From positions 37,504 to 101,503 of IMG/VR virus record IMGVR_UViG_3300012012_001194: a DNA stretch of 64,000 bases; one strand, given 5' to 3'. The number at the start of each line of letters is the position of its first letter. Position 1 is the stretch's first letter. This DNA is from a virus. The position numbers were made by a program, and so were the translations under genes. Below the pieces are notes generated by a model that made no database searches, had not been told where the DNA came from, and saw only the letters and a list, made by a program, of their open reading frames with translations. Positions 1 through 64,000 of this stretch are shown piece after piece.

Positions 1-654
1 TTCTTCACGACCGAATTTCATCAGTTCACGAATAGTGAGGTTGTTGACTAAGCAGGTGCCTACTTCAAGGCGACTGATTGTTCTTGGAAGAATCTTGAAT
101 GCATCTTGCAAGGTGTCACGGGTAATACCACCATAGATGGTTTCCCATTGGACCAAGCCAGACTGGGTAACGGTAGCATCAGCTGCGCTTCCCATAGCTG
201 CATTACAAGCGGAAATAAATTTCCTATCTTCTTCCGCTAACATATCTTTAATGGCATTATCCGAGAGGATTTGCCTGATGTCCATGCGGTAAGTACGAAG
301 TTCATCTACGTCCTTTGTGAATCGTGGGGTCACGATACGGTCAAAGGTTACACGATACTTCTGACCACGAACATAAAGGTTCATAGGAAGAGTATTGAAT
401 GGGATCGAGATTGCTGCTGGAGAATCAGGTTCACGTTCAATAATCTTTACAGGCTTATCAGTGTCGACTTGTTGATCAAGATCGTCATTGCTAACCTGAA
501 CTGGTGGAAGAATTCTTCGGTAGAAGCCTTCTTCACGCATTCTGTACCTGGTGTAATCGACCACTGCATCAAGTGCTCGTTTTTCCATTCCAGGAGTTTC
601 AAGATAGCTGAGGAATGTTTCATTCGTCAGCTTAGTTTCATTATCGTAAGCCAT
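1..654 (-). CDS. Major capsid protein, HK97-like fold (3' end runs off the window)
   Basis: Not in the ORF track. Manual translation from ATG at 654 (RBS AGGAGG) gives MAYDNETKLTNETFLSYLETPGMEKRALDAVVDYTRYRMREEGFYRRILPP...DMLAEEDRKFI. It lies downstream of protease-, scaffold- and decoration-like genes. Confidence 0.72.
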   Translation of the reverse strand, partial: MAYDNETKLTNETFLSYLETPGMEKRALDAVVDYTRYRMREEGFYRRILPPVQVSNDDLDQQVDTDKPVKIIEREPDSPAAISIPFNTLPMNLYVRGQKYRVTFDRIVTPRFTKDVDELRTYRMDIRQILSDNAIKDMLAEEDRKFISACNAAMGSAADATVTQSGLVQWETIYGGITRDTLQDAFKILPRTISRLEVGTCLVNNLTIRELMKFGREE

Positions 655-671
655 GGTAGCTCTCCTCCTGT

Positions 672-1244
672 TTAGTAGGCTGTTTTGCCGGGTTTGTAGG
701 TAGGCCAGAACGCCAATACGTTATTGCGGTCTGACTGGCGTTTACGGACGCCACGGGAAACAACACCTACTACAGCGGTAGGATTAGTACTGCCGCTAAG
801 CGCTGTAGAATCTTCTAAGGTAACAACACTTTGGTTGGTCAAAAGACCACCGTCAGCGCTGCTGTTAGAGCTGCTCTTGCAGCGAAGGAACTCATTAGGA
901 GCATAAGTAAAACCAGAGTCAAACTCAGTGGTTTCTAATTCATAAGCACCTAAGGCTACAAGGCCAGTAACGGTACCTGTAGGCCCGATGGGGTACCAAG
1001 TGGTTCCACCAGAGTTAGAGACGTCGTTATCGTCGCTGTTTTGAAGCAAGAAGATAGGAACCTGTGAACCAGTTGCGCCGAGTTCAAACTCGCCGCTTGC
1101 ATTCAAATGGACACATCGTCCAGCGTACACAGTCGTTACAGTTACATTACTTGACAGCTTGGCTGTGTAGTCCAATGCTGCCATGTGAAACCAACCCTTG
1201 ATCGCATCAAGAGTATGGTCAAACATCTGGCGTGGTGTTGCCAT
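672..1244 (-). CDS. Putative capsid decoration/cement protein
   Basis: 190 aa, rich in G/T/S/V and likely beta-rich, immediately upstream of the MCP; RBS GGAGG. Confidence 0.5.
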   Translation of the reverse strand: MATPRQMFDHTLDAIKGWFHMAALDYTAKLSSNVTVTTVYAGRCVHLNASGEFELGATGSQVPIFLLQNSDDNDVSNSGGTTWYPIGPTGTVTGLVALGAYELETTEFDSGFTYAPNEFLRCKSSSNSSADGGLLTNQSVVTLEDSTALSGSTNPTAVVGVVSRGVRKRQSDRNNVLAFWPTYKPGKTAY

Positions 1245-1301
1245 TATTGAAGACCTCCGTGTCTGTTGGCTACAAATCTAGCGCGGGTTAAACCAAGACA
1301 C

Positions 1302-1688
1302 TTATAAACCTAAGTGCTGGCGGAAACGACGATCGGACTCGCGCTCGGAAGTAGTCCGTCGTCCCACGTATGGATCGTTCATTGAGTCGTAATTGTTAGC
1401 CTGCTTTTCTGGTTTACCCAGTGACTTTGGCTTAACAGTGCGGTTAACATCGGCAGCCTTGATGAGGATTTCTAAAGCCTTGGCATGGTTAGTCAAAGCT
1501 GAAGCGGCCTTTTCACGGTCGGCTGGATCGATTCGTTCAAACTGGATGAGCGCTTCAACCGCTTTTGGAAGCAGGTCGTTGATGCGGGCATCAGCAGCTT
1601 GTTTTTGATTCAACTCTTTTTGAGCAACATCAAGTGCTGCTTCTACACATTGAATGTAATCAATGGTTTTTTCTGCAATGTTAGACAT
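1302..1688 (-). CDS. Hypothetical head-module protein (helical, K-x-A motifs)
   Basis: ORF track 1302..1703; the ATG at 1688 (MSNIAEK) follows GGAGG and is the likelier start. Confidence 0.7.
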   Translation of the reverse strand: MSNIAEKTIDYIQCVEAALDVAQKELNQKQAADARINDLLPKAVEALIQFERIDPADREKAASALTNHAKALEILIKAADVNRTVKPKSLGKPEKQANNYDSMNDPYVGRRTTSERESDRRFRQHLGL

Positions 1689-1705
1689 AAAAATAGCCTC
1701 CAAGT

Positions 1706-2947
1706 TTATCCAACGATGTCACGAACACACAGTTTAATCTGATTGCGCAAGTTTCTCTGTTGAGCGGTCTTAGCTTCGGTGAAGCTAAACTTACCAGCCC
1801 TACGATAAGCCTGAGCATATTTAATCAAGTTCACCAAATCGTTGGTTACTTGTCGTTTAGCGGAAGCCTGTTTGCCACCCATCATGGCAGGATCCATCAT
1901 AGCAGGATCCATCATGGCAGGATCCATAGGAGGAGCGCCGGCGTCTCCGCCACCACCGCCTTGTTGAATCATAGCAAGCAATTCTTCAGGGTTAATGCCT
2001 TGCTCTTGAAGGGCCATAAGCAACTCATGAGCAGCGTCGTCAGGGCTAGCACCAGCTTCTGGAGCGCCCTCGCCTTCGCCAGCCATCTGAGCCATCATTG
2101 AAGGATCTACATCCATTCCGCCTTGATCGCCTTCAGTTTCTTCTTCAGCAGCTGGGTCACCAGCTTCGTCAGAAGGGGCAGCAGCTTCGCCTTCAGCAGC
2201 CTTATAAAAAGCGGCTAAATAGCTTCCTACCATGGCGGCTTTTTCTAGGCCATCAGCGATAGTGGCTTCAATTGATCCAGCTACAGCGTCTTGAGCTAGC
2301 TTAGTCAATTGATATTCTTCTTCAGTCAAAGTAGCGGCAGCGGATCCCGCAGCAGCCATCTTTTTGGCCTTGGATTTTTCTTCTTCTTTTTCTTTATCCA
2401 TAGGCTTAGATGCGTCGCCCTTTGCTTGCATCTTTTTTTGGATAAAAGGGGGCATCGTCTCAGCCGCCTCTTTAATTGAGTAAGCTATGTCTGAAAGAAG
2501 GTCATTAGCTTTCTTCTCAGTAAGGCCCCTAAGTGTCCCGAAAGAAAGGGAGCTGTACTTTTCGCCTTCGCTAGTCTTAGCGGGGTGTGTAGTACCGGGA
2601 TCTTCTTTATCGCTCTTGTAGTTGTCTTCGTTAGCGGGGTCTTCGCCAGTTGAGGTGCTGGTGATGCCTACATTGAGCTGTTGATCTTCTTGTGAAGGAG
2701 AATCATCACTGGCGGAGTCTACTCCACCATTAAAGATGGTCTTCTTAACGTCAGATGTGTTTTCTTGTGAGCGTTGCCCTTCGCTAGCGGGTTGAGTGCC
2801 GTCATCAACGCTTTTGCTGGGGTGACTTGTGGCGCCGCCTTGGCTGCCGGGCTCAGTATTAGCTTCTGCGCGCTTCTTTACAGAAGCTTGTTTCTCGTTT
2901 TCAACTTCTGAGAGAAACTCTCGCAGCTGGTCAAATAGCTGTGGCAT
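1706..2947 (-). CDS. Putative scaffolding protein (acidic, low complexity, MDPAM repeats)
   Basis: 413 aa, acidic/disordered, between the protease-like gene and the MCP; many K-x-A motifs; RBS AAGGAG. Confidence 0.55.
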   Translation of the reverse strand: MPQLFDQLREFLSEVENEKQASVKKRAEANTEPGSQGGATSHPSKSVDDGTQPASEGQRSQENTSDVKKTIFNGGVDSASDDSPSQEDQQLNVGITSTSTGEDPANEDNYKSDKEDPGTTHPAKTSEGEKYSSLSFGTLRGLTEKKANDLLSDIAYSIKEAAETMPPFIQKKMQAKGDASKPMDKEKEEEKSKAKKMAAAGSAAATLTEEEYQLTKLAQDAVAGSIEATIADGLEKAAMVGSYLAAFYKAAEGEAAAPSDEAGDPAAEEETEGDQGGMDVDPSMMAQMAGEGEGAPEAGASPDDAAHELLMALQEQGINPEELLAMIQQGGGGGDAGAPPMDPAMMDPAMMDPAMMGGKQASAKRQVTNDLVNLIKYAQAYRRAGKFSFTEAKTAQQRNLRNQIKLCVRDIVG

Positions 2948-3093
2948 TGTAACTTTACTCCTTTATACGTTCAGCGTGTCGGTTGCAGCTATCCTTAGCT
3001 GACCTTGAGAGTAACTCTCACGCCTTTACTAATTCTGTACAGTACTTCAAAATCACGCAATACCGTATTATGCTTTTTTGTATATTTAATTAC

Positions 3094-4521
3094 TTAAGCC
3101 AATACGTTATAAGCAGCCACCGCTCTACAATAACTAGACACCTGAACTTCATCCTTAGCAGCAGCTTTAATCCATTGAAGCTGGTGCACGGCATAAGCCT
3201 TAGCCAGTTCTTCATACTTTCCGTTATCATTTGCGGTCTTTTCTAGCACCGCAGGGGCTTGTACATTAGCGATAACCAGCCTTCGAACGCCAGCTTCTAA
3301 GTTATTAGGGCTAAGCGAATGAGCCGCTGCCATCTTACAAGATTCTAGGTTTTGCTTTTCGGTAGATGTTGTCTTTTCTGGATCAGAACTCTTGTCCGTC
3401 GCCTTTTCAATAGTGGAGACGTCTCCAATGAGCTTAGTGAATACGCCCGGAAGTTGTTTCTTAACTTCTTTGGCAACTTTATCGTGTCCCTTAGCCGTTA
3501 GCCAGTCTTCAACGGACACTAAAATGCCTTGCTTAGCGCAGGCGGACCATGGGTAGCTGCCATTTGCAGAGCCTTGCTTCCAAAAAGACAAGGGTTTAAC
3601 CCTGTCGTGAATTGCGGCTAGTAGTATCGGGCTGAATTCTTTGGCGGTCTTTTCTAGTTCAGCCATCTTAACGGCGACTTCGACCATTTTGCCGATGTCA
3701 GCAGAGAGGTCACCGCTTAGAACGCCAATCGAAGCACCTACTCCGGCAAGTTCAGCTAATTCTGCGCCACCAGCAACATAAACGCCAGAAGCTGCTTTGT
3801 AATGACCGACTACCCAAGCTATGCGGTCCGCTGGGCGATAAACATCGCTGATATCAAACCAAGTTGGATTAGGGTTGTCTACATGGAGAACATGGCCGTC
3901 TTCGGCTACCTTGGTCAGGTTAGCCTTGCAACCACCATACTTGCACATATCTTCGGTGCAGTACTCATCTCTGTTTCTTGCCTTATTACCACAGCCTGAG
4001 CAGACGTCATGGGCAACCTTGCAAGCCATGCTTACGCCCCAGTTATCATCCCCAGAAGCTATCTTCTGCATTTCTTTATCAGCAACTAGCCCCTTGTTAC
4101 GGGCAGCGGCTTCTTTAGTGGCGTTAAGGGCTACGATAAGTTCAACCCTCTTCATCTTCTCGTTGAACATTGAGGCTTTGACTAAGCCGTAGCTCTGTTG
4201 CGGGTCTTTGTTCTTGTGATTGCGGTACCAGCGGGCATGCTTAATAAATGTATCGTGGTATTTGCGGCAAGTGGCTTCTTTAAAACCATCACCATTACGG
4301 TTAGGGCCGTAAGCTTCCGTAGCTCCGATAGCGATCATATGAATAGGCTGTTCGCCTGGCTTAAATTCGATTCCTTTAAGGAGGTGGGCGGCTTCGTCAC
4401 CCGCCCGCTTTACGAACGAAGATAAGTCAGACCCGACTAAGCCTTTAGAAGATAATTTTATAAGGGAGCTAACTGAGTCCCCAAAGTTCTGAGAGTTTGG
4501 AGCGATAATCTTGATCATCAT
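3094..4521 (-). CDS. Putative prohead maturation protease
   Basis: N.NGD.F motif, YRNHKNKD...SYG.V, VSMACKV..DVCSGCGN with a Cys cluster, FDISDV..PAD; position in the head module. Confidence 0.6.
   Translation of the reverse strand: MMIKIIAPNSQNFGDSVSSLIKLSSKGLVGSDLSSFVKRAGDEAAHLLKGIEFKPGEQPIHMIAIGATEAYGPNRNGDGFKEATCRKYHDTFIKHARWYRNHKNKDPQQSYGLVKASMFNEKMKRVELIVALNATKEAAARNKGLVADKEMQKIASGDDNWGVSMACKVAHDVCSGCGNKARNRDEYCTEDMCKYGGCKANLTKVAEDGHVLHVDNPNPTWFDISDVYRPADRIAWVVGHYKAASGVYVAGGAELAELAGVGASIGVLSGDLSADIGKMVEVAVKMAELEKTAKEFSPILLAAIHDRVKPLSFWKQGSANGSYPWSACAKQGILVSVEDWLTAKGHDKVAKEVKKQLPGVFTKLIGDVSTIEKATDKSSDPEKTTSTEKQNLESCKMAAAHSLSPNNLEAGVRRLVIANVQAPAVLEKTANDNGKYEELAKAYAVHQLQWIKAAAKDEVQVSSYCRAVAAYNVLA
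3414..3427. repeat. Dispersed palindrome copy 1 (TGGAGACGTCTCCA)
   Basis: Inside the protease-like gene, read as IGDVST. Confidence 0.95.
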
Positions 4522-4564
4522 GGCTTATGTACCTTATGAGGTAGTTTGTTGTTTAGCTAATCGG

Positions 4565-5554
4565 TTAAGGTTTAGGCGGAGGTTGCTTTTTAACCCAATC
4601 TGCAATCAGACTATTAGCGTCGCCCACCGTGTTGCTGATAGCCCCGCCAGCGTTTGCGCCGCCAAGGAATCCAAGTATGCCTCCTGAGATGCCCCCAATA
4701 GTTTTAAGACCGCCCCTAGTGAAGCCTAATCCGTAATCTCCAAACAGCCTATCGTTATTATGAGGTACCTTGTTTATAAGGCCGGTATCCTTAGACGCTA
4801 TGTTAGTCCATGCGTTCATGCGCATCAACTCGGACTGAGATTTCTTAGCCGTAGATCTAAAGAGACGCTCTATGTCAGCAGGGACGCCGGGCCCTGTTAC
4901 TCTTGGACCTTTGAAAGCCCCAACCAAATCAAAAGCACCGGGAAGTGCTTTAGAACCAAGGTATCCGCCGCCGACGGCTCCAGTAAAGCCGCCGATGCCG
5001 ATACCTAGCTTGTTATCTTCAAATTCAGGGGAAAAAATAGGGGTTTCTTTAGCATTAGACCCCCCGTATGCCCCGCCTGGGCCTCTTCTAAGCATGTTAA
5101 TAGGATTAATTGACCAAGGCCGAGCCGGGTCGTCAGGGACGGGCTGAGTGCCGTAAGATGTTGGAGGTATTATGTGCTGGCCCTGATCATCGGTCTGTAC
5201 TGCGGCTGCAGCGTCAGGCGTTGAAAGAGCACCGATAGCGGCGCCAGGAACAGCGCCGGCAAGTGCGCCGTATAGGGCGTCACTTAGTTTTAGTTTCCTA
5301 TTCTTTAAGTACCCAACCCCTAAAGAGCCAAGTCCGCCAATACCAGCTCCGGCTGCCCCGCCAATAATCGCTCTTCTTGATTCCTCTGGCAAGTCGGCAA
5401 ATGATTTACGCACGCTATCGTACATCTCGCCAATGCCGGCGGCCTTTACATTATTAGACCTCTTAGCTGCTTGAACCTCGGCGTACTTAGTAGCCAAGAT
5501 CTCGACGGCTTCAGAAGCTGACTTGGTCATTAGAGTATCAATAAACTTAGACAT
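4565..5554 (-). CDS. Glycine-zipper membrane-type virion-associated protein
   Basis: Several GxxxG hydrophobic segments; KSAS/KYA/KAA motifs at the N-terminus. Confidence 0.6.
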   Translation of the reverse strand: MSKFIDTLMTKSASEAVEILATKYAEVQAAKRSNNVKAAGIGEMYDSVRKSFADLPEESRRAIIGGAAGAGIGGLGSLGVGYLKNRKLKLSDALYGALAGAVPGAAIGALSTPDAAAAVQTDDQGQHIIPPTSYGTQPVPDDPARPWSINPINMLRRGPGGAYGGSNAKETPIFSPEFEDNKLGIGIGGFTGAVGGGYLGSKALPGAFDLVGAFKGPRVTGPGVPADIERLFRSTAKKSQSELMRMNAWTNIASKDTGLINKVPHNNDRLFGDYGLGFTRGGLKTIGGISGGILGFLGGANAGGAISNTVGDANSLIADWVKKQPPPKP

Positions 5555-5581
5555 CGTGCGTCTCCGTAATCTAGTTATCTA

Positions 5582-6940
5582 TTATTTCTTATCGTCTTCT
5601 TTTTTCTTGGATCGTGACGACGAGCCTCTAGCCATCACATCTTTTCTTAGGCTAGAGGTGTCTGACCTAGTGTTTTCAATGTCCAGCATCTGCTGCACAT
5701 CTGTAGGATCGATAGCGGCGTTACCACCTTCAAGCCTTTTTCTCAATAACGGCCTCATAATAGAGGTGTTAGTGGAAGAGTCGGGAGCAATGTTACTGAT
5801 CTCATTAAAGTGCATAGCTACGTCTTCTGGATGGTGCGCTCCAATGATGTCGTCATTGGCCATTAAGTCGGAAATGGCGGCGCTAGACCTGATGTTTTTA
5901 AGCATCATGTCTTGAGTAAGCTGGTCATTACGAAAACCGTAATCCTTAATTTCGTTACCAATATCCGACCCGCCAGACCTAGCTGCGTCCCAAGTGGACT
6001 TAGCTCGGCTCGCCAACGTAGCTGCCTGTGGAACAGATACCCCTGCGGCTTTCTTGTCCATACCGTCTAAGACTGAGCCGGTATACTCTACAGGCAATGA
6101 GTCAGAGAAGGCTGAAGAGATGGCTGAGCTAATCACCTTCTTAAGGTAGCCCACAGAAGCCGTTTTATTTAAATGAACTTCGGCTGCTTTAATGCACCCG
6201 TGGATCAAGTTGTAGGGAGCCGCTTTAAGTTCAACAGGGGCTGCAATGTCGGCCACGGTGCCAGCTTGTTTCTTAAAGGATTTGTTTGAGCTTGAGAGGA
6301 TGTTCAGCAAGGCTTCGGCCTTCTTACCGAAGAGCCTAACGCTGTTGTTCTGAACTACGGTAAAGGGCTTACCTCCAAAGGTTCTAAAGTAGCTGGCCAG
6401 CTTATTAATGCCGTCCATCATGCGATCCCTGCTTTGGGAGGAATCCGCACGTAGCTTCTCAGAGTTTCTACCTATCTTTTCGATCAAAGAGCTGATTGCC
6501 CTAGTGTGACCTAAGCCGTCACGCTCTAAGGGACGGTATCCACCCTTATCATCGGCTAACTTAGTAAGTGGCTTTAGTCCGACCTTCTCAGGTTCTGGGG
6601 CCCGGCGATAAGCGTCAGATATCAAAGTGTCACGCAGCAGGCTAGAGGCGGTCTTGACCCTGTCTGGGTAGACCGTGTCAATAACCGTCTTAAGGTCTGC
6701 CAGCTCAAATTCAGCAAGCTTCTCTAGCGGGTCTGCCCCCGATTGCCGCTGGGTCTCACTCCTACCGGTATTGTAGGCTCGAACCATGAGCTCTAGATGG
6801 CCGACGGGTACTCCATTTGAGGACGCTGTTTTTGCCAGCGCCTCATTCGGTGAGCAACCAGAGTTTACAAGCTCGGCTACCTCACTCAAAGAGTCCGTGA
6901 TTTTTGTTTCAGCTTCTTTGCTAAGCCTTGGTGTCGCCAT
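5582..6940 (-). CDS. Hypothetical protein (K-x-A rich, probably virion-associated)
   Basis: 452 aa ORF with repeated KTAS/KLA/KQA motifs. Confidence 0.7.
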   Translation of the reverse strand: MATPRLSKEAETKITDSLSEVAELVNSGCSPNEALAKTASSNGVPVGHLELMVRAYNTGRSETQRQSGADPLEKLAEFELADLKTVIDTVYPDRVKTASSLLRDTLISDAYRRAPEPEKVGLKPLTKLADDKGGYRPLERDGLGHTRAISSLIEKIGRNSEKLRADSSQSRDRMMDGINKLASYFRTFGGKPFTVVQNNSVRLFGKKAEALLNILSSSNKSFKKQAGTVADIAAPVELKAAPYNLIHGCIKAAEVHLNKTASVGYLKKVISSAISSAFSDSLPVEYTGSVLDGMDKKAAGVSVPQAATLASRAKSTWDAARSGGSDIGNEIKDYGFRNDQLTQDMMLKNIRSSAAISDLMANDDIIGAHHPEDVAMHFNEISNIAPDSSTNTSIMRPLLRKRLEGGNAAIDPTDVQQMLDIENTRSDTSSLRKDVMARGSSSRSKKKEDDKK

Positions 6941-7862
6941 CGGCTCTGGCCTCCGGTAATTTAGTTCCTACTAATCTTTCCAATATGGACGTATCGCCGC
7001 CAGCTATCAACATAGCCTCATCAGCCCTAGGCTCCGCTGCATTAATGTCGTCATCAATCCAGCTTAGCTTATTCTTGTTATTAGCGTTTGACCCCGTGGT
7101 AACCACAGTAGACATAGCCCGCATAAAGTAATCAAGCACATTGCCGTCACCAGTGCCAGCAGCGCCTGCGGTACCGGCAGCGAGTTCTTGCTCTTTCTGG
7201 TGCATCTGCAGTAACTGTAGCTGATTCCAGCTGTTTGGAGCAACGATCTTAGAAGAATGAAGATTCTTTCTTAATAAGTTTGAGGTTATCTCGTTGTAAG
7301 CCCACTTATTAACTTCTGGATCTGCTTTATTATAAATTAGCCATTCAAGCTTCTCAGAGCCATAAAGGTAACCGTATAGCTTCCACATAACATCGAGGTC
7401 TCGCTCCGAGGCCCCAAAGAAAGCAGACTTACCAATAGCGAAGTGCATTATCCAAGAGTTGTTCTTAATACGGTCTATAACATTAAAGAATAGGCTCTCG
7501 TACCACTTTATGCATTTTGGAGACAAGTTAGACATCTCAGAGATAGATCCGATATCGCCTTGAGCTAGTATTCTAGCCTCCAGCTCCCAGCGCATGATCT
7601 TAGCTTCTGGCTGTGTATAGATTTCATAGGCATCAGCTAAAGGCTGATTTGAAAGACACTTGGCGTAGTACTCCCAAGGATCTTCAATCTTATTAAGAAG
7701 GCTAGAGAACTTCCAAGCGGCTTGAACATACTTATCGTCCTCAAACCTGTCGGGGTTGCGCTTGCTGTTAAACAAGGCGACAGCCCTTCTCCAGCGCCAG
7801 TCAACGGGTCTAACCGGACTGGCCTTTCTAAAGTTAACATATTCGGAAAGGCTAGCTTCCAT
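6921..7862 (-). CDS. Hypothetical protein
   Basis: ORF track 6921..7901; likely start MEASLSE at 7862, coupled to the upstream stop (TAATG). Confidence 0.7.
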   Translation of the reverse strand: MEASLSEYVNFRKASPVRPVDWRWRRAVALFNSKRNPDRFEDDKYVQAAWKFSSLLNKIEDPWEYYAKCLSNQPLADAYEIYTQPEAKIMRWELEARILAQGDIGSISEMSNLSPKCIKWYESLFFNVIDRIKNNSWIMHFAIGKSAFFGASERDLDVMWKLYGYLYGSEKLEWLIYNKADPEVNKWAYNEITSNLLRKNLHSSKIVAPNSWNQLQLLQMHQKEQELAAGTAGAAGTGDGNVLDYFMRAMSTVVTTGSNANNKNKLSWIDDDINAAEPRADEAMLIAGGDTSILERLVGTKLPEARADGDTKA

Positions 7863-8293
7863 TAACCAACGTCGCTCCAACCAGTGATAGCAATGTCCCA
7901 AGTAGCGGCACCTGTGCCGGAAGGGTGAATTTGCAAATAGATTCTTCGTTGTCGATCGGAAAGAGGGCCGTCGCCGTTCTTGAAAGCCCGGCCGTAATCG
8001 TCACTCATAGTAAGGTACTCACCAGAGGTTCCAGATGCGCTGGGGAATACTCGGTAAAGTTCTTGATCGTCTACATAATCGCCTTCTGGATCCGCTCCCC
8101 CAGAGGAAGAGCCGGCTGCAAACGCCTTTTTAGAATTAAAGACATCAACACTAAAGTTAACAAGAGCGTCGCCGCCAACTTGTTTAATGATGATCTTCTT
8201 AATAAACCCTTCGGAGAAGAACCCAAGCGCAAGCTGGGTAGTTTCGCCGTTGGGGGCGCTGACGCTTCGGTAGTGCTTTTCGTATATACGCAT
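7862..8293 (-). CDS. Hypothetical beta-rich protein
   Basis: 143 aa ORF with RBS GGAG. Confidence 0.7.
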   Translation of the reverse strand: MRIYEKHYRSVSAPNGETTQLALGFFSEGFIKKIIIKQVGGDALVNFSVDVFNSKKAFAAGSSSGGADPEGDYVDDQELYRVFPSASGTSGEYLTMSDDYGRAFKNGDGPLSDRQRRIYLQIHPSGTGAATWDIAITGWSDVG

Positions 8294-8304
8294 TTCTAGC
8301 TCCG

Positions 8305-11118
8305 TTACACGTTGTTGTCGTCTAGGCTGATGCCTTCGTCAGGGTACGAATCAATAGTCTTCTGCTTGAGGAACAGTAAGAGGTCGCCGAGCTGCTCAAA
8401 GGAGTTCCTAAGGTTGTCTTCAAGCTCAGGGATGTCCTTCTTGCCGTAGCGGTCTTCAAACTTATCTTTGTGCCAATAAAAGCTAAAGAGGATACGCCCA
8501 ATCTTGTCCAGCCCGCCCATAAGGTCGCCCAAGTGACGGTCTACCATCGTGTCATCACGGACAGACTTGATTAAAGTACCAATCATAGAAGTATCAAATA
8601 CGTCCTTTTGGCCGGACTGCGCCGCTTGGTAGCCAACAGCCATGGTATTAGGGTCAGGGAGCCTAGGGTCGTATATCGCTGAGTTTGACTGCAGCGATTG
8701 GCTGCTCATAGCAGGAAGTGCTTGCTGTTGAGGATAAGTAGATTGTACGCTGCCTAGCAACGTAGACTCCATACCCGAAGGTGGAGTTGGGAATGCAGGT
8801 GCAGAGGTGGAGCCCTGCATGGATGAATCAATAGGGTCGCCGGGAGCGGCTGACTTAATTAAATCCCCTGCGTCTTCTTTGGTAGGCAAGTGAACCCTGT
8901 AGTTTACTACCTTATTTTGTTTAGCCTCTTCAAGGATGGTTCTAGCTTGCTTCTCACGGAGAGAAGCGTCACGAACCAAGTGAATAAGAGCATCTTGAGG
9001 AGCCATTATCCTGCCGTTTACAGCAACCTCAGAACCAGTGTGCCGTACATTCAAAGAGGCCGTCTTTTGATAGATAGCGTGTTGAAGGTCGGTAAGGTTG
9101 CCTGGGGTTATAGAGCCGTCGCCGCTGCAGCAGTCTCCTGACAGCTTGATTACTTTAAAGCTACCAGGGATATAAAGGTCACCTTTAATAGCTTTGATGC
9201 GTACGCCTGGCTTTTCAGTAACGTAAAGTCTACGCCCGCCACCGATCAGACGTGGGCCGTAACTGCTCATATCGCAGTCGTCGTAAGAGCGCTTGGTTAT
9301 TACCTTGGGCAAGTAATCGGGTTTAGGCTGCGAGGCACTATCGTGATACATAACTCTGTAGTTTTTTGTGCCATCTGAAGAGCCTTCTACTTTGAGAACT
9401 TCAAAAGGTACGCTAGCGTCGCCGCTTTCGCTGACAGCCATATAAACGCTGCCCTTAGCTAGCGATGAGATCTCAGGGAGCTTCTCAAAGAACTTAGCGT
9501 AGCTGTCGCCGCTGTCTTTACTTTCTGGTGCGTCTTGCCCGCCGTCACGTGGTGGGCGGGTGAATAAGTTGCCTGGATGACTATTGATCCAGTTCTTCTC
9601 GCCTGCGTAGCTAACTACGGTAGCAAAGTCCTGACGACCGGAGGGGCCGTGAGGCATTAGGAAGATAACAGTCTTGAGCATGGAGAACGGGGATATAAGA
9701 AGGTCGTAGATCCCTGTCGTAGGCGGGTTCTCTATAGAGGTCGGCTCTTGAACTCTGTAAGCGATAGCGGCATCGTCCTTAGTTCTGGCATCTCTAAAGA
9801 TGACGCCGTCAGTAAGGAGCTTCTGCTTATCTGCTTCCGAAGAGTCCATGATACCGTCTGAGCCGTTATCAGAGGAGTTGAAGCTTCTTACAATAATAGT
9901 AAGGCCTTGCTTCTCTTGCGGCCTAAGGTACACAGACTCTTCAGATAACACGCCTGGCTCAGTAAGTGTACTTAGCTTAGCTACGGCGTCCTTAATAAAG
10001 GTGCCGCCACAAGCTTTATCAATAGCCTCTGCCATCTTAGGAAACTGCTGGCAGATATCGATGAGGCCCTTGACTAGTTCTCGGTAGCTGCTTTTATTAT
10101 GGGCCGCTTCTTTATTTAAGAATGACTTCAAAGTAAGCTTATTATCGTACTTAGGATCAAGCTCCGGATTAGTGCAAGCATGTTTAGCTAGCTGCCCAAT
10201 GCCGTCGAGCATTTCTTCTCTATCATCTGACCCAGCTTTGTAGCCGGCGGGTACTCCCATGCTTGCTCCACTGTTTCCAGGGTACTGCTGTCTCATGGGC
10301 TGTTGCATAGGGCTAGGGGCTGGACGTCTAGGGCCTTGCGTTCCTGTGCCGCCTTGTCCGCCGTTATATCCTGGAGTGCTCTTTGAAGGGTCCTTTGGAT
10401 CCTTGCGGTACTCTAGACCAGTGCCTCCGTGACCGCCATTCCATCCCGCTACGGTAGCGGCGGGGTCTGGCTTAGAGCGTGTAGGTTGGGTCATCCCATA
10501 GGCTTTATTAGAGGAGAAATTATTAGGGGCTGCACTGGGGTTTGCGTTGTCTTTGATGTTGATAGGAGGGAAGGCTTGCTTAGTATGGGAGGCAAACTTA
10601 GATGGCGGACGGCTGAACGCTTGAAGGTCAGGAGTAAGGAAGCCTAAACGGCTCATGTTTTGATCAGTCTTCTTACCAAGGCTGGCAGGCTTACGGCGTA
10701 AGATGTAGTTAAGCCAGTTTTCTTTAAGCGGTACGAATTGGTCTTGGTCTTTAAGATAGAGGAGCTCATGCCCTTTAAGGTCGCCATTAATAAAGAACAC
10801 AGGAGCGTAGAGCCACTGGGTTCCTACTTTAAAACCAAACAAGCCTACTGCTTTGGTGTTATCTTCATTGCGCTCCATTAGCTCAAACCCAACTTCATAG
10901 TCGAGAAGGCCTGGCGCTTTATCTTTTAAATAAGCATGGGCAAGGTTGCTAAATGCTTGCTCAAACTGAGTGTCGTTGCCTTCGCCACCAAGCTCAGCTT
11001 GCTTGACGAAGCCATTGATAGGGGGCAGTTCGATAAGAAACTTGTTATTATTGCTCATATTCTTAACCTTCCCTGGCTTAGAAATTAACATAGAGCCATT
11101 ATGCTCTTTATTTTCCAA
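8305..11118 (-). CDS. Large hypothetical protein (probably virion-associated; start uncertain)
   Basis: 937 aa; globular blocks separated by low-complexity linkers bounded by KQA/KFAS/KTAS/KSAA. Confidence 0.75.
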   Translation of the reverse strand: MENKEHNGSMLISKPGKVKNMSNNNKFLIELPPINGFVKQAELGGEGNDTQFEQAFSNLAHAYLKDKAPGLLDYEVGFELMERNEDNTKAVGLFGFKVGTQWLYAPVFFINGDLKGHELLYLKDQDQFVPLKENWLNYILRRKPASLGKKTDQNMSRLGFLTPDLQAFSRPPSKFASHTKQAFPPINIKDNANPSAAPNNFSSNKAYGMTQPTRSKPDPAATVAGWNGGHGGTGLEYRKDPKDPSKSTPGYNGGQGGTGTQGPRRPAPSPMQQPMRQQYPGNSGASMGVPAGYKAGSDDREEMLDGIGQLAKHACTNPELDPKYDNKLTLKSFLNKEAAHNKSSYRELVKGLIDICQQFPKMAEAIDKACGGTFIKDAVAKLSTLTEPGVLSEESVYLRPQEKQGLTIIVRSFNSSDNGSDGIMDSSEADKQKLLTDGVIFRDARTKDDAAIAYRVQEPTSIENPPTTGIYDLLISPFSMLKTVIFLMPHGPSGRQDFATVVSYAGEKNWINSHPGNLFTRPPRDGGQDAPESKDSGDSYAKFFEKLPEISSLAKGSVYMAVSESGDASVPFEVLKVEGSSDGTKNYRVMYHDSASQPKPDYLPKVITKRSYDDCDMSSYGPRLIGGGRRLYVTEKPGVRIKAIKGDLYIPGSFKVIKLSGDCCSGDGSITPGNLTDLQHAIYQKTASLNVRHTGSEVAVNGRIMAPQDALIHLVRDASLREKQARTILEEAKQNKVVNYRVHLPTKEDAGDLIKSAAPGDPIDSSMQGSTSAPAFPTPPSGMESTLLGSVQSTYPQQQALPAMSSQSLQSNSAIYDPRLPDPNTMAVGYQAAQSGQKDVFDTSMIGTLIKSVRDDTMVDRHLGDLMGGLDKIGRILFSFYWHKDKFEDRYGKKDIPELEDNLRNSFEQLGDLLLFLKQKTIDSYPDEGISLDDNNV

Positions 11119-11144
11119 CTCTGCAACAATTACAGTGGCGATTA

Positions 11145-11516
11145 TTATCTAGGTCGCATATTTAATAGGTTTCGAGTCATGCTACCGCTATTCATTAGGT
11201 CGAGCATAATTCCAAACCTTGTCGCCTGGGCCATCTTAGCATAATTACCATTCGAGGTGTTAGTGGAGACGTCTCCACTATTTACCTGAGATACGGCAGC
11301 GGCCTGATTAGATACAGAAGGCAGTAGCGTAGACGGGGCCATGGCCTGCGGAAGTGTGTTTACTTGGGCTGCGGCTTGCGGAGATGGCTTACCAGCTTTA
11401 GCAGCAGAAAGGGGAGGCGTAGCGGATGAGCCGCTGCTGGCGGCAGGCTTAGGAATCGATAAGTCTTTTGGAGAAGCGGCGCCAGCAGCTGCCCATTTAT
11501 TAAGAAAATAGCTCAT
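11145..11516 (-). CDS. Low-complexity Ala/Ser/Pro-rich protein
   Basis: 123 aa, coupled to the upstream gene; contains a 20-bp copy of the palindrome. Confidence 0.6.
   Translation of the reverse strand: MSYFLNKWAAAGAASPKDLSIPKPAASSGSSATPPLSAAKAGKPSPQAAAQVNTLPQAMAPSTLLPSVSNQAAAVSQVNSGDVSTNTSNGNYAKMAQATRFGIMLDLMNSGSMTRNLLNMRPR
11261..11280. repeat. Dispersed palindrome copy 2 (20 bp, TAGTGGAGACGTCTCCACTA)
   Basis: Inside the 123-aa ORF, read as SGDVST. Confidence 0.95.
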
Positions 11517-13435
11517 TAAAGTACCCCTTTGTCTTCTTTCATGTCTAAGACACCGTTGTCCATTTGCTTAGTGTTATACCCTTTTACTGGGCCTTTGCGT
11601 CCAAAGTCAACAGCCTTAGCTAGAGAAGGAACATAGGAAGTACTTTGCTCATCACTTATAGCCCCACGATGCACAGCTTGCAGAGTCGACTTTTTAAGGT
11701 TACTACCAAGCATGCGAGTCATCCAGTCGGGGTCATGCTGAAGGTTTTCTAGCCCACGGACAAAGTGAGGCTCAAAAGGAGCGGGCTTATTATGGACGGT
11801 AACCTTACCGACGCCGAAGTCATTAAAGTCATTAATCATCGAAGGCTTAATCTTAGTACCTATGGTGTAGTGCAGAACTGGCTGCTCTAAATAATTACCT
11901 ACTGATTCACTAGGGGTTACTATTCTATGTCCCTCTCTAGGTTCCCAGTCGTGCTCCACTGAGTCATAGGGGACAACATCATCTGGGGCAAATTGTTTGT
12001 ACTCATCCGTAAGCTTAATGTGATTAATAAGCCCTTTCGACATAACCTCAATATTACGACGATTACCGCCCATGCCGGCGTTTCTCATAGCACCTTTGAA
12101 AGCTTGAACAAACTGCCTGCGCCCTTCGCCTATGCCTTTGAACTTAGTCAACTGAGCAGGGTTTGCTATGCCGTCAGAAAGGGTGTCGCCAGCCTCTACT
12201 GTATCGTTGAGCTTTACAGATACTGCGGCTTCAGGGTTAACATAGTGGTCTACCCCGTTGATAGCTACAAAATACCCGCCGGTTGCTGCTGGCTTAATGC
12301 CTGTAACCTTTCCATCTGTCTGTGCGTGGGCGGCCCAGTAAGGAGACTGCTTAGGCGCCTGCACCAATTGATTTAAATGTTTAAACCCTGATACGGCTCC
12401 TGCGGCTCCGGCTACGCCACCAGTATGCTTTGAGCTCAGCTGCCCTTGGGAGATTGGCTCCGAAAGCGCTTGCATCGCAGCAATACCTACAGAGTCTCCA
12501 ATAGGAGCAAAGCCTCCCCGCTCTCTTATTCCTAAGTCTCTAGAGTAAAGTCCGCCATCGGGAGCGCCCATGGCTATTGGACTACGAACTAGAAGCCGTT
12601 TAAGGTTCTTAGACTTTAAATCTTTAAGTATTCTTGGAGTTAAGACGGTGTTTCTGCCATACCCTCCAGCCGGCATAGCTAGAAGAGCGCCCTCGTTATC
12701 ATCATCCTCGATGTCTACAGGAAGCCCGCGGTTTTCAGACCTCGTAGGATCCTCAGCGTCGTCGCCTACCACGATCATCCTATGGCCGATTTGATTAAGC
12801 TGCTTTGAGAAGAACCCAGCGTCCATGGTGGCGAACTTGGTATCCGCAACCCCTTTACGAGCTCCGAAAGCTCCAGCAAAGTATTCTGCAGGGTTAAGAC
12901 CTTTAGAATAGGAGCTGAATACCGGAATAGGTATTGGGTTGTCGTGGTGGTCTGTGTAAAGTAAGTCACCGCCCCTTAAGCTTTTAAGGTTCATCGGCTT
13001 ACCACGGGACCCAGACTGAATCTGTCTAGCTAGCTGATTATTCTCCCTGACGGAGTCATCGAATATACCCTTCTCCATGTCCTTCTGAGAGTTGTTCAGC
13101 AAGTCGATCATTTGGTTGTTTTTACCGGTCTCGTCGTTCTGAGGGTCAGCCATAATGCTGGCTATGGCGGTTCTAAGCTTAGCCTTTGCATCCATAGAGT
13201 ACTTAGACTCTCTGAGATCTTTAAGGCCGAACGAGAACCCACCGCTGCCATAAGCCACATCTCTACCAATGTCGTAGAGCTTCTTTGACACTTCTTTGTA
13301 CTTATCAGGGTGCTGCTCCGCTATGGTCTGCATGAGCGCTGCAGAGGACTTAGAATCTAAAGTTCTAGAGTAGTCCTTAAGTTCATTAGGGAGGGCGTCG
13401 TTAACCATGATCTGACCGATGGTGGTCCTAAGCAT
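11516..13435 (-). CDS. DNA-directed RNA polymerase, beta' C-terminal half
   Basis: RTTIGQ, SGSRG, GLNPAEYF..GARKGVADT...AGFFSKQL (bridge helix), GDSVGIAAMQALSEPISQGQLSSKHTGG (trigger loop), all matching RpoC motifs. Confidence 0.92.
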   Translation of the reverse strand: MLRTTIGQIMVNDALPNELKDYSRTLDSKSSAALMQTIAEQHPDKYKEVSKKLYDIGRDVAYGSGGFSFGLKDLRESKYSMDAKAKLRTAIASIMADPQNDETGKNNQMIDLLNNSQKDMEKGIFDDSVRENNQLARQIQSGSRGKPMNLKSLRGGDLLYTDHHDNPIPIPVFSSYSKGLNPAEYFAGAFGARKGVADTKFATMDAGFFSKQLNQIGHRMIVVGDDAEDPTRSENRGLPVDIEDDDNEGALLAMPAGGYGRNTVLTPRILKDLKSKNLKRLLVRSPIAMGAPDGGLYSRDLGIRERGGFAPIGDSVGIAAMQALSEPISQGQLSSKHTGGVAGAAGAVSGFKHLNQLVQAPKQSPYWAAHAQTDGKVTGIKPAATGGYFVAINGVDHYVNPEAAVSVKLNDTVEAGDTLSDGIANPAQLTKFKGIGEGRRQFVQAFKGAMRNAGMGGNRRNIEVMSKGLINHIKLTDEYKQFAPDDVVPYDSVEHDWEPREGHRIVTPSESVGNYLEQPVLHYTIGTKIKPSMINDFNDFGVGKVTVHNKPAPFEPHFVRGLENLQHDPDWMTRMLGSNLKKSTLQAVHRGAISDEQSTSYVPSLAKAVDFGRKGPVKGYNTKQMDNGVLDMKEDKGVL

Positions 13436-13437
13436 GA

Positions 13438-13656
13438 TTAGCCTCCAATAGTGAGCTTCTTAATGATAGGTGGTGTAATTCCATATTGTTTAAGGACACT
13501 TGCAAAATCAGCATCACCTGCTGTATAGCAGGTGATTGTGTTATCAAGGTTATCAAAGAACAAAGCGATCGGGTTATTAAAGCTGTCATAAATGACTAAC
13601 CTTGTCGCCTTCGTTATAGGGCCCGCATTAAACGAGTCATGATAATCAAGAAGCAT
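13438..13656 (-). CDS. Hypothetical protein
   Basis: 72 aa, tightly packed between its neighbours. Confidence 0.6.
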   Translation of the reverse strand: MLLDYHDSFNAGPITKATRLVIYDSFNNPIALFFDNLDNTITCYTAGDADFASVLKQYGITPPIIKKLTIGG

Positions 13657-14329
13657 TTCTTCTGTTCTTTCTTAATAAGTGAAGGATGCCTGCAGCCTTC
13701 TCACTAACGCTAAAGTTATCAGCAGCTGTCTTGATTGGTGCAGCACCTTGGTCAGGTGAAGGAGCGCCGCCTTGGTCCTGTTTCTGGCCGTCTGCACCTT
13801 GCTGGCCTTTAGGGTCATCAAGGATATCATGAGGCAAGTTAAGCCCGAGGGATGAGTAAAGATGGGTCATGAGCTTTTGAATACGGTGCATGTACACCTC
13901 AGTCTGAGCTCCGTCATTCTTCTTTACAGCACCTTTACCGCCGCCTTTTGCTTCAGCCATAGCTCGTTGCATTTCGTCTTTTACAACTGACCTAATTTGC
14001 TCTGTAGGGTCAGGAGGAGGAGGAGGGGCACCGCCCATCATGGAAGGATCCATAGGGGGAGCACCACCGGCCATAGCAGGGTCCATAGGAGGAGCACCGC
14101 CAGCCATAGCAGGATCCATAGGAGGAGCACCACCGGCCATAGCAGGATCCATAGGAGGAGCACCACCGGCCATGGCGGGATCCATTGGAGGAGCGCCTTG
14201 TGGAGGGGCGCCGCCCATAGAAGGGTCCATTGGAGGAGCTCCTGGAGGAGCGCCTGCACCCTCTGGAGGCATGAAGGCTCGCTTAACATTGAGTTGTGCC
14301 TGCTTCAAAAGATACTTGTTGATAGCCAT
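13646..14329 (-). CDS. Hypothetical protein with MDPAMAGGAPP repeats
   Basis: 227 aa; KQA/KRA at the N-terminus; tandem 11-aa repeat. Confidence 0.7.
   Translation of the reverse strand: MAINKYLLKQAQLNVKRAFMPPEGAGAPPGAPPMDPSMGGAPPQGAPPMDPAMAGGAPPMDPAMAGGAPPMDPAMAGGAPPMDPAMAGGAPPMDPSMMGGAPPPPPDPTEQIRSVVKDEMQRAMAEAKGGGKGAVKKNDGAQTEVYMHRIQKLMTHLYSSLGLNLPHDILDDPKGQQGADGQKQDQGGAPSPDQGAAPIKTAADNFSVSEKAAGILHLLRKNRRNAS
14045..14197. repeat. 33-bp coding tandem repeat (about 4.5 units)
   Basis: Units resembling AGGATCCATAGGAGGAGCACCACCGGCCATAGC, with synonymous variation. Confidence 0.9.
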
Positions 14330-14378
14330 GTTAATTACCCTTCTTATATGTTTAAAACGTTAATTGCCGTTATCGTCA

Positions 14379-15875
14379 TCAATCCTTGGAATAATCTGGA
14401 TACTCGTCAACAATCTGCATGTTTGGCTTTGATACAGTACTTGACTCCATTAAGCCGCCTAGTAAATCATTAGCCATGCTCGCTGGCAATCGTTTTCCTT
14501 CGCCCGCAGAGGTGCTAGGGGACAAGTACGTACTCCTGTCAACGCCTGTATTACCCATCCCCTTTCTAATCGCCATCTCATTAACCCCAGCGCCACCTAA
14601 GCCGCCGATAGCGCCACCAGCAAGAGCACCACGGCCAAGTCGACCAAGAATACCTACGCCTTTCTTTCGTTTACCAAACATAGCGTTACCTACGCCGCCT
14701 ATTGCAGCGCCTGCGCCGCCACCTAGGATAGCCGCCTGAGCTGTAGGGTCAAGACCTTTATAAGCATCTAAAGCCTGAGCTCCCATGCCCTTAAGGCTTT
14801 CTAAAAAAGCTCGCTTGTGCATGGTTCCGTTTTGATGACCAAGGCGAGCGGCAAAGGCTGCCGACTTGTTCACCTTTTTACCCTTTTTTTTGTTATTATC
14901 ACTTATGAACTTTCTCATCTCCCCGTGGGCTCCCTTGAACTCATTAGGAACATCATCAGTCAAGTCGTCATAGTCTTTTAAGTCGTCTGATGCGCCCTTT
15001 TCAAGTTGCGATCTTAAGCGCTGGTTACGAACGGCTGCGTCGTATCCTTCAAATCCGCCGCCTAGTAAAGATATAAGAGCCCCCGCTCCGGATCCAGCTC
15101 CTAAACCGCCTGCTAAGGATGCAGCAGCCATAGGTTCTGCGACCCCGGCAGCGCCTAGCATACCTACGCCCTGCCCCATTCGTCCAAATAACTCGCCCAC
15201 AGCGCCTGTAGTCCTGCCGACGTTACCCTCTTGGTAACGAGGCGAGCGGCCAGCTAATTGCTCTAAAGCGTCAACAGATCCGGCTCGATGAAATCCCCCC
15301 GCAGGCAGCAGGGCTCCCCACCTACTTAAATGCGGGTCTGCCGCAGCTAGATCCATAGTTTGGCCTTCAGCTTTAGCTTTATTATATTCGTCCCTAATTG
15401 TAGCGATCTGGCTAGCTCTGGCTGCATTATTTCCTAGGGCTCCGAGTGTTGCACCAATGCCAGTCCCAAGCATGGCACCTCTAGGGCCATTAGCGAATCC
15501 ACCTATGGTGGCGCCTCCAGCGGCGCCTAAAAGCGAAGTCAATACCCTTGCAGTATTTGGATTGGTTATGTTAAAAGCCGGGCTGTTACCCATGGCTTTA
15601 GATAATGTCGTGGCTTTACCTGCCCTAGCATCTGAGTACGGTAATCCCAGAACGTCACCAGCGGTGGCCCAGCGGCTGCCACTTAAAAGTTCATCATCAG
15701 GGCCGCCATACCCCTTGGGCGCTGCTTTAGGAGGGCCTCCAGCAGGCTTAGGCTTATTAGGTTCATAGGAGTATTTAGGCTTTTTCTTATCAGGAGCATC
15801 AGCCTCTTCCGCTTGCTTGTATAATTGCTCTAATGCTAACTTAAGTTCGGCGGCTTGGGCTGTAACACTATTCAT
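14379..15875 (-). CDS. Glycine-zipper membrane-type protein
   Basis: 498 aa, multiple GxxxG segments; modules separated by KQA/KGAS/KSAAF/KRAF. Confidence 0.7.
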   Translation of the reverse strand: MNSVTAQAAELKLALEQLYKQAEEADAPDKKKPKYSYEPNKPKPAGGPPKAAPKGYGGPDDELLSGSRWATAGDVLGLPYSDARAGKATTLSKAMGNSPAFNITNPNTARVLTSLLGAAGGATIGGFANGPRGAMLGTGIGATLGALGNNAARASQIATIRDEYNKAKAEGQTMDLAAADPHLSRWGALLPAGGFHRAGSVDALEQLAGRSPRYQEGNVGRTTGAVGELFGRMGQGVGMLGAAGVAEPMAAASLAGGLGAGSGAGALISLLGGGFEGYDAAVRNQRLRSQLEKGASDDLKDYDDLTDDVPNEFKGAHGEMRKFISDNNKKKGKKVNKSAAFAARLGHQNGTMHKRAFLESLKGMGAQALDAYKGLDPTAQAAILGGGAGAAIGGVGNAMFGKRKKGVGILGRLGRGALAGGAIGGLGGAGVNEMAIRKGMGNTGVDRSTYLSPSTSAGEGKRLPASMANDLLGGLMESSTVSKPNMQIVDEYPDYSKD

Positions 15876-15960
15876 ATCAACACTCCATGTTAAAAATGAG
15901 CAACTTAAACTCTATTGGAACAGTTTAAACTACATAATACAACGGCGCTACTGCAAACGA

Positions 15961-16599
15961 TTAGTCAAGAAGTAGTGGAGAAGCCTTCCTAAGCAGCTCG
16001 GGACGAAGCAACCCGTAGTCCCTTAGAAGCTTTGAAGTTCCTAAGAGGTTTTCATTGTGCCTGCCTGCACTGTAGTATCCGGCAGCTCCGCCAGCAGCAG
16101 CTGGCGCCAAGGTCGCCATGATTGAAGTAGATAGGGGCTGGCCCGTCAGCTTGCTAGCGGCTAAGCCACCAAGACCGCCGATCCCTGCATACCCTAGCGC
16201 TCTAAGCGTTGGGTTAGCCTTATGACTCTTAAAGTCATACTTCTCACTAGGATCGTTCTTTAATTTGTTGATGATGTTCTCAAAGCCAGGCCGGCCTAAG
16301 CCATAACCACTAAGATCGTCATCAGTAGGTTGAACCATGCTCTTGGCTTGGTCCAGCATAGATATAGCCATAGGCATACGGTCAGGACCGGGCTGCATGA
16401 AGTCCTTAAGGTTCATATTGCGAGCGGACTTCTCAGACGTTAGCTTGCTCCAGTTCTTCTTATCTGGGTAGGCTTCGCTTCCTGGCTTGGCGGGAGTTCC
16501 GCCTCTTTTCTTTTTTGCTTGAATGTTAGCCCACAACCCAGGGTTGCTCTCAGATGCTGATGATTTAAAGAACAAGCTATGTAATCCCTGTAAGCTCAT
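15961..16599 (-). CDS. Hypothetical modular protein (basic GLWANIQAK micro-domain plus glycine zipper)
   Basis: Likely start MSLQGLHSLFFKSS at 16599, after AAGGAG. Confidence 0.65.
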   Translation of the reverse strand: MSLQGLHSLFFKSSASESNPGLWANIQAKKKRGGTPAKPGSEAYPDKKNWSKLTSEKSARNMNLKDFMQPGPDRMPMAISMLDQAKSMVQPTDDDLSGYGLGRPGFENIINKLKNDPSEKYDFKSHKANPTLRALGYAGIGGLGGLAASKLTGQPLSTSIMATLAPAAAGGAAGYYSAGRHNENLLGTSKLLRDYGLLRPELLRKASPLLLD

Positions 16600-16729
16600 G
16601 ATCGGCTCCTTAGATAATAACCCAGCTGAAAAAGCCTCGTCGCTCTGACACACTTCCGCTTCGAGCAACGATTAGTCCCAGGAAAGTGCTAAAACAGGCC
16701 CTAGCCTTTCCAGCCAAGTACACATAATA

Positions 16730-18223
16730 TTACTCTTTACTTCCAATTTGTTTAAGCAAATTAAGGAATTGCTCATTTAATTCCTGCTTTCTATTAGCGG
16801 CAGAAATCAAATAGTCATCCGTAGCTGGTACTGGATCTGCTCCAACACCCACATATCTCAACATAGATCTTAGCCTACCGGGGGCTGTCCTAGCTATGTA
16901 TCTTTCTATTTGAACCTTCCTATCTTCTATAGGGAGGTGCTCATGGCTATCAAAGCGCAAAGCCCTTCCTTCACTCTGACTACTCCTAGCAGTGTTCCAA
17001 TGCGGGTCTAATAGCTGAACTAGCTTAGTTCCCTTAAAGGAAAGACCCTCAGTTCCAGACGGGCCTAAGAGCGCAACCTTAAGCTTGTCGGTATTGTAGT
17101 CGTCTACTAAGCGCTTACGCTCTTTATCAGATAGGGCGCCCGTGAAAGAGGCAGCTGGAATGCCAGCTCGGTCTAGCGCCGCTTGATAAGGGGAAAGCCC
17201 AGCATCAATGAAGTTGGAGAAGATCAGGGCTTTGCCCTTGGGGTCTTTATCCAAGAGCCCTTTAAGATTACTAAAGGCAGTGGTCAGCTTGGGCGAGTCA
17301 TCAAATGCCTTTTGGACATCTTTGTTACCCTTCATAAATGGAAGAGTAGAAAGACCTACCTGTCTCAGCCCCGTCATGAAGCTGGTCATTCGGCTGACCT
17401 CTTCCTGCGTCAGCGGGTAATTCATCTTGAGCTTCCATCGAAGCGCAGCAGGAAGCTGCCCCATCATGTAGCTGTTAAGGTCGGTCTGGTTTTGGCTCAT
17501 CTCTACGACGACGTCTTTGCGGTTAATCTCAGCTTTGGGAGCCAGAGGTGCAAAGTAATCCACCTTCCCTTGAAGCTTGTTTTTAAGCTGATCTTGGTTG
17601 ATGATCGATGGCTCGCCGGGAGCCCCGTTGAAGATGCGCTTGTACCACGGCTGCTTGGGAGCCTCATCCATGTACATGTTACCGAACTCTTCAGGGCTCA
17701 TGTCCTCGCCAGTGAGGATGTTATAAGGCACTGTGAAGTCGCTTGGGTCGTTAACTACTGGTGTGCCCGTGAGAAGCACCACCTGCCTAGCCTTTCTAGC
17801 AGCTTCTACTAGGTTCTTGGCTTGAGCCGAGTTTGGATTACGGAAGCGATGAGCCTCATCTACTAAGAGGGAGCCTGGGTTCTCAATCGTACGGCCAAGC
17901 GCTACTCCGGTGTGGCTCATGATGCTACTTGGCGTAGCAGTTGGTTGATCAATAAACTTTTCCTGCTCCTTACGTAAGTTGTTACGTAGAGAAGCTGGAA
18001 CTACAGCGGTGTAAGGTATTTTTGACTCGTCTGCTGCAGCTAAGCCGCTTAGTGTTTTTCCAGACCCAAGGCTGTGATAAAGCAACATACGAGCTTTGCC
18101 AGCTGTGTCTAACTGTTTCTGTACCTTATCTACTACTCCCTGCTGGTGCGGCTGCAGCGAGATATTAGGATTAAGGTCAGCCTGTTTTGTGGAGACGTCT
18201 CCACTAATGTAGTCTTGGGTCAC
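16730..18223 (-). CDS. SNF2-family (SF2) helicase/ATPase
   Basis: Q-motif LQPHQ, Walker A HSLGSGKT, DEAH, LLTGTP, EGLS, QSEGRALR. Confidence 0.9.
   Translation of the reverse strand: MTQDYISGDVSTKQADLNPNISLQPHQQGVVDKVQKQLDTAGKARMLLYHSLGSGKTLSGLAAADESKIPYTAVVPASLRNNLRKEQEKFIDQPTATPSSIMSHTGVALGRTIENPGSLLVDEAHRFRNPNSAQAKNLVEAARKARQVVLLTGTPVVNDPSDFTVPYNILTGEDMSPEEFGNMYMDEAPKQPWYKRIFNGAPGEPSIINQDQLKNKLQGKVDYFAPLAPKAEINRKDVVVEMSQNQTDLNSYMMGQLPAALRWKLKMNYPLTQEEVSRMTSFMTGLRQVGLSTLPFMKGNKDVQKAFDDSPKLTTAFSNLKGLLDKDPKGKALIFSNFIDAGLSPYQAALDRAGIPAASFTGALSDKERKRLVDDYNTDKLKVALLGPSGTEGLSFKGTKLVQLLDPHWNTARSSQSEGRALRFDSHEHLPIEDRKVQIERYIARTAPGRLRSMLRYVGVGADPVPATDDYLISAANRKQELNEQFLNLLKQIGSKE
18189..18204. repeat. 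Dispersed palindrome copy 3 (16 bp)
   Basis: 5' end of the SNF2 gene. Confidence 0.95.
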
Positions 18224-18225
18224 GG

Positions 18226-21200
18226 CTACTCCACTATGACAACTTTGTCGTTGGCATCAATCTCGCCGGAACGGTACGCACGCATGGCATCAGCCTTAGT
18301 CTTGAAGTACCTCTCTGGCCTCTTAGATGCTTCAGAAGTGGCGGTGTAGAGCCCGCCTTGGTATTCATTCATTGGCAACTGATGAACCTTGAAGTTCTTT
18401 ACAGCGAACAGGTTTCTGCTGGGTAGCATCTTCTCCATAGCGTCTTTAACCGCTTCGTCAGTAGTAGGCACATGGTAGTTCATAGCATCGCCATCGAAGT
18501 CGGCGCCAAACCCTTTTACAATAATAGGAGGAACTTGAAGAGTACTTCCCTTAACAAGGGTAGGCCTAAACGCCATAACCCCATATCTATGTAACACTGG
18601 AGCACGAGTAATGATAACAGGTCTTGCTTCCATCTCAGAAGTCATGGCATCCATAGCCATCTTATCTTTATTCTCTATCATTTCTGCGGCTTTAAACCTA
18701 TCAACTCCACGCCTGACTAATCTTCTCATAATAAATGGCTTATACACTGCCCAAGCCCTGTCTTCAGGGATACCGACTTGATCCATGTCCAGTTCTGGAT
18801 TAGGAGTAATAGCAGCCCTACCTACCATGTCAACATTAGATGCTAATAGCTTTCTTTGAAGGACACTGAACTTAGGGTTATCACCAAAGACTTGCTTTAG
18901 TATTCCCTTTACGTTCTTCTGCTCTAACTTTGGATTGGTAGCATCGCCAAGCCCAGTTACGGCTTTGAGGGAGTCATAAACGCTTGTTCTATGCTCAGAA
19001 AGATCAGAGAAGCTCTTGGACGACTCCCTCATCTCGTTGTTAGAGTCGATCAACTCTTTATAAAGATAGTTAGCGTCTCCAACCATAGGCAGCCCGCTTG
19101 ACTGCATCACGCTAACTGGCCTAAATAAAGGAGGAAGCACAGGAGCTTTAGACATCATCCAGTCAGATGGATGCATATTCAGTTCTTTAGTGCTCTTAAG
19201 ATACCCAAGTTTACGAACTGCTTCATCTCTGTAAGACTTCTTACCAGAAGCTATCTGAGCTCTGGCTTTCATGATCTCTTGGTCGACATTGATCTTCTTT
19301 AGTGCTATCCCAATAGCGTTAGGTCCCTTAACGCCGTTAAGAGCTTCTTTACCAGCTAATACGTCTCTAAATTTGTTCTCTGTTAATCCCAGTACTTTGC
19401 GTATGGGCTCTTCCATAACAGGGTTAGGCATCGGCTCGTGCAGCTTTATGTGGCTCCACATCGTACCGCCATGGCCGCCCGTAAGCTTAGGGTCAAATAA
19501 CCCATCACCGACTGGCTTCATGCCGCCTTCCCAATCTACGGTGTCGGATCGCTTAATCTCACGATCGCCTGAGAGGGAGTCTATATCTCTATCAGTCAAT
19601 GCCATGAGCTGTGTCTTGGAGCCGCTGCGCACGGGGTTAATTCCAGCTGCTTGGAGCTGTGCCATAAACTTGCGATAGGTCAAAGGCACTCTAGGGATTG
19701 GCATAGCCTTGCCCCCCATGAAGGCCGCCCAGTAATCATCGTTCTTCTGGCCTCGAATAGCTCCTGCGTCTCTTAGAACCTCATGGGCCCCGTGAGAGAG
19801 TAGAGCGTTAACGTCCATGAGGGCCATTCTTTTAGATCCGGTCTCTCCGCCTTTAGCCGGGGTCTCTTCAGCGGTGTACCCGCTAGAAATTCCTCGACCT
19901 TGGCCTTTAGACTCAGAGGTGTGATGCAACTTCATAAAGAAGCGATTGCCTGTGAAGATGTTCTTAATCTTCTTACCTGACTCAGGATCTTCGAGGTCTT
20001 CCATATCACTAAGGTTGTTTTTTCTAAGCTCATCGATAGCGAACTCAGTAAGGTCTTCGATGTTGTCGAAGTCTTTAACTGCGTAGCGTTTACCTGTCTT
20101 CTCAGATATCTTTCCAAGAGCAGCTTCTACCATCTGGCTTGGATTAGTTCGAGTAATAACCCCAAGCGGGTTTAGTAGTACTTCAAAGGGCCGTCCGTCT
20201 GCGCCTTTTGGCATCTTGTCATCAGGAACAACAGTGGAGATAACTCCTTTATCACCATAACGCCCGGAGAGCTTATCTCCTTCTTTCATGGGGTTAAGGC
20301 TCTTTACCGTTACTGCAAATCCTTTTTTAGTTTGAGCCACGTCGGTAACCACACCTTCGTTCTCGTGATCCCACGTGGTGCTGGCGTTATTAAACCCAGT
20401 CCTAGACCTTCCAACTTGCTGGTTATGGGCTCTTGAGAGTACGTTAGCTTGTAAGATAAGTGGGTCACCTTTTCTTACAACTGTACCCGGCTTAATCACA
20501 CCGTTGTCGTCAAGGTTGTCTACGAGGGCCCTAGAATAATCAGAAGGAAACAGTGTAAGAAACGCCCGCTTTCCAGGCTTGGTGTCTTTGTCAAATTCAG
20601 CCTCATGCTGATACATGTGCTCAGAGGTTAGACGTTTAGCTGCGCCTTCTGAAATAACAATAGCGTCTTCAAAGTTGTAACCCTTGTAAGGTATGTAGGC
20701 GGTTCTAAGATTAGTGCCTAGCGCAGATGTGCCTTTGTCATTAGTGTAGTTAGATCTAGCTAACAAGTCACCTTGGTTGACAACATCACCAACTTTTACG
20801 GTAGCCGTGTTATGTAGAAAAGTCTTACGGTTGAATGGAAGATTATTATAGATCTCTTTCTTGTGAAGCTGGCCGTCTTCTCCCCGTACATGAATCTCAT
20901 CACCATCTACTTTGATTACTTGGCCCGCTACATCAGAGTGTATAGCGCCCATATGTTTACCGTAATCTTCCTCATAAGACTTGTCGTCTTCATCGGGCAT
21001 ACCTGATTGCACATAAGGGGCTTCAGGGTTTTGTAGGGGTAGCGCCTGCGTAAGCATGCGGGCGCCCATCATTACTCGCTGCCCTTTGGTAGCGCTCTTA
21101 AGAGGAATCATATTGGCTAGCTGATTAAAGGCGTGCTCCATGCGAGGAAGCTCATGGCTAACCTCTGCTCTGTTCACGTACTTGATCTTACCGTTAACTA

Positions 21201-22701
21201 AAGCAGCTATCTTTTGATTATTAGGATCTCGAAGCTGATTAGGGAACGCCACAACAGAGTCGGCCATCTCTTGAGGAGTTCGCCACACTTGCTCGTTAGT
21301 GTTCACGTCTCTAAATCCGCCATACACCTTTCCATCAATACCTTTTCTGGAGTTGATAGCAATACGACTGTCTACGCCTACTTTGAGAGACTCTGGAGTT
21401 AGCAAGGGGTCTACAAAGCCAAAGTGAGACGGCTGTACGTTACGAGCCTCTTCAGGTACAGATTGCAGCGAAGGGATACCGCCTTCACCGAGGCGGCTAA
21501 TCCTAGTTACTTGGTTAAGCAGGTCGGCAGGGTTAACTTCTTCAAGGGGTTGGCCTAACCCGCTAGTCATAATGGCGCCATTAATCTGAGAGTTTAAAAA
21601 CCCAGCGCTGAAAGGGCTTAGGTTCTTCCTGAAGCTAGCCTTCCATAGCAGAGGGCGCATTACTCGGTGTGCAGCGTTGACCCTTTCTGCAAATAAGTCT
21701 TCAGGCCCAACCATAGACTGATACGCCATAGCGTCACGGTCGTCTGGGTCTACCTCTTTACGGTGGACAGCTAATATCTTCTTAGTAGCAGCTAAAATAG
21801 AATCTGCTGATACGTTCTTAAACGGCTGACCTAAAGTGCGAGACGTAACCTCGGGATCCATCTCCATCTTGGCGATAGCTTCTAATATAGATTGCTTTTT
21901 ACTCTCTGCGGTATGAATCTCGCCTGCCTTAGTCTTGCCTATCTTGGCAAACAGCTTTTCCATATGGTTTGGATCGTCGGTAGCAGAGTTAGCACTGTAG
22001 ATCTCATTACCCCAGGCTTCTCTAAGCTGCTTGTCAGTAGCGCCAAGGGCTTTTAGTAAAGGAGTAACAGGTACAGAGGATTGGCCGAAGCCTATAGAAA
22101 ATACACCCTTCTCAGGATCTAGCGAGTAGCGATGGGACGAGCCTTTTCCTGGCATAACGTTGACATGGCTTTCGACTTCACCATTCTTAGCGATACGAGT
22201 GAACACGCCTGGCTTTAGCCGCATTTGATTAGCTAACGTGTATTCAGTGCCGGTGACGATGAAAGTGCCACGGTCGGTCATATAGGGAACTTTAGCCAGC
22301 GTAGTTCTACGGGTGTCTAGCGTATCGCCAGTAACATTATCTGTTAATGTTAGCGTACCTTTAAGTGCCCGATTTAAGGTATCGCCCTTAAGAATTGCAT
22401 TCTTCTGTGACTTGATAGACTTCTGCTCATCGGGGTCGTCCCAGCCAATATCCGAAACACTTAAGGTGTGCCTCTGGTTTACTAATGGTTGGATGTTAGA
22501 TGCGGCAGCTTGAATACCAGAAAAGATAGCAGTCCTAGTAGCTTTGATATCATCAAACTTGCGCATTGGCGGCGGTACGGGGGGTTGCATAACGGGCGGC
22601 GGCAGGGTAGGAGCTGCCGTAGAAGCAACCAAGCCGACTGGCTTAGGCTTAGTCGGCTCGGAGCTCAGAACACTGTTATCGTCATCAAGTATTCCAGCCA
22701 T
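18226..22701 (-). CDS. DNA-directed RNA polymerase: beta fused to the N-terminal catalytic half of beta'
   Basis: Beta motifs: TPES..VG, GYNFEDAI, GDKLSGRYGDKGVIS, LNPLGV..R.N..Q, KLHH. Beta' motifs follow: GLFDP, PVLPP..RP, RAPVLHR, and catalytic GADFDGD at 18487-18507. Confidence 0.95.
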   Translation of the reverse strand: MAGILDDDNSVLSSEPTKPKPVGLVASTAAPTLPPPVMQPPVPPPMRKFDDIKATRTAIFSGIQAAASNIQPLVNQRHTLSVSDIGWDDPDEQKSIKSQKNAILKGDTLNRALKGTLTLTDNVTGDTLDTRRTTLAKVPYMTDRGTFIVTGTEYTLANQMRLKPGVFTRIAKNGEVESHVNVMPGKGSSHRYSLDPEKGVFSIGFGQSSVPVTPLLKALGATDKQLREAWGNEIYSANSATDDPNHMEKLFAKIGKTKAGEIHTAESKKQSILEAIAKMEMDPEVTSRTLGQPFKNVSADSILAATKKILAVHRKEVDPDDRDAMAYQSMVGPEDLFAERVNAAHRVMRPLLWKASFRKNLSPFSAGFLNSQINGAIMTSGLGQPLEEVNPADLLNQVTRISRLGEGGIPSLQSVPEEARNVQPSHFGFVDPLLTPESLKVGVDSRIAINSRKGIDGKVYGGFRDVNTNEQVWRTPQEMADSVVAFPNQLRDPNNQKIAALVNGKIKYVNRAEVSHELPRMEHAFNQLANMIPLKSATKGQRVMMGARMLTQALPLQNPEAPYVQSGMPDEDDKSYEEDYGKHMGAIHSDVAGQVIKVDGDEIHVRGEDGQLHKKEIYNNLPFNRKTFLHNTATVKVGDVVNQGDLLARSNYTNDKGTSALGTNLRTAYIPYKGYNFEDAIVISEGAAKRLTSEHMYQHEAEFDKDTKPGKRAFLTLFPSDYSRALVDNLDDNGVIKPGTVVRKGDPLILQANVLSRAHNQQVGRSRTGFNNASTTWDHENEGVVTDVAQTKKGFAVTVKSLNPMKEGDKLSGRYGDKGVISTVVPDDKMPKGADGRPFEVLLNPLGVITRTNPSQMVEAALGKISEKTGKRYAVKDFDNIEDLTEFAIDELRKNNLSDMEDLEDPESGKKIKNIFTGNRFFMKLHHTSESKGQGRGISSGYTAEETPAKGGETGSKRMALMDVNALLSHGAHEVLRDAGAIRGQKNDDYWAAFMGGKAMPIPRVPLTYRKFMAQLQAAGINPVRSGSKTQLMALTDRDIDSLSGDREIKRSDTVDWEGGMKPVGDGLFDPKLTGGHGGTMWSHIKLHEPMPNPVMEEPIRKVLGLTENKFRDVLAGKEALNGVKGPNAIGIALKKINVDQEIMKARAQIASGKKSYRDEAVRKLGYLKSTKELNMHPSDWMMSKAPVLPPLFRPVSVMQSSGLPMVGDANYLYKELIDSNNEMRESSKSFSDLSEHRTSVYDSLKAVTGLGDATNPKLEQKNVKGILKQVFGDNPKFSVLQRKLLASNVDMVGRAAITPNPELDMDQVGIPEDRAWAVYKPFIMRRLVRRGVDRFKAAEMIENKDKMAMDAMTSEMEARPVIITRAPVLHRYGVMAFRPTLVKGSTLQVPPIIVKGFGADFDGDAMNYHVPTTDEAVKDAMEKMLPSRNLFAVKNFKVHQLPMNEYQGGLYTATSEASKRPERYFKTKADAMRAYRSGEIDANDKVVIVE

Positions 22702-22702
22702 T

Positions 22703-23650
22703 TTAGGCCTCGTATTCTAGAGTTTTACCTATGTCACCGGAAGGTCTAAGAGTTTTCTTGTTTTTAGCGACATCTACGGGAACAGGAATTGAATAGATGG
22801 GCTGCCCCTCTATTGCTCTGCGGTTAAGGAACTCGTTGAGGTAACGTTGGGATTCTAGCTTCTCAGCGTCGTTCTTCTTGGCATCTTGATACCCTGTGTA
22901 TATACCTGCAGTACCGAGGCCCAGACCTAGCGCTCCGAGTACACCGGCGTATCCTTTTAAGGCGTCCTTAGGATTTGGAGTATTATCTTTAATCTTCCTA
23001 CCTAACGCTCCAATACCCGCAACCACGTTTCCACCAAAATCCAATAAGTTGTCCTTAGCTTGCTTCTCGCCTTCAGAATGAAACTCAGCTAACTTCTCTA
23101 AGTCCTCAGCCAAACTAGCGGACTTAACCGCTTTAATAGGCGAGCTCAATCTATTAGAGTGAGCCTCTACTAGAGCCTTACCAAATTCAGCTTTAGCGTC
23201 GGTAAGCTCTTGATCTTTCTCTGCTTTAACTTTCTTAGTTAGCAAATGGTTTATAAGAGAGTAGCTTCCAACCGCTGGAACAGCGGCGGCAGTAAGCGCC
23301 GCTGAAAGATAGTAAGGGTTAGCCAGATCACCAGGCTGAAACTTTGACTCCTTTTCCATGGAGATATTCTTGCCGGGTTTATAAGTACCTAGATTCTTTG
23401 CTTTACCTTTAAGCTTGCGCTTACGTCTACTCTCAAAGAACTCAGAAGTGCCTGGAATGGCACTCTGACCAGGAACAGGGACTTCCACCATGGATCCGCT
23501 AGGAGCACCAAGGGTTGACTCCCTGTCTGTGAGAAGCGAGCCGCTATTTAGATGCTTAAGCAGAGCTAAGCCAGAGCCCCCTAGTAAGCTATAAAGACCA
23601 GTCCTCTTTAAATCTTCCATCTGCCTAGAGTCGAAATAATCGTTTGGCAT
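22703..23650 (-). CDS. Hypothetical membrane-associated protein
   Basis: 315 aa, three hydrophobic segments, KSAS/KLA/KQA motifs. Confidence 0.65.
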   Translation of the reverse strand: MPNDYFDSRQMEDLKRTGLYSLLGGSGLALLKHLNSGSLLTDRESTLGAPSGSMVEVPVPGQSAIPGTSEFFESRRKRKLKGKAKNLGTYKPGKNISMEKESKFQPGDLANPYYLSAALTAAAVPAVGSYSLINHLLTKKVKAEKDQELTDAKAEFGKALVEAHSNRLSSPIKAVKSASLAEDLEKLAEFHSEGEKQAKDNLLDFGGNVVAGIGALGRKIKDNTPNPKDALKGYAGVLGALGLGLGTAGIYTGYQDAKKNDAEKLESQRYLNEFLNRRAIEGQPIYSIPVPVDVAKNKKTLRPSGDIGKTLEYEA

Positions 23651-23652
23651 TG

Positions 23653-24003
23653 TTATCTCCTAGTTGGAACTATCTTTCCTTGAATGTCCGCCCACTCCAT
23701 GTGGATGCTTATCTTCTGTTTGTCTTCAGAGATGAGCTTTGTCCTATCTATCTGAACGCAAGCCCTGTTAGCTATGAGATCTCTTACTTTTGCGTATTCC
23801 TTAAGGTCTTCAGGATTGCTTAGATCAAATATCTTGACCTTTACATCCAGTTGCAGAGGGATATTCTCATACTCCTCCTGCGTTGTATTAGGGGCCATTG
23901 GCCCGCCAGCAATTGGAAAGCCCTGCGCCGTAGTGCCGGAAGCCTGTCGGTACTTTACGCCAACGCCGCCAAGCCCAAATTGACTTAGTATTTTATCGTT
24001 CAT
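23653..24003 (-). CDS. Hypothetical protein
   Basis: 116 aa, operon-style packing. Confidence 0.65.
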   Translation of the reverse strand: MNDKILSQFGLGGVGVKYRQASGTTAQGFPIAGGPMAPNTTQEEYENIPLQLDVKVKIFDLSNPEDLKEYAKVRDLIANRACVQIDRTKLISEDKQKISIHMEWADIQGKIVPTRR

Positions 24004-24012
24004 AATGCCTTT

Positions 24013-24429
24013 CTAGTAGCGTGTTACGCCGGAGATGCCACGATCTCGTTCTCGCTTACGCCTTGTCATCTCAGTCTGTCGCTTAATAATCTCTGTCAGC
24101 CTATCATACTCATTGGTGATCTCCTCTTGAAGGAGGTCGTCCTTAGATGGGATAGGGGGCTTGGTAGCTTGATACAACCCCGGACCTAGCAGCTTATTAC
24201 CAAGATAGTAACTGCCTGCGCCGCCAAGAGCAGCAAGGCCTCCCCCGGTATAACCAAGATCTCTAATAAGGGGCAGCGGGTTAAGGGCGTCAAACCAAGA
24301 TTTGCCCTCGGCGCTCTTCTCAGCTAAAGCAAGAGCTTGCTTAACTCTCACATGAATTTGATCAAGGGTAAGCCCGTCCTCAACACACTTGGCCAAAAAG
24401 GCTACCTTAAACATTTGCTTGTCGTTCAT
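24013..24429 (-). CDS. Hypothetical protein with glycine-rich hydrophobic segment
   Basis: 138 aa; KVA/KSA motifs. Confidence 0.65.
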   Translation of the reverse strand: MNDKQMFKVAFLAKCVEDGLTLDQIHVRVKQALALAEKSAEGKSWFDALNPLPLIRDLGYTGGGLAALGGAGSYYLGNKLLGPGLYQATKPPIPSKDDLLQEEITNEYDRLTEIIKRQTEMTRRKRERDRGISGVTRY

Positions 24430-24433
24430 AATG

Positions 24434-24790
24434 TTATCCTAGTATGATACCTGAGTTAGTTACGCTAGCGCCTGTAGACCAGATCCTACGATTATCGTGT
24501 GCTAAGTCTTTTATGACCTTAGCGTCTGTAGGGTCGCCCTGTTCCTTGGCTTCTTGAATGCACAGCATGATGTCTCTAGCCGCTGCAATAATCTGAGACT
24601 TCTCATCTTGGTGCTGGACTCGGCTGGACTCCTCAAACAAGGCCTTGGCCCTCTTTCTCATGACGCTAATAGGCTCGGACTTGTCAGAGCCGTCTCTGCC
24701 GTCGTGAATACGGATAAGCCCGCCTTCAGCCCAGAATTCTATCTGGTTGTATTTATAAGTCTTCTTAATGCTAATCGAAGGAACATCCAT
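24434..24790 (-). CDS. Hypothetical protein
   Basis: 118 aa, operon-style packing. Confidence 0.65.
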   Translation of the reverse strand: MDVPSISIKKTYKYNQIEFWAEGGLIRIHDGRDGSDKSEPISVMRKRAKALFEESSRVQHQDEKSQIIAAARDIMLCIQEAKEQGDPTDAKVIKDLAHDNRRIWSTGASVTNSGIILG

Positions 24791-24849
24791 AACCAGCCCT
24801 TTCAGTTAAAACCCAATAATACACTAATTTAAGCAGGCTGTCACTCAGC

Positions 24850-26145
24850 TTATTGGCCAAAGAATCCAGGCACCACTGCCTTAATAGCCCCCGCTACAAC
24901 GCCTGCGCCCTGCAGCGTTCTTTGAGCCTGCGGAGTCAAGCCTACCAAAGCGCCTAAGACTTTGCCACCTAAAGTAGCTTGCACATACCCAGCGCCCATA
25001 CCTAGGCCGACCCTAGCAATGTCCATCGGAGTTATGAAGCCAGTGTTACCCCGCATGTTATTAGCGGCCCCTACTACGCCCATCGTAGCTGCCTGCAAAT
25101 ACGATGGAGTGAACGGGTCATTTAAAACTAAGCGGTTAAAGGCGTCAACTGGTACCGGCTCTAAACCAAAGATTGATTGATTGTTATTAAAGAAGTCAGC
25201 AGCTTTGCTCATCTCGCTAGAGATACTAGGCTGCAGCTCTGCTAAAGCTTGAGAAGCCTTAATGATTGGAGGCGTAGTATGCGGGTTGCCATAGAGCACG
25301 TTAGGAGTAGTAAAGGCGTTCCACGCACTAGACTTGCGATCTGGGTTTAGCTTATTATCCCAAGTAGAAGCTCCAAGTACTCCAAGCGCCGCGCCGGGAG
25401 CAGCTCCAAGAGCGCCGCCAAGCATAGCTAAGCGCTTACGCAACTTACCTTTCTCAAATACATTAGGGGCAACGTTCTCAGCTATAGTTCCAGCACCGTA
25501 GCCAAGGCCTGCTGCAAGAGTGCCGCCGGCTACCATCGATGCAAGAGGTGTTGGACCCCCAAAGCGGCTAGCAAAGCTGGAGGGCGTAATCATAGCCATT
25601 TGAGAGATGGGCCTAAGGATGCTAGATATAGTAGCGCTGGCAGACTTTACTAAAATCCAAGGGTGCTCAAGGTTGGGCCGGCTGACTTTATTAGCCACGC
25701 CTTGCTTAGTCAAGAAAGTGGAGACGTCTCCACTGGGGACTAACACCTTACCTGAAACTGGGCTGAGCCAAGCGTGCATATTAGGTGAGAGGGCCCTAGC
25801 TATCTTTTCGTAAAGCTTTTTTGATGATGAGATGTAGGTGCTTATAAGCTCGGGCACATGCTGCCACGCTAAATCTTCAGCAATTTTGTTCAGACCTTCT
25901 TGCCTAGAAACAGTGTAAGGGATAATATCCCTAGGTGCGTGGACTTTAAATGCCGTTGGGACGTGCGTTACCCCTACAAACTTCTTATTAAGATCAGAAT
26001 CAATGACGAAATCCTCTGGCCTTTCCATGAAGAGCTTCCTCAATATTTTGTTCTTTTCGTGATAGTTACGGTCGTCCGACATCTGCTTCGCTAGAAGAAG
26101 CTGGTGCAGGTCGGCCTTTGGGTTGCGTTCTGTCTCTAGCTGCAT
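24850..26145 (-). CDS. Hypothetical modular protein with glycine-zipper segments
   Basis: Likely start MQLETER at 26145, after GGAGG; KIA/KSAS/KAS/KAA junctions. Confidence 0.65.
   Translation of the reverse strand: MQLETERNPKADLHQLLLAKQMSDDRNYHEKNKILRKLFMERPEDFVIDSDLNKKFVGVTHVPTAFKVHAPRDIIPYTVSRQEGLNKIAEDLAWQHVPELISTYISSSKKLYEKIARALSPNMHAWLSPVSGKVLVPSGDVSTFLTKQGVANKVSRPNLEHPWILVKSASATISSILRPISQMAMITPSSFASRFGGPTPLASMVAGGTLAAGLGYGAGTIAENVAPNVFEKGKLRKRLAMLGGALGAAPGAALGVLGASTWDNKLNPDRKSSAWNAFTTPNVLYGNPHTTPPIIKASQALAELQPSISSEMSKAADFFNNNQSIFGLEPVPVDAFNRLVLNDPFTPSYLQAATMGVVGAANNMRGNTGFITPMDIARVGLGMGAGYVQATLGGKVLGALVGLTPQAQRTLQGAGVVAGAIKAVVPGFFGQ
25717..25734. repeat. Dispersed palindrome copy 4 (18 bp)
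   Basis: Inside 24850..26145. Confidence 0.95.
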
Positions 26146-26265
26146 TACAAAGATCCTCCACCCCGATGGTACCAATTCTTGGCTAATCAAGCCATAGTTG
26201 GATGTCGTTTGGAAGGAATTATGTTTAAGTCTGGAATGTATCAACACATACGGAGGTCATCACCA

Positions 26266-28524
26266 ATGGTATCGGTTGGATCTAAAAAAGGCGTTGAGAT
26301 TAAGAAAGTCAAGAAGCGTAATGGGAGCGTCGATCTATTTGATCCGCATAAGATAGCCTCGGCAGTAGAACGCTGCTTTAAAAACGGACTGCAAAGCACA
26401 GACGAGGAAGCTCAGGTCGCCGGCGTTAAAGTTTCCAAGGCAGTTGTCAACATTCTCAACAAAAAAACTGAAGAGGAAATAATAGAAGTCGAAGCCCTGC
26501 AACGACTTGTGATTCAGCAGCTATGGGCTCTTGGGTACTTTGAAGGGGCCGAACACTACACCCTATTTAAAGAAAAGAGGAAACAAGAAAGAAGTAATCA
26601 CCCTGTTGACCCTGAGCTACGCAAGTTAGTCGACGAAGACAATCAATACTTTCCATCTCCACTCCAGTATTACCAGTTTATTAGTAAGTTTGCTAAGTGG
26701 GACGAAGCCTTAGGGCGCCGTGAGACCTGGGGTGAGTGCGTGAACAGAGTGATGGCCTTCTTTGCTAAGCAAGACTTTGCAGAGAAGATCACAAAACAAG
26801 AGTTTAAAGAACTAAAGGACTACCTGCAGCGCATGGATGCCACGCCAGCTATGCGTGTAATCCAGATGGCTGGTAAGGCTTTAGATAGATGCCATGTAGG
26901 AGTGTACAACTGTAGCTACATGCCCATCACGGACATCAGGTCTTTCAGCGAGCTTCTTTATATCCTTATGCAGGGCACAGGAGCCGGCTTCTCCGTTGAG
27001 CGTCGTTATGTAGAGCAGCTCCCCGCTGTGAAAAGGCAGATAGGTAAATCACCAGCAAAGATGGGAATTATCGACACAACCGAGGGGTGGTGCGACGCTC
27101 TCTACGCTGGCCTCGACGCTTGGTTTAGCGGTAAAGACATCGAGTTTGACTTTAGTAAGATTAGACCCTCGGGAGCTAGGCTCAGCATTAAAGGTGGTAG
27201 AGCTAGCGGCCCTGACCCGCTTAGGACTTTGCTTCAGTTTGCTAGGACACTTATCCTATCAAGGCAAGGAAGGTCACTTAGCGACGTGGACTGCCATGAC
27301 CTCGCCTGCATGACTGGTAAAATAGTTCAGGTCGGTGGTGTTCGCAGAGCCAGTGAGATATCCCTTAGTGACCTCGACTCTAAGGAGATGCGGCTAGCTA
27401 AGAGCGGAAACTGGTGGGAAACCAACCTACAGAGAACCATGGCTAACAACTCTGCTGTGTACAACAGTAAGCCTACCTCTATTGAGTTCATAGAGGAGTG
27501 GTTGTCTTTGGCAGACAGCGGATCTGGAGAACGAGGCATCTTCAACAGGGACGGCGTCCTACGTAGTCTTCCTGAAAGAAGACAAGCTAGAGACTTCGGA
27601 ACAAATCCCTGCGCAGAGATTATTCTAAGACCTTATCAGTTCTGCAACCTGTCTATCGTTATAGCCAGAGAGGACGACACTGCTGAGACTCTTAAAAAGA
27701 AGGTGCGCATAGCTACTATCTTTGGAACTATGCAAGCCTGCCTGACGGACTTCAAGTACATTCGTCGAGAGTGGAAAGATAACTGCCAAGAGGAACGGCT
27801 ACTAGGGGTAGACATTACTGGACAGATGGACTGCCCACTTCTAAGGCCAGGAGCTGAAGGTAGAGAAGAGCTGCTACGCAAGCTCAGATCCATAGTAGCT
27901 AAGACCAACACAGAGTTCGCAGATCGCTTTGGAATTGGTAGAGCTGCTGCTGACACTTGTGTAAAGCCCTCTGGAGATAGTGCTGTACTATTTGGCTGCT
28001 CGTCAGGAATTCATGCACGTTTTTCTGACTATTACATTCGAAGGGTACGAGAGCGAGCCGACAGCCCTGTGGCTAATATGCTTAGAGATGCTGGTGTGCC
28101 TTGGATCACCGCACCTGAAGATCAATCACTAGTGTGCTTTGAGTTTCCATGCGCTTCTCCAGCAGGGGCAATCACAAAGGATCAGCAGACTGCACTAGAG
28201 CAGCTTGACAACTGGATGTGCTGGAAACGAAACTGGGCTGAGCACTCAGTATCGGCGACAGTGTACATGGAACCTCACGAATGGCTTGAGGCTGGTAACT
28301 GGGTCTACAACAACTTTGATGAGATCTCAGGTATTAGCTTCCTTCCTCGTAATAGCGGAACCTACACAGGCACCCCTTACGAAGAGATTGATGAGGTTGA
28401 GTATAATAAGAGATTAAGCTCGTTCCCTACTGTGGATTGGGCTAAGCTCTCTAGGTATGAGAAGACTGACCACACTGAGTCGTCTCAGACCTACGCCTGC
28501 ACCGGCGGTGCATGCGAACTCTAA
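26266..28524 (+). CDS. nrdJ: Class II (adenosylcobalamin-dependent) ribonucleotide reductase with N-terminal ATP-cone
   Basis: ATP-cone VKKRNG...FD..KI..AV; RRETW.E, YNCSY, GGVRRA..ISL, TNPCAEI, CVKPSG, C-terminal ACTGGACEL; start after GGAGG. Confidence 0.9.
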   Translation: MVSVGSKKGVEIKKVKKRNGSVDLFDPHKIASAVERCFKNGLQSTDEEAQVAGVKVSKAVVNILNKKTEEEIIEVEALQRLVIQQLWALGYFEGAEHYTLFKEKRKQERSNHPVDPELRKLVDEDNQYFPSPLQYYQFISKFAKWDEALGRRETWGECVNRVMAFFAKQDFAEKITKQEFKELKDYLQRMDATPAMRVIQMAGKALDRCHVGVYNCSYMPITDIRSFSELLYILMQGTGAGFSVERRYVEQLPAVKRQIGKSPAKMGIIDTTEGWCDALYAGLDAWFSGKDIEFDFSKIRPSGARLSIKGGRASGPDPLRTLLQFARTLILSRQGRSLSDVDCHDLACMTGKIVQVGGVRRASEISLSDLDSKEMRLAKSGNWWETNLQRTMANNSAVYNSKPTSIEFIEEWLSLADSGSGERGIFNRDGVLRSLPERRQARDFGTNPCAEIILRPYQFCNLSIVIAREDDTAETLKKKVRIATIFGTMQACLTDFKYIRREWKDNCQEERLLGVDITGQMDCPLLRPGAEGREELLRKLRSIVAKTNTEFADRFGIGRAAADTCVKPSGDSAVLFGCSSGIHARFSDYYIRRVRERADSPVANMLRDAGVPWITAPEDQSLVCFEFPCASPAGAITKDQQTALEQLDNWMCWKRNWAEHSVSATVYMEPHEWLEAGNWVYNNFDEISGISFLPRNSGTYTGTPYEEIDEVEYNKRLSSFPTVDWAKLSRYEKTDHTESSQTYACTGGACEL

Positions 28525-28529
28525 TGTCT

Positions 28530-28581
28530 GATAGCTAAAAAAAAGAACCTCCATGTCCCGAAGGACTGGAGGTTCTTTTTT
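28530..28581. terminator. Bidirectional intrinsic terminator T1 with conserved TAGCTATC tail on the minus strand
   Basis: GAACCTCCA-TGTCC-CGAA-GGAC-TGGAGGTTC flanked by A8 and T6 tracts, between convergent nrdJ and cassette 1. Confidence 0.9.
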
Positions 28582-28840
28582 ATGCCCTAAACCAAAGTCC
28601 CCCGGTGAAGGGGACTTGGATTAAGGTCATATCCGCCGTACGGGCCACCCGTACGACGAAGAGGTCCTGGCACTCCCAAGACCTAATCCCAACCCACATC
28701 CGAAGATGCAGCTGTTGGGCCAGGTTGGCTTCGTCAAAACCAGCACACCAACTGGCGGTTGGTTTTGGGGGCTTGGATGATAAGTCAACGCCAGCCGCTA
28801 AACACAACGCCACCAAGAATAACCCAGCGAACTTAACCAT
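28580..28840 (-). CDS. Small exported protein (cassette 1 cargo)
   Basis: 86 aa with signal-peptide-like N-terminus MVKFAGLFLVALCLAAG; RBS AAAGGA. Confidence 0.65.
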   Translation of the reverse strand: MVKFAGLFLVALCLAAGVDLSSKPPKPTASWCAGFDEANLAQQLHLRMWVGIRSWECQDLFVVRVARTADMTLIQVPFTGGLWFRA

Positions 28841-28929
28841 AGTATGTTTCCTTTATGAAAGAGGGCTACCAACCCGTGAAGTAATAAGAACCACCCAATG
28901 GGGTGATTGGTAACTTATCCTTCATATAG

Positions 28930-28957
28930 TTATGACGCATTTAAAGGCTGAATTAAG
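28930..28957 (-). promoter_or_regulatory. Bipartite promoter-like motif P1 (CTTAATY-N12-GCGTCATAA)
   Basis: One of five copies with an identical 12-nt spacer, each upstream of a cassette. Confidence 0.75.
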
Positions 28958-29075
28958 TCTTATGCTAGCCAGCCTATAATATGGAACGCTATCAAGCGCA
29001 TATCTCTGCCAGCCTATAATATAAGCTGTTATTTACTTTTCCCCCTACTTTTCCGCCTACTTTTCCGCCTAGGTA

Positions 29076-29128
29076 ATAGCTAAAAAAAAACACCTCCATG
29101 TTCCGAAGAACTGGAGGTGTTTTGTTTT
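29076..29128 (-). terminator. Intrinsic terminator T2 (paralogue of T1)
   Basis: ACACCTCCA-TGTTC-CGAA-GAAC-TGGAGGTGT, U9 tract, then AGCTAT. Confidence 0.9.
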
Positions 29129-29136
29129 AAGCCCTT

Positions 29137-29613
29137 CTATTCATAGAAGGTCTTATTTACCATCCTGCGAGTCATCACAGGCGTAAGAGCCCGCTCCAGC
29201 TTGCTCTGTAACCCGGGGGACACCTGGGCAAATCCAACCCACTCTTCGTGGGTTTCGTCTTTCATCACTTCGTTCAACTTCTCTTTCGAGAAGCTGCCAA
29301 AGTGATGATTTATCATCACGTCAAAGCTGACGTGACAAGCTTCTCCTACCGTCCCCTTGGACGGGAACTTTCCACATTTGTCGTGGAAAGCCTTTCGGAA
29401 CTCTGGAGCAAAGCCCTTCTCAAAGGACTCATACGCTCTTGGGTACCTCAACCTCATGTTGAGGTTCGGGAACTCCACCACCGCAGCAGGCGCAGGCTGC
29501 GCCTCCGTCTCAGGGATGCCGTAAAAGGCACCCAGTACAAGCGCGATTGAAAAAGCGATGGCGCACGCCACCACTTTAAACAACCAATCCAACACCAAAG
29601 TTAAATCTTGCAC
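29137..29613 (-). CDS. Membrane-anchored protein (cassette 2 cargo)
   Basis: 158 aa, N-terminal transmembrane segment, GTG start after AAAGGA. Confidence 0.65.
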   Translation of the reverse strand: MQDLTLVLDWLFKVVACAIAFSIALVLGAFYGIPETEAQPAPAAVVEFPNLNMRLRYPRAYESFEKGFAPEFRKAFHDKCGKFPSKGTVGEACHVSFDVMINHHFGSFSKEKLNEVMKDETHEEWVGFAQVSPGLQSKLERALTPVMTRRMVNKTFYE

Positions 29614-29706
29614 GGTATTTTTCCTTTATAAAAGAGGGCATACCAGCCCATGTTGCAATAAGAGGCACCCAAAAGGGGTGCCTGACGCTTATTACGCTAC
29701 AAACTA

Positions 29707-29734
29707 TTATGACGCGCTTAGGGGCTTAATTAAG
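29707..29734 (-). promoter_or_regulatory. Bipartite promoter-like motif P2
   Basis: TTATGACGC-N12-AATTAAG on the + strand; overlaps the HNH gene stop. Confidence 0.75.
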
Positions 29735-30503
29735 CGTCTGGATCTCGGTTAAGATAGGTGTCGCAGATGAAGCCTATGGAGTAGCCCTTACGCAGCTTGG
29801 TGTCTACGGTGGTGCGGCTAATCTTAAGATACTTAGCCCACCCTGTGGCTGTCATTTCTAACCCGTTATATAGGTAGGTCTTATGCTTACGCACCAACCT
29901 AGATAGCGGATTGGCTACAATCTCATCCCCGCTATAGCCTTGGTTGTACAGCTTAAGACAACGGTCTAAGTTGAGCTTAAGCTTGCGCACAAGTGAACTG
30001 AGTGCTATTTTCTTACCTTTATAAGTAACCTTGCGAGAGACATAGGACCTCTCTTGCTTTACAGCGTCTTCAATTGAGAAACCACGGCCCAGCCTAGTGG
30101 AGGCGGTGTCGTAGTTACAATTGAGATCTTTGCATAATACAGATAGCGGTAGCTTCTGACCTAGATACTCAACAACTCTGTTAGTGCTCTTATTAAGGGC
30201 CTGCATTGAGTTCTTTATCCAAGCCATGTTGCCGGTTACATAGCTCATATTATTGTCTATACGCTCTATGCTGTACTCTTCTTTGGGGGATGGGCACACT
30301 CCGACCTCATTAATGAAGTTAAGAAAGCTATACTTGTAGATATCATCTACCGTAATGCCTTTAGCGCCATAGTTAGCGAACCGATGATGATTAGGGTTAT
30401 TGCACTTAGATATGGTTCGTTGCCACGTCTTGTACTCTTTCCAGTACGGACCGCCACGAGTGCTAGAACCACGAACATCTTTAGCCGTGAGCTTTCCTTT
30501 CAT
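29730..30503 (-). CDS. HNH-like (beta-beta-alpha-Me) homing endonuclease with repeated C-terminal DNA-binding modules
   Basis: W...I.KC.NP....F.NYGAKGITV...SIERIDNN.SY..GN..W.....QALNK, followed by three Y.G....L..L...L-type repeats. Confidence 0.75.
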   Translation of the reverse strand: MKGKLTAKDVRGSSTRGGPYWKEYKTWQRTISKCNNPNHHRFANYGAKGITVDDIYKYSFLNFINEVGVCPSPKEEYSIERIDNNMSYVTGNMAWIKNSMQALNKSTNRVVEYLGQKLPLSVLCKDLNCNYDTASTRLGRGFSIEDAVKQERSYVSRKVTYKGKKIALSSLVRKLKLNLDRCLKLYNQGYSGDEIVANPLSRLVRKHKTYLYNGLEMTATGWAKYLKISRTTVDTKLRKGYSIGFICDTYLNRDPDA

Positions 30504-30516
30504 AAAGCATCCTCAT

Positions 30517-30556
30517 GATAGCTAAAAAAAAGCCGAGGCATCCTTGCCTCGGCTTT
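30517..30556 (-). terminator. Intrinsic terminator T3
   Basis: AAAGCCGAGGCA-TCCT-TGCCTCGGCTTT with U8 tract and TAGCTATC tail. Confidence 0.9.
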
Positions 30557-30559
30557 AGT

Positions 30560-30739
30560 CTACCACGATTTCCGCATCGTGATAGACACATCTATCTTAT
30601 CTACGAGTTTATCATCCCAAGGGCTGACGCAGGTCCTACTCGTGGACTCCACCGAGTAGCTAACCCTTTCGGCACTTCTGCAGCCTGTGCAGAAATACAT
30701 AAGGGCCGACAACGCCACCAAAACAGATATTCTCATCAT
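30560..30739 (-). CDS. 59-aa putative lipoprotein (cassette 3 cargo; below the ORF-track cutoff)
   Basis: MMRISVLVALSALMYFCTGCRSAERVSYSVESTSRTCVSPWDDKLVDKIDVSITMRKSW; RBS AAAGGAG; lipobox-like CTGC. Confidence 0.7.
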   Translation of the reverse strand: MMRISVLVALSALMYFCTGCRSAERVSYSVESTSRTCVSPWDDKLVDKIDVSITMRKSW

Positions 30740-30787
30740 CTTACACTCCTTTGCTAGATGCTTAAAAACCCTACATGGGCCATCTGA

Positions 30788-30815
30788 TTATGACGCAAAG
30801 AAGCCTCAGATTAAG
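30788..30815 (-). promoter_or_regulatory. Bipartite promoter-like motif P3
   Basis: TTATGACGC-N12-GATTAAG on the + strand. Confidence 0.7.
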
Positions 30816-30817
30816 GG

Positions 30818-31384
30818 CTATCTGAAAGGAGGACCTTCATACCATGTTACTAGGCTATGTCGTTTACCACGGGTTAATGGGGTTACTTGATGGCGAATAT
30901 ATGAGGGGAATACAATAGTCGTGCCCCTGCCCTTTAGTATCTCAGGGTTAGGTCCTCCACTGCTTCCTTTTATATCAAACTGAAGGTCGCCCCCTTCGTA
31001 ATCTGCTGGGTTAGAGAGCTGCATAACAAATGAAAGCTTACGCTGAGTGTTTTGATTAGCCGCAGGAACCCAGTTAAGGTCCTCATGCCAACCGTAGTGC
31101 CCGCCAGTGTCTCCGTCATACTCAGTAAACTGTACCTCGTGGAAAAGGTTAATATCAAACCCAAATGCTGTATTAGCACGGCGAATAACATATTCCATAT
31201 CTGAGAACAGCCAGTTCCAAGAAGTGTCGCCTCGGTGTATCCAACGAACTTTAGAATCCCGAAGATTAGGCACCTTACCGTACGTAGTTCCTGCCATCGC
31301 AGGTATGGTAATTGCCTGATCGATGACCGCTTGACATCGCTCTGCTGACATGTAACCGTCCCACATCTGCCACAGGGATCGCAT
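30818..31384 (-). CDS. 2OG-Fe(II) oxygenase (prolyl-hydroxylase-like)
   Basis: YGWHED, RKLS, Y.GG.L, FPSY..H.V.P...G.R.SLV.W. Confidence 0.9.
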   Translation of the reverse strand: MRSLWQMWDGYMSAERCQAVIDQAITIPAMAGTTYGKVPNLRDSKVRWIHRGDTSWNWLFSDMEYVIRRANTAFGFDINLFHEVQFTEYDGDTGGHYGWHEDLNWVPAANQNTQRKLSFVMQLSNPADYEGGDLQFDIKGSSGGPNPEILKGRGTTIVFPSYIRHQVTPLTRGKRHSLVTWYEGPPFR

Positions 31385-31448
31385 AGTAGCTCCTTTAAGA
31401 AATAGACAGGGTGAATCTAAACTAAGTAAATAGTGTCAGTCAATAACA

Positions 31449-31612
31449 AGAGCCGAGTTAGGCAAGGAATACCTTCTCGGCTCTGTCGGGACTTTAAGGA
31501 ATCCCTTTACCGTGGTTGTGTCCAATGAGTAAAGACGCGCACTCACGGCTTACGCCCCCATGCGGCAAGAAGAATCAGCCAACACCGGCCACTCGGGCTA
31601 GGGGGAGCCCCC
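31449..31612 (-). ncRNA. Candidate structured RNA (multibranch junction plus two hairpins)
   Basis: Intergenic. GTGG..GTGTT/GACAC..CCAC encloses three hairpins (one with a GTAA tetraloop); GGGATT/AGTCCC and AGAGCCGAG/CTCGGCTCT stems follow. Confidence 0.4.
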
Positions 31613-31672
31613 AAAGAGATAATCGTATGATATCTAGGCTCTTAAGAATAGCAAGCAAGTATGCTATTAATC

Positions 31673-32128
31673 TTAAAGTTTCTTCCACCACTCTGCTACG
31701 TTTATGTTTGGATGATCTTGCAACTCAGTAGAGATGCGATAACTATCCTCGTCAAGATGATGCGTAGAGGTCTCAAAGATAACCGAGTCCTCTAACGCAA
31801 AGAACTGATGAGCGTACCCAGGAAGAATGTGCCAGGCTTGCCCTGGGTGTAGCACCCTAGACAATACTGGCACCTCAGCCGGTACATCATTAGTCGCTAG
31901 CGTAGTAGCCTCAGATTGATCTGCATAAAGCATCAACACTTGGCCAGAAACCACAGTGAGGGTTTCTTCTTTAAGCTTGTGGTAATGAAAGCTGCAGTAC
32001 TTAGAGGCACTAACCCTAAGAACCTTTCCGCAGTAGCTCTCGTTGTTTATAACCCAGATCTCGCTTCCCCAGCTTTTGGGGACATAAGTCATGTGTTCAA
32101 CTGGACCACTGCGTCTAGCATCTTTCAT
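31673..32128 (-). CDS. Cupin-fold protein (sugar isomerase-like)
   Basis: KSWGSEIW, SFHYHKLKEET, HQF.A....IFETST.H...DSYR. Confidence 0.8.
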   Translation of the reverse strand: MKDARRSGPVEHMTYVPKSWGSEIWVINNESYCGKVLRVSASKYCSFHYHKLKEETLTVVSGQVLMLYADQSEATTLATNDVPAEVPVLSRVLHPGQAWHILPGYAHQFFALEDSVIFETSTHHLDEDSYRISTELQDHPNINVAEWWKKL

Positions 32129-32775
32129 CGTCTTGCCTCTGCTTTCCTAATAGCCGTCATAATGAATTGAAGAGAAGGATGACGAACAATCATACTCTCA
32201 TCAAAGCCTACATACCCTACGCAGTCAAGATTCTCAAGAGCATAAGCGAACTCAGAAAAGCAATTCCTTATTCTAAGGTCGCTCTGCTCGGGGTCTCCGC
32301 ATACGATGAGCTTGCCGTTTTTACCAAGCCTAGAAGTGAATAGCTTGAGCTGCTCCCAAGTACAATTCTGAGCCTCGTCAAGAATGGCAACGCAGTCATC
32401 AAAGGTCCTTCCACGCATCACTGCCAAAGGGATGATCTCCATAGACTTCATAACTTCTTTAGGATTGACTGTGGTAATTCGACGTAAGACGTCCTCAATG
32501 GGGGCTACCCACGGAGCCAGCTTGTCGTTTATGTCACCGGGTAAGAATCCCATCTTCTCACCACACTCAACCATAGGTCTTGAAAGGATCATACGGCGGA
32601 CCTTACCGCCTAGAAAAGAAGTGAGGGCCATCTTCACCGCCTGATGTGTCTTGCCTGTTCCTGCTGGCCCGGTTAGGAACAGAATATCTTTCTTTGGAAA
32701 AAGCTTCTCTGCTAGTTTTTGTGCCTCGTTGATGGGTAAAAGTACGGGGTTCAAATCCTTAGGCATCTTAGCCAT
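32125..32775 (-). CDS. phoH: PhoH-family ATPase
   Basis: GPAGTGKT, GFLPG, MRGRTF, ILDEAQN, GD..QSD, VRH. Confidence 0.92.
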   Translation of the reverse strand: MAKMPKDLNPVLLPINEAQKLAEKLFPKKDILFLTGPAGTGKTHQAVKMALTSFLGGKVRRMILSRPMVECGEKMGFLPGDINDKLAPWVAPIEDVLRRITTVNPKEVMKSMEIIPLAVMRGRTFDDCVAILDEAQNCTWEQLKLFTSRLGKNGKLIVCGDPEQSDLRIRNCFSEFAYALENLDCVGYVGFDESMIVRHPSLQFIMTAIRKAEARR

Positions 32776-32829
32776 TGTTACTCCGACCGGGTATTAACCC
32801 GGCTATGGGTTACACCGAACTACCAACAT

Positions 32830-32843
32830 TGGAGACGTCTCCA
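32830..32843. repeat. Dispersed palindrome copy 5
   Basis: Abuts the TAG stop of 32844..33455. Confidence 0.95.
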
Positions 32844-33455
32844 CTATCTTCGCCCCTTGGGTTTTCGCCCCTTGGGTTTAGGTGGTTTCTTCTTTTTAGC
32901 AGCTTTGGCACCTGCCGGCGTAGCCGCCTTCTTAGCCGCCGCCTTAAACGCGTCTATCTCCATCTGAGAGACTCTCTTAGCACCTCCAATATTTTGCCCA
33001 CGAGCTTTTGCTATCTGTTCAGCTATGCTTTTGTTTTCTGCATCATTTTTTTGTTTTTGTACATTAGCGGAGCCTTGCTTAATAAGCTTGTTATTTTCGT
33101 TGGTTAGTTGGTCTCTATAGGCCTTGATTTCCTTAAGTGTTTTATCTTTATTTTTACCTTTTGTATCCCTAAGCGAGCTCAGCGTTTGGCCTGCCACATC
33201 TCTACTGTCTTGAACTTTGTTGTACTGATCCTCTAGTTTGTTTAGGATCTTCAATTCTTTAGAATTCCGATTAATTTGACTTGAGTTAGGAAAATCGCCT
33301 GGGACAGTATCACGCCTGTAATCGTCAAACAGACCTCTTTTATCTGCGCGCTCTGAGCTGCTTATGCCGATCGCTGCTTTAGTTACAACCGAGGCCACTG
33401 TTCCATTAAAACCGGAGTAAGAGTTGAACCCTTCAACAAATAAATCTTGTCCCAT
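32844..33455 (-). CDS. Basic coiled-coil protein with KPKGRR tail
   Basis: 203 aa, RBS GGAGG; its TAG stop is part of a palindrome copy. Confidence 0.7.
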   Translation of the reverse strand: MGQDLFVEGFNSYSGFNGTVASVVTKAAIGISSSERADKRGLFDDYRRDTVPGDFPNSSQINRNSKELKILNKLEDQYNKVQDSRDVAGQTLSSLRDTKGKNKDKTLKEIKAYRDQLTNENNKLIKQGSANVQKQKNDAENKSIAEQIAKARGQNIGGAKRVSQMEIDAFKAAAKKAATPAGAKAAKKKKPPKPKGRKPKGRR

Positions 33456-33467
33456 GATAAAACCTCC

Positions 33468-34247
33468 TTATTTCTTTTTTCCTTTGGGTTTAGGTAAAGG
33501 CTTGTTTTTAACTTTAGCTCTAGCGTTAGCTATGGCTTTGTTGACTGCGTCTAACAGCTTTTTAGTCTGTGCCTTAGTGAGCCTAGCCACTTTTGCAGCC
33601 CTAGTTGCATCAGCAATAAATTGAGCTGCTCCTATGTTGTTAGCTCGGGGATCTGTACCAAGCCTAAAGTTAGCTCGAGCTATGAACTGGCCTATATTAA
33701 AAGGCCCATCGCCTGTGTCGAGATCGTTACCGTTGTCCCGAGGTGGTGGACCTGGATCTATAATAGGCCGGGGCGGTTGAGGAGGAGGAGGAGGCGGAGA
33801 CGTGACAGAACGGGGCGGTTGAGAAATAGTATTTGGGGGCGCAACAGGAGGTAATACAATAGGTGGAGGCGGGGACACAATGGGATCAATTTGGTAAGAA
33901 GTGAATGCGTGCATCCACCAATCAGCAGTGTTTCCAACACCATCAGCAGCTGTAACGCTTTTAGCGCCAGATATAACAGCTCCGCCGCTAGCCCTAGCCT
34001 CGATGCCGTTCATAGGCATATTTATTGATCCTCCACCCCATCCTACGGTGGCGCTTCCGGTAACCACTAATCCACGAGATGTTAGATCGATAACTTTGTA
34101 AACTCCGTCTAAACTGCTATTCCACCCTGCAAGGTTGGGCGGCCTAACGCCCCTAATAGATACGGTGTCGCCTTGCTTAAACTTAATGCCGTTTGAGCCT
34201 GTAATAGTTTCAGAGGCCCTGTACGAAAAGGTGATCATGCGATACAT
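33468..34247 (-). CDS. Hypothetical protein with Pro-rich linker and KPKGKKK tail
   Basis: Likely start MYRMITF at 34247, just after the upstream stop. Confidence 0.7.
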   Translation of the reverse strand: MYRMITFSYRASETITGSNGIKFKQGDTVSIRGVRPPNLAGWNSSLDGVYKVIDLTSRGLVVTGSATVGWGGGSINMPMNGIEARASGGAVISGAKSVTAADGVGNTADWWMHAFTSYQIDPIVSPPPPIVLPPVAPPNTISQPPRSVTSPPPPPPQPPRPIIDPGPPPRDNGNDLDTGDGPFNIGQFIARANFRLGTDPRANNIGAAQFIADATRAAKVARLTKAQTKKLLDAVNKAIANARAKVKNKPLPKPKGKKK

Positions 34248-34251
34248 GGAT

Positions 34252-35010
34252 TTATTTCCTTCCTTTAGGCTTTTTGAGTGGTTTTTTAGGCACTTTTTTT
34301 GGTGGCTTGGGAGGGGCAACAGGAGTAGTCCCTGTTGGTCCTGTTGCGCTCTGTGCCTGCGCAACTACAGTGGCAACTATTTTATTTGCTTCTGCATCGG
34401 ATGCGCCGGCTTTTTGTAAGTTGTTTGCACGATAGTACGCAGACATCCTAGGAGACCAAACATTACTGTCGCTATTGAGCCATGCCGCCCTTTTTTCAGG
34501 AGGTAACTGGTTAGCATAGAGTGTACTTACTTCAGCTCTGGCAGCTATAACAGAGGGGTTCTCATCAACAGACTTTTGGATACGGTTGTAATAGATAGCC
34601 TTAGCTTTAAAACTAGACATGCCTTCTCGTAGAGCATCCCTAGCTTCTTTAGAGTTTGGAGGGCCGTAGATAGCTGAAGTAGCGGCTATAGTGGCCTCCC
34701 TTATAGCTGCCTCCCTAGCTCGATGGACGTTAGCCTCGGCGAAAACAAAATCGGAAGCGGCCTTTCTGGCAAGCGCCATTTCGGCGGAGCCGTACTTACA
34801 CTTACAATCATTGGGCCCAACGTCAATAGCCGCCCGAGCAGCGTCATTTTTAAGGTACTCATTGTCGCGGGCTAAGTTCTTGGCAGCCTGCAAGCGAGCG
34901 CCCCACTCATTGTAGACGGCGGCGTCGCTGGTGCCAGGATTAGGATTTTTGGATAGAAACTCTTTACCAGCCTCTTCCATAAGCCGATGAACTTCATTCA
35001 TATTAATCAT
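34252..35010 (-). CDS. Ala-rich helical protein with KPKGRK tail
   Basis: 252 aa ORF. Confidence 0.7.
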   Translation of the reverse strand: MINMNEVHRLMEEAGKEFLSKNPNPGTSDAAVYNEWGARLQAAKNLARDNEYLKNDAARAAIDVGPNDCKCKYGSAEMALARKAASDFVFAEANVHRAREAAIREATIAATSAIYGPPNSKEARDALREGMSSFKAKAIYYNRIQKSVDENPSVIAARAEVSTLYANQLPPEKRAAWLNSDSNVWSPRMSAYYRANNLQKAGASDAEANKIVATVVAQAQSATGPTGTTPVAPPKPPKKVPKKPLKKPKGRK

Positions 35011-35011
35011 A

Positions 35012-35596
35012 TTATACTCCTACTATTGTTGGTTTGTCTTCAAATAAGATCATAGAGATAGCCGCTACAAACGCTTCGGTTACAGGTCTTTCATTCTTCC
35101 ATATCGCTAAGCCAAACCTTCTATAAGGTCTTCCAGTATTATCTTTGTCATGCCATCTGTCTTCAAAGTCCTGCCATGGTATATAGCCCCTAGCGTCATC
35201 TAAGGCTGGGTCTTCGAAGTACACATTCTTATCGTCGTAGTCTATCGCTATAACATAATGCCCGCTGTCTCCAGCAAGCTCTGCAGGGGTAGATGCCCAA
35301 GCCTGAACAGCAATGATCACTGGTCGGCCTTCTTCTAAGTAATACTTAAGCTCTTGGTTGGTCATCCTCTCGTGCCATACTGTGCTGTAACCTCTGGCCT
35401 TGGCAGCTTTACTGAGCGCCATAGGACTGGTTCCATCAATAGGGTCGGACTTTAACTCAGCAGCTAAAATAGGCTCCTCGATGAACTCGCCCCAGTAGCC
35501 AAAGATAGCGCTAAGGGCTGCGGGTCCGCAGGTGTAACAAGACTTCTGACGGGCGTCAGGTAAAGGTATTCGGTTTCCTCGCAGGGTCCTGTCCAT
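35012..35596 (-). CDS. C39-like (papain-fold) cysteine peptidase
   Basis: RQ....TCGPAAL (Q/C), GHYVIAIDYD (H), YFEDP (D). Confidence 0.82.
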   Translation of the reverse strand: MDRTLRGNRIPLPDARQKSCYTCGPAALSAIFGYWGEFIEEPILAAELKSDPIDGTSPMALSKAAKARGYSTVWHERMTNQELKYYLEEGRPVIIAVQAWASTPAELAGDSGHYVIAIDYDDKNVYFEDPALDDARGYIPWQDFEDRWHDKDNTGRPYRRFGLAIWKNERPVTEAFVAAISMILFEDKPTIVGV

Positions 35597-35702
35597 AGGA
35601 TAGGCCTCCGTGCTTGGGTGATTGATTTAAGTCACCTATATAGGATAACCTACAACCTTTACGCTATGAAGACATTCCTTGTAATTTGATGTAAGTCATT
35701 AT

Positions 35703-35948
35703 CTAGTCTTGCTTTAAAAGCATATTAAGGAACTGTTTGTTGGCAGATACAGCTGGTTCAGGTCTGCCCATGGTGATATTGCCTTGGCCTCTCACATCAG
35801 CGTTGCGCCATGTCCAGCACTCGCCAGTGTCATCTTGAAACACAACCCACATAAGATCATGCTCTTGGCTATAGTCTATTATGACATGAGCCATACCTTT
35901 TCCCTTAATAGTGAGCACTGGAATAGGCGGATTAAGTTGTAGAAGCAT
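35703..35948 (-). CDS. Hypothetical protein
   Basis: 81 aa, RBS AAGGAG directly after a palindrome copy. Confidence 0.7.
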   Translation of the reverse strand: MLLQLNPPIPVLTIKGKGMAHVIIDYSQEHDLMWVVFQDDTGECWTWRNADVRGQGNITMGRPEPAVSANKQFLNMLLKQD

Positions 35949-35959
35949 AGTAACTCCTT

Positions 35960-35973
35960 TGGAGACGTCTCCA
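35960..35973. repeat. Dispersed palindrome copy 6
   Basis: Abuts the TAG stop of 35974..36273. Confidence 0.95.
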
Positions 35974-36273
35974 CTACCTTCGGCCTTTGGGTTTTGAAAC
36001 CCGTTTCTTCTTGGGCTGCCTCCTAGGCTTGGGCTTGGGCGGCCGGTTACCAGCCTGTAACCGTTCGATTTCTTTCTGAGCCCCGTCGCGCATCATCGTG
36101 TTAAAGGCGATATTCTCAGCTGCATCCGCCTTCGATGGCTCACCTTGCCGAAGCGGACGACCGGGGTTTAGGTAAAACATGTTGACGGCAATAGCTGCCT
36201 GTGACTGGTGGTAGATTCTTTGGTAGTCACTCAACCCATTAATTAAGTTGCCTGAACTAGACAATGTAGCCAT
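35974..36273 (-). CDS. Small basic protein with KPKGRR tail
   Basis: 99 aa; its TAG stop is part of a palindrome copy. Confidence 0.65.
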   Translation of the reverse strand: MATLSSSGNLINGLSDYQRIYHQSQAAIAVNMFYLNPGRPLRQGEPSKADAAENIAFNTMMRDGAQKEIERLQAGNRPPKPKPRRQPKKKRVSKPKGRR

Positions 36274-36295
36274 GGTGTGCCGCCTATGTTGTAAG

Positions 36296-38131
36296 TTAAG
36301 ACCCTTTCAACCCTTGGTTATAACTTTGTTGAAAGATGCTACCAGCCTGAGGCTGCTGCTCTTGCTGCTGACCACCACCGAACATCCTACTAAGACCGTA
36401 ACCCGCTGCGCCTACACCTGCTGCCCCGATGAGGTACTTGGCCCATGGATTGTTCTGCATAAAGTTTAGAACGGGCATAGTAACCCCTGCAGCCATTCGT
36501 CTACCTTCACTATTAGCTGCCTGCGCCTTGGCGGTGTTGTAACTATCAGTAAGCCCACTACCTAGGCGTTTAGCCCAATCAGCCGTTTGACCAGCTCGGC
36601 GCCACCCGAAGGGATCTCTAGCTACGGATACTGCAAGACGGCCCTTGTTCAACGCCGCAGTTGCTTGCGCCTTGGCCTTCTCAAGAAAGCCAGGATTAGG
36701 GTTTGGCGGCGGCGACCTGAACAACGTCTTGGCCGCTCCGTAAGCTCCTTGCATTTGTTTTCCAACTCCACCAAACGCATCAGATAACCCATTAACAGTG
36801 TTGTTTAGCTGGCTATAATTAGGCCTGTTCAAATCATCTTGCACTCTCTTTAAAGCGTCTTGGTTACCAAAGCCCGCTCTGAAGGCGTCACCTACTCCTG
36901 ACGCTGCCCCGCTGAACGCATTACCATTATTAGAGGGCGCAGACGGTGCTGCAGCCTTAGGAGCTGCAATCTTAGGAGAGATAGCTGCAGGGGCGCTTGG
37001 CGCTGCTGCCTTAGGGGCTATAGCGGACCCTCCGGTTGTTGACTGTATGTTAGACTGCTTACCCATGCCCATTAGTGTGCTGCCAGCTGATATGAAGTTG
37101 TTTCCAAGCCTTTGAGCACCGGCAATAGCTTTACCCGCACTGTCAGTAGCGGACCCTATAGCTTTCTGAGCACCTAACGCTTGATTGCGTCGCCTCCAGA
37201 CCTCACCGGGATTACTAAACCCTGGAGCCTTTACCCAGCTCTCCACGCCTGATGTGGCAGCCCTGCCAAGCATCTTGCCGGTGTTGGTTAGTGACTTATT
37301 AATGTTAGAGAAGTCAAAACCGTTAGCGGGGGCCGTGCCCCTTATAGAAGGAGCTTGCTTAGCCCCACCTATCAAAGATGGATCAAGCTTAGTACCTATG
37401 CTGGAGAAGTCGAAGTGGTCGGCCTTCTTTGATAGCACCTTGTTGCCAGCGTAAAGGCTCTCTGAAGAGCCGTGAAACTGCTCTTTAGCCATTCGCTCAA
37501 GTACTCGCTGCTCTGCTTGATGGTATAGGTCTTGAAAGTTCATGCCCTTGAGCTCTGGGTACTCTTCAGCGAAGTCTGAGAGCTCCCAGTCCTTCTTAGG
37601 GCGCTGCTGCCTAGGTATTTTAGGCGGAGTACCTAAGCCAAATAAAGAGAACGCCTCCTTGACCCCGCCAGCAGGGTCAAAGCCAAACTCTTTCTCTGTA
37701 ACTCTTCGTACTGCGTTTCTAGCTGCCCCTAAAGGTGCAACCGGCTTCAGGCCTTTCTGATTAAAGCTCATCTTTCCGGGTACTGGCTTAGTAGACTTAG
37801 CCATTTGCAACCCTTCTGAGGAGTCAGGGTTAATAGCGGTTTCTTCTTCATCGCCCGAACCCCTGCCTGGGCTGGTGATTACGGAAGATAGCTTTGAAAG
37901 AAGAGACTTGGCGGCTGCCTCTTTTAAAGGAGAAGGGATGGACCATAGAGCACACAAGGCCTTAACAGCACTAAGGCCGCTAGCTTCCTTCTCTGTTTGA
38001 TCTTCTACGTGTTCTGGTAGATCTTTCTTACCGGTAGCGGTAGACCACTCATCGCAGTCCCATGAGCCTGCCTGGCCTTTGCCTTTAAGAAGGTAGCATA
38101 ACTTGCGCTGGGAATCTGATTTAAAGGGCAT
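36296..38131 (-). CDS. Modular low-complexity protein (MPFKS..QR micro-domain, C-terminal hydrophobic segment)
   Basis: 611 aa; segments separated by KEAS/KEAA/KEAF/KKA/KQA/KQS. Confidence 0.7.
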   Translation of the reverse strand: MPFKSDSQRKLCYLLKGKGQAGSWDCDEWSTATGKKDLPEHVEDQTEKEASGLSAVKALCALWSIPSPLKEAAAKSLLSKLSSVITSPGRGSGDEEETAINPDSSEGLQMAKSTKPVPGKMSFNQKGLKPVAPLGAARNAVRRVTEKEFGFDPAGGVKEAFSLFGLGTPPKIPRQQRPKKDWELSDFAEEYPELKGMNFQDLYHQAEQRVLERMAKEQFHGSSESLYAGNKVLSKKADHFDFSSIGTKLDPSLIGGAKQAPSIRGTAPANGFDFSNINKSLTNTGKMLGRAATSGVESWVKAPGFSNPGEVWRRRNQALGAQKAIGSATDSAGKAIAGAQRLGNNFISAGSTLMGMGKQSNIQSTTGGSAIAPKAAAPSAPAAISPKIAAPKAAAPSAPSNNGNAFSGAASGVGDAFRAGFGNQDALKRVQDDLNRPNYSQLNNTVNGLSDAFGGVGKQMQGAYGAAKTLFRSPPPNPNPGFLEKAKAQATAALNKGRLAVSVARDPFGWRRAGQTADWAKRLGSGLTDSYNTAKAQAANSEGRRMAAGVTMPVLNFMQNNPWAKYLIGAAGVGAAGYGLSRMFGGGQQQEQQPQAGSIFQQSYNQGLKGS

Positions 38132-38207
38132 GCCTAAGCTCCTAGTTTGAACGTATAGTATTATAGTTTAACAGGAGCCCTCAACGGAAGCTATATATTC
38201 GTGCAAG

Positions 38208-39374
38208 CTAGTCTATCAATTCCCTTACATACTTACACATATCAGCTCTGTGCAGCTCTAAGTCTGAGAACTCAGTGTAGGCCATATCCTGATACCATTT
38301 TAGGACTTCTTCGCTACTTGCGTAGTATAACTTATCTACATTTAGTAAATTTGTGTTTCCTAGCGGAGCAGCAAAGCTAGCAAGGCTACACACGCAAGGT
38401 ATGCCTAGGTTTATAAGCTCAAACACACTTGTGCTGTTATCTATGACAGCGCAGTAACACTCACCCTGTATAGTACTTAGGGGTCTTCTATTATCCATTA
38501 TGGCTATGCCGTACTCGGCGCATATGTCTTCGTTTTTTTCGCTGCTAAAAGGGTGAGGCTTAAAAGCAATAGCCCTATTCGACGTTTCTCTAATAGCATG
38601 GTATGACTCGCTTATATACTCCCTAACCGAATTATAGCTGTGTGTTGGGTCTCCTTCTAAACCTCCAACTATGAGAATGTAGCCCTCTTGGTTGTTACGC
38701 CATTTATGGTCGTATACATTAGTTATGGGGTTGTAACCTTTTTCTCTTACTATGGTAGATATAAACCTATCCAGCTTGAGGGACCGAGTGCCGGGAGTAA
38801 AGTCAGGGCTGCACCACTTCGCCTTATCATGGCACCAGTGATTAAGCCCCATTCGGCTGTATAAAGGAAGGTGGTCTAAGTAGTTCTTTGACTCCTTTGA
38901 GAAGTTAGCTCTGAGCCTACTAAGAGTCCCAGACTCTAACACTATCAGCTTTTTACCGTTAGCAGAGGCAAATCCGGCCGCTATGGAGTTAATGTAATTC
39001 TTTATAGTAAGCATTATGTTTTTATTAAATATGGAAGACGGATCATACACCCTATAAGGCGCAGTAGACCCAAATGTAGACTGAATACAATAGACGTCGG
39101 CCTGGCTCAACTTAGCCATATCTTCAAATGTTAAAAGAGTGTGCCGGTTGAGCTGCTCCTTTAAAGTCTTGGCCTCATGCAGCCCTGGGACTAGCTCTAT
39201 CTGCCTATAGGACGCCGCAGGAGTGCAGTAAGAGTTTGCGCACACATGGACAGCCTCTAAGTTGTGAGATTCTCCGTAAACTAATACGTTTCTATAGAGC
39301 TTTTTAAACCCCTGTACATCTCCTGTAAACGTAGTAATTCCGCCGATAAAAGCTATCTTTTTCTTAGCCCCCAT
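38208..39374 (-). CDS. Putative glycosyltransferase-like / capsule-synthesis-type protein
   Basis: FKPHP, NSTS.FE...GIP motifs; located in the sugar cluster. Confidence 0.5.
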   Translation of the reverse strand: MGAKKKIAFIGGITTFTGDVQGFKKLYRNVLVYGESHNLEAVHVCANSYCTPAASYRQIELVPGLHEAKTLKEQLNRHTLLTFEDMAKLSQADVYCIQSTFGSTAPYRVYDPSSIFNKNIMLTIKNYINSIAAGFASANGKKLIVLESGTLSRLRANFSKESKNYLDHLPLYSRMGLNHWCHDKAKWCSPDFTPGTRSLKLDRFISTIVREKGYNPITNVYDHKWRNNQEGYILIVGGLEGDPTHSYNSVREYISESYHAIRETSNRAIAFKPHPFSSEKNEDICAEYGIAIMDNRRPLSTIQGECYCAVIDNSTSVFELINLGIPCVCSLASFAAPLGNTNLLNVDKLYYASSEEVLKWYQDMAYTEFSDLELHRADMCKYVRELID

Positions 39375-39399
39375 GGTCGTGTATCTTTCAAGTTAAAGG

Positions 39400-41223
39400 T
39401 TAGAAGCTCATTTTAAATTTCTTGTACCAAGCAGCGAACATCACTATGGTAAATAACTCTTTCTGCGCCCCCAATCCTGGCCCGGACGAGGGCTTACCGC
39501 TAGGCTTAGGAGGCCCAGCATGTAATACGTTATTAAGGTACTTGTTGTCTATGTCAGAAGCGCTTATCTCGAAAATATCTCTTACACTCTTATCGGATAA
39601 CACAGACCGTATATAGTCCCTCATTGGTGATCTGCCGTTGGCTGGCTTTGCAGCTGTACCTATAACCCAAGCGTCTGTAGGCGCTCTCCAACCTGTTTTA
39701 CTTTTCTTTGTAATAAAGTCGGGTAGCCTGGCGGCGTAAGCGGCTCGTAGCAATCGCTTGCTGCTTAGGTCAAACTTGGCCTCATGGCCGGCAGGTGGAA
39801 CTTTGAGCCTGCCGGGTACGCCTCTAACAAAGTCCTTAAACACACTGCACATAAATGGAAATCGGGCTTCCATACCAAACGCCATACCAAGCTTATCATT
39901 GCGTACTAAGAAGTCTTCGCTTAGAGTGTGCAAGCTTTCTATATACATGAAATCATTAATAGAATCTCCGGTTAGCCCCCCTTTGGGAATCCAAGACATA
40001 AGATAGTCATGCTGATCCTCTAGGGTCATATTCTTAGAGGCGTCACGAAACGTCCTATGCCTTAGCCTTAAGCTGTTTAGCCTATCTTTAAATGTGGAAA
40101 GAGATAAGTGATGCTTATACCCTGCCAGCAACTCATCGCCGCCATCTCCACTAAGAGTAACTACAACCCCGGAGTCGCTTAACAACTTGTTGGTAGCATA
40201 ATAAGCAGGGTAACTCTTTCCCTGTCTAGGCTCACCTAGCGCTAATATGGCTTTGTCAAGGTTATCCACCCAGTCCTGCTCATTGAATAAGACTTCGGCA
40301 TGAGGAGCTCCGTACAGGTCTGACAGCCTCTTGGCGGCATCCGCATCACTGTTATAGCCCTCTTCTAACCCAGGAATATCAAATCGAGTGGAGAAGGTAT
40401 TAGGGCTGAGGCCTAAGGACTGAGACATCTCGTACAATATGGCCGAGCTATCCATACCGCCGCTTAAAAACAGCCCCATCTTTCTACGGCCCATAAGCGT
40501 CAGGCTTACAGCTTGTTTAAACTTGTCCCGTATAAGGTACGGAAAGTCAGATTCGGAATTAGTGTATATCTTCACTTGATCGTTGTTTATGTTGCTAGAG
40601 AACTCTACACCGTTAGCTAAGTCTATTTCTACGATCTGCCCCGGTACTAATCTAGTTATTCCATGAAAGCAAGTTACAGGCCCAGCGGTAAGGCCTGAGT
40701 AGAAGTAATGCTTGAACCCTTCTTTAGAGACTTTACGCTCAAACCCAATGTCCAATAGGCTAGATATCTCTGAAGAGAAGGCTAGATTGCCGTTTAGGTA
40801 TCCGTAGTAAAGTGGTTTAGCTCCGTTGCTGTCTCTAGCTAGTAGCAGCTTCTTAGTATGCACGTTGTATATGGCGACAGCAAACATGCCGTCTATCTTA
40901 TGCAGAAATTGCTTACCGTACTTCTCATAGCCGGCTAAAAGAACCTCGGTGTCTGTGTCTGTCTCGAAGTTATAACTAAGAGAGGCCCTAAGCTCTTTAT
41001 GGTTATATATTTCTCCGTTGTACACCATTACGTAATCATTGGATCTCCACGGCTGAACTGATAAAACAGGACTGTCTAATATTGATAGCAGATTGTGCCC
41101 TAAGGTTATATAATCGTCACCCCAGCTGCCGCTGCCGTCTGGGCCTCTATGCCTTGCCGCCGATACCATTTTGTTTATAGACTTGTCTTTGTCCTTCCAG
41201 CAAAAGCCGTGTATTCCACACAT
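39400..41223 (-). CDS. asnB: AsnB-family glutamine-dependent amidotransferase
   Basis: N-terminal MCGI.G, HRGPD, YNGEIYN, DTE, LSGGMDSS, SGDGGDEL..GY, E.R.PF. Confidence 0.88.
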   Translation of the reverse strand: MCGIHGFCWKDKDKSINKMVSAARHRGPDGSGSWGDDYITLGHNLLSILDSPVLSVQPWRSNDYVMVYNGEIYNHKELRASLSYNFETDTDTEVLLAGYEKYGKQFLHKIDGMFAVAIYNVHTKKLLLARDSNGAKPLYYGYLNGNLAFSSEISSLLDIGFERKVSKEGFKHYFYSGLTAGPVTCFHGITRLVPGQIVEIDLANGVEFSSNINNDQVKIYTNSESDFPYLIRDKFKQAVSLTLMGRRKMGLFLSGGMDSSAILYEMSQSLGLSPNTFSTRFDIPGLEEGYNSDADAAKRLSDLYGAPHAEVLFNEQDWVDNLDKAILALGEPRQGKSYPAYYATNKLLSDSGVVVTLSGDGGDELLAGYKHHLSLSTFKDRLNSLRLRHRTFRDASKNMTLEDQHDYLMSWIPKGGLTGDSINDFMYIESLHTLSEDFLVRNDKLGMAFGMEARFPFMCSVFKDFVRGVPGRLKVPPAGHEAKFDLSSKRLLRAAYAARLPDFITKKSKTGWRAPTDAWVIGTAAKPANGRSPMRDYIRSVLSDKSVRDIFEISASDIDNKYLNNVLHAGPPKPSGKPSSGPGLGAQKELFTIVMFAAWYKKFKMSF

Positions 41224-41246
41224 GTCTTGGATTCCTGAATAAGAAC

Positions 41247-42422
41247 CTACACTCCAGATTCAAACGCTCTGATCGTAGATTCTAAGTGAAGAATCTCAGC
41301 AGATAAGTCCTTACTATCATTGCCGACAAAGAAGCCATTGCTATCGATGTCATCGGCTGCAGTGAGCTCACCCCTAATTTCGTGCGGGCACATGGTTATC
41401 ACTGGGTTCTTTGTAAAGTTACCAGCCACAATAGGGCGGGTTTCAATACCAGCAGCCGTAAGAGCCTTGATAAGCTCCTTGCGCCTTCCAGCCAGCCTAC
41501 CTTGGAGAACAATACTAAACCCAAACCAGCTACTGTTGCCTACTTCTTCCTGAAGCCTAAGGTTAGGGTTCTTATTAAAGCACCCTTGGAACATGTACGA
41601 GTTCTTGCGCCTAGCCTCTAGCATCGCTGGTAGCTTCTGTAGCTGCACCGAGCCAATAGCTCCGCTCATCTCTAACGGACGCACAGAGTACCCAGGAAGG
41701 ACAAACTTAAAGCTATCCTCAAAGGGATCTCCTGATTTTATATGAAGACTGTTAGCGTGCGGTAAATCCCTAATCCATCCGTGGGCTCGCATACTACGCA
41801 TGTATTCTGCCAACTCATTATCGTTGGTAAGTATCATGCCGCCTTCCATGGTTTGCATGTGATGACTAAAAAAGAAACTAAACGTCCCTACAGATCCCAT
41901 GGTGCCTAGCGCTCTAGCTTCATAGGTGGCGCCTAAGCTCTCGCAGTTGTCCTCTAAGAGGATAAGATTATGCTCAGCTGCAATAGAGCGCAGCTGATTC
42001 CAGCAGCAGCTATTGCCTAATAGGTTAACTGCGAGGATAGCTTTAGTCTTAGGGGATATAGCCGCTTTAACTTTGTCGGTATCTATGTTAAGTGTGTTTT
42101 TGTCGATGTCTACAAAGATAAGCTTTAACCCGTACTGCGTAAGCGGGAAGTAAGTAGTGCTCCAACTCACCGCCGGTACGACTACTTCATCACCCGGGTT
42201 TAAGTCATACTTAGGGTGCAGCACTGTAGCACCCACCATAAGCAGGTTAGCTGTGCTACCGCTGTTAACCATCACAGCGTTAAGGGAACCGAAGCTAGTA
42301 GCAAACTCCCTTTCAAACTTGGCCACCATCGGGCCCATGGTATATCTTCCGCTCTTAATAACTGATTGAATGGCTTCAATCTCTCCGTTGTCCCAGGTGT
42401 CAGAAGCTAATGGATACTTCAC
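41247..42422 (-). CDS. DegT/DnrJ-family PLP/PMP enzyme, ColD-like NDP-4-keto-6-deoxysugar 3-dehydratase
   Basis: NSGSTAN, EDNCESLG, SFFFSHHMQTMEGG (His in place of the Schiff-base Lys), HGW.R. Confidence 0.85.
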   Translation of the reverse strand: MKYPLASDTWDNGEIEAIQSVIKSGRYTMGPMVAKFEREFATSFGSLNAVMVNSGSTANLLMVGATVLHPKYDLNPGDEVVVPAVSWSTTYFPLTQYGLKLIFVDIDKNTLNIDTDKVKAAISPKTKAILAVNLLGNSCCWNQLRSIAAEHNLILLEDNCESLGATYEARALGTMGSVGTFSFFFSHHMQTMEGGMILTNDNELAEYMRSMRAHGWIRDLPHANSLHIKSGDPFEDSFKFVLPGYSVRPLEMSGAIGSVQLQKLPAMLEARRKNSYMFQGCFNKNPNLRLQEEVGNSSWFGFSIVLQGRLAGRRKELIKALTAAGIETRPIVAGNFTKNPVITMCPHEIRGELTAADDIDSNGFFVGNDSKDLSAEILHLESTIRAFESGV

Positions 42423-43207
42423 TTGTTATCCCTCCAGTACTTTTCGTTACGTTTAATCTTAAGGTCCTTAGAACGACTATGCCCTTCTTTTTTACGGTCC
42501 CCTTTGCAATGGTCCATGTGTGCGCCTAGGATGCCATTAACAAACGGGTGACTTACCTTCATGCCCTCAGGCGAGAGATTGTACCAAAGCGAGCTAGGAA
42601 ATCCAGTGCGCACCTCGTCATAAGTATGACAATCGGTTAATCCGAGGAACTTGTGCTTCTTATCTGGAAGGGGAAGATTCCACACCTTATCCGTGGTGTA
42701 TTGGTGTCTCCATACTTCCATAAAGCGCCTAGCCTCTGGAAAACGCATATCAAAGACATGAAACCCTGTCTCCGTATACATCCACGGTCTAAGCAGCGCC
42801 CCAGCCATCTTTCCATTCAACCAACGCATAATAGTTTGATGCGTTACTTTAGTATGCGTAATGACATCGCCGTCTAACCATACTGCTATGTCAACATCAG
42901 GGAGAAGGGCAGCATCAACATAAGCGAACACCTTATGGCTAAACCTAATAGCGTCGAGTAGGAAGTTAGCCGAAGACTGAAGAGCTTGACTACGGTTACG
43001 GCGCTTGAACGCCTCAAGGTCGGGCATATCTAAAGAAGTGTACTCCACATTGGGGGCTTTAGTGCGCCAGCCCCCTGCAGGAACCTCATCGTAGTAGACT
43101 TTAAGAGATATGTCTTTAGGCCAGTGCTCTACAAAGGTGTCAATGACTTTACTAGCGTACGCATCATACGACTTAGCACCAAAGGTAGTGGCCGCTACTA
43201 TCTTCAT
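42419..43207 (-). CDS. Putative GT-A fold glycosyltransferase
   Basis: RFSHKVFA, WLDGD (DxD), ETGF, DHCKG.RK. Confidence 0.6.
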   Translation of the reverse strand: MKIVAATTFGAKSYDAYASKVIDTFVEHWPKDISLKVYYDEVPAGGWRTKAPNVEYTSLDMPDLEAFKRRNRSQALQSSANFLLDAIRFSHKVFAYVDAALLPDVDIAVWLDGDVITHTKVTHQTIMRWLNGKMAGALLRPWMYTETGFHVFDMRFPEARRFMEVWRHQYTTDKVWNLPLPDKKHKFLGLTDCHTYDEVRTGFPSSLWYNLSPEGMKVSHPFVNGILGAHMDHCKGDRKKEGHSRSKDLKIKRNEKYWRDNK

Positions 43208-43226
43208 GTGACACCTAAGTTATTAG

Positions 43227-43646
43227 TTAGCACTTCCACTTACGTAAAGCTTTATTGATTCGGCTATCTGGATCGTTAGCCGTCTCACTGGAAGTTAGCT
43301 TAGACTTCATGCCGCCCATACGAGCGCAGAAGCTATCTTTACGGGATCCACCCTCAGGCTGAGGCCTCTTAATGTCCTGCCCTTTAGCCTTTAAGCTCTT
43401 TCGGCCTTTCTCGTTTAGGCCGCCATCTGGGTTCTTGCCCTCAGCCTTCTGCCAAGCTTCTGAGGCTTTCTTTTCTGGCTTTTCTTCTTTCTTCTTTTTA
43501 CCTACAGGGCGGCAAGAGCCTTCAGTTAACGCAGCTGTGCCGGGCACTCGCTCGTAGCCAGTCCAGCACGCCGCAGACTTTAAAGTATCTGCTGCTTGCT
43601 TACCCATCATAGATCCAAACGCTACTGCCCTTTCTAATCTGTCCAT
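43227..43646 (-). CDS. Leader-A protein carrying CWxGY and AWQ..EGKN...SFCARM...W.C micro-domains
   Basis: N-terminus MDRLERAVAFGSMMGKQA; modules bracketed by KSA/KKAS; C-terminal module resembles (from memory) small basic domains of T4-like cyanophages. Confidence 0.7.
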   Translation of the reverse strand: MDRLERAVAFGSMMGKQAADTLKSAACWTGYERVPGTAALTEGSCRPVGKKKKEEKPEKKASEAWQKAEGKNPDGGLNEKGRKSLKAKGQDIKRPQPEGGSRKDSFCARMGGMKSKLTSSETANDPDSRINKALRKWKC

Positions 43647-43670
43647 ATTAAAATACCTCTACAATTAATT

Positions 43671-43686
43671 GTGGAGACGTCTCCAC
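43671..43686. repeat. Dispersed palindrome copy 7 (16 bp)
   Basis: Overlaps the TAG stop of 43686..44789. Confidence 0.95.
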
Positions 43687-44789
43687 TAACCTCTAGGAAC
43701 GTTAGGAACTTCGCCAGATAACGGTGGATTAGTTACATCTCCAGAAAATGTTGGTTTTTCTTTGTGGAGGAGGCCCTCTAGCACGCCTTTACCCTTCTCA
43801 AGCGCATGAGGCACCTTATGTAGTTGATGCTCTACTTGATGAACCCCCTTTGATCCAAGCCAGGCAGGTGCATTCTTCAAACTTGAGGGGGCGATAGATT
43901 GTGCTGATGGCAGCAAAGTCGACGCGCCTACGTGACCCGCTATGTGGGACGCGTTATGCGCAGCGGGGGCCGCCCACTCAGCGAAGGCTGGGGCTATTTT
44001 AGGAATTATCTTTCCTCCAAGGTACCCTGCGCCCGCACCTAGCGCTTCTCCTAGGGGGCCGGCGGCCGCCGTTGACGCTACGACCTGAGGTATTACTCCT
44101 GCGGTCTCATCCGCTACCCTTTGTTGTTCAGACCTATGAAACGCTACGCTATCTGGTTTAAGGTTCTGCCTGTCAGTGTAGGCTTGCTCGGTATAGTGCT
44201 TCATATTAGCCATCTCTTGATTCTTAGCACTTAGTGGAGGCCCACTAGGTTTGAAGGGGCTATTTGCGTTAGGGTTCACCTTACCTTCAAGCTGGTTTGT
44301 AGCTATTCGTTCGTTAGAAGGTCGGCTGCGCCTATCGTATATCATCTTCTCCCCTGGGTTCATCTGCTCTACCTGCTGCCAGGTCATTTTTTTGTTTGCT
44401 AAGTCAGCCTGTCGGGCCCAGTAAGTCGCCTCTTCATTAGTCTTATAGCGGGTAGAGCCGCCTTGAACAGGGGCTGGGTACTGCACATTAGCGGTACTAG
44501 GATTGCTCTTTTGAAAGTTGGCATATCCTTTAAGCAAGGAGTCTTGTGACCCTTGGTCAAACTTAGGGCGACCACCAGATAGATCCATACCCCCGCCATT
44601 ACCGCCAAGGCCGCTTGGTGGAGTAGAGTTTAGTGATGGCCCCTTGGGAGCAGCAGCGGGCTTGCCACCAGGGGTGCCCATAGATGCGGGGCCCGCAGCC
44701 CGTTTTAAAAGCCTGGCTAGCTTGCTTAAGCTGCTTGATCTCTTAAAGAACACATTATGGAGATTAGCCAACTTATTAAAACTACGCAT
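43686..44789 (-). CDS. Leader-B protein, low complexity
   Basis: N-terminus MRSFNKLANLHNVFFKRS; its TAG stop is part of a palindrome copy. Confidence 0.7.
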   Translation of the reverse strand: MRSFNKLANLHNVFFKRSSSLSKLARLLKRAAGPASMGTPGGKPAAAPKGPSLNSTPPSGLGGNGGGMDLSGGRPKFDQGSQDSLLKGYANFQKSNPSTANVQYPAPVQGGSTRYKTNEEATYWARQADLANKKMTWQQVEQMNPGEKMIYDRRSRPSNERIATNQLEGKVNPNANSPFKPSGPPLSAKNQEMANMKHYTEQAYTDRQNLKPDSVAFHRSEQQRVADETAGVIPQVVASTAAAGPLGEALGAGAGYLGGKIIPKIAPAFAEWAAPAAHNASHIAGHVGASTLLPSAQSIAPSSLKNAPAWLGSKGVHQVEHQLHKVPHALEKGKGVLEGLLHKEKPTFSGDVTNPPLSGEVPNVPRG

Positions 44790-44799
44790 GATTGATGCC

Positions 44800-46986
44800 T
44801 CAATAAGAATTAAAATTACCTAACTGCTTTAAAGTAGCGGAGAGCTTGATAAGGCTGCGGTTACGCATAGCCTCATAAGGGTCTCCTTCCATTCCAAGGG
44901 TCTGTGCCCATGCCGGCTCTGTGCCCATGCCATCTTGCTTTAGCTTGGAAGCGGCACTTACCAGTTCTGGATGCTGCTTAGCCAGAGAGTTGGCCACGTC
45001 CCTATGGGCTCTTGACCTCTCTATGAAGTCTGGATTGTCGGTAGCGTATAGCCCTACCTTCCTACCATACCCTGGAATGTTATATATAGACCTTTGATCT
45101 TTGTGCTCCGCCGTAGTTCCCTTGGGAAGCTTGTCCATAAGCCTATTATATTCAGGGCTCACGTACCCCACATCCACATCAGATAGGCCCCTTACATCAG
45201 GAAGGCCCCCGCTGACATGGTGAAGCTGGTCTCCATAGCCCTCGCCCATGTCCTTAACGAATTGGTGATACACTTCATCCTGAGAGGGGGTGGCAGCAAG
45301 CTTACTTACTGGTGACGCGGACATGGCTAGAGACTGAAGATGCTGCAAAGCTTTTAGCCTAGCAGCAGCAGCTGCGGGAGCCATGTAGTTAGTGTTGTTG
45401 TTCATGATATCAATAGCCTCAGCTGGGGTGTAGTAACCCCTGTTGGAGGCATTCCAGACATCTAAGTTCTTGTTACCTCTTCGGCCAGCAGCGTCCGCTA
45501 AAACAAAGTGTGTCCTGGACCCGGCAAAATTGCGCTTAACCTTGGCCCTATGAGCATCGCTCCAAGGGTGGTCTACGGGATCGATAGGTAGCAACCTCGG
45601 ATTCTTAGCCGTAATACCTGTCTCTTCCTTAAGCTCTCTCAAAGCAGCTACTAAAGGATCTTCCCCTGCTTCAATTCCTCCGCCTGGTAAGGCAAAGGAC
45701 TTGTCGCTATCCCAAGTGCCCCCATAGATCTTGCCTTTGGGGTTCTGAGTATAAACCTCAACCCTGTCTCGCCATGGGAGATCGCTAGCGGATAGCTTTA
45801 AAAGACTAGCAAGCTTGCTTACGGGCAGCGCTTCATCAAACTCAATATACTTAGAAGGTATCTTTCCCATAGGGGTAACGACGTGTGCGTGTGGAACGTC
45901 TGATGCGTAATACTTACCTTCTGTGTCCTTAAAGTCTTTCCACATGTCTTTTGGGTTTTGGCCCCTAGCTATCAAAGACTTAATCTCTTCAGGCGATAGA
46001 GTATGATGTCGTTTATTTACAAATTCATTCTGCCCTTTTTCGTCTAAGGCATCATAAGTCTCATCTGAGAACGGAATCAATTCGCTACCTTCCAGCTTGG
46101 TAGTGGGGTAGTCCTTCAATAGCTCATGTAAGTTAATTCTAGCTCTAGTAGTATCAAACCTCTTGATTGGGTGCTTATCGTGGATCTTCTCAGGGTCTGT
46201 GTCACCAAACAAAGCGGAAGGGCCATTATAGGAGGTTGTCCACGGAGACTTAGCTAGTCTTTCATCCCGTTCTTTGAGCCACCTGTCTGCATCACCATTA
46301 GGTCTGGCTATATCTAGCAAGTGTCTGTTCTCGGGTTTTGCTAACTCGTTACCTGATAACAGTCCGTGCTCTTTTACATTCTTAATAGATCCAGATGGAA
46401 TATAAGAGTGTAAATACATTGGATCCTCAGCTACGCCTGCCAGCTTACTCACCTCATTATCCTCAGTAACTTTCTTCTTCTTACACCCTACTGGGATATA
46501 GAACCCAAGTTGTGGAGACGTCTCCAATCCGTAGCTTCGTCGGATGGACTCTAGGTCATCGCTCTTAATAGAGATAGCCCATAGCTTGTCATAGTCACCG
46601 GTTGCAGGCAACTCAACTATAGGGCCAAGAGTGTAGTGATAAGAATGCCCTCGCTCAGTGATATGACTAGTGCCGCCTAGCTTGTCCACCTCTTCCTTGG
46701 TCATGACCTTGATAGCGCACTCAGTTCTATTGTTGCGCACAACGAATTCAGCCCCTGGCTCATCAAGGGCGTCAAAAACGCCTTTGATAAGCGAAGAGGG
46801 GACTGTTAGTTCTAGGTTGCCACTAGGACCTGCTTGAAGCCTACCTGCGAGAGCGTGCACTGAAGTATGATCTGCGTTCTTGTTCATGTATCCGTGAGAC
46901 TGCCCGTAAGTGAACATTTCAGCGTTGAGAGCTTTAAGCCACTCAGCGCCTTTGATGATTCCTAAAGATAGCGGGGGCATGGTCAT
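44800..46986 (-). CDS. Four-domain polyprotein: degenerate 2H-phosphoesterase-like / ART-like / Nudix hydrolase / nucleotidyltransferase-like
   Basis: Clear Nudix box GGGIEAGEDPLVAALRELKEETG; other domains are tentative; domains are separated by repeated VSKLA linkers. Confidence 0.65.
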   Translation of the reverse strand: MTMPPLSLGIIKGAEWLKALNAEMFTYGQSHGYMNKNADHTSVHALAGRLQAGPSGNLELTVPSSLIKGVFDALDEPGAEFVVRNNRTECAIKVMTKEEVDKLGGTSHITERGHSYHYTLGPIVELPATGDYDKLWAISIKSDDLESIRRSYGLETSPQLGFYIPVGCKKKKVTEDNEVSKLAGVAEDPMYLHSYIPSGSIKNVKEHGLLSGNELAKPENRHLLDIARPNGDADRWLKERDERLAKSPWTTSYNGPSALFGDTDPEKIHDKHPIKRFDTTRARINLHELLKDYPTTKLEGSELIPFSDETYDALDEKGQNEFVNKRHHTLSPEEIKSLIARGQNPKDMWKDFKDTEGKYYASDVPHAHVVTPMGKIPSKYIEFDEALPVSKLASLLKLSASDLPWRDRVEVYTQNPKGKIYGGTWDSDKSFALPGGGIEAGEDPLVAALRELKEETGITAKNPRLLPIDPVDHPWSDAHRAKVKRNFAGSRTHFVLADAAGRRGNKNLDVWNASNRGYYTPAEAIDIMNNNTNYMAPAAAAARLKALQHLQSLAMSASPVSKLAATPSQDEVYHQFVKDMGEGYGDQLHHVSGGLPDVRGLSDVDVGYVSPEYNRLMDKLPKGTTAEHKDQRSIYNIPGYGRKVGLYATDNPDFIERSRAHRDVANSLAKQHPELVSAASKLKQDGMGTEPAWAQTLGMEGDPYEAMRNRSLIKLSATLKQLGNFNSY
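46513..46526. repeat. Dispersed palindrome copy 8
   Basis: Inside the polyprotein, read in a different frame (LETSP). Confidence 0.95.
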
Positions 46987-46989
46987 TGA

Positions 46990-47625
46990 TTAGTCCAGTA
47001 TTACTCTTTTGTTTGGTATTGTTTTGTTGGTAGGCATAGTTTTAGGCGTTTGCCGCTGGCCCATAGGCGCTGGTGGCATCTTCTGCTTCCCGCCTGCGCC
47101 AGGCAAAGGCCTCTGACCTTGTTGTCCGCCATTAGGTGTAAACGTGGCTCTAGGCTTAACCTTTCCACCCTGTATGGTGCCTTGATATGATCCATTGCCT
47201 GCATTACCAGTAGCGTTTTGTAGCTTATTCATGTTAGCTTTCTCTTCGGCTTGATCTTCAAAGACATCTTTAAAGGCTGGGTCATTACGCAAGCTATAGC
47301 GAGGCGTAGCAGCTGGGGTGCCTTGCGCTCCGCTTGGTTGAGTTTTAAAGCCTTTCTGATCATAGCCCGCCTGAGGAGTGAATTGAGCTCCTTCAGTTCT
47401 GTACCCTCCTTTACCGTCAGGGAATACTCTTCCAGTGGCAGTGCCGCCACCAGGGCCGCTGACGCCGGCCGCTGATCTAAGCGCAGCCGCCTGCGCTCGC
47501 GCGTTTGCTATCTCTTGTTCCTGCTGTTTCTTATAAAAGTCTAAAGCTGGGTTACCTGCCTTCTTGTAGAAGGCCATCTTACCCATCATCGCACCAAACG
47601 CTGCTGCTTTTTCTAGTCTGTTCAT
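46990..47625 (-). CDS. Leader-A protein, G/Q/P-rich
   Basis: N-terminus MNRLEKAAAFGAMMGKMA. Confidence 0.75.
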   Translation of the reverse strand: MNRLEKAAAFGAMMGKMAFYKKAGNPALDFYKKQQEQEIANARAQAAALRSAAGVSGPGGGTATGRVFPDGKGGYRTEGAQFTPQAGYDQKGFKTQPSGAQGTPAATPRYSLRNDPAFKDVFEDQAEEKANMNKLQNATGNAGNGSYQGTIQGGKVKPRATFTPNGGQQGQRPLPGAGGKQKMPPAPMGQRQTPKTMPTNKTIPNKRVILD

Positions 47626-48302
47626 TAAAATAACCTCTTAGGTGTTTTACTTTCCATAACAGGGGCGGTGGCCGGCTTAGGAGTCGCATTAGCTGGAGCA
47701 GGGCTATTCTGTGTGTTTGATCCAGGCTTCGGTAAGAAGCTAGCAGCATTTGGGTTTGTGTAACTGCTTGATTGAATTTCCCTGTCTGTTCCTTTGTCTT
47801 TTACGGCCTGAGCTTTGGCGTTATCGGATACCTTCTGCTTCCATCTTTGCATTGCTGTCGAAGGGGCGCCTTGTGGACTACCCTGAGCACCGCCTTGAGT
47901 AGTAACAGAAGACCAATCTATGTTGTTACTCGTGGGCTGCTGCCCTTGAGGTGTAAAAGTAGCTCCAGGCTGAACTACTCCTTGCCTAATTGTACCAGTG
48001 GCTGTGCCTGAGCCGTAAGCGCCAGCAGCTGATCTCACTGCATCGCCTTTGCTTTTTAGGCCCTGTCGAGTCTTATAGATGTCATTCTCTCTGGGAGAGT
48101 AAGCCTTACCGTCTATGGGCGCAGGCCTAGGTAAGTTATCAGCGGTGTACCTTGGCTGTTGAGCGGGCTGATTTCCTTTAGGCAGAAAATCTCCTGCATT
48201 GGGGGCAGTCCATGTATCTCCAGCTGCTAGCTTCCCCATCATCGCTCCAAACGCTGCTGCTTTTTCTAGTCTGTTCATTAAAATAACCTCTTAGGTGTTT
48301 TA
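47582..48302. repeat. ~68-bp direct repeat (47582-47649 / 48235-48302) covering RBS plus leader A
   Basis: One mismatch; includes 5' sequence AAACACCTAAGAGGTTATTTTA-ATG. Confidence 0.9.
47625..48278 (-). CDS. Leader-A protein, paralogue-like of 46990..47625
   Basis: MNRLEKAAAFGAMMGKLA; shares RSAAG...GTATG and GTI..G.V.P.ATFTP with its neighbour. Confidence 0.75.
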   Translation of the reverse strand: MNRLEKAAAFGAMMGKLAAGDTWTAPNAGDFLPKGNQPAQQPRYTADNLPRPAPIDGKAYSPRENDIYKTRQGLKSKGDAVRSAAGAYGSGTATGTIRQGVVQPGATFTPQGQQPTSNNIDWSSVTTQGGAQGSPQGAPSTAMQRWKQKVSDNAKAQAVKDKGTDREIQSSSYTNPNAASFLPKPGSNTQNSPAPANATPKPATAPVMESKTPKRLF

Positions 48303-48312
48303 TTTATCATAG

Positions 48313-49734
48313 CTATCTACTCGGACCATAAGGGTAACCGCCGTATGGTAGGTAACTTCCATCTTGCTGTGGGTATGTTATAAACCCTTTTGCATTAAAT
48401 TTTGGGCCAGGCTTAACTAGGCCATAACGTTCAGGAAATTTAGCCCTTAATGCAGCTCTACCAGCATCAGGATCGGCTTCATTATATGGTAAATCTAGGT
48501 TCTTACGAAAGTGGGCTTCTGCGGCATCGGCGGCTTCGTTATTAAAATTTCTAATGTTAGGATTATTCAAATCAATTCGGTCAAGATTGTCTTTATCGGA
48601 TTTAGATTTAGATAGTATTTGCTGCAGAAATTTCTGTCCTGCCGGTGCGTGTAAATCTCCAATCTTGTATTTCTTTGCTAATTCGGCCATCTCTCTATAA
48701 TCCATATCCATGCCTGGAGCAAAGCTGTGAGTCCCTTCCATATGCTTGCCAGTTACATCTTTAAAAGCTCTAGAACCTTGACCAATTTCATTCCAAGTTG
48801 CCCCTAACTCCTGAACTGCACGTAGGTCATCTGGCTGTAGACGGTCCCCGGACATTCCCGGAATGCGTGTGCGTATAGGTTTGCCGCTTGAATCAGTATA
48901 AGCCGTGCCTTTAAAATCATCTTGATAGGCCGCATGACCAAGTTCGTGGAGTCTTACGTTGTTTTGAGCGACAAAGCTGTCTGGGTAACCATTCTTTTTT
49001 TGCCTAGGCCCACCCCACCCAGCCGGAGAGTATGCATACTGAACAGCATATGGATTAACCCCTTTAGGCCTAATATCAGTATTCATAATGCCCGGCTTTT
49101 CTCCTGGCTTTGTTTTACCTATCGGCGGCGGCGGCCTTAGGAAATTAGAATGCGGCTCAGAGTTGCCTACTATTTGGTTACGACTCCAACTACCAGGCGT
49201 CAGCCTAGGAGGACCGTACCCTTTACTAGGCCACTCTACATGCGATATAGGGGCTTGATTTGATTGCTCATCGCTTATATCCCCCATCCTTTTATTCCAA
49301 TCATCAAACTTATTAGCGTCTTTAAGCTGATTAGTCAGATTTGTATGAAAAGAGTACCTTGCCTGGCCTAATGTTGAAGGGGCGCCTTTAAACCGCTCTT
49401 CAGTTGCAGGGTCCAACCCTCTACTATAGTTCCATCTCATAGCGTTATTAACCGCATCGGTGCGGGGGAATAGTCCATCGCCCTGGTATCCCGAAGGTAG
49501 CCTTGGTTGATCAGTGGCTCCACGTAATGCCCCAGCTGGGTTTATAGCTCTTCCACGTAATTGCATGTTAGGGTAGCTGTTACCCTTAAGCTGTACTTTG
49601 GCAGACGGCTCTGCAGAGCTTTCAGGAGAGCTCTTAGTCTGCTTAGGAAAAAAAGCAGCATCTGCGTGCTTAAGCAAGGCTGCTCTCTTCCCCATCATGA
49701 CCCCAAAGGCTACTGCTTTTTCTAGTCTGTTCAC
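48313..49734 (-). CDS. Leader-A protein with zincin-like metallopeptidase motif
   Basis: GTG start, MNRLEKAVAFGVMMGKRA; RLHELGHAA...QELGA. Confidence 0.7.
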   Translation of the reverse strand: MNRLEKAVAFGVMMGKRAALLKHADAAFFPKQTKSSPESSAEPSAKVQLKGNSYPNMQLRGRAINPAGALRGATDQPRLPSGYQGDGLFPRTDAVNNAMRWNYSRGLDPATEERFKGAPSTLGQARYSFHTNLTNQLKDANKFDDWNKRMGDISDEQSNQAPISHVEWPSKGYGPPRLTPGSWSRNQIVGNSEPHSNFLRPPPPIGKTKPGEKPGIMNTDIRPKGVNPYAVQYAYSPAGWGGPRQKKNGYPDSFVAQNNVRLHELGHAAYQDDFKGTAYTDSSGKPIRTRIPGMSGDRLQPDDLRAVQELGATWNEIGQGSRAFKDVTGKHMEGTHSFAPGMDMDYREMAELAKKYKIGDLHAPAGQKFLQQILSKSKSDKDNLDRIDLNNPNIRNFNNEAADAAEAHFRKNLDLPYNEADPDAGRAALRAKFPERYGLVKPGPKFNAKGFITYPQQDGSYLPYGGYPYGPSR

Positions 49735-52016
49735 TATGCGTAGCCTCCTGCTTGGGGTTTCATAACTCCACCCTTAACGATAGACAGTAACTGTAGTATG
49801 GCTTTATCAGAGAGTGACTTGTTCTTCATCAAGGTTGGTAGGTTCTTCCTAAGAATATCACCACCAGGGTTTCTTCCAGCTTCTTCTAACGCCTTCCGTG
49901 CCTTTTCTGGGGTATCTATTAGAATGTTCTTACCTTTAGCCCATTCTCGTTTGATCTCTGCTAGGTGAGCTTTAAACTCTTCTGGATCTAGGACGTACTT
50001 TAATTGGTCTAAATTAAGTCCTGTACGAACCTGATCGGCAATGCTCATCACTGGTTTTTCTAACAGCTTACCGTCATGTAACGCTGCGTGACTAAGCTCG
50101 TGTCGAAGGACTGTTAGTTGCTTCGCAGCACCTTGCCATAGCTTAGAGTAAGGGTTAATTCTGACGTCGCCTTCCGTTCGTGTGCCTAGGTATGGCCTCC
50201 CCTTGAAGGTAGTAATCCCGCCTAAACCATCATTGTTCCTAGATTCCTCTGGCCAGTCCGCTCTTCGGTTACTTACCGATATGAGTTTATCAAGAGCACT
50301 GGGTAGCCAAGTAACTAGCCCGCTTTTTCCAGCAGCTTCTTGATGAGGTTGCGCAGAGCTAACAGCCTTTTCTAACCCCCCTGGTACACCCTTATAAGCA
50401 TCCTCTAAGAAAGGACGAAGACTCGCCGTAGCTCTCGTCTCGGGCGGTAATGCTAAGCCCTCCATAACTGTCGGTGTGGGTTCATAAGGGTTCTTAGCGG
50501 GTTGGCCAGGGATATAAGGGCTTCTAGGGCCGCTAGCTGCGTTAGCTACGCCTGAAAGGCCACCTATAAGGCCGCCAGCAAAACCGCCTATGCCTAAGCC
50601 AGTCATGCCGCCATGAAAGGCGCCAGACAAAATGCCCCTACGCTTATATAGGAGGTTGCCATCGTCATCAACATAGTAAGGCTTCTTAGTTCCATGCTCA
50701 TCTTTGTAAAAGCCACGCCTATTTGAAGGGCCTTCTGTCTCTAACTCTTCAGAAAAGCCGGGGTTTATAGCGCCTATCAATCCACCGCCAAGAGCGCCAA
50801 TACCACCGCCTACAAGAAAACCACTAGCAGCTGGCGATAAGTCACCGCCACCGCCACCTCCGCGCCTAGCGTACTTCATAGCAGCTTGCTTGCCCATCAT
50901 TGCTCCAAACGCCGCTGCTTTGTTTAACTTACCCATGGACTTATCCTTTGATGTTTGTTTGTTCTTAACCTTTGCCTTTATGGTTTCCCTTAGTGCCTCA
51001 ATCTGCCTAAGCGCTTCGTCCTTTGGAATATTATGCTCGCTGGAGTAGGCCCCAGCATACTCATCCATGTATTTCTTTATAGCCTGCTCATTTCCCAAAG
51101 CCTCCCTCTCGCCATAAGACTTACCCAAAGAGGCCCCTAGGTTACCGCCGGTTATTGCACCTGCAAGGCCACCCACAGCAGTTCCTAGCGCTCCTAATTG
51201 TGGAAAAACAGGAAGGCTGTTCGCACCCATAGCATAAGCCAAAAGAGGTGGGCCAGCTAGGCCAAGGGCCCCACCAGCTACAGTGCCAAGCGCACCGCCA
51301 ATGCCAGATCCCCAGTAGCTACCAAGGCCCATAGGCTTAAGCCTAGCTGCCTGCTCTAGGGTCCTGGTTAGTAGTTCTGGGTTAAGCTTAGTCTTTGCAG
51401 CGCCTGTTAACAGGCGGTCTTTACCTTTACGCCATGCTGCGTGCTCTTGCCATAGGCTTGGAGAGAAGGTTTGGTACGCAGACGCCATCGTCCTTCTTAA
51501 AAGGCTGTCCTTAGGATACTCGTTAAAGTCTATTGCGTGCCCAAGCTCGTGCATCATCACGCCGGGGTTGCCAGAGGGGAGCCAGACGTTGTCAGCGGTG
51601 TAGTGATAAGCATCAGGCATTGACTGCGTAGTGACAGAGGTAGGGCCTTCAAAGGATTTAACTATCGTGCCGTCTTCATTTATCGTGAACCTGCCCTCGC
51701 CCTCTCCAAAGTTATCCACTTCCATGCCGTATGGGTTTTCGTAGTTTGCCTTATAACGCGCTGAGTTTCTAGGATTAGCGTTAACCCTAGCCTCCATGTC
51801 ATTTAATCTAGTTCCGTTGAGTTCTACCCTCGTGTTGTCTAGCGCACCATGGAGAGAGCCCGCCTGCATAGCGTTAGCTAGCAAAGTAGCGTCGTTTAAC
51901 TTAACCGCAGCAGAGGGTTTATTAGACATGGAAGGGAAGTCGGGCTGCCTGACTCTTTTATCAAACAGCTGCTCAACTTCTACAGCTTCTTTAGTTAACG
52001 GAGGTAGCCTGCGCAT
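49734..52016 (-). CDS. Polyprotein with two zincin HExxH modules, glycine zippers and an internal leader A
   Basis: MHELGHAID, RHELSHAA; internal MGKLNKAAAFGAMMGKQAA. Confidence 0.7.
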   Translation of the reverse strand: MRRLPPLTKEAVEVEQLFDKRVRQPDFPSMSNKPSAAVKLNDATLLANAMQAGSLHGALDNTRVELNGTRLNDMEARVNANPRNSARYKANYENPYGMEVDNFGEGEGRFTINEDGTIVKSFEGPTSVTTQSMPDAYHYTADNVWLPSGNPGVMMHELGHAIDFNEYPKDSLLRRTMASAYQTFSPSLWQEHAAWRKGKDRLLTGAAKTKLNPELLTRTLEQAARLKPMGLGSYWGSGIGGALGTVAGGALGLAGPPLLAYAMGANSLPVFPQLGALGTAVGGLAGAITGGNLGASLGKSYGEREALGNEQAIKKYMDEYAGAYSSEHNIPKDEALRQIEALRETIKAKVKNKQTSKDKSMGKLNKAAAFGAMMGKQAAMKYARRGGGGGGDLSPAASGFLVGGGIGALGGGLIGAINPGFSEELETEGPSNRRGFYKDEHGTKKPYYVDDDGNLLYKRRGILSGAFHGGMTGLGIGGFAGGLIGGLSGVANAASGPRSPYIPGQPAKNPYEPTPTVMEGLALPPETRATASLRPFLEDAYKGVPGGLEKAVSSAQPHQEAAGKSGLVTWLPSALDKLISVSNRRADWPEESRNNDGLGGITTFKGRPYLGTRTEGDVRINPYSKLWQGAAKQLTVLRHELSHAALHDGKLLEKPVMSIADQVRTGLNLDQLKYVLDPEEFKAHLAEIKREWAKGKNILIDTPEKARKALEEAGRNPGGDILRKNLPTLMKNKSLSDKAILQLLSIVKGGVMKPQAGGYA

Positions 52017-52027
52017 CGCTCACTTCC

Positions 52028-53080
52028 TTATTTGCCGTGAACTGGAGGAGCACCAGGTATCCCGGCTTTGGCGCCCTGCCACGCAAGACTACCCAGATGT
52101 GCATAGGCGTTGCCAGTGCCCCGAAGCAAGCCCAGGGAGGCGCCCCCGACAGGTAACATAGTCGCAACGGCCCCTAAAGCGTTAGCGTCATCCTGCACAT
52201 CCTGCTTAATAGCTTCACCTTTAACGCCTTTAGTAGTTGGGGCACTTTTATCTTGTCGATAGTCCCGTCTAAAATCATTGTAATTGCCCATCTCTCGTTG
52301 CTTGTCAGACAGGCCTGGGACGTTGTTGTAAGGTCCGGATTTTCCAGTAAGAGTATCGTTAACTTTAGAGTTAAAGCTAGCGTCAGCCTGCTGCTTAGCA
52401 AAGGCTGAGTTTATTTGCCCCTGCTCTGGGCTAGGGTTGTGGATGTTGTACTGAGGAGGCGCTTGTGGATCTCTTGGAGCAAAGCCTTGAAAGGGGTTTG
52501 TGTTTGCTGCAGGCCCGCCAGTGCTTCGCCCAGAGGACGCTCCACCAGCGCCAGGCCCCCTAGGTGGAGTGGCCGGTACTCCATTGGGAGTACCCATTTG
52601 CTGGCCAGTGCCGGCTCTCTTCCCCATCATTGCTCCAAACGCTGCTGCTTTTTCTAGTCTGTTCATAGCTTTTATATACTCCGGTGGAATTAAATCAGTA
52701 ACGTAGTGCTCGTCGTGCCCGCCTAGCCCCTTGGCTAACTCGTGAACCTTGAAGTCGCTAGGAAGATCTATTCTTAAAGGAGGCGCTGGAGTTCCTTGAG
52801 CTAACATTTGACGAATCCAGCCTTTACCTTCTTCTTTTGCTTTGGCCATAGCTGATGTTTTGGCGGCCATATTGGCGTAAAATTCAGCGTATGAAGGCGA
52901 GGTTGTAAGAAATAGCTTGGGTCTAGGATCTTTCTCGTTCAACCCAGGCAAAGTGCCGCCACCGCCCCCCACGTAACTTGGGTCAAGCCCTGTACGTAAA
53001 ATACTATCTATTCGGTCTGGATACGTGCCGTGATAGAACGTTCTAAACTTGTTTTCAGGTTCCGCAAGCGGCTCAGCCAT
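52028..53080 (-). CDS. ADP-ribosyltransferase-like domain fused to a leader-A module
   Basis: FYHGT......I...GL.P, LFLTTS..YA.FYA, E......IPPEYI, then MNRLEKAAAFGAMMGKRA. Confidence 0.65.
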   Translation of the reverse strand: MAEPLAEPENKFRTFYHGTYPDRIDSILRTGLDPSYVGGGGGTLPGLNEKDPRPKLFLTTSPSYAEFYANMAAKTSAMAKAKEEGKGWIRQMLAQGTPAPPLRIDLPSDFKVHELAKGLGGHDEHYVTDLIPPEYIKAMNRLEKAAAFGAMMGKRAGTGQQMGTPNGVPATPPRGPGAGGASSGRSTGGPAANTNPFQGFAPRDPQAPPQYNIHNPSPEQGQINSAFAKQQADASFNSKVNDTLTGKSGPYNNVPGLSDKQREMGNYNDFRRDYRQDKSAPTTKGVKGEAIKQDVQDDANALGAVATMLPVGGASLGLLRGTGNAYAHLGSLAWQGAKAGIPGAPPVHGK

Positions 53081-53092
53081 AGACTAATACCC

Positions 53093-53515
53093 TTACGCTG
53101 CATCTTGGTTAGAAACTATACTAAGTCCGCCGTTATCCAATCTACGTCTTAAAGACCTAAGCTCATCCTCTAATTGAATGACCTTAGTTCTTAGCTCGTC
53201 GTTCTCCTTACGACAGTTACGCCTGTCGTTGTAGAGTTCTTCTATGTCCTTCTTAAGGTTCTTCATCTCTTCCCTTAGGAAGGTCTGCATGTCTTTGGAT
53301 GACTCTACTATGAGTCGGTACTCGCTGAAGAGCGTATCATTCTCATGGTGCTCTAAGCGCTGCTTCTTAAAGATGATCTCTTTGGTCTTTATGTCAGCTT
53401 CCTTTGCCGCTTTAAGCTTATTTACATAAATAAAGGAAATGGCCCCCGCAAGGGAGCCAGCAGCACCAAATAGAATGCTTATCGCAGACAATATGATGTC
53501 TAGCTTAAAGTCCAT
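53093..53515 (-). CDS. N-terminal TM plus coiled-coil protein (holin-like architecture)
   Basis: Start MDFKLD at 53515, after GAGGAG. Confidence 0.55.
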   Translation of the reverse strand: MDFKLDIILSAISILFGAAGSLAGAISFIYVNKLKAAKEADIKTKEIIFKKQRLEHHENDTLFSEYRLIVESSKDMQTFLREEMKNLKKDIEELYNDRRNCRKENDELRTKVIQLEDELRSLRRRLDNGGLSIVSNQDAA

Positions 53516-53543
53516 AATGTTAGACTCCTCAAAACAATTAAGA

Positions 53544-54005
53544 TTAATACTTCCTTGGGGGAGCATTGTTTACATCGTTGAAGGTGTCAGGATTAGCTTT
53601 AGGAGATTTGAACATTTTACCCATCATGTTTTTAACATCCGGAGCTACCGCTCCCGCTGCCATAGCGCCTGGAACCAAAACGTTCTTGTTAGCTGCAGCT
53701 AGGATAGGATTGCCGCCGTTTCTTGGGTTCATCATGCCGCCTAGGAAGCCAATACCGGCGTTTGCAGCACTATGAGCTCCTTCAAGCCTTCGTTTAAAAT
53801 CGTATATCCCATCACCGTTTGGTCCTAGTTGTGATTGTATGAACGGCCCTACTGCGTCTTCAATCCCCTTGCTGACCCTACCGCTAATATTAGACCCCAT
53901 TGTTTTAAGTTGGTCAGCAGGTGTTGGCTGACCCGCCATTGGAGGGTTTGCAGCCCTCTTAAAGAACACCCTATGAAGATTTGCTAACTTATTGAAACTG
54001 CGCAT
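53544..54005 (-). CDS. Leader-B protein
   Basis: Start MRSFNKLANLHRVFFKRAA at 54005, homologous to the start of 43686..44789. Confidence 0.7.
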   Translation of the reverse strand: MRSFNKLANLHRVFFKRAANPPMAGQPTPADQLKTMGSNISGRVSKGIEDAVGPFIQSQLGPNGDGIYDFKRRLEGAHSAANAGIGFLGGMMNPRNGGNPILAAANKNVLVPGAMAAGAVAPDVKNMMGKMFKSPKANPDTFNDVNNAPPRKY

Positions 54006-54038
54006 GATTGTTACATCCATGTAAGTGTGCATTAAAAA

Positions 54039-54255
54039 CCCAGTCTAAAACCTCTCCAGATCCCCTACCCTGGAGACCGAATTGGAACTTAATCCAACAG
54101 CAGGCCAGCAAATTGAGCGTAATACTGCCCGCCCCTCCTGCCATACCTAATCAGCTTTCGCCATGGTACGGGTTCCGAGTCTGTAGAACAGGCTTCCTGC
54201 CATTCGTCTATCAGTACCTAACCAGTTGACGCCCTCAACTAAGTCCTAGACTGGG
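54039..54255 (-). ncRNA. Candidate 217-nt structured RNA closed by a 13-bp terminal stem
   Basis: Minus strand 5' CCCAGTCTAGGAC pairs with 3' GTTTTAGACTGGG (2 G-U), followed by TTTTT; several internal hairpins. Confidence 0.55.
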
Positions 54256-54354
54256 CCCGTATTGTTCCAGAATCCCATCTAAAAGTCTATCATAAATAAT
54301 AACATGGTTACATAGCGCAATCTCTTTTGTCCTCAAAGTCATGCCCAAACAGCT

Positions 54355-54918
54355 TTATGCCTGTTGCAGCCCCTTTTTAGAGAACACCATGCCGTTGTTT
54401 TTAAAGAACTCTCGCTTCATTGTGCTTACATTTTTTGCTGTGTTCGTAAGCACTGGGCAGAATGTAAACCCATACCTGCTAAATAGATCTACCCAGTAAT
54501 CTGCAGACTTACAGTTAACGTGGTGATGCCCCCGCTTACCTGGAGGAGCAAAGGTCATGAACACATAGTTAGCTGCCTGCATTAACTGCATATAGTTGTC
54601 TTCAAACTTACTTTCTACATGCTCCACAAACTCACAAGACCATATCATGTCTACTCGCTTATAACTGTAGGGGCCTTGAGTAAAGTCATGAAGAATAAAC
54701 CAGTCGTCAGTTCTCTGAAGCGTGAAATCTCCGTCTATGCCATAGGCTTCTATGCCTCTAGCTCTAGCTGCCTCTACCATTCCGCCAGTGCCGCAGCCCA
54801 CATCTAATAGCGTGGTTACCCCTAGCTTGTTCTTGGCGTATAGAAGCAGGCCTACGTCTATATGTGTTACGTTAGCATGCCCGCCGAGATGATTAGGTAA
54901 CTTGCTGGTTGAGTTCAT
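54355..54918 (-). CDS. Class I SAM-dependent methyltransferase
   Basis: LLDVGCGTG, CEFVEHV, G.HHVNC...YW. Confidence 0.85.
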   Translation of the reverse strand: MNSTSKLPNHLGGHANVTHIDVGLLLYAKNKLGVTTLLDVGCGTGGMVEAARARGIEAYGIDGDFTLQRTDDWFILHDFTQGPYSYKRVDMIWSCEFVEHVESKFEDNYMQLMQAANYVFMTFAPPGKRGHHHVNCKSADYWVDLFSRYGFTFCPVLTNTAKNVSTMKREFFKNNGMVFSKKGLQQA

Positions 54919-54949
54919 GAGGAAAGTGCTTTCTAATTAGGCACTTAGG

Positions 54950-55759
54950 TTAAAGTGCGCCAGGGGGCATGTAAGGAAACTCATCATCGCCGTCTTCCGT
55001 ATCAGCGTCCTCTAGGTCGCTTAGCTCCCTAAAGATAAAGCTAGCCTTGCTAATCATATCTAAGCGAGGAAGCTTAGGGAAGATTAGGCGCATAGCCTCT
55101 TTAATCCTACTAACATTACGAGTAATCATGCAGTCATCAGGGGAGTTGAGCCCTATCTCTACGATGATCTCCATGTAAGGAGCCTCAGGCTCATCATCAT
55201 AACCAGAATCTAATAAGTCCTTATCATCATCGTCATCATCGTCCTCATCATCGTCATCAGAGTCTTCAAAGGTAATATCCCCAATATCGTAGTGCTCGCT
55301 ATCACTATCAGAATCGCTCTCTCCTGGCTCGCCCTCTTGTCCCGTCTCGCCTTCTAAGCCATGGTCTACGTGCCATTCAGCTTCTTCCTCTTCGTCTTCT
55401 CGCCTGTGCCTCTCTATGCGAGCTCTGTGCTCCTCAAGGTCAGCTTCGGTTATGGTGTTAGACTCTTCGTCCCTCATAGTTACAGCTTGCATGAACAAAG
55501 GCCCAATCTTACCAGAGTCATCTTTGATCTGGGCAGAGGCGACTACCTTCTCAAAGTGCGCTACTAAGTCTTTTTGGGTTGTGAAGCCTGACTCAGACAA
55601 GATGTCAATGATCTTAGTAGAGTCATATACAGCAATGCACCCACTCTGAGGAGCGGGCACTACACCTACAAAGGCTTCGTCATAGCCTTCCATGAGCTTG
55701 ATGTCTGGATAAAGGCTCCTTAGCTCCTTCAACGTCATGCGAGCGGCGCGCTTTCTCAT
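54950..55759 (-). CDS. Hypothetical protein with very acidic (D/E) central tract
   Basis: 269 aa; N-terminal G.D.A..G.......AVYD..KI module. Confidence 0.7.
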   Translation of the reverse strand: MRKRAARMTLKELRSLYPDIKLMEGYDEAFVGVVPAPQSGCIAVYDSTKIIDILSESGFTTQKDLVAHFEKVVASAQIKDDSGKIGPLFMQAVTMRDEESNTITEADLEEHRARIERHRREDEEEEAEWHVDHGLEGETGQEGEPGESDSDSDSEHYDIGDITFEDSDDDDEDDDDDDDKDLLDSGYDDEPEAPYMEIIVEIGLNSPDDCMITRNVSRIKEAMRLIFPKLPRLDMISKASFIFRELSDLEDADTEDGDDEFPYMPPGAL

Positions 55760-55761
55760 AG

Positions 55762-58692
55762 CTATTCTTCCTCATCTTCAGGTAGTTCATCCGACCCCTT
55801 AGAACTCATAGACATAGACAGGGCTATGGCAGCCGGGACGCTAATACCGCCAGCTATTAAAGCCTTTTGTAGCGAAGTCAGTCCAGCCTTTGCTGCATTA
55901 GCCTGTGCGCTGGCGCCTGCCCCGTCTTGAGCATTAGGGGTGTCAACTCCTTTAGCCTTTAACAGAGCCTTCAAGTTTGATATGGCATTCATAGGATTTA
56001 GCTTTGACTTTGTCTCTGGGCTAAATTGACGATAGGCGACCCCTGCTGGATACGCCGCTGTGTACCCCAAGTCACTAATGCCATAACCTACAGGGTTGAG
56101 CATGCCAGAACCCAAGTTGTAAGCCCCTTCACCTACCGACTTAACAAAGTTGGGTGAGGGCCCCGGCAACGGGGGCTTTGGAGGATTAAACTTCCCAGCC
56201 ATTTCTTTAGCAAATTGCTGCGCTCCGGTAAGTGCCTTAGGGGCTGCCTTGACTGCGTTAGGCAATACCTTAGGAGCAAGGGAGGCAGCCTCCCTTGGAA
56301 TAAGCAGGTTAGCAAGGCCCTTAGCAGCATTAGTGCTTCCTTGGCTGATGCCTCTGGCCATCATGCCCACGCCAGGCGCTAAAGTGGCCCCAAGAACATC
56401 ACCATAAGGGTCACGGTTATCACGGTTAATATACTGCCCCATACCAGGTCCGCCTGCTGCGCCGTAGACTGACCCCTTTGCTATACTGTTGGCTAACGTC
56501 CATTGTGGAGTAAGACTCATAGCGCCGTATATCGGGGCTAGCACTGCTGATAAGCGACTGCCTTTACCCGCATCTGTTATAAGCTGACTCATAGTGCTAG
56601 GGCCGTTTAGCTCATAGTCCTTACCTCCTGACAAGGCCCCACTCACGGTAGATACGGCACCAGTCAATTTATCTCTCTCTGCCCTGAGCTGAGGTATCAT
56701 CTTGAGCCTAGCCGGGTCTCCTGATGCGATAGCTGCAGTTATGCTTTGATTGTATCCCTTGATCCTATCACCCTTCTCAGCCATAAAGTTGCCGCCATTG
56801 ATAACTTGATCGACATTACCAAGGTTTCCAAGTACCTTGTTAGTGGGCTTTCCAAAGTTAGCAAGTGCGTTAACCGTGTCAGCTGCTTCGCCTACAGGCT
56901 GTACAGCGCCTAGGCCAAAGTTCTCTTGAAAGTTGCGTACGGCGCTGTCTGATTGCCCAACCCCCGTCTGCCTAAAAGCATCAGCGCTACCAACTGCTGC
57001 GCTGGCTTCTCCGTTTCCAGTTAAAACATCGGCCCTGTACCTTAGCTGAGATAAGAGGCCTGGAGGTAAGGCTTTGATCTTATCTTGGTACTCAGGCGGT
57101 AGCATCTTAACTCTCTGCTCGAACGTACGAGAATCAAGTGTATTGCCTAAGACATTCATAAGATTTATTGGCTGGCCCCCCATAAAGCCGGGGATAGCTA
57201 CTGGCCCGAGGATCTCTTCGTGCTGCTTGTAGATTGATTCATCTAGGGTTTGGATCTTGCTGGCTATGGCTAGGGAGTTGGGATCCTTAGACTGCCTAAG
57301 CATATTAATCGTATCCGCCTTGCGAGCATAAGGCATGTTAAGCACGGCGTTAGACTGCTGCTCTGGGGGTAGCTGCGAGAAGTTGTTAGCCAACTGCTGA
57401 TTCTTAACATTATAGTTTAACTGTCGGCCTATAGTGTAAGGCGACTTGGGATCGGAGCTTGGAGCTGCGTCTAAATTGATTAGATTAAGCCCATTGGCGA
57501 ACTCTGCTATTGGCCTGTCAGGATCGTCGAATAACCTAGCTTTACTACCTGTCTCAAAGGCGCCATAAAGGTCCCCCTTAGCTGGGGCTGGCCCATTAGC
57601 GCCAAACTTAGACTCTAGCTTGTCTAGGAAGTAGGGAACTTCCGATGCGTCCATTGGTTTGGTAGGGAACGCTTTGTTATATTGTTCGGCAAACGCATTT
57701 ACTGCCGCAGGCTCATAGTTTTTACCTAGATAACCATTATAGTTTGTTTTTGTGTAGTTTGGAGAGTCAAGTGAGTAGTCAGCCGCTATCGTAGCCGGAG
57801 TAATGTTAGGCTTAGCCAAGGGGTTAGGAGTCGCAACAGGCGCAAAAGGATTAACAAAGGGTGCCGCTGGCTTAGCCTCAACAGGTGCCGTAGGCTGTGA
57901 CAGCATACTGGCCCTTGATACCGTTGCAGGCGCTGGTGCTGGCTGCTTAGTAGCTAAAGAAGAAGGTGGGCCCATCATCTCGGGCATAGAGGGAGCGGCT
58001 GGCATTGAAGGGGGCGCCAACATACTAGCCCTTGAGACAGTTGCGGGGGCTGGAGTTGGGGCTGGAGTTGGGGCTGGAGTTGGGGCTGCCGCTTCGTTTG
58101 TAGCCTCAGACTTATTCTTAATCATGCCTTTAAGCTTGTCGATACCAGTGGTGACTTTGTCCTTAACACCAGTAGCAACACTAGACACTTGCTTGCCTAT
58201 GTTAGAGAAGATATTGTCCTGCCCCTCAGGCGGCTTGAAGCCTTTAGCAATAGTACTGTACAAGTTCTTAGATGCGTCCATGATCTTGTTAGACGCTTCA
58301 GGTACGTAAGACTGCAACGTTGAGGCTAAACCGCTGAGGTCAGCTTGCTTGGTAGTGGAGACGTCTCCACTGCGTGTAGTGTACGGCCGCTCAGTGTACG
58401 CAGGCGTACGGTAGCCCTGTGTTTTTATGTAAGAAGAAGGTATGTAAGGGGTTACGTCGTCGAAGGAGGCTGATTTATTCACATTAGCACTTAACGGCCC
58501 TTTAAGCAACTCCGTTTGAGCTAAAAATCTATTATCTTCTCTTTGACCTAACCTCTTTGCTGGAGGGGGCTTAGCAGAAATGTCTTTAGGGCTTATCGAA
58601 GAATGTCGAAAAGATCCAGACTGACCTAGCCCACTGCCTAGTGCGCCTAATGTAGCAATAGCCGCTTGCTTACGGCTCTCTTTAAGGGACAT
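55762..58692 (-). CDS. Large A/P/G-rich protein (possible virion/ejection protein)
   Basis: 976 aa; KQAA/KSAS/KQA near the N-terminus; PAPT repeats; hydrophobic C-terminus. Confidence 0.7.
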   Translation of the reverse strand: MSLKESRKQAAIATLGALGSGLGQSGSFRHSSISPKDISAKPPPAKRLGQREDNRFLAQTELLKGPLSANVNKSASFDDVTPYIPSSYIKTQGYRTPAYTERPYTTRSGDVSTTKQADLSGLASTLQSYVPEASNKIMDASKNLYSTIAKGFKPPEGQDNIFSNIGKQVSSVATGVKDKVTTGIDKLKGMIKNKSEATNEAAAPTPAPTPAPTPAPATVSRASMLAPPSMPAAPSMPEMMGPPSSLATKQPAPAPATVSRASMLSQPTAPVEAKPAAPFVNPFAPVATPNPLAKPNITPATIAADYSLDSPNYTKTNYNGYLGKNYEPAAVNAFAEQYNKAFPTKPMDASEVPYFLDKLESKFGANGPAPAKGDLYGAFETGSKARLFDDPDRPIAEFANGLNLINLDAAPSSDPKSPYTIGRQLNYNVKNQQLANNFSQLPPEQQSNAVLNMPYARKADTINMLRQSKDPNSLAIASKIQTLDESIYKQHEEILGPVAIPGFMGGQPINLMNVLGNTLDSRTFEQRVKMLPPEYQDKIKALPPGLLSQLRYRADVLTGNGEASAAVGSADAFRQTGVGQSDSAVRNFQENFGLGAVQPVGEAADTVNALANFGKPTNKVLGNLGNVDQVINGGNFMAEKGDRIKGYNQSITAAIASGDPARLKMIPQLRAERDKLTGAVSTVSGALSGGKDYELNGPSTMSQLITDAGKGSRLSAVLAPIYGAMSLTPQWTLANSIAKGSVYGAAGGPGMGQYINRDNRDPYGDVLGATLAPGVGMMARGISQGSTNAAKGLANLLIPREAASLAPKVLPNAVKAAPKALTGAQQFAKEMAGKFNPPKPPLPGPSPNFVKSVGEGAYNLGSGMLNPVGYGISDLGYTAAYPAGVAYRQFSPETKSKLNPMNAISNLKALLKAKGVDTPNAQDGAGASAQANAAKAGLTSLQKALIAGGISVPAAIALSMSMSSKGSDELPEDEEE
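58354..58371. repeat. Dispersed palindrome copy 9 (18 bp)
   Basis: Inside the 976-aa gene, read as SGDVST. Confidence 0.95.
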
Positions 58693-58702
58693 GGATATAA
58701 CC

Positions 58703-58954
58703 TCAGATAGGGGAGACTAAGGGAACCATCTTGCCTTCACAGAGAACCACCTTGTCTGAGGCAACATCCCTGCAGTAGTCGATAAAGTGATCAAAGAACT
58801 CGGAAACAACCTGCTGCTCACCCAAGGGTACGGTACGCACCTTAACTCTAGCACGCAGGAAGTCTTGAACAACGTTGTCTAAAAAGGAATCAGCGCTCTC
58901 GCCATTGTAAAGCCTTAGCATTGGCTTCTCTAATGGGGTTCTTTTTTTAGCCAT
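58703..58954 (-). CDS. Hypothetical protein
   Basis: 83 aa, RBS GGAG. Confidence 0.6.
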   Translation of the reverse strand: MAKKRTPLEKPMLRLYNGESADSFLDNVVQDFLRARVKVRTVPLGEQQVVSEFFDHFIDYCRDVASDKVVLCEGKMVPLVSPI

Positions 58955-59333
58955 GGGACACAGCTCCTGTTATAGGCGCTGAAGTATCCAGCTGCCTTAT
59001 AGAGTTCTGCTGAAGGGATGGGAGCCCTCCAGTAATCGAAACGGTAGCGGTCAGATTGGGGACAGTACTGATCTGATTAAACGGAATACGCTCGCCATTA
59101 GATAGCAGCAGGCCTATCCCTTGATCAAGATACTCCATGCCTATGACTGGCTGCTCGCTTATCTTATTCTTACTAAAATCAACAAAGAGCCTTACAACGT
59201 CGGCTTGCTCTTTAGTAGTGGTTGGTTCTTTTAACCAGTGATCCATGAGCCACGTCAAGAGGTCTGGATCATTAGCTGTCGAAATGTTAAACCCAAAGCC
59301 TTCTTTCCAAGCTTTGATAGTATTAGCGTCCAT
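58947..59333 (-). CDS. Hypothetical protein
   Basis: 128 aa, RBS AAGGA. Confidence 0.65.
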   Translation of the reverse strand: MDANTIKAWKEGFGFNISTANDPDLLTWLMDHWLKEPTTTKEQADVVRLFVDFSKNKISEQPVIGMEYLDQGIGLLLSNGERIPFNQISTVPNLTATVSITGGLPSLQQNSIRQLDTSAPITGAVSHG

Positions 59334-59358
59334 TCTATAAGTCCTTTCTATTGATGAC

Positions 59359-59688
59359 CTATCGCATGTTTAGCTTCATAACAGTCAGCCCCACGGCAAC
59401 TATTAATGAGCCCAGCACTACATACTTATTAACATTGAGACCATAAAAAACAAGGGGAACAAGGTAATCAATCGATATTACCGAAAACTCCCAACAAAGG
59501 CTAAATAAAAAGATGCGCTCCTTGTTATCAATAAGCTTGATGCCTGATACCCATAAAGAAGAAACCATAATACCTATCACTATGGATAGCCATGGGTAGT
59601 ACCAGGCATTTCTTATGTTGTCGTCATAGCATAGAACTAGGGAGAGGGAATAAAGCGTCATGACAGCAAGAATGATAATCCATTCCAT
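59359..59688 (-). CDS. Small 4-TM membrane protein (DMT/SMR-like architecture)
   Basis: 109 aa, four hydrophobic helices. Confidence 0.6.
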   Translation of the reverse strand: MEWIIILAVMTLYSLSLVLCYDDNIRNAWYYPWLSIVIGIMVSSLWVSGIKLIDNKERIFLFSLCWEFSVISIDYLVPLVFYGLNVNKYVVLGSLIVAVGLTVMKLNMR

Positions 59689-59748
59689 ACCATTAGCACC
59701 TCATTAAAGATTAGTTACTTAGATCATACCCTAGATGAGGGAGTGGCT

Positions 59749-59800
59749 GATAGCTAAAAAAAGAACCAGAGGCTTACCCGTGAAGGTAAGCTTCTAGTTT
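59749..59800 (-). terminator. Intrinsic terminator T4
   Basis: AGAGGCTTACC-CGTGAA-GGTAAGCTTCT hairpin, U7 tract, TAGCTATC tail. Confidence 0.85.
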
Positions 59801-59950
59801 GGCCTGCTTCAACCGCTGATACTCAGCGGCCTCCTCCAACAGGCCTCTTATCGCCTCTAAAACACGAAGGGAACCTTCGTGATTCTGGTCCTCGTGAAGG
59901 GCGACGGCTGCGTCGCACTCTGCCTTTACCTGGTCCATTAAAGCTTCCAT
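59774..59950 (-). CDS. 58-aa acidic helical protein (cassette 4 cargo; below the ORF-track cutoff)
   Basis: MEALMDQVKAECDAAVALHEDQNHEGSLRVLEAIRGLLEEAAEYQRLKQAKLEAYLHG; RBS AGGAG. Confidence 0.65.
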   Translation of the reverse strand: MEALMDQVKAECDAAVALHEDQNHEGSLRVLEAIRGLLEEAAEYQRLKQAKLEAYLHG

Positions 59951-60035
59951 GTTAATCTCCTAAAGAATGAGTAGAACAACCCACAAAAAGTTCGTAGGTT
60001 TGGCCCCGTTTTTACAGGTACGGGTAACCATTATA

Positions 60036-60063
60036 TTATGACGCACTTAGAGGTTGAATTAAG
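60036..60063 (-). promoter_or_regulatory. Bipartite promoter-like motif P4
   Basis: TTATGACGC-N12-AATTAAG on the + strand. Confidence 0.75.
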
Positions 60064-60150
60064 CTGCGACGAAAAAAGGTCGCTGGCGACGAAACGTAAC
60101 TCACCCGTAACTCACCCGTAACTCAGATGCCTTGTTACGTGTTCGATGTG

Positions 60151-60168
60151 AGTGGAGACGTCTCCACT
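60151..60168. repeat. Dispersed palindrome copy 10 (18 bp)
   Basis: Intergenic, between T5 and P4. Confidence 0.95.
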
Positions 60169-60172
60169 AGCT

Positions 60173-60228
60173 GATAGATAAAAAAAAGACACATGAGACC
60201 GGGGTTTAACCCGGTAACCTCATGTATC
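60173..60228 (-). terminator. Intrinsic terminator T5
   Basis: ACATGAG..CCGGG/CCCGG..CTCATGT hairpin, U8 tract, TATCTATC tail. Confidence 0.8.
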
Positions 60229-60806
60229 CCTCTTTGTGGAAGTTTCATCCACACCCACTTATCTACGGCTGGTTACCGCCCACTGTTCTTAGGCCGTGGG
60301 GCCTGAGAGTAATAGTTGCAGTTTATAGTCATGCCAAGGACTTGCAGTGTTAGCCACTCACTGTAAGGCGGTGAGACGCCGAGCAAGTTAACGTCCTGCT
60401 CAAGACGTGCACCTCACTAAGATGCCGATAAATTCTACGCCAGTAGTTACTTGGCATAGTGTGGAAGTTTCATCCACATCCGTCCCCGGCCGGTAGCCGC
60501 CCATCTGTTGAGTCAGTGGGAACCTGCAGTTTAACGTCATGCATGGACGCCCGCGATAAACTTTAAGTGAAGCAGTTTAACGTCCTGCTCAAGACGGAAG
60601 GAATTTACATCCTTCTTTGGAGACACTTCCCACCAATAGGGGAGGCTAGCCTGCAAGAATTCGTGTTCTTGCCTACCAGAGACTTTATGCTAGCCGTGTC
60701 TCTGGCGGTTCCTATTGCAGCACCAATCTGACCGGAACTATCAGTTGGGCTCCCGAAACAACTTGTTTAAAGTCCTTCTCGGGTAGGACCGATACCTATC
60801 GGTATC
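60180..60806 (-). ncRNA. Candidate ~620-nt structured ncRNA with duplicated pseudoknot/hairpin modules (cassette 5)
   Basis: No ORF of 60 aa or more; bounded by P5 and T5; four GTC..GCA.GAC.TAA.CTGC-type pseudoknots; two TGTGGATGAAACTTCCACA hairpins. Confidence 0.7.
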
Positions 60807-60813
60807 CATTATA

Positions 60814-60841
60814 TTATGACGCGTTTGTAGGTCGAATTAAG
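60814..60841 (-). promoter_or_regulatory. Bipartite promoter-like motif P5
   Basis: TTATGACGC-N12-AATTAAG on the + strand; overlaps the cupin stop. Confidence 0.75.
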
Positions 60842-61202
60842 CCTTGATGCCGCCTATGTCTGTACGCACAATGTCGTGCTCCGATAGCTCAGACCAGTAG
60901 ATCTCTAAAGCTTCAGTCTCTTCTAAAGCTTCAAACTTATGGTTCAAGCCAGGAGGTATCTTAATGCACTCGGTAGGCCTAAGCGTGATGGTGCTCTTTG
61001 TAGTGCCATCTGGGTTGTAGCAGATAACCACTAGCTTACCTGAGACTATATAGAATTGATTCCACTTATGCTGGTGAAAGTGATTAGAGCAGTATCCACC
61101 TTTGAGGATATGTATGTGGCAGATCTGAAAGGAGTTATCCAAATGAATGATATGGTTTCGGCCCCATAACTTCTCTTCTTGTCGTACAGCTAGAACGTCC
61201 AT
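60837..61202 (-). CDS. Cupin-fold protein
   Basis: KLWG, CSNHFHQHKWNQF, IPPG..HKF.A.E...LE. Confidence 0.8.
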   Translation of the reverse strand: MDVLAVRQEEKLWGRNHIIHLDNSFQICHIHILKGGYCSNHFHQHKWNQFYIVSGKLVVICYNPDGTTKSTITLRPTECIKIPPGLNHKFEALEETEALEIYWSELSEHDIVRTDIGGIKA

Positions 61203-61205
61203 GAG

Positions 61206-62246
61206 TTAGCCCTCTATAATCTTCTTCCATGCTTTGTTAAAGCTAGCTCTCTTAGTCTTTCTACTCAGCTTAGTTCGCTTGTTCATGCCCGCTAGGCGGT
61301 TATCAATTGCAATCGTAGCCGACTCTATAAACTGAACCGCATCAGGCTTAGCGAACATAGGCCCATTGGGGGCCCCGCCAGCATCACACGGCACTAGCAT
61401 TCCGTTGATGCCGTCTATGATTATATCAGACATAGGTGGCATGTCATAAGCAATAACTGGTGTTCCCATGTATAACGATTCTATACCTACAAGGCCAAAC
61501 CCCTCGATCTCAGCAGGCCACAGTACTAGGTCATGTGCTCCATACAGCAGCAAGGAGCTTACACAGGTCGACGTATCAATCACAGCCGCTATCTTCTTGT
61601 TCTTATGTAGGAAGTGGCGAATCTCCTTAAGTACATTCCACGACATGCACTTAGGGCTATACGAGACAGTAATAGAGGCATGAGGGCACCTAGCGCTCAC
61701 ACCCGTCAGAATATCAAATAAAGAATCCAAATCACAGCGCAGTCCTTGGCTTGCGTGCAATGGCACCAGCACCTTAGGATTCTTAACATTGACTCCGCTA
61801 CTTGACTTTCTAGTAACAGGCAGCGGGCTGTCCCACGCTATGGTTGATACGTTGCTCAGCCTGTACTCTTTCTTAAGCAACTTAGCTACATCGGCACAAG
61901 GGGCTACCGTGTGGGCGCACATCTTAAATGACTTCTTAGTATACCCTGGGAGGCAGTCCCATGGCGCTAAGGCTATGGTAACAATGTTCTTACCTACTGC
62001 CTGCACTGACTCCTTAGTGGGAGGCACAGGCCATATGATATGAGTAATACCTTTAAGCCACCTAGCATAAGTCATCTCTTTTGGGGTGACAACCATAGAG
62101 TCCCACTCACAGCCATAGACATGGCTCTTCCTTCCAGTGCTGAATAAGGTGGTCTCGTATCCCATGCTACGAAGAGAGTCAGATAGGCGTAGAGCTGCAT
62201 AAACTGCATCGTGAGGCTTGTACTGAACATCAAAGCCTATCTTCAT
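61206..62246 (-). CDS. GT-B (family 4-like) glycosyltransferase
   Basis: EGFGLVGIES...GTPVIAYD.PP..D.I..G.NG.L. Confidence 0.82.
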   Translation of the reverse strand: MKIGFDVQYKPHDAVYAALRLSDSLRSMGYETTLFSTGRKSHVYGCEWDSMVVTPKEMTYARWLKGITHIIWPVPPTKESVQAVGKNIVTIALAPWDCLPGYTKKSFKMCAHTVAPCADVAKLLKKEYRLSNVSTIAWDSPLPVTRKSSSGVNVKNPKVLVPLHASQGLRCDLDSLFDILTGVSARCPHASITVSYSPKCMSWNVLKEIRHFLHKNKKIAAVIDTSTCVSSLLLYGAHDLVLWPAEIEGFGLVGIESLYMGTPVIAYDMPPMSDIIIDGINGMLVPCDAGGAPNGPMFAKPDAVQFIESATIAIDNRLAGMNKRTKLSRKTKRASFNKAWKKIIEG

Positions 62247-62257
62247 TAGGAATCCTG

Positions 62258-62890
62258 TCAGTTATGCGTAAACAAGTAGCCGTCTACCTTTGCTGCAGAA
62301 AAACTGGGCTGTATCATCAAGTTATTAATGTAGAACCAATCAGCTGCAAAGTCTAAGCTGTCCCATTTAACCAAACTAGTCAGGGCTGAGCTAGCCAACC
62401 AAGCACCAGCATCTATCTTACCTCGCTTAAGCTCAGTCTTGATGGGGGCCCATAACTTGTGACTATGTACCATGTTACAATAAACAAAGCCAGCCTTCAT
62501 TCTGTGCGCCTCAGACAGCATCCACTCAAAGTACGTAGGTGCATACCAAGAGTCAGCGTTCATAGTCCCTATCCAGTTGCACCCAAACTTAATAGCTAAA
62601 TCAAAACCAGGCTGCCTCATGTTGTGGCCAAACTTATTAGTTCTCTCCTTGGTGCATATAACATCAAAGCGGCGATCTCCTGCGATGGCCATGTCGCATA
62701 CCACCTTGTCATCAACAGATAACCAAGGCCCATCATGAAAGATGAATATCTTAAAATTGGAGAATGTCTGCTCTTTAAGAGCATGAATCAAAGAGGCCAG
62801 CCCATCAGACCTACCATACGCCACTAACGATATGCCTATCTTAGCCCCCTTAGGAAGCGCCTTCTTACCTAGCTTATTCCAGAACCTCAT
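62258..62890 (-). CDS. GT-A (family 2-like) glycosyltransferase
   Basis: L..QT..N......HDG, NADSWY, ADW, HN C-terminus. Confidence 0.75.
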   Translation of the reverse strand: MRFWNKLGKKALPKGAKIGISLVAYGRSDGLASLIHALKEQTFSNFKIFIFHDGPWLSVDDKVVCDMAIAGDRRFDVICTKERTNKFGHNMRQPGFDLAIKFGCNWIGTMNADSWYAPTYFEWMLSEAHRMKAGFVYCNMVHSHKLWAPIKTELKRGKIDAGAWLASSALTSLVKWDSLDFAADWFYINNLMIQPSFSAAKVDGYLFTHN

Positions 62891-63714
62891 GGGGCTACCC
62901 TCAATGCGCCTTTACCAGCCCGCTTAATATTAGGATGCCTAGTCACACCTCGATAATGAAAGACAAAGCTAGAACAAGCAACAGCAGTAGTAAACCCTAG
63001 CTTACGCCAGCGCCCAATCAACTCGTCCTCGTTCTTAACCATCTTGAACTTAGGGTTGTAAAAGGCCCCAATAGAATTGTAGGCCCCAGCCAGCCAAGTA
63101 GAGCTTGAAGCTGCCATACAGAACCCATTAAGAAGTGAATGATCTACCTTACCAGAGTGATTAAGGATGAGCTCAGATGAGACCGCTTTAAGGTACTCAT
63201 CCGAGTCATCTACTTTGTAGTTACGGCAATAGTGCTTGACGTTCTGCTTACTCCTGTGCCCCGGTGCATTCGTCGTCGGCCCCACTGCGTTTACGCCTTT
63301 TGCGAGAGCTTCTACGATTCCCTTGCTCCACATCGGGGGAAACTTCAGGTCTGAGTTCCCTGTCACTATTATCTGGCACTTGTTCTCCAGAGCAAGCTGT
63401 ATCCCCTTGTTCCACGACCGGGTTAGGTTCTTGTCGTTCTTCGGGAACCGATGCAGCAGAAACTGGCTCTTCGGATACTTCGCCCAATCCGCAAGGTTCC
63501 ATTGAGGACTCCCGTCGTCCACAAGAATCACTAGGCAGTTCGCAGTGTTCTTCAGGCAGCTTTCCACAGCTATTTTTGCATATGCGAACTGGTTGTACGT
63601 CGGTATTATCACCGCAATCTTGGGCTGGGATGCCGCAAGGGGCGTCGAGCTCAGAACAAGGTTCTTCTTCTGGAAACGGGGCGGCTGCAGGAACGCTGAC
63701 CTCCTCTGGCTCAA
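62887..63714 (-). CDS. GT2-family glycosyltransferase (start uncertain)
   Basis: VIIPTYN, VILVDDGS, SWNKG, NSD, GP.TN, NGFC, FVFHYRG. Confidence 0.8.
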   Translation of the reverse strand: MSQRRSAFLQPPRFQKKNLVLSSTPLAASQPKIAVIIPTYNQFAYAKIAVESCLKNTANCLVILVDDGSPQWNLADWAKYPKSQFLLHRFPKNDKNLTRSWNKGIQLALENKCQIIVTGNSDLKFPPMWSKGIVEALAKGVNAVGPTTNAPGHRSKQNVKHYCRNYKVDDSDEYLKAVSSELILNHSGKVDHSLLNGFCMAASSSTWLAGAYNSIGAFYNPKFKMVKNEDELIGRWRKLGFTTAVACSSFVFHYRGVTRHPNIKRAGKGALRVAP

Positions 63715-64000
63715 CTGTGTTAATCATAGGAATGGACTCAGGAACAGAGTCAAGGTAAGTGACGTCAAGGAAGGTAAGGTCTGGCATTACCTCTTGTGGT
63801 TCTGGGTCAGCTGGCATCCCAGCCTCAGCTAGCAAAATAGACTCCAAGCCACCTAACTTAGCTGGGGTTAGCTGAGCAGCGCACGACACCAATAGGCATT
63901 GAACATTGACTGGCCAAGAACCGTTAGAGTAAGGGTCTTGATTAATAACATCAATAGGAGACGCTACTTCAACAGTAATCCCATAATCACTCTTTAAAAG
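63248..64000 (-). CDS. Hypothetical protein (5' end outside the window) whose acidic tail overlaps the GT2 gene
   Basis: Frame is open from 64000 to the stop at 63248 (LLKSDYGITVEV...). Confidence 0.55.
   Translation of the reverse strand, partial: LLKSDYGITVEVASPIDVINQDPYSNGSWPVNVQCLLVSCAAQLTPAKLGGLESILLAEAGMPADPEPQEVMPDLTFLDVTYLDSVPESIPMINTVEPEEVSVPAAAPFPEEEPCSELDAPCGIPAQDCGDNTDVQPVRICKNSCGKLPEEHCELPSDSCGRRESSMEPCGLGEVSEEPVSAASVPEERQEPNPVVEQGDTACSGEQVPDNSDRELRPEVSPDVEQGNRRSSRKRRKRSGADDECTGAQE

Follow-up and report, generated by a model that had tools for sequence, protein, structure and literature searches.

The window, a 64-kb stretch of DNA, is the right-hand part of a 101.5-kb IMG/VR virus record with a completeness of 49%. 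Its source is a freshwater phage with a genome of about 190 kb, and one relative of 190 kb is 92% complete. The phage proteins include multisubunit RNA-polymerase beta/beta'-like sequences, and Salmonella phage Arash and Vibrio phages D69/D181 stand closest among cultured phages, with about 31% identity. A 607-aa protein was considered as a chimallin and rejected, being asparagine-synthetase-like. On the minus strand, at 60806-60180, lies a dedicated non-coding RNA gene, a stand-alone unit with its own cassette promoter and terminator. It fills most of an 886-nt gap between a cupin gene (60837-61202) and the next open reading frame (ORF; 59774-59950). Three glycosyltransferases (GT2, GT2, and GT4) and the cupin are located upstream, and the other neighbours are small proteins without a Pfam match. 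Downstream, a hypervariable region of small cassettes begins; in each, the promoter box of the RNA gene recurs ahead of a structured leader and a small ORF, and the terminator at the end is trailed by AGCTATCA.

The initial annotation had described an ORF-less RNA with its own promoter and terminator, and both signals are present (Table 1). The promoter is sigma-70-like and belongs to a clade-wide box, TTAAT(TC)..GCGTCATAAT, which occurs four times in the 101-kb record, on the minus strand every time. The same box (TTAATTC..GCGTCATAAT) recurs 12 times within 6 kb of the relative L173, a span that holds 12 cassette promoters and 11 terminators. Together, promoter and terminator predict a transcript of about 615-627 nt; from the cassette-type promoter alone, we infer that the RNA is synthesized early. 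Its minimum free energy is far below that of shuffled sequence (z = -7.2). Because the opposite strand folds nearly as well, the strand of the gene was assigned from the abundant G.U pairs together with its promoter and terminator.

The lack of a conserved ORF was likewise borne out. Every sense ORF in the gap has at most 46 aa, and no ORF is common to the homologous RNAs when the window and its relatives are compared. That the gene encodes one or more small proteins is highly improbable: sense ORFs of 35-46 aa exist, and one relative has an ORF of 87 aa, but a Shine-Dalgarno sequence is absent before every sense-strand ORF, start codons are unconserved, and indels between homologous RNAs are not multiples of three. 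The ATG of a 35-aa window ORF, for instance, is ACG in the relative L004, a change that turns U.G into C-G inside a stem.

The RNA also appears to be previously undescribed, as the initial annotation had supposed, given that neither Rfam 15 nor a text search of the literature returned a match. In the Rfam search of the 64-kb window, no family reached its gathering threshold, and matches at E<=10 offered nothing usable for the RNA. The best sub-threshold match, SBWMV2_UPD-PKb at PK-B1 (19.1 bits against a threshold of 39; E = 0.83), is a furovirus 3'UTR pseudoknot; it is the sole Rfam resemblance and is consistent with a likeness to plant viruses. Searching GenBank phages by blastn with the whole RNA gave no match, and ARAGORN found no tRNA or tmRNA. 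A tRNA-like reading of the hairpin-hairpin-knot unit was rejected since the loops break anticodon and T-loop rules. PreQ1-I, guanidine-III, SAM-II, and pistol were rejected as identities for the knots on the basis of their consensus sequences and the lack of an Rfam match.

Table 1. Features of the RNA gene in the window
Feature	Position	Strand	Evidence or remarks
Cassette promoter	60808..60835	-	TTCGAC-17-TATAAT within clade box TTAATTC..GCGTCATAAT
ncRNA transcript	60180..60806	-	RNA contigs over 60233-60794; MFE z = -7.2
5'-terminal hairpin GAUACC-GAUA-GGUAUC	60790..60805	-	Kept at RNA start in window, L004, L010, L173b, L212
PK0, H-type: GUCCU/AGGAC, UUUAAAC, stem 2 CCCGAGA/UUUCGGG	60752..60789	-	Stem 1 covaries
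Pseudoknot: hairpin CCAACUGA/UCAGAUUGG, loop GUUCC pairs with downstream GGAAC	60708..60748	-	Compensatory change in homologue
Domain CCAGAGAC/GUCUCUGG, loop GGCUAGC with GCUAGCC, inner hairpin GCAAGAA/UUCUUGC	60644..60705	-	
Hairpin GAAGGA-UGUAAAU-UCCUUC, form as 19-nt hairpin	60597..60615	-	Also in L010
PK-A1, coremin-like: CGUC-UU-GAGCAG-GACG-UUAAA-CUGCUU	60570..60596	-	38.6 bits
PK-B1, coremin-like, stem 2 UGCA/UGCA	60525..60549	-	31.1 bits
CCCA..UGGG element (possibly a pseudoknot) and CGG..CCG hairpin, copy 1	60483..60520	-	
Conserved-loop 19-nt hairpin UGUGGA-UGAAACU-UCCACA, copy 1	60460..60478	-	Stem covaries, loop kept
Hairpins CUAUGCC..GGCGUAG and GCAUC-UUAGUGA-GGUGC (abuts PK-A2)	60409..60459	-	U.G is C-G in L004
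PK-A2, coremin-like, stem 2 UUGAGCAG/UUGCUCGG	60379..60407	-	35.9 bits
PK-B2, coremin-like; fourth stem 1 pair A-U, L3 UAUAAAC, stem 2 weaker	60316..60342	-	28.7 bits
CCCAC..GUGGG element and CGG..CCG hairpin, copy 2	60266..60302	-	Also in L004, L007
Conserved-loop 19-nt hairpin, copy 2	60235..60253	-	
Intrinsic terminator: long hairpin (60225-60191), GUC, U8 to 60180	60180..60225	-	Also in L004, L173b

Architecture and covariation of the RNA

The RNA consists of small H-type pseudoknots strung together with conserved-loop hairpins, many of which covary. PK-A, PK-B, the 19-nt hairpin, the 5' pseudoknot, and the pairings CCAGAGAC/GUCUCUGG and GCAAGAA/UUCUUGC all lie on the minus strand where the initial annotation had placed them. 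Its picture of a duplicated module array is right as to the repeated pseudoknots and hairpins and too tidy as to the duplication, which is loose rather than clean: matching elements of the two modules lie 189, 207, and 225 nt from each other, and their sequences are those of diverged paralogues. Within the 5' part, stem 1 of PK0 reads GUCC(U)/(A)GGAC, GGUC/GACC, AGCC/GGCU, and CGCC/GGCG in four homologues. In the next pseudoknot (60708..60748), L173b replaces GUUCC/GGAAC by CUUCU/AGGAG, a compensatory change, and in the adjoining domain (60644..60705), the pair between loop and downstream strand becomes GACCAGC/GCUGGUC in L010. Farther along, the 19-nt hairpin has the stem AUGGA/UCCAU in relatives, with the loop unchanged.

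One type, GUC-loop-GAC-GUUAAAC-tail, in which the tail pairs with the loop, accounts for five knots of the window. Their layout comprises (C/A)GUC, a linker of 1-2 nt, the 5' strand of stem 2, GAC(G/U), UUAAA(C), and the 3' strand of stem 2. Stem 2 varies in sequence yet stays complementary (GAGCAG/CUGCUY, UGCA/UGCA, UUAGUA/UGCUAA, UGAGUA/UGCUCA, UGAGCC/GGCUCA, CAGGC/GCCUG, UGUCGA/UUGGCA; further examples are UGAGCA/UGCUCA, UAGGCA/UGCCUA, and UGGGCA/UGCCCA). A covariance model was built on stem 2 of the knot, with stem 1 left outside the model, and its search of 409 kb of related and unrelated loci retrieved 88 copies, 74 of them distinct. Across these 74, 84.4% of cells are paired, and both sides have changed in 7 of 11 pairs. 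Stem 2 covaries strongly, with double changes in five of its seven pairs, a result that leans towards structure inasmuch as the alignment was fitted to stem 2. Stem 1, external to the model, pairs in 92.7% of cells, and its fourth pair covaries (C-G versus A-U). None of 500 shuffles reached the observed values, and slid partners paired at only 23-48%. The pairing, described in the initial annotation as kept while loops and spacers differ, exceeds chance.

The constancy of the hairpin loops bears on a second reading, in which the RNA is a protein or RNA sponge acting through these loops and the knots are merely stabilizers. Binding might take place at UGAAACU in the hairpin loop, at the UAUACCCAC loops, or at the purine-rich loops UUAGUGAGGUG / UGAGGGAAGGUG, which resemble Shine-Dalgarno sequences, and possible partners are the 30S subunit, a host regulator, and an RNA-binding protein of the phage. 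Invariant loops on covarying stems, present in two to three copies per RNA, agree with such a role, as does L195, where hairpin, hairpin, and knot recur as three tandem units. Nevertheless, the hairpin is restricted to the clade, with only 4 true loci among the 53 matches of an 18-mer metagenome scan, and we consider the sponge unlikely. CRISPR-repeat mimicry was considered as a candidate reading of the GUGGAUGAAAC hairpin.

Detection in RNA libraries

Six metatranscriptomes contained 13-15% of the words of a 1.6-kb query comprising the RNA gene and both flanks. Contigs were compared for four of the six, lake metatranscriptomes that come from four studies, and they show the presence of the RNA in RNA libraries, with transcript ends, strand, and level not readable from them. 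The RNA contigs cover 60233-60794 only, at a word depth of up to 136-174, while contig depth in the four metatranscriptomes is zero at 59700-60185 and 60834-61300; gaps in contig cover inside the RNA, of which 60402-60455 in some runs is an example, are not informative. The cupin gene, which lies in a zero-depth flank, is 93-100% conserved at the protein level within the clade. DNA carry-over is disfavoured as the source of the contigs, since the flanks would then be covered too. A large, separately transcribed phage RNA, as proposed in the initial annotation, is supported. Contigs of three runs end at 60793/60794, which places them within about 12 nt of the predicted start, although contig ends are not to be read as RNA ends. 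In one run, an Illumina adapter directly follows the contig end at 60793/60794. The RNA contigs are themselves mosaic: their loose ends match L007- and L173b-type modules, and one contig joins 60381 to 60571, which equals the loss of exactly one module between the PK-A copies.

Mosaic relatives of the RNA

Relatives were recruited through exact-motif scans and the cupin protein, yielding seven viral and three metagenome contigs. Scans of viral contigs with 14-mers and 15-mers gave chiefly chance matches, and a multi-motif filter left only contigs of the clade. The RNA measures 622 nt in the window, 457 nt in L004, 506 nt in L007, and 452 nt in L010; it is also found in L212, and L173 carries two copies of the gene. 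Overall, the mosaic versions in related phages range from 450 to 600 nt. At L195, a 520-nt array of the same modules directly follows a protein gene with no intervening promoter and so forms its 3'UTR. Between the RNAs, blastn finds blocks of 87-97% identity in differing order. The RNA is missing at the locus in L005/L006, L008, and L009, and missing from the entire 190-kb relative; this absence from four of eight related contigs, including a 92%-complete genome, marks it as dispensable. Related phages shuffle, duplicate, or delete its modules.

Such fluidity raises the question of whether the RNA has a function at all. Gene-end modules (stop codon, knot, and decayed terminator) might have been piled up by illegitimate recombination into transcribed debris that the knots stabilize. 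The knots are indeed the element that ends protein cassettes, UUCACUUAAAGUUUAUCGC after PK-A1 resembles a decayed T-run plus AGCTATCA box, and a stop codon is kept 6-9 nt upstream of 10 of 22 internal knots. Module content that differs in every phage, and a gene that half of the relatives lack, would also be expected. However, compensatory changes have preserved both stems of the internal copies, conservation extends to the 5' hairpin and 5' domain, the promoter is dedicated, L173 has two such genes, and contigs of the RNA family occur in RNA libraries of four studies. On balance, we regard functionless debris as improbable.

Knots at gene ends in phages and bacteria

Protein-coding cassettes of the relatives end in the same knot, with U7 and AGCTATCA immediately behind it. 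The spread of the knot was surveyed with a 20-base pattern, CCTGAG N2-6 GACGTTAAACTGCT. In viral contigs, the pattern occurs in at least 119 stretches; in genomes of a very wide range of bacteria, it was found at 38 loci where chance predicts about 5, and several bacterial contigs hold three to four copies each. Placement is far from random: 57 of 120 distinct copies lie 1-15 nt past the stop codon of a same-strand ORF of at least 50 aa (random positions, 3.8%), with a sharp peak at 6-9 nt. Some knots also adjoin ribozymes. In L245, each of four small ORFs precedes a knot, behind which a type III hammerhead comes next, and in L220, a twister-P1-like match begins one base past a knot. Where a ribozyme adjoins the knot on its 3' side, cleavage by the ribozyme would make the knot the 3' end of the upstream RNA.

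Among GenBank sequences, 18 phage records contain the motif. Cultured phages with the knot include Geobacillus phage D6E, Lactobacillus phages (e.g., KC5a), and Mycobacterium phage Labelle, whose knot begins 6 nt past the stop codon of gp85. The hosts named in the records all belong to the Bacillota, Actinomycetota, or Cyanobacteria (four records name no host), and none of the 18 is an enterobacterial phage. Bacillota, Actinomycetota, and Cyanobacteria possess the 5'-3' exoribonuclease RNase J, and its match with the host lineages of knot phages is a correlation only.

The distribution also weighs on the analogy to type III toxin-antitoxin RNAs drawn in the initial annotation, under which the RNA would mimic a ToxI-like antitoxin and neutralize an abortive-infection endoribonuclease. 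Like ToxI, CptI, and TenpI, the RNA holds small pseudoknots in several copies, several of them H-type, and we take the 4-8-4-UUAA layout of the knot to resemble a ToxI unit superficially. Those antitoxins, in contrast, are tandem identical repeats of 34-45 nt beside a toxin gene and are processed by the toxin, none of which applies to the window RNA. TRF found no tandem array of identical 34-45 nt units inside it, its knot copies lie 46-189 nt apart and are 67-92% alike, no ToxN/AbiF-like gene is near the RNA gene, and Rfam gave no ToxI match. Moreover, the knot is a generic gene-end element that is sited next to stop codons and ribozymes and occurs in phages from many phyla. The analogy is accordingly not supported, and antitoxin mimicry seems very unlikely.

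Resemblance to coremin

The nearest counterpart of the knot is coremin, GUCCGAAGACGUUAAACUAC, which is known in the forms xrRNA-C and Watson-Crick xrRNA-WCC from BNYVV, cucumoviruses, SPlV5, and other eukaryotic RNA viruses (PMC6546385, PMC10520033, PMC10321173). Its hairpin hp1 has a 3-bp GUC/GAC stem and a loop that begins with a pyrimidine, the A-run (AAA) of its spacer is essential, and hexa- to octaloops are tolerated, the heptaloop CGAGUAA being functional (PMC6546385, PMC10520033, PMC10321173). In xrRNA-WCC, a 3-bp stem 2 arises from pairing between loop and spacer; this form is found in a picorna-like virus, 8 nt beyond the last ORF (PMC6546385, PMC10520033, PMC10321173). Coremin stalls Xrn1 and scanning ribosomes and stimulates frameshifting, and its Xrn1 resistance needs a second hairpin, hp2, directly after the spacer (PMC6546385, PMC10520033, PMC10321173). 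Bacteria and phages are not mentioned in these three papers (PMC6546385, PMC10520033, PMC10321173).

Aligned with coremin GUCCGAAGACGUUAAACUAC, the phage knot GUCC-UGAGCAG-GACGUUAAACUGC matches at 16 of 20 positions, with an enlarged loop; the compared signature is GUCC..GACGUUAAACU.C in the phage knot. All five window knots have the GUC/GAC stem of hp1. The coremin spacer GUUAAACUAC has its counterpart in GUUAAACUGC, identical at 9 of 10 positions, in PK-A1 and PK-B1, and other knots carry the variants GUUAACUUGC, UAUAAACUGC, and UUUAAAC. Loop and spacer pair over 4-8 bp in the phage knots. Their loops of 7-9 nt (CUGAGCAG, UUGAGCAG, CAUGCAU, and CUUGGCAU) have Y as the first base and D as the last, with U rather than G in second place, and so do not strictly follow the coremin loop consensus, YGAD or YGNNAD; between the coremin heptaloop CGAGUAA and the clade loop CUGAGUAA, one U differs. 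No conserved hairpin corresponding to hp2 follows the phage knot; in cassettes, a U-run or a ribozyme stands there instead.

Taken together, the two elements share the GUC/GAC stem, a loop with a leading pyrimidine, the spacer GUUAAACU with its A-run, and loop-spacer pairing. Both are located in 3'UTRs just past the last ORF, at a distance of 8 nt in SPlV5, coremin occurs as tandem copies in some viruses, and both accommodate larger loops. They differ in that the phage knots occur in DNA phages and bacteria, have loops of 7-9 nt and a stem 2 of 4-8 bp (0-3 bp in coremin), and lack hp2; the window knots, moreover, are embedded in a dedicated 620-nt ncRNA. On this likeness, we assign the small knots to a coremin-like gene-end family that is widespread in phages. 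By analogy, we infer that the phage knots may share the nuclease resistance of coremin. To our knowledge, exoribonuclease-resistant RNAs (xrRNAs) come from eukaryotic RNA viruses only, and a text search of the literature for a phage xrRNA found none.

Proposed function

Our leading interpretation, to which we give a probability of roughly 0.4, is that the RNA could be a very stable, nuclease-stalling decoy for RNA-decay enzymes, by analogy with sfRNA. Each knot would be a compact mechanical roadblock to enzymes that thread RNA, such as RNase J-like exoribonucleases, scanning RNase E, or ribosomes, and these roadblocks would be what makes the RNA very stable. With a hairpin at its 5' end, about ten knots, and a strong terminator, the RNA could be extremely long-lived and would then act in trans, stalling or titrating the RNA-decay enzymes of the host, in a role parallel to that of flavivirus sfRNA or BNYVV ncRNA3. 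Extra protein-binding sites may be supplied by the conserved hairpin loops. The initial annotation had left open a sponge or an anti-defence decoy; if the RNA is either, the RNA-decay machinery is a likelier target than an Abi toxin. A narrower and more tentative version, which we find rather doubtful as it stands, is a phage "sfRNA", that is, a promoter-driven RNA of coremin-family exoribonuclease-resistant knots that would trap or inhibit RNA-decay enzymes of the host, for example RNase J.

Several observations speak against the decoy. The hp2 hairpin, needed for Xrn1 resistance in coremin, is absent, the loop fits YGAD/YGNNAD only loosely, and the RNA gene is one that half of the related contigs can do without. 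Furthermore, coremin shields the RNA 3' of itself, whereas the cassette knots sit at the extreme 3' end. This position suggests that the native job of the knot may differ and could be, for instance, to cap the 3' end or to halt ribosomes at termination.

What is new in any case is a dedicated, promoter-driven ncRNA built of such knots and detected in RNA libraries, together with its mosaic relatives: a knot with the critical bases of coremin is widespread in DNA phages and is here assembled in a stand-alone RNA. If the phage "sfRNA" reading is true, the coremin knot would be a universal roadblock in viruses of both bacteria and eukaryotes, the principle of exoribonuclease resistance would extend to prokaryotes, and bacterial RNA-decay research would gain a natural roadblock element. 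It would also account for the conserved knot beside ribozymes and terminators in phage genomes.

Like sfRNA and BNYVV ncRNA3, the RNA is a viral non-coding RNA, and by analogy it may share with them stability, a core of exonuclease-resistant knots, and the proposed part of a sponge or inhibitor of decay factors. Those RNAs, however, are products of the incomplete 5'-3' decay of a longer RNA, whereas the window RNA has its own promoter, and flaviviral xrRNAs belong to fold families unrelated to the window knots. With GOLLD, ROOL, and HEARO it has in common a length of several hundred nucleotides, the lack of ORFs, a highly structured fold, and carriage by phages. Each of these, in contrast, adopts one fixed fold, while the window RNA is a beads-on-a-string mosaic with a variable number of modules and no Rfam match. 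The surrounding region, finally, recalls the PeSL cassettes of T4-type phages, in which promoter-early stem-loop repeats mediate gene shuffling. In both, repeated terminator-promoter junctions surround small swappable cassettes in a hypervariable region; the phage junctions here differ in that many have a pseudoknot where PeSL has a plain stem-loop, and the content of one cassette is an RNA rather than an ORF.

Gene ends, pseudoknots and ribozymes

Unrelated small proteins encoded by the cassettes, the swappable promoter-leader-ORF-terminator units downstream of the ncRNA, share the C-terminal codons ..GW(S)DIVA stop in the related phage contigs L004 (4620-4640) and L005/L006 (4920-4940), where these codons directly abut the knot-terminator, the knot being the coremin-like H-type pseudoknot. 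The occurrence of identical C-terminal codons before the knot-terminator in otherwise unrelated proteins suggests that gene end and knot travel jointly as a single module. In the bacterial contigs L245 and L220, the knot is followed by a self-cleaving ribozyme (see the table). The ribozyme of L245 was identified as a type III hammerhead at the Rfam gathering score, and the order ORF-knot-ribozyme is repeated four times in this contig; that of L220 is a twister-P1-like match (E = 1e-6). A knot-like copy with AUCC replacing GUCC was also observed in L011 (5450-5700) and L014, from an AT-rich phage, where it shares a 230-nt spacer with two more ACGTTAAA motifs inside a large tRNA gene array.

Regulatory elements and phage RNA polymerase

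After the ncRNA terminator lies a 16-bp perfect palindrome, GTGGAGACGTCTCCAC (window 60152-60167, minus strand), which is also present in L005/L006 (4433-4450), L008, L009 and L195; in relatives, it directly precedes the TTAAT promoter box. As a candidate operator, the palindrome may bind a dimeric protein that regulates the cassettes. The small terminator hairpin GTCGCCAGCGACC is identical in L005/L006, which also carry a GTTAC-rich stretch resembling the 11-nt repeat of the window, and the leader GGTTACCCGTACCTGTAAAAACGGGG recurs in L005, L008 and L009 before unrelated ORFs. The beta/beta'-like genes of the window showed approximately 31% identity to Salmonella phage Arash and Vibrio phages D69/D181. 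Either the host polymerase or this phage-encoded one may transcribe from the conserved cassette promoter.

Locations of features in the window and in bacterial MAG contigs
Feature	Location	Detail
Cassette promoter, second copy	window 59951-60060	with conserved structured leader GGTTACCCGTACCTGTAAAAACGGGG
58-aa ORF	window 59774-59950	preceded by leader GGTTACCCGTACCTGTAAAAACGGGG
11-nt tandem repeat	within window 60069-60125	2.8 copies; GGTGAGTTACG on minus strand
Small hairpin + T6 terminator	within window 60069-60125, after 11-nt repeat	GTCGCCAGCGACC-TTTTTT
Multisubunit RNA-polymerase beta/beta'-like genes	window 11516-13435 and 18226-22701	
Knot, then self-cleaving ribozyme	L245 2089-2177, 3071-3159; L220 2259-2343	gap 0-1 nt
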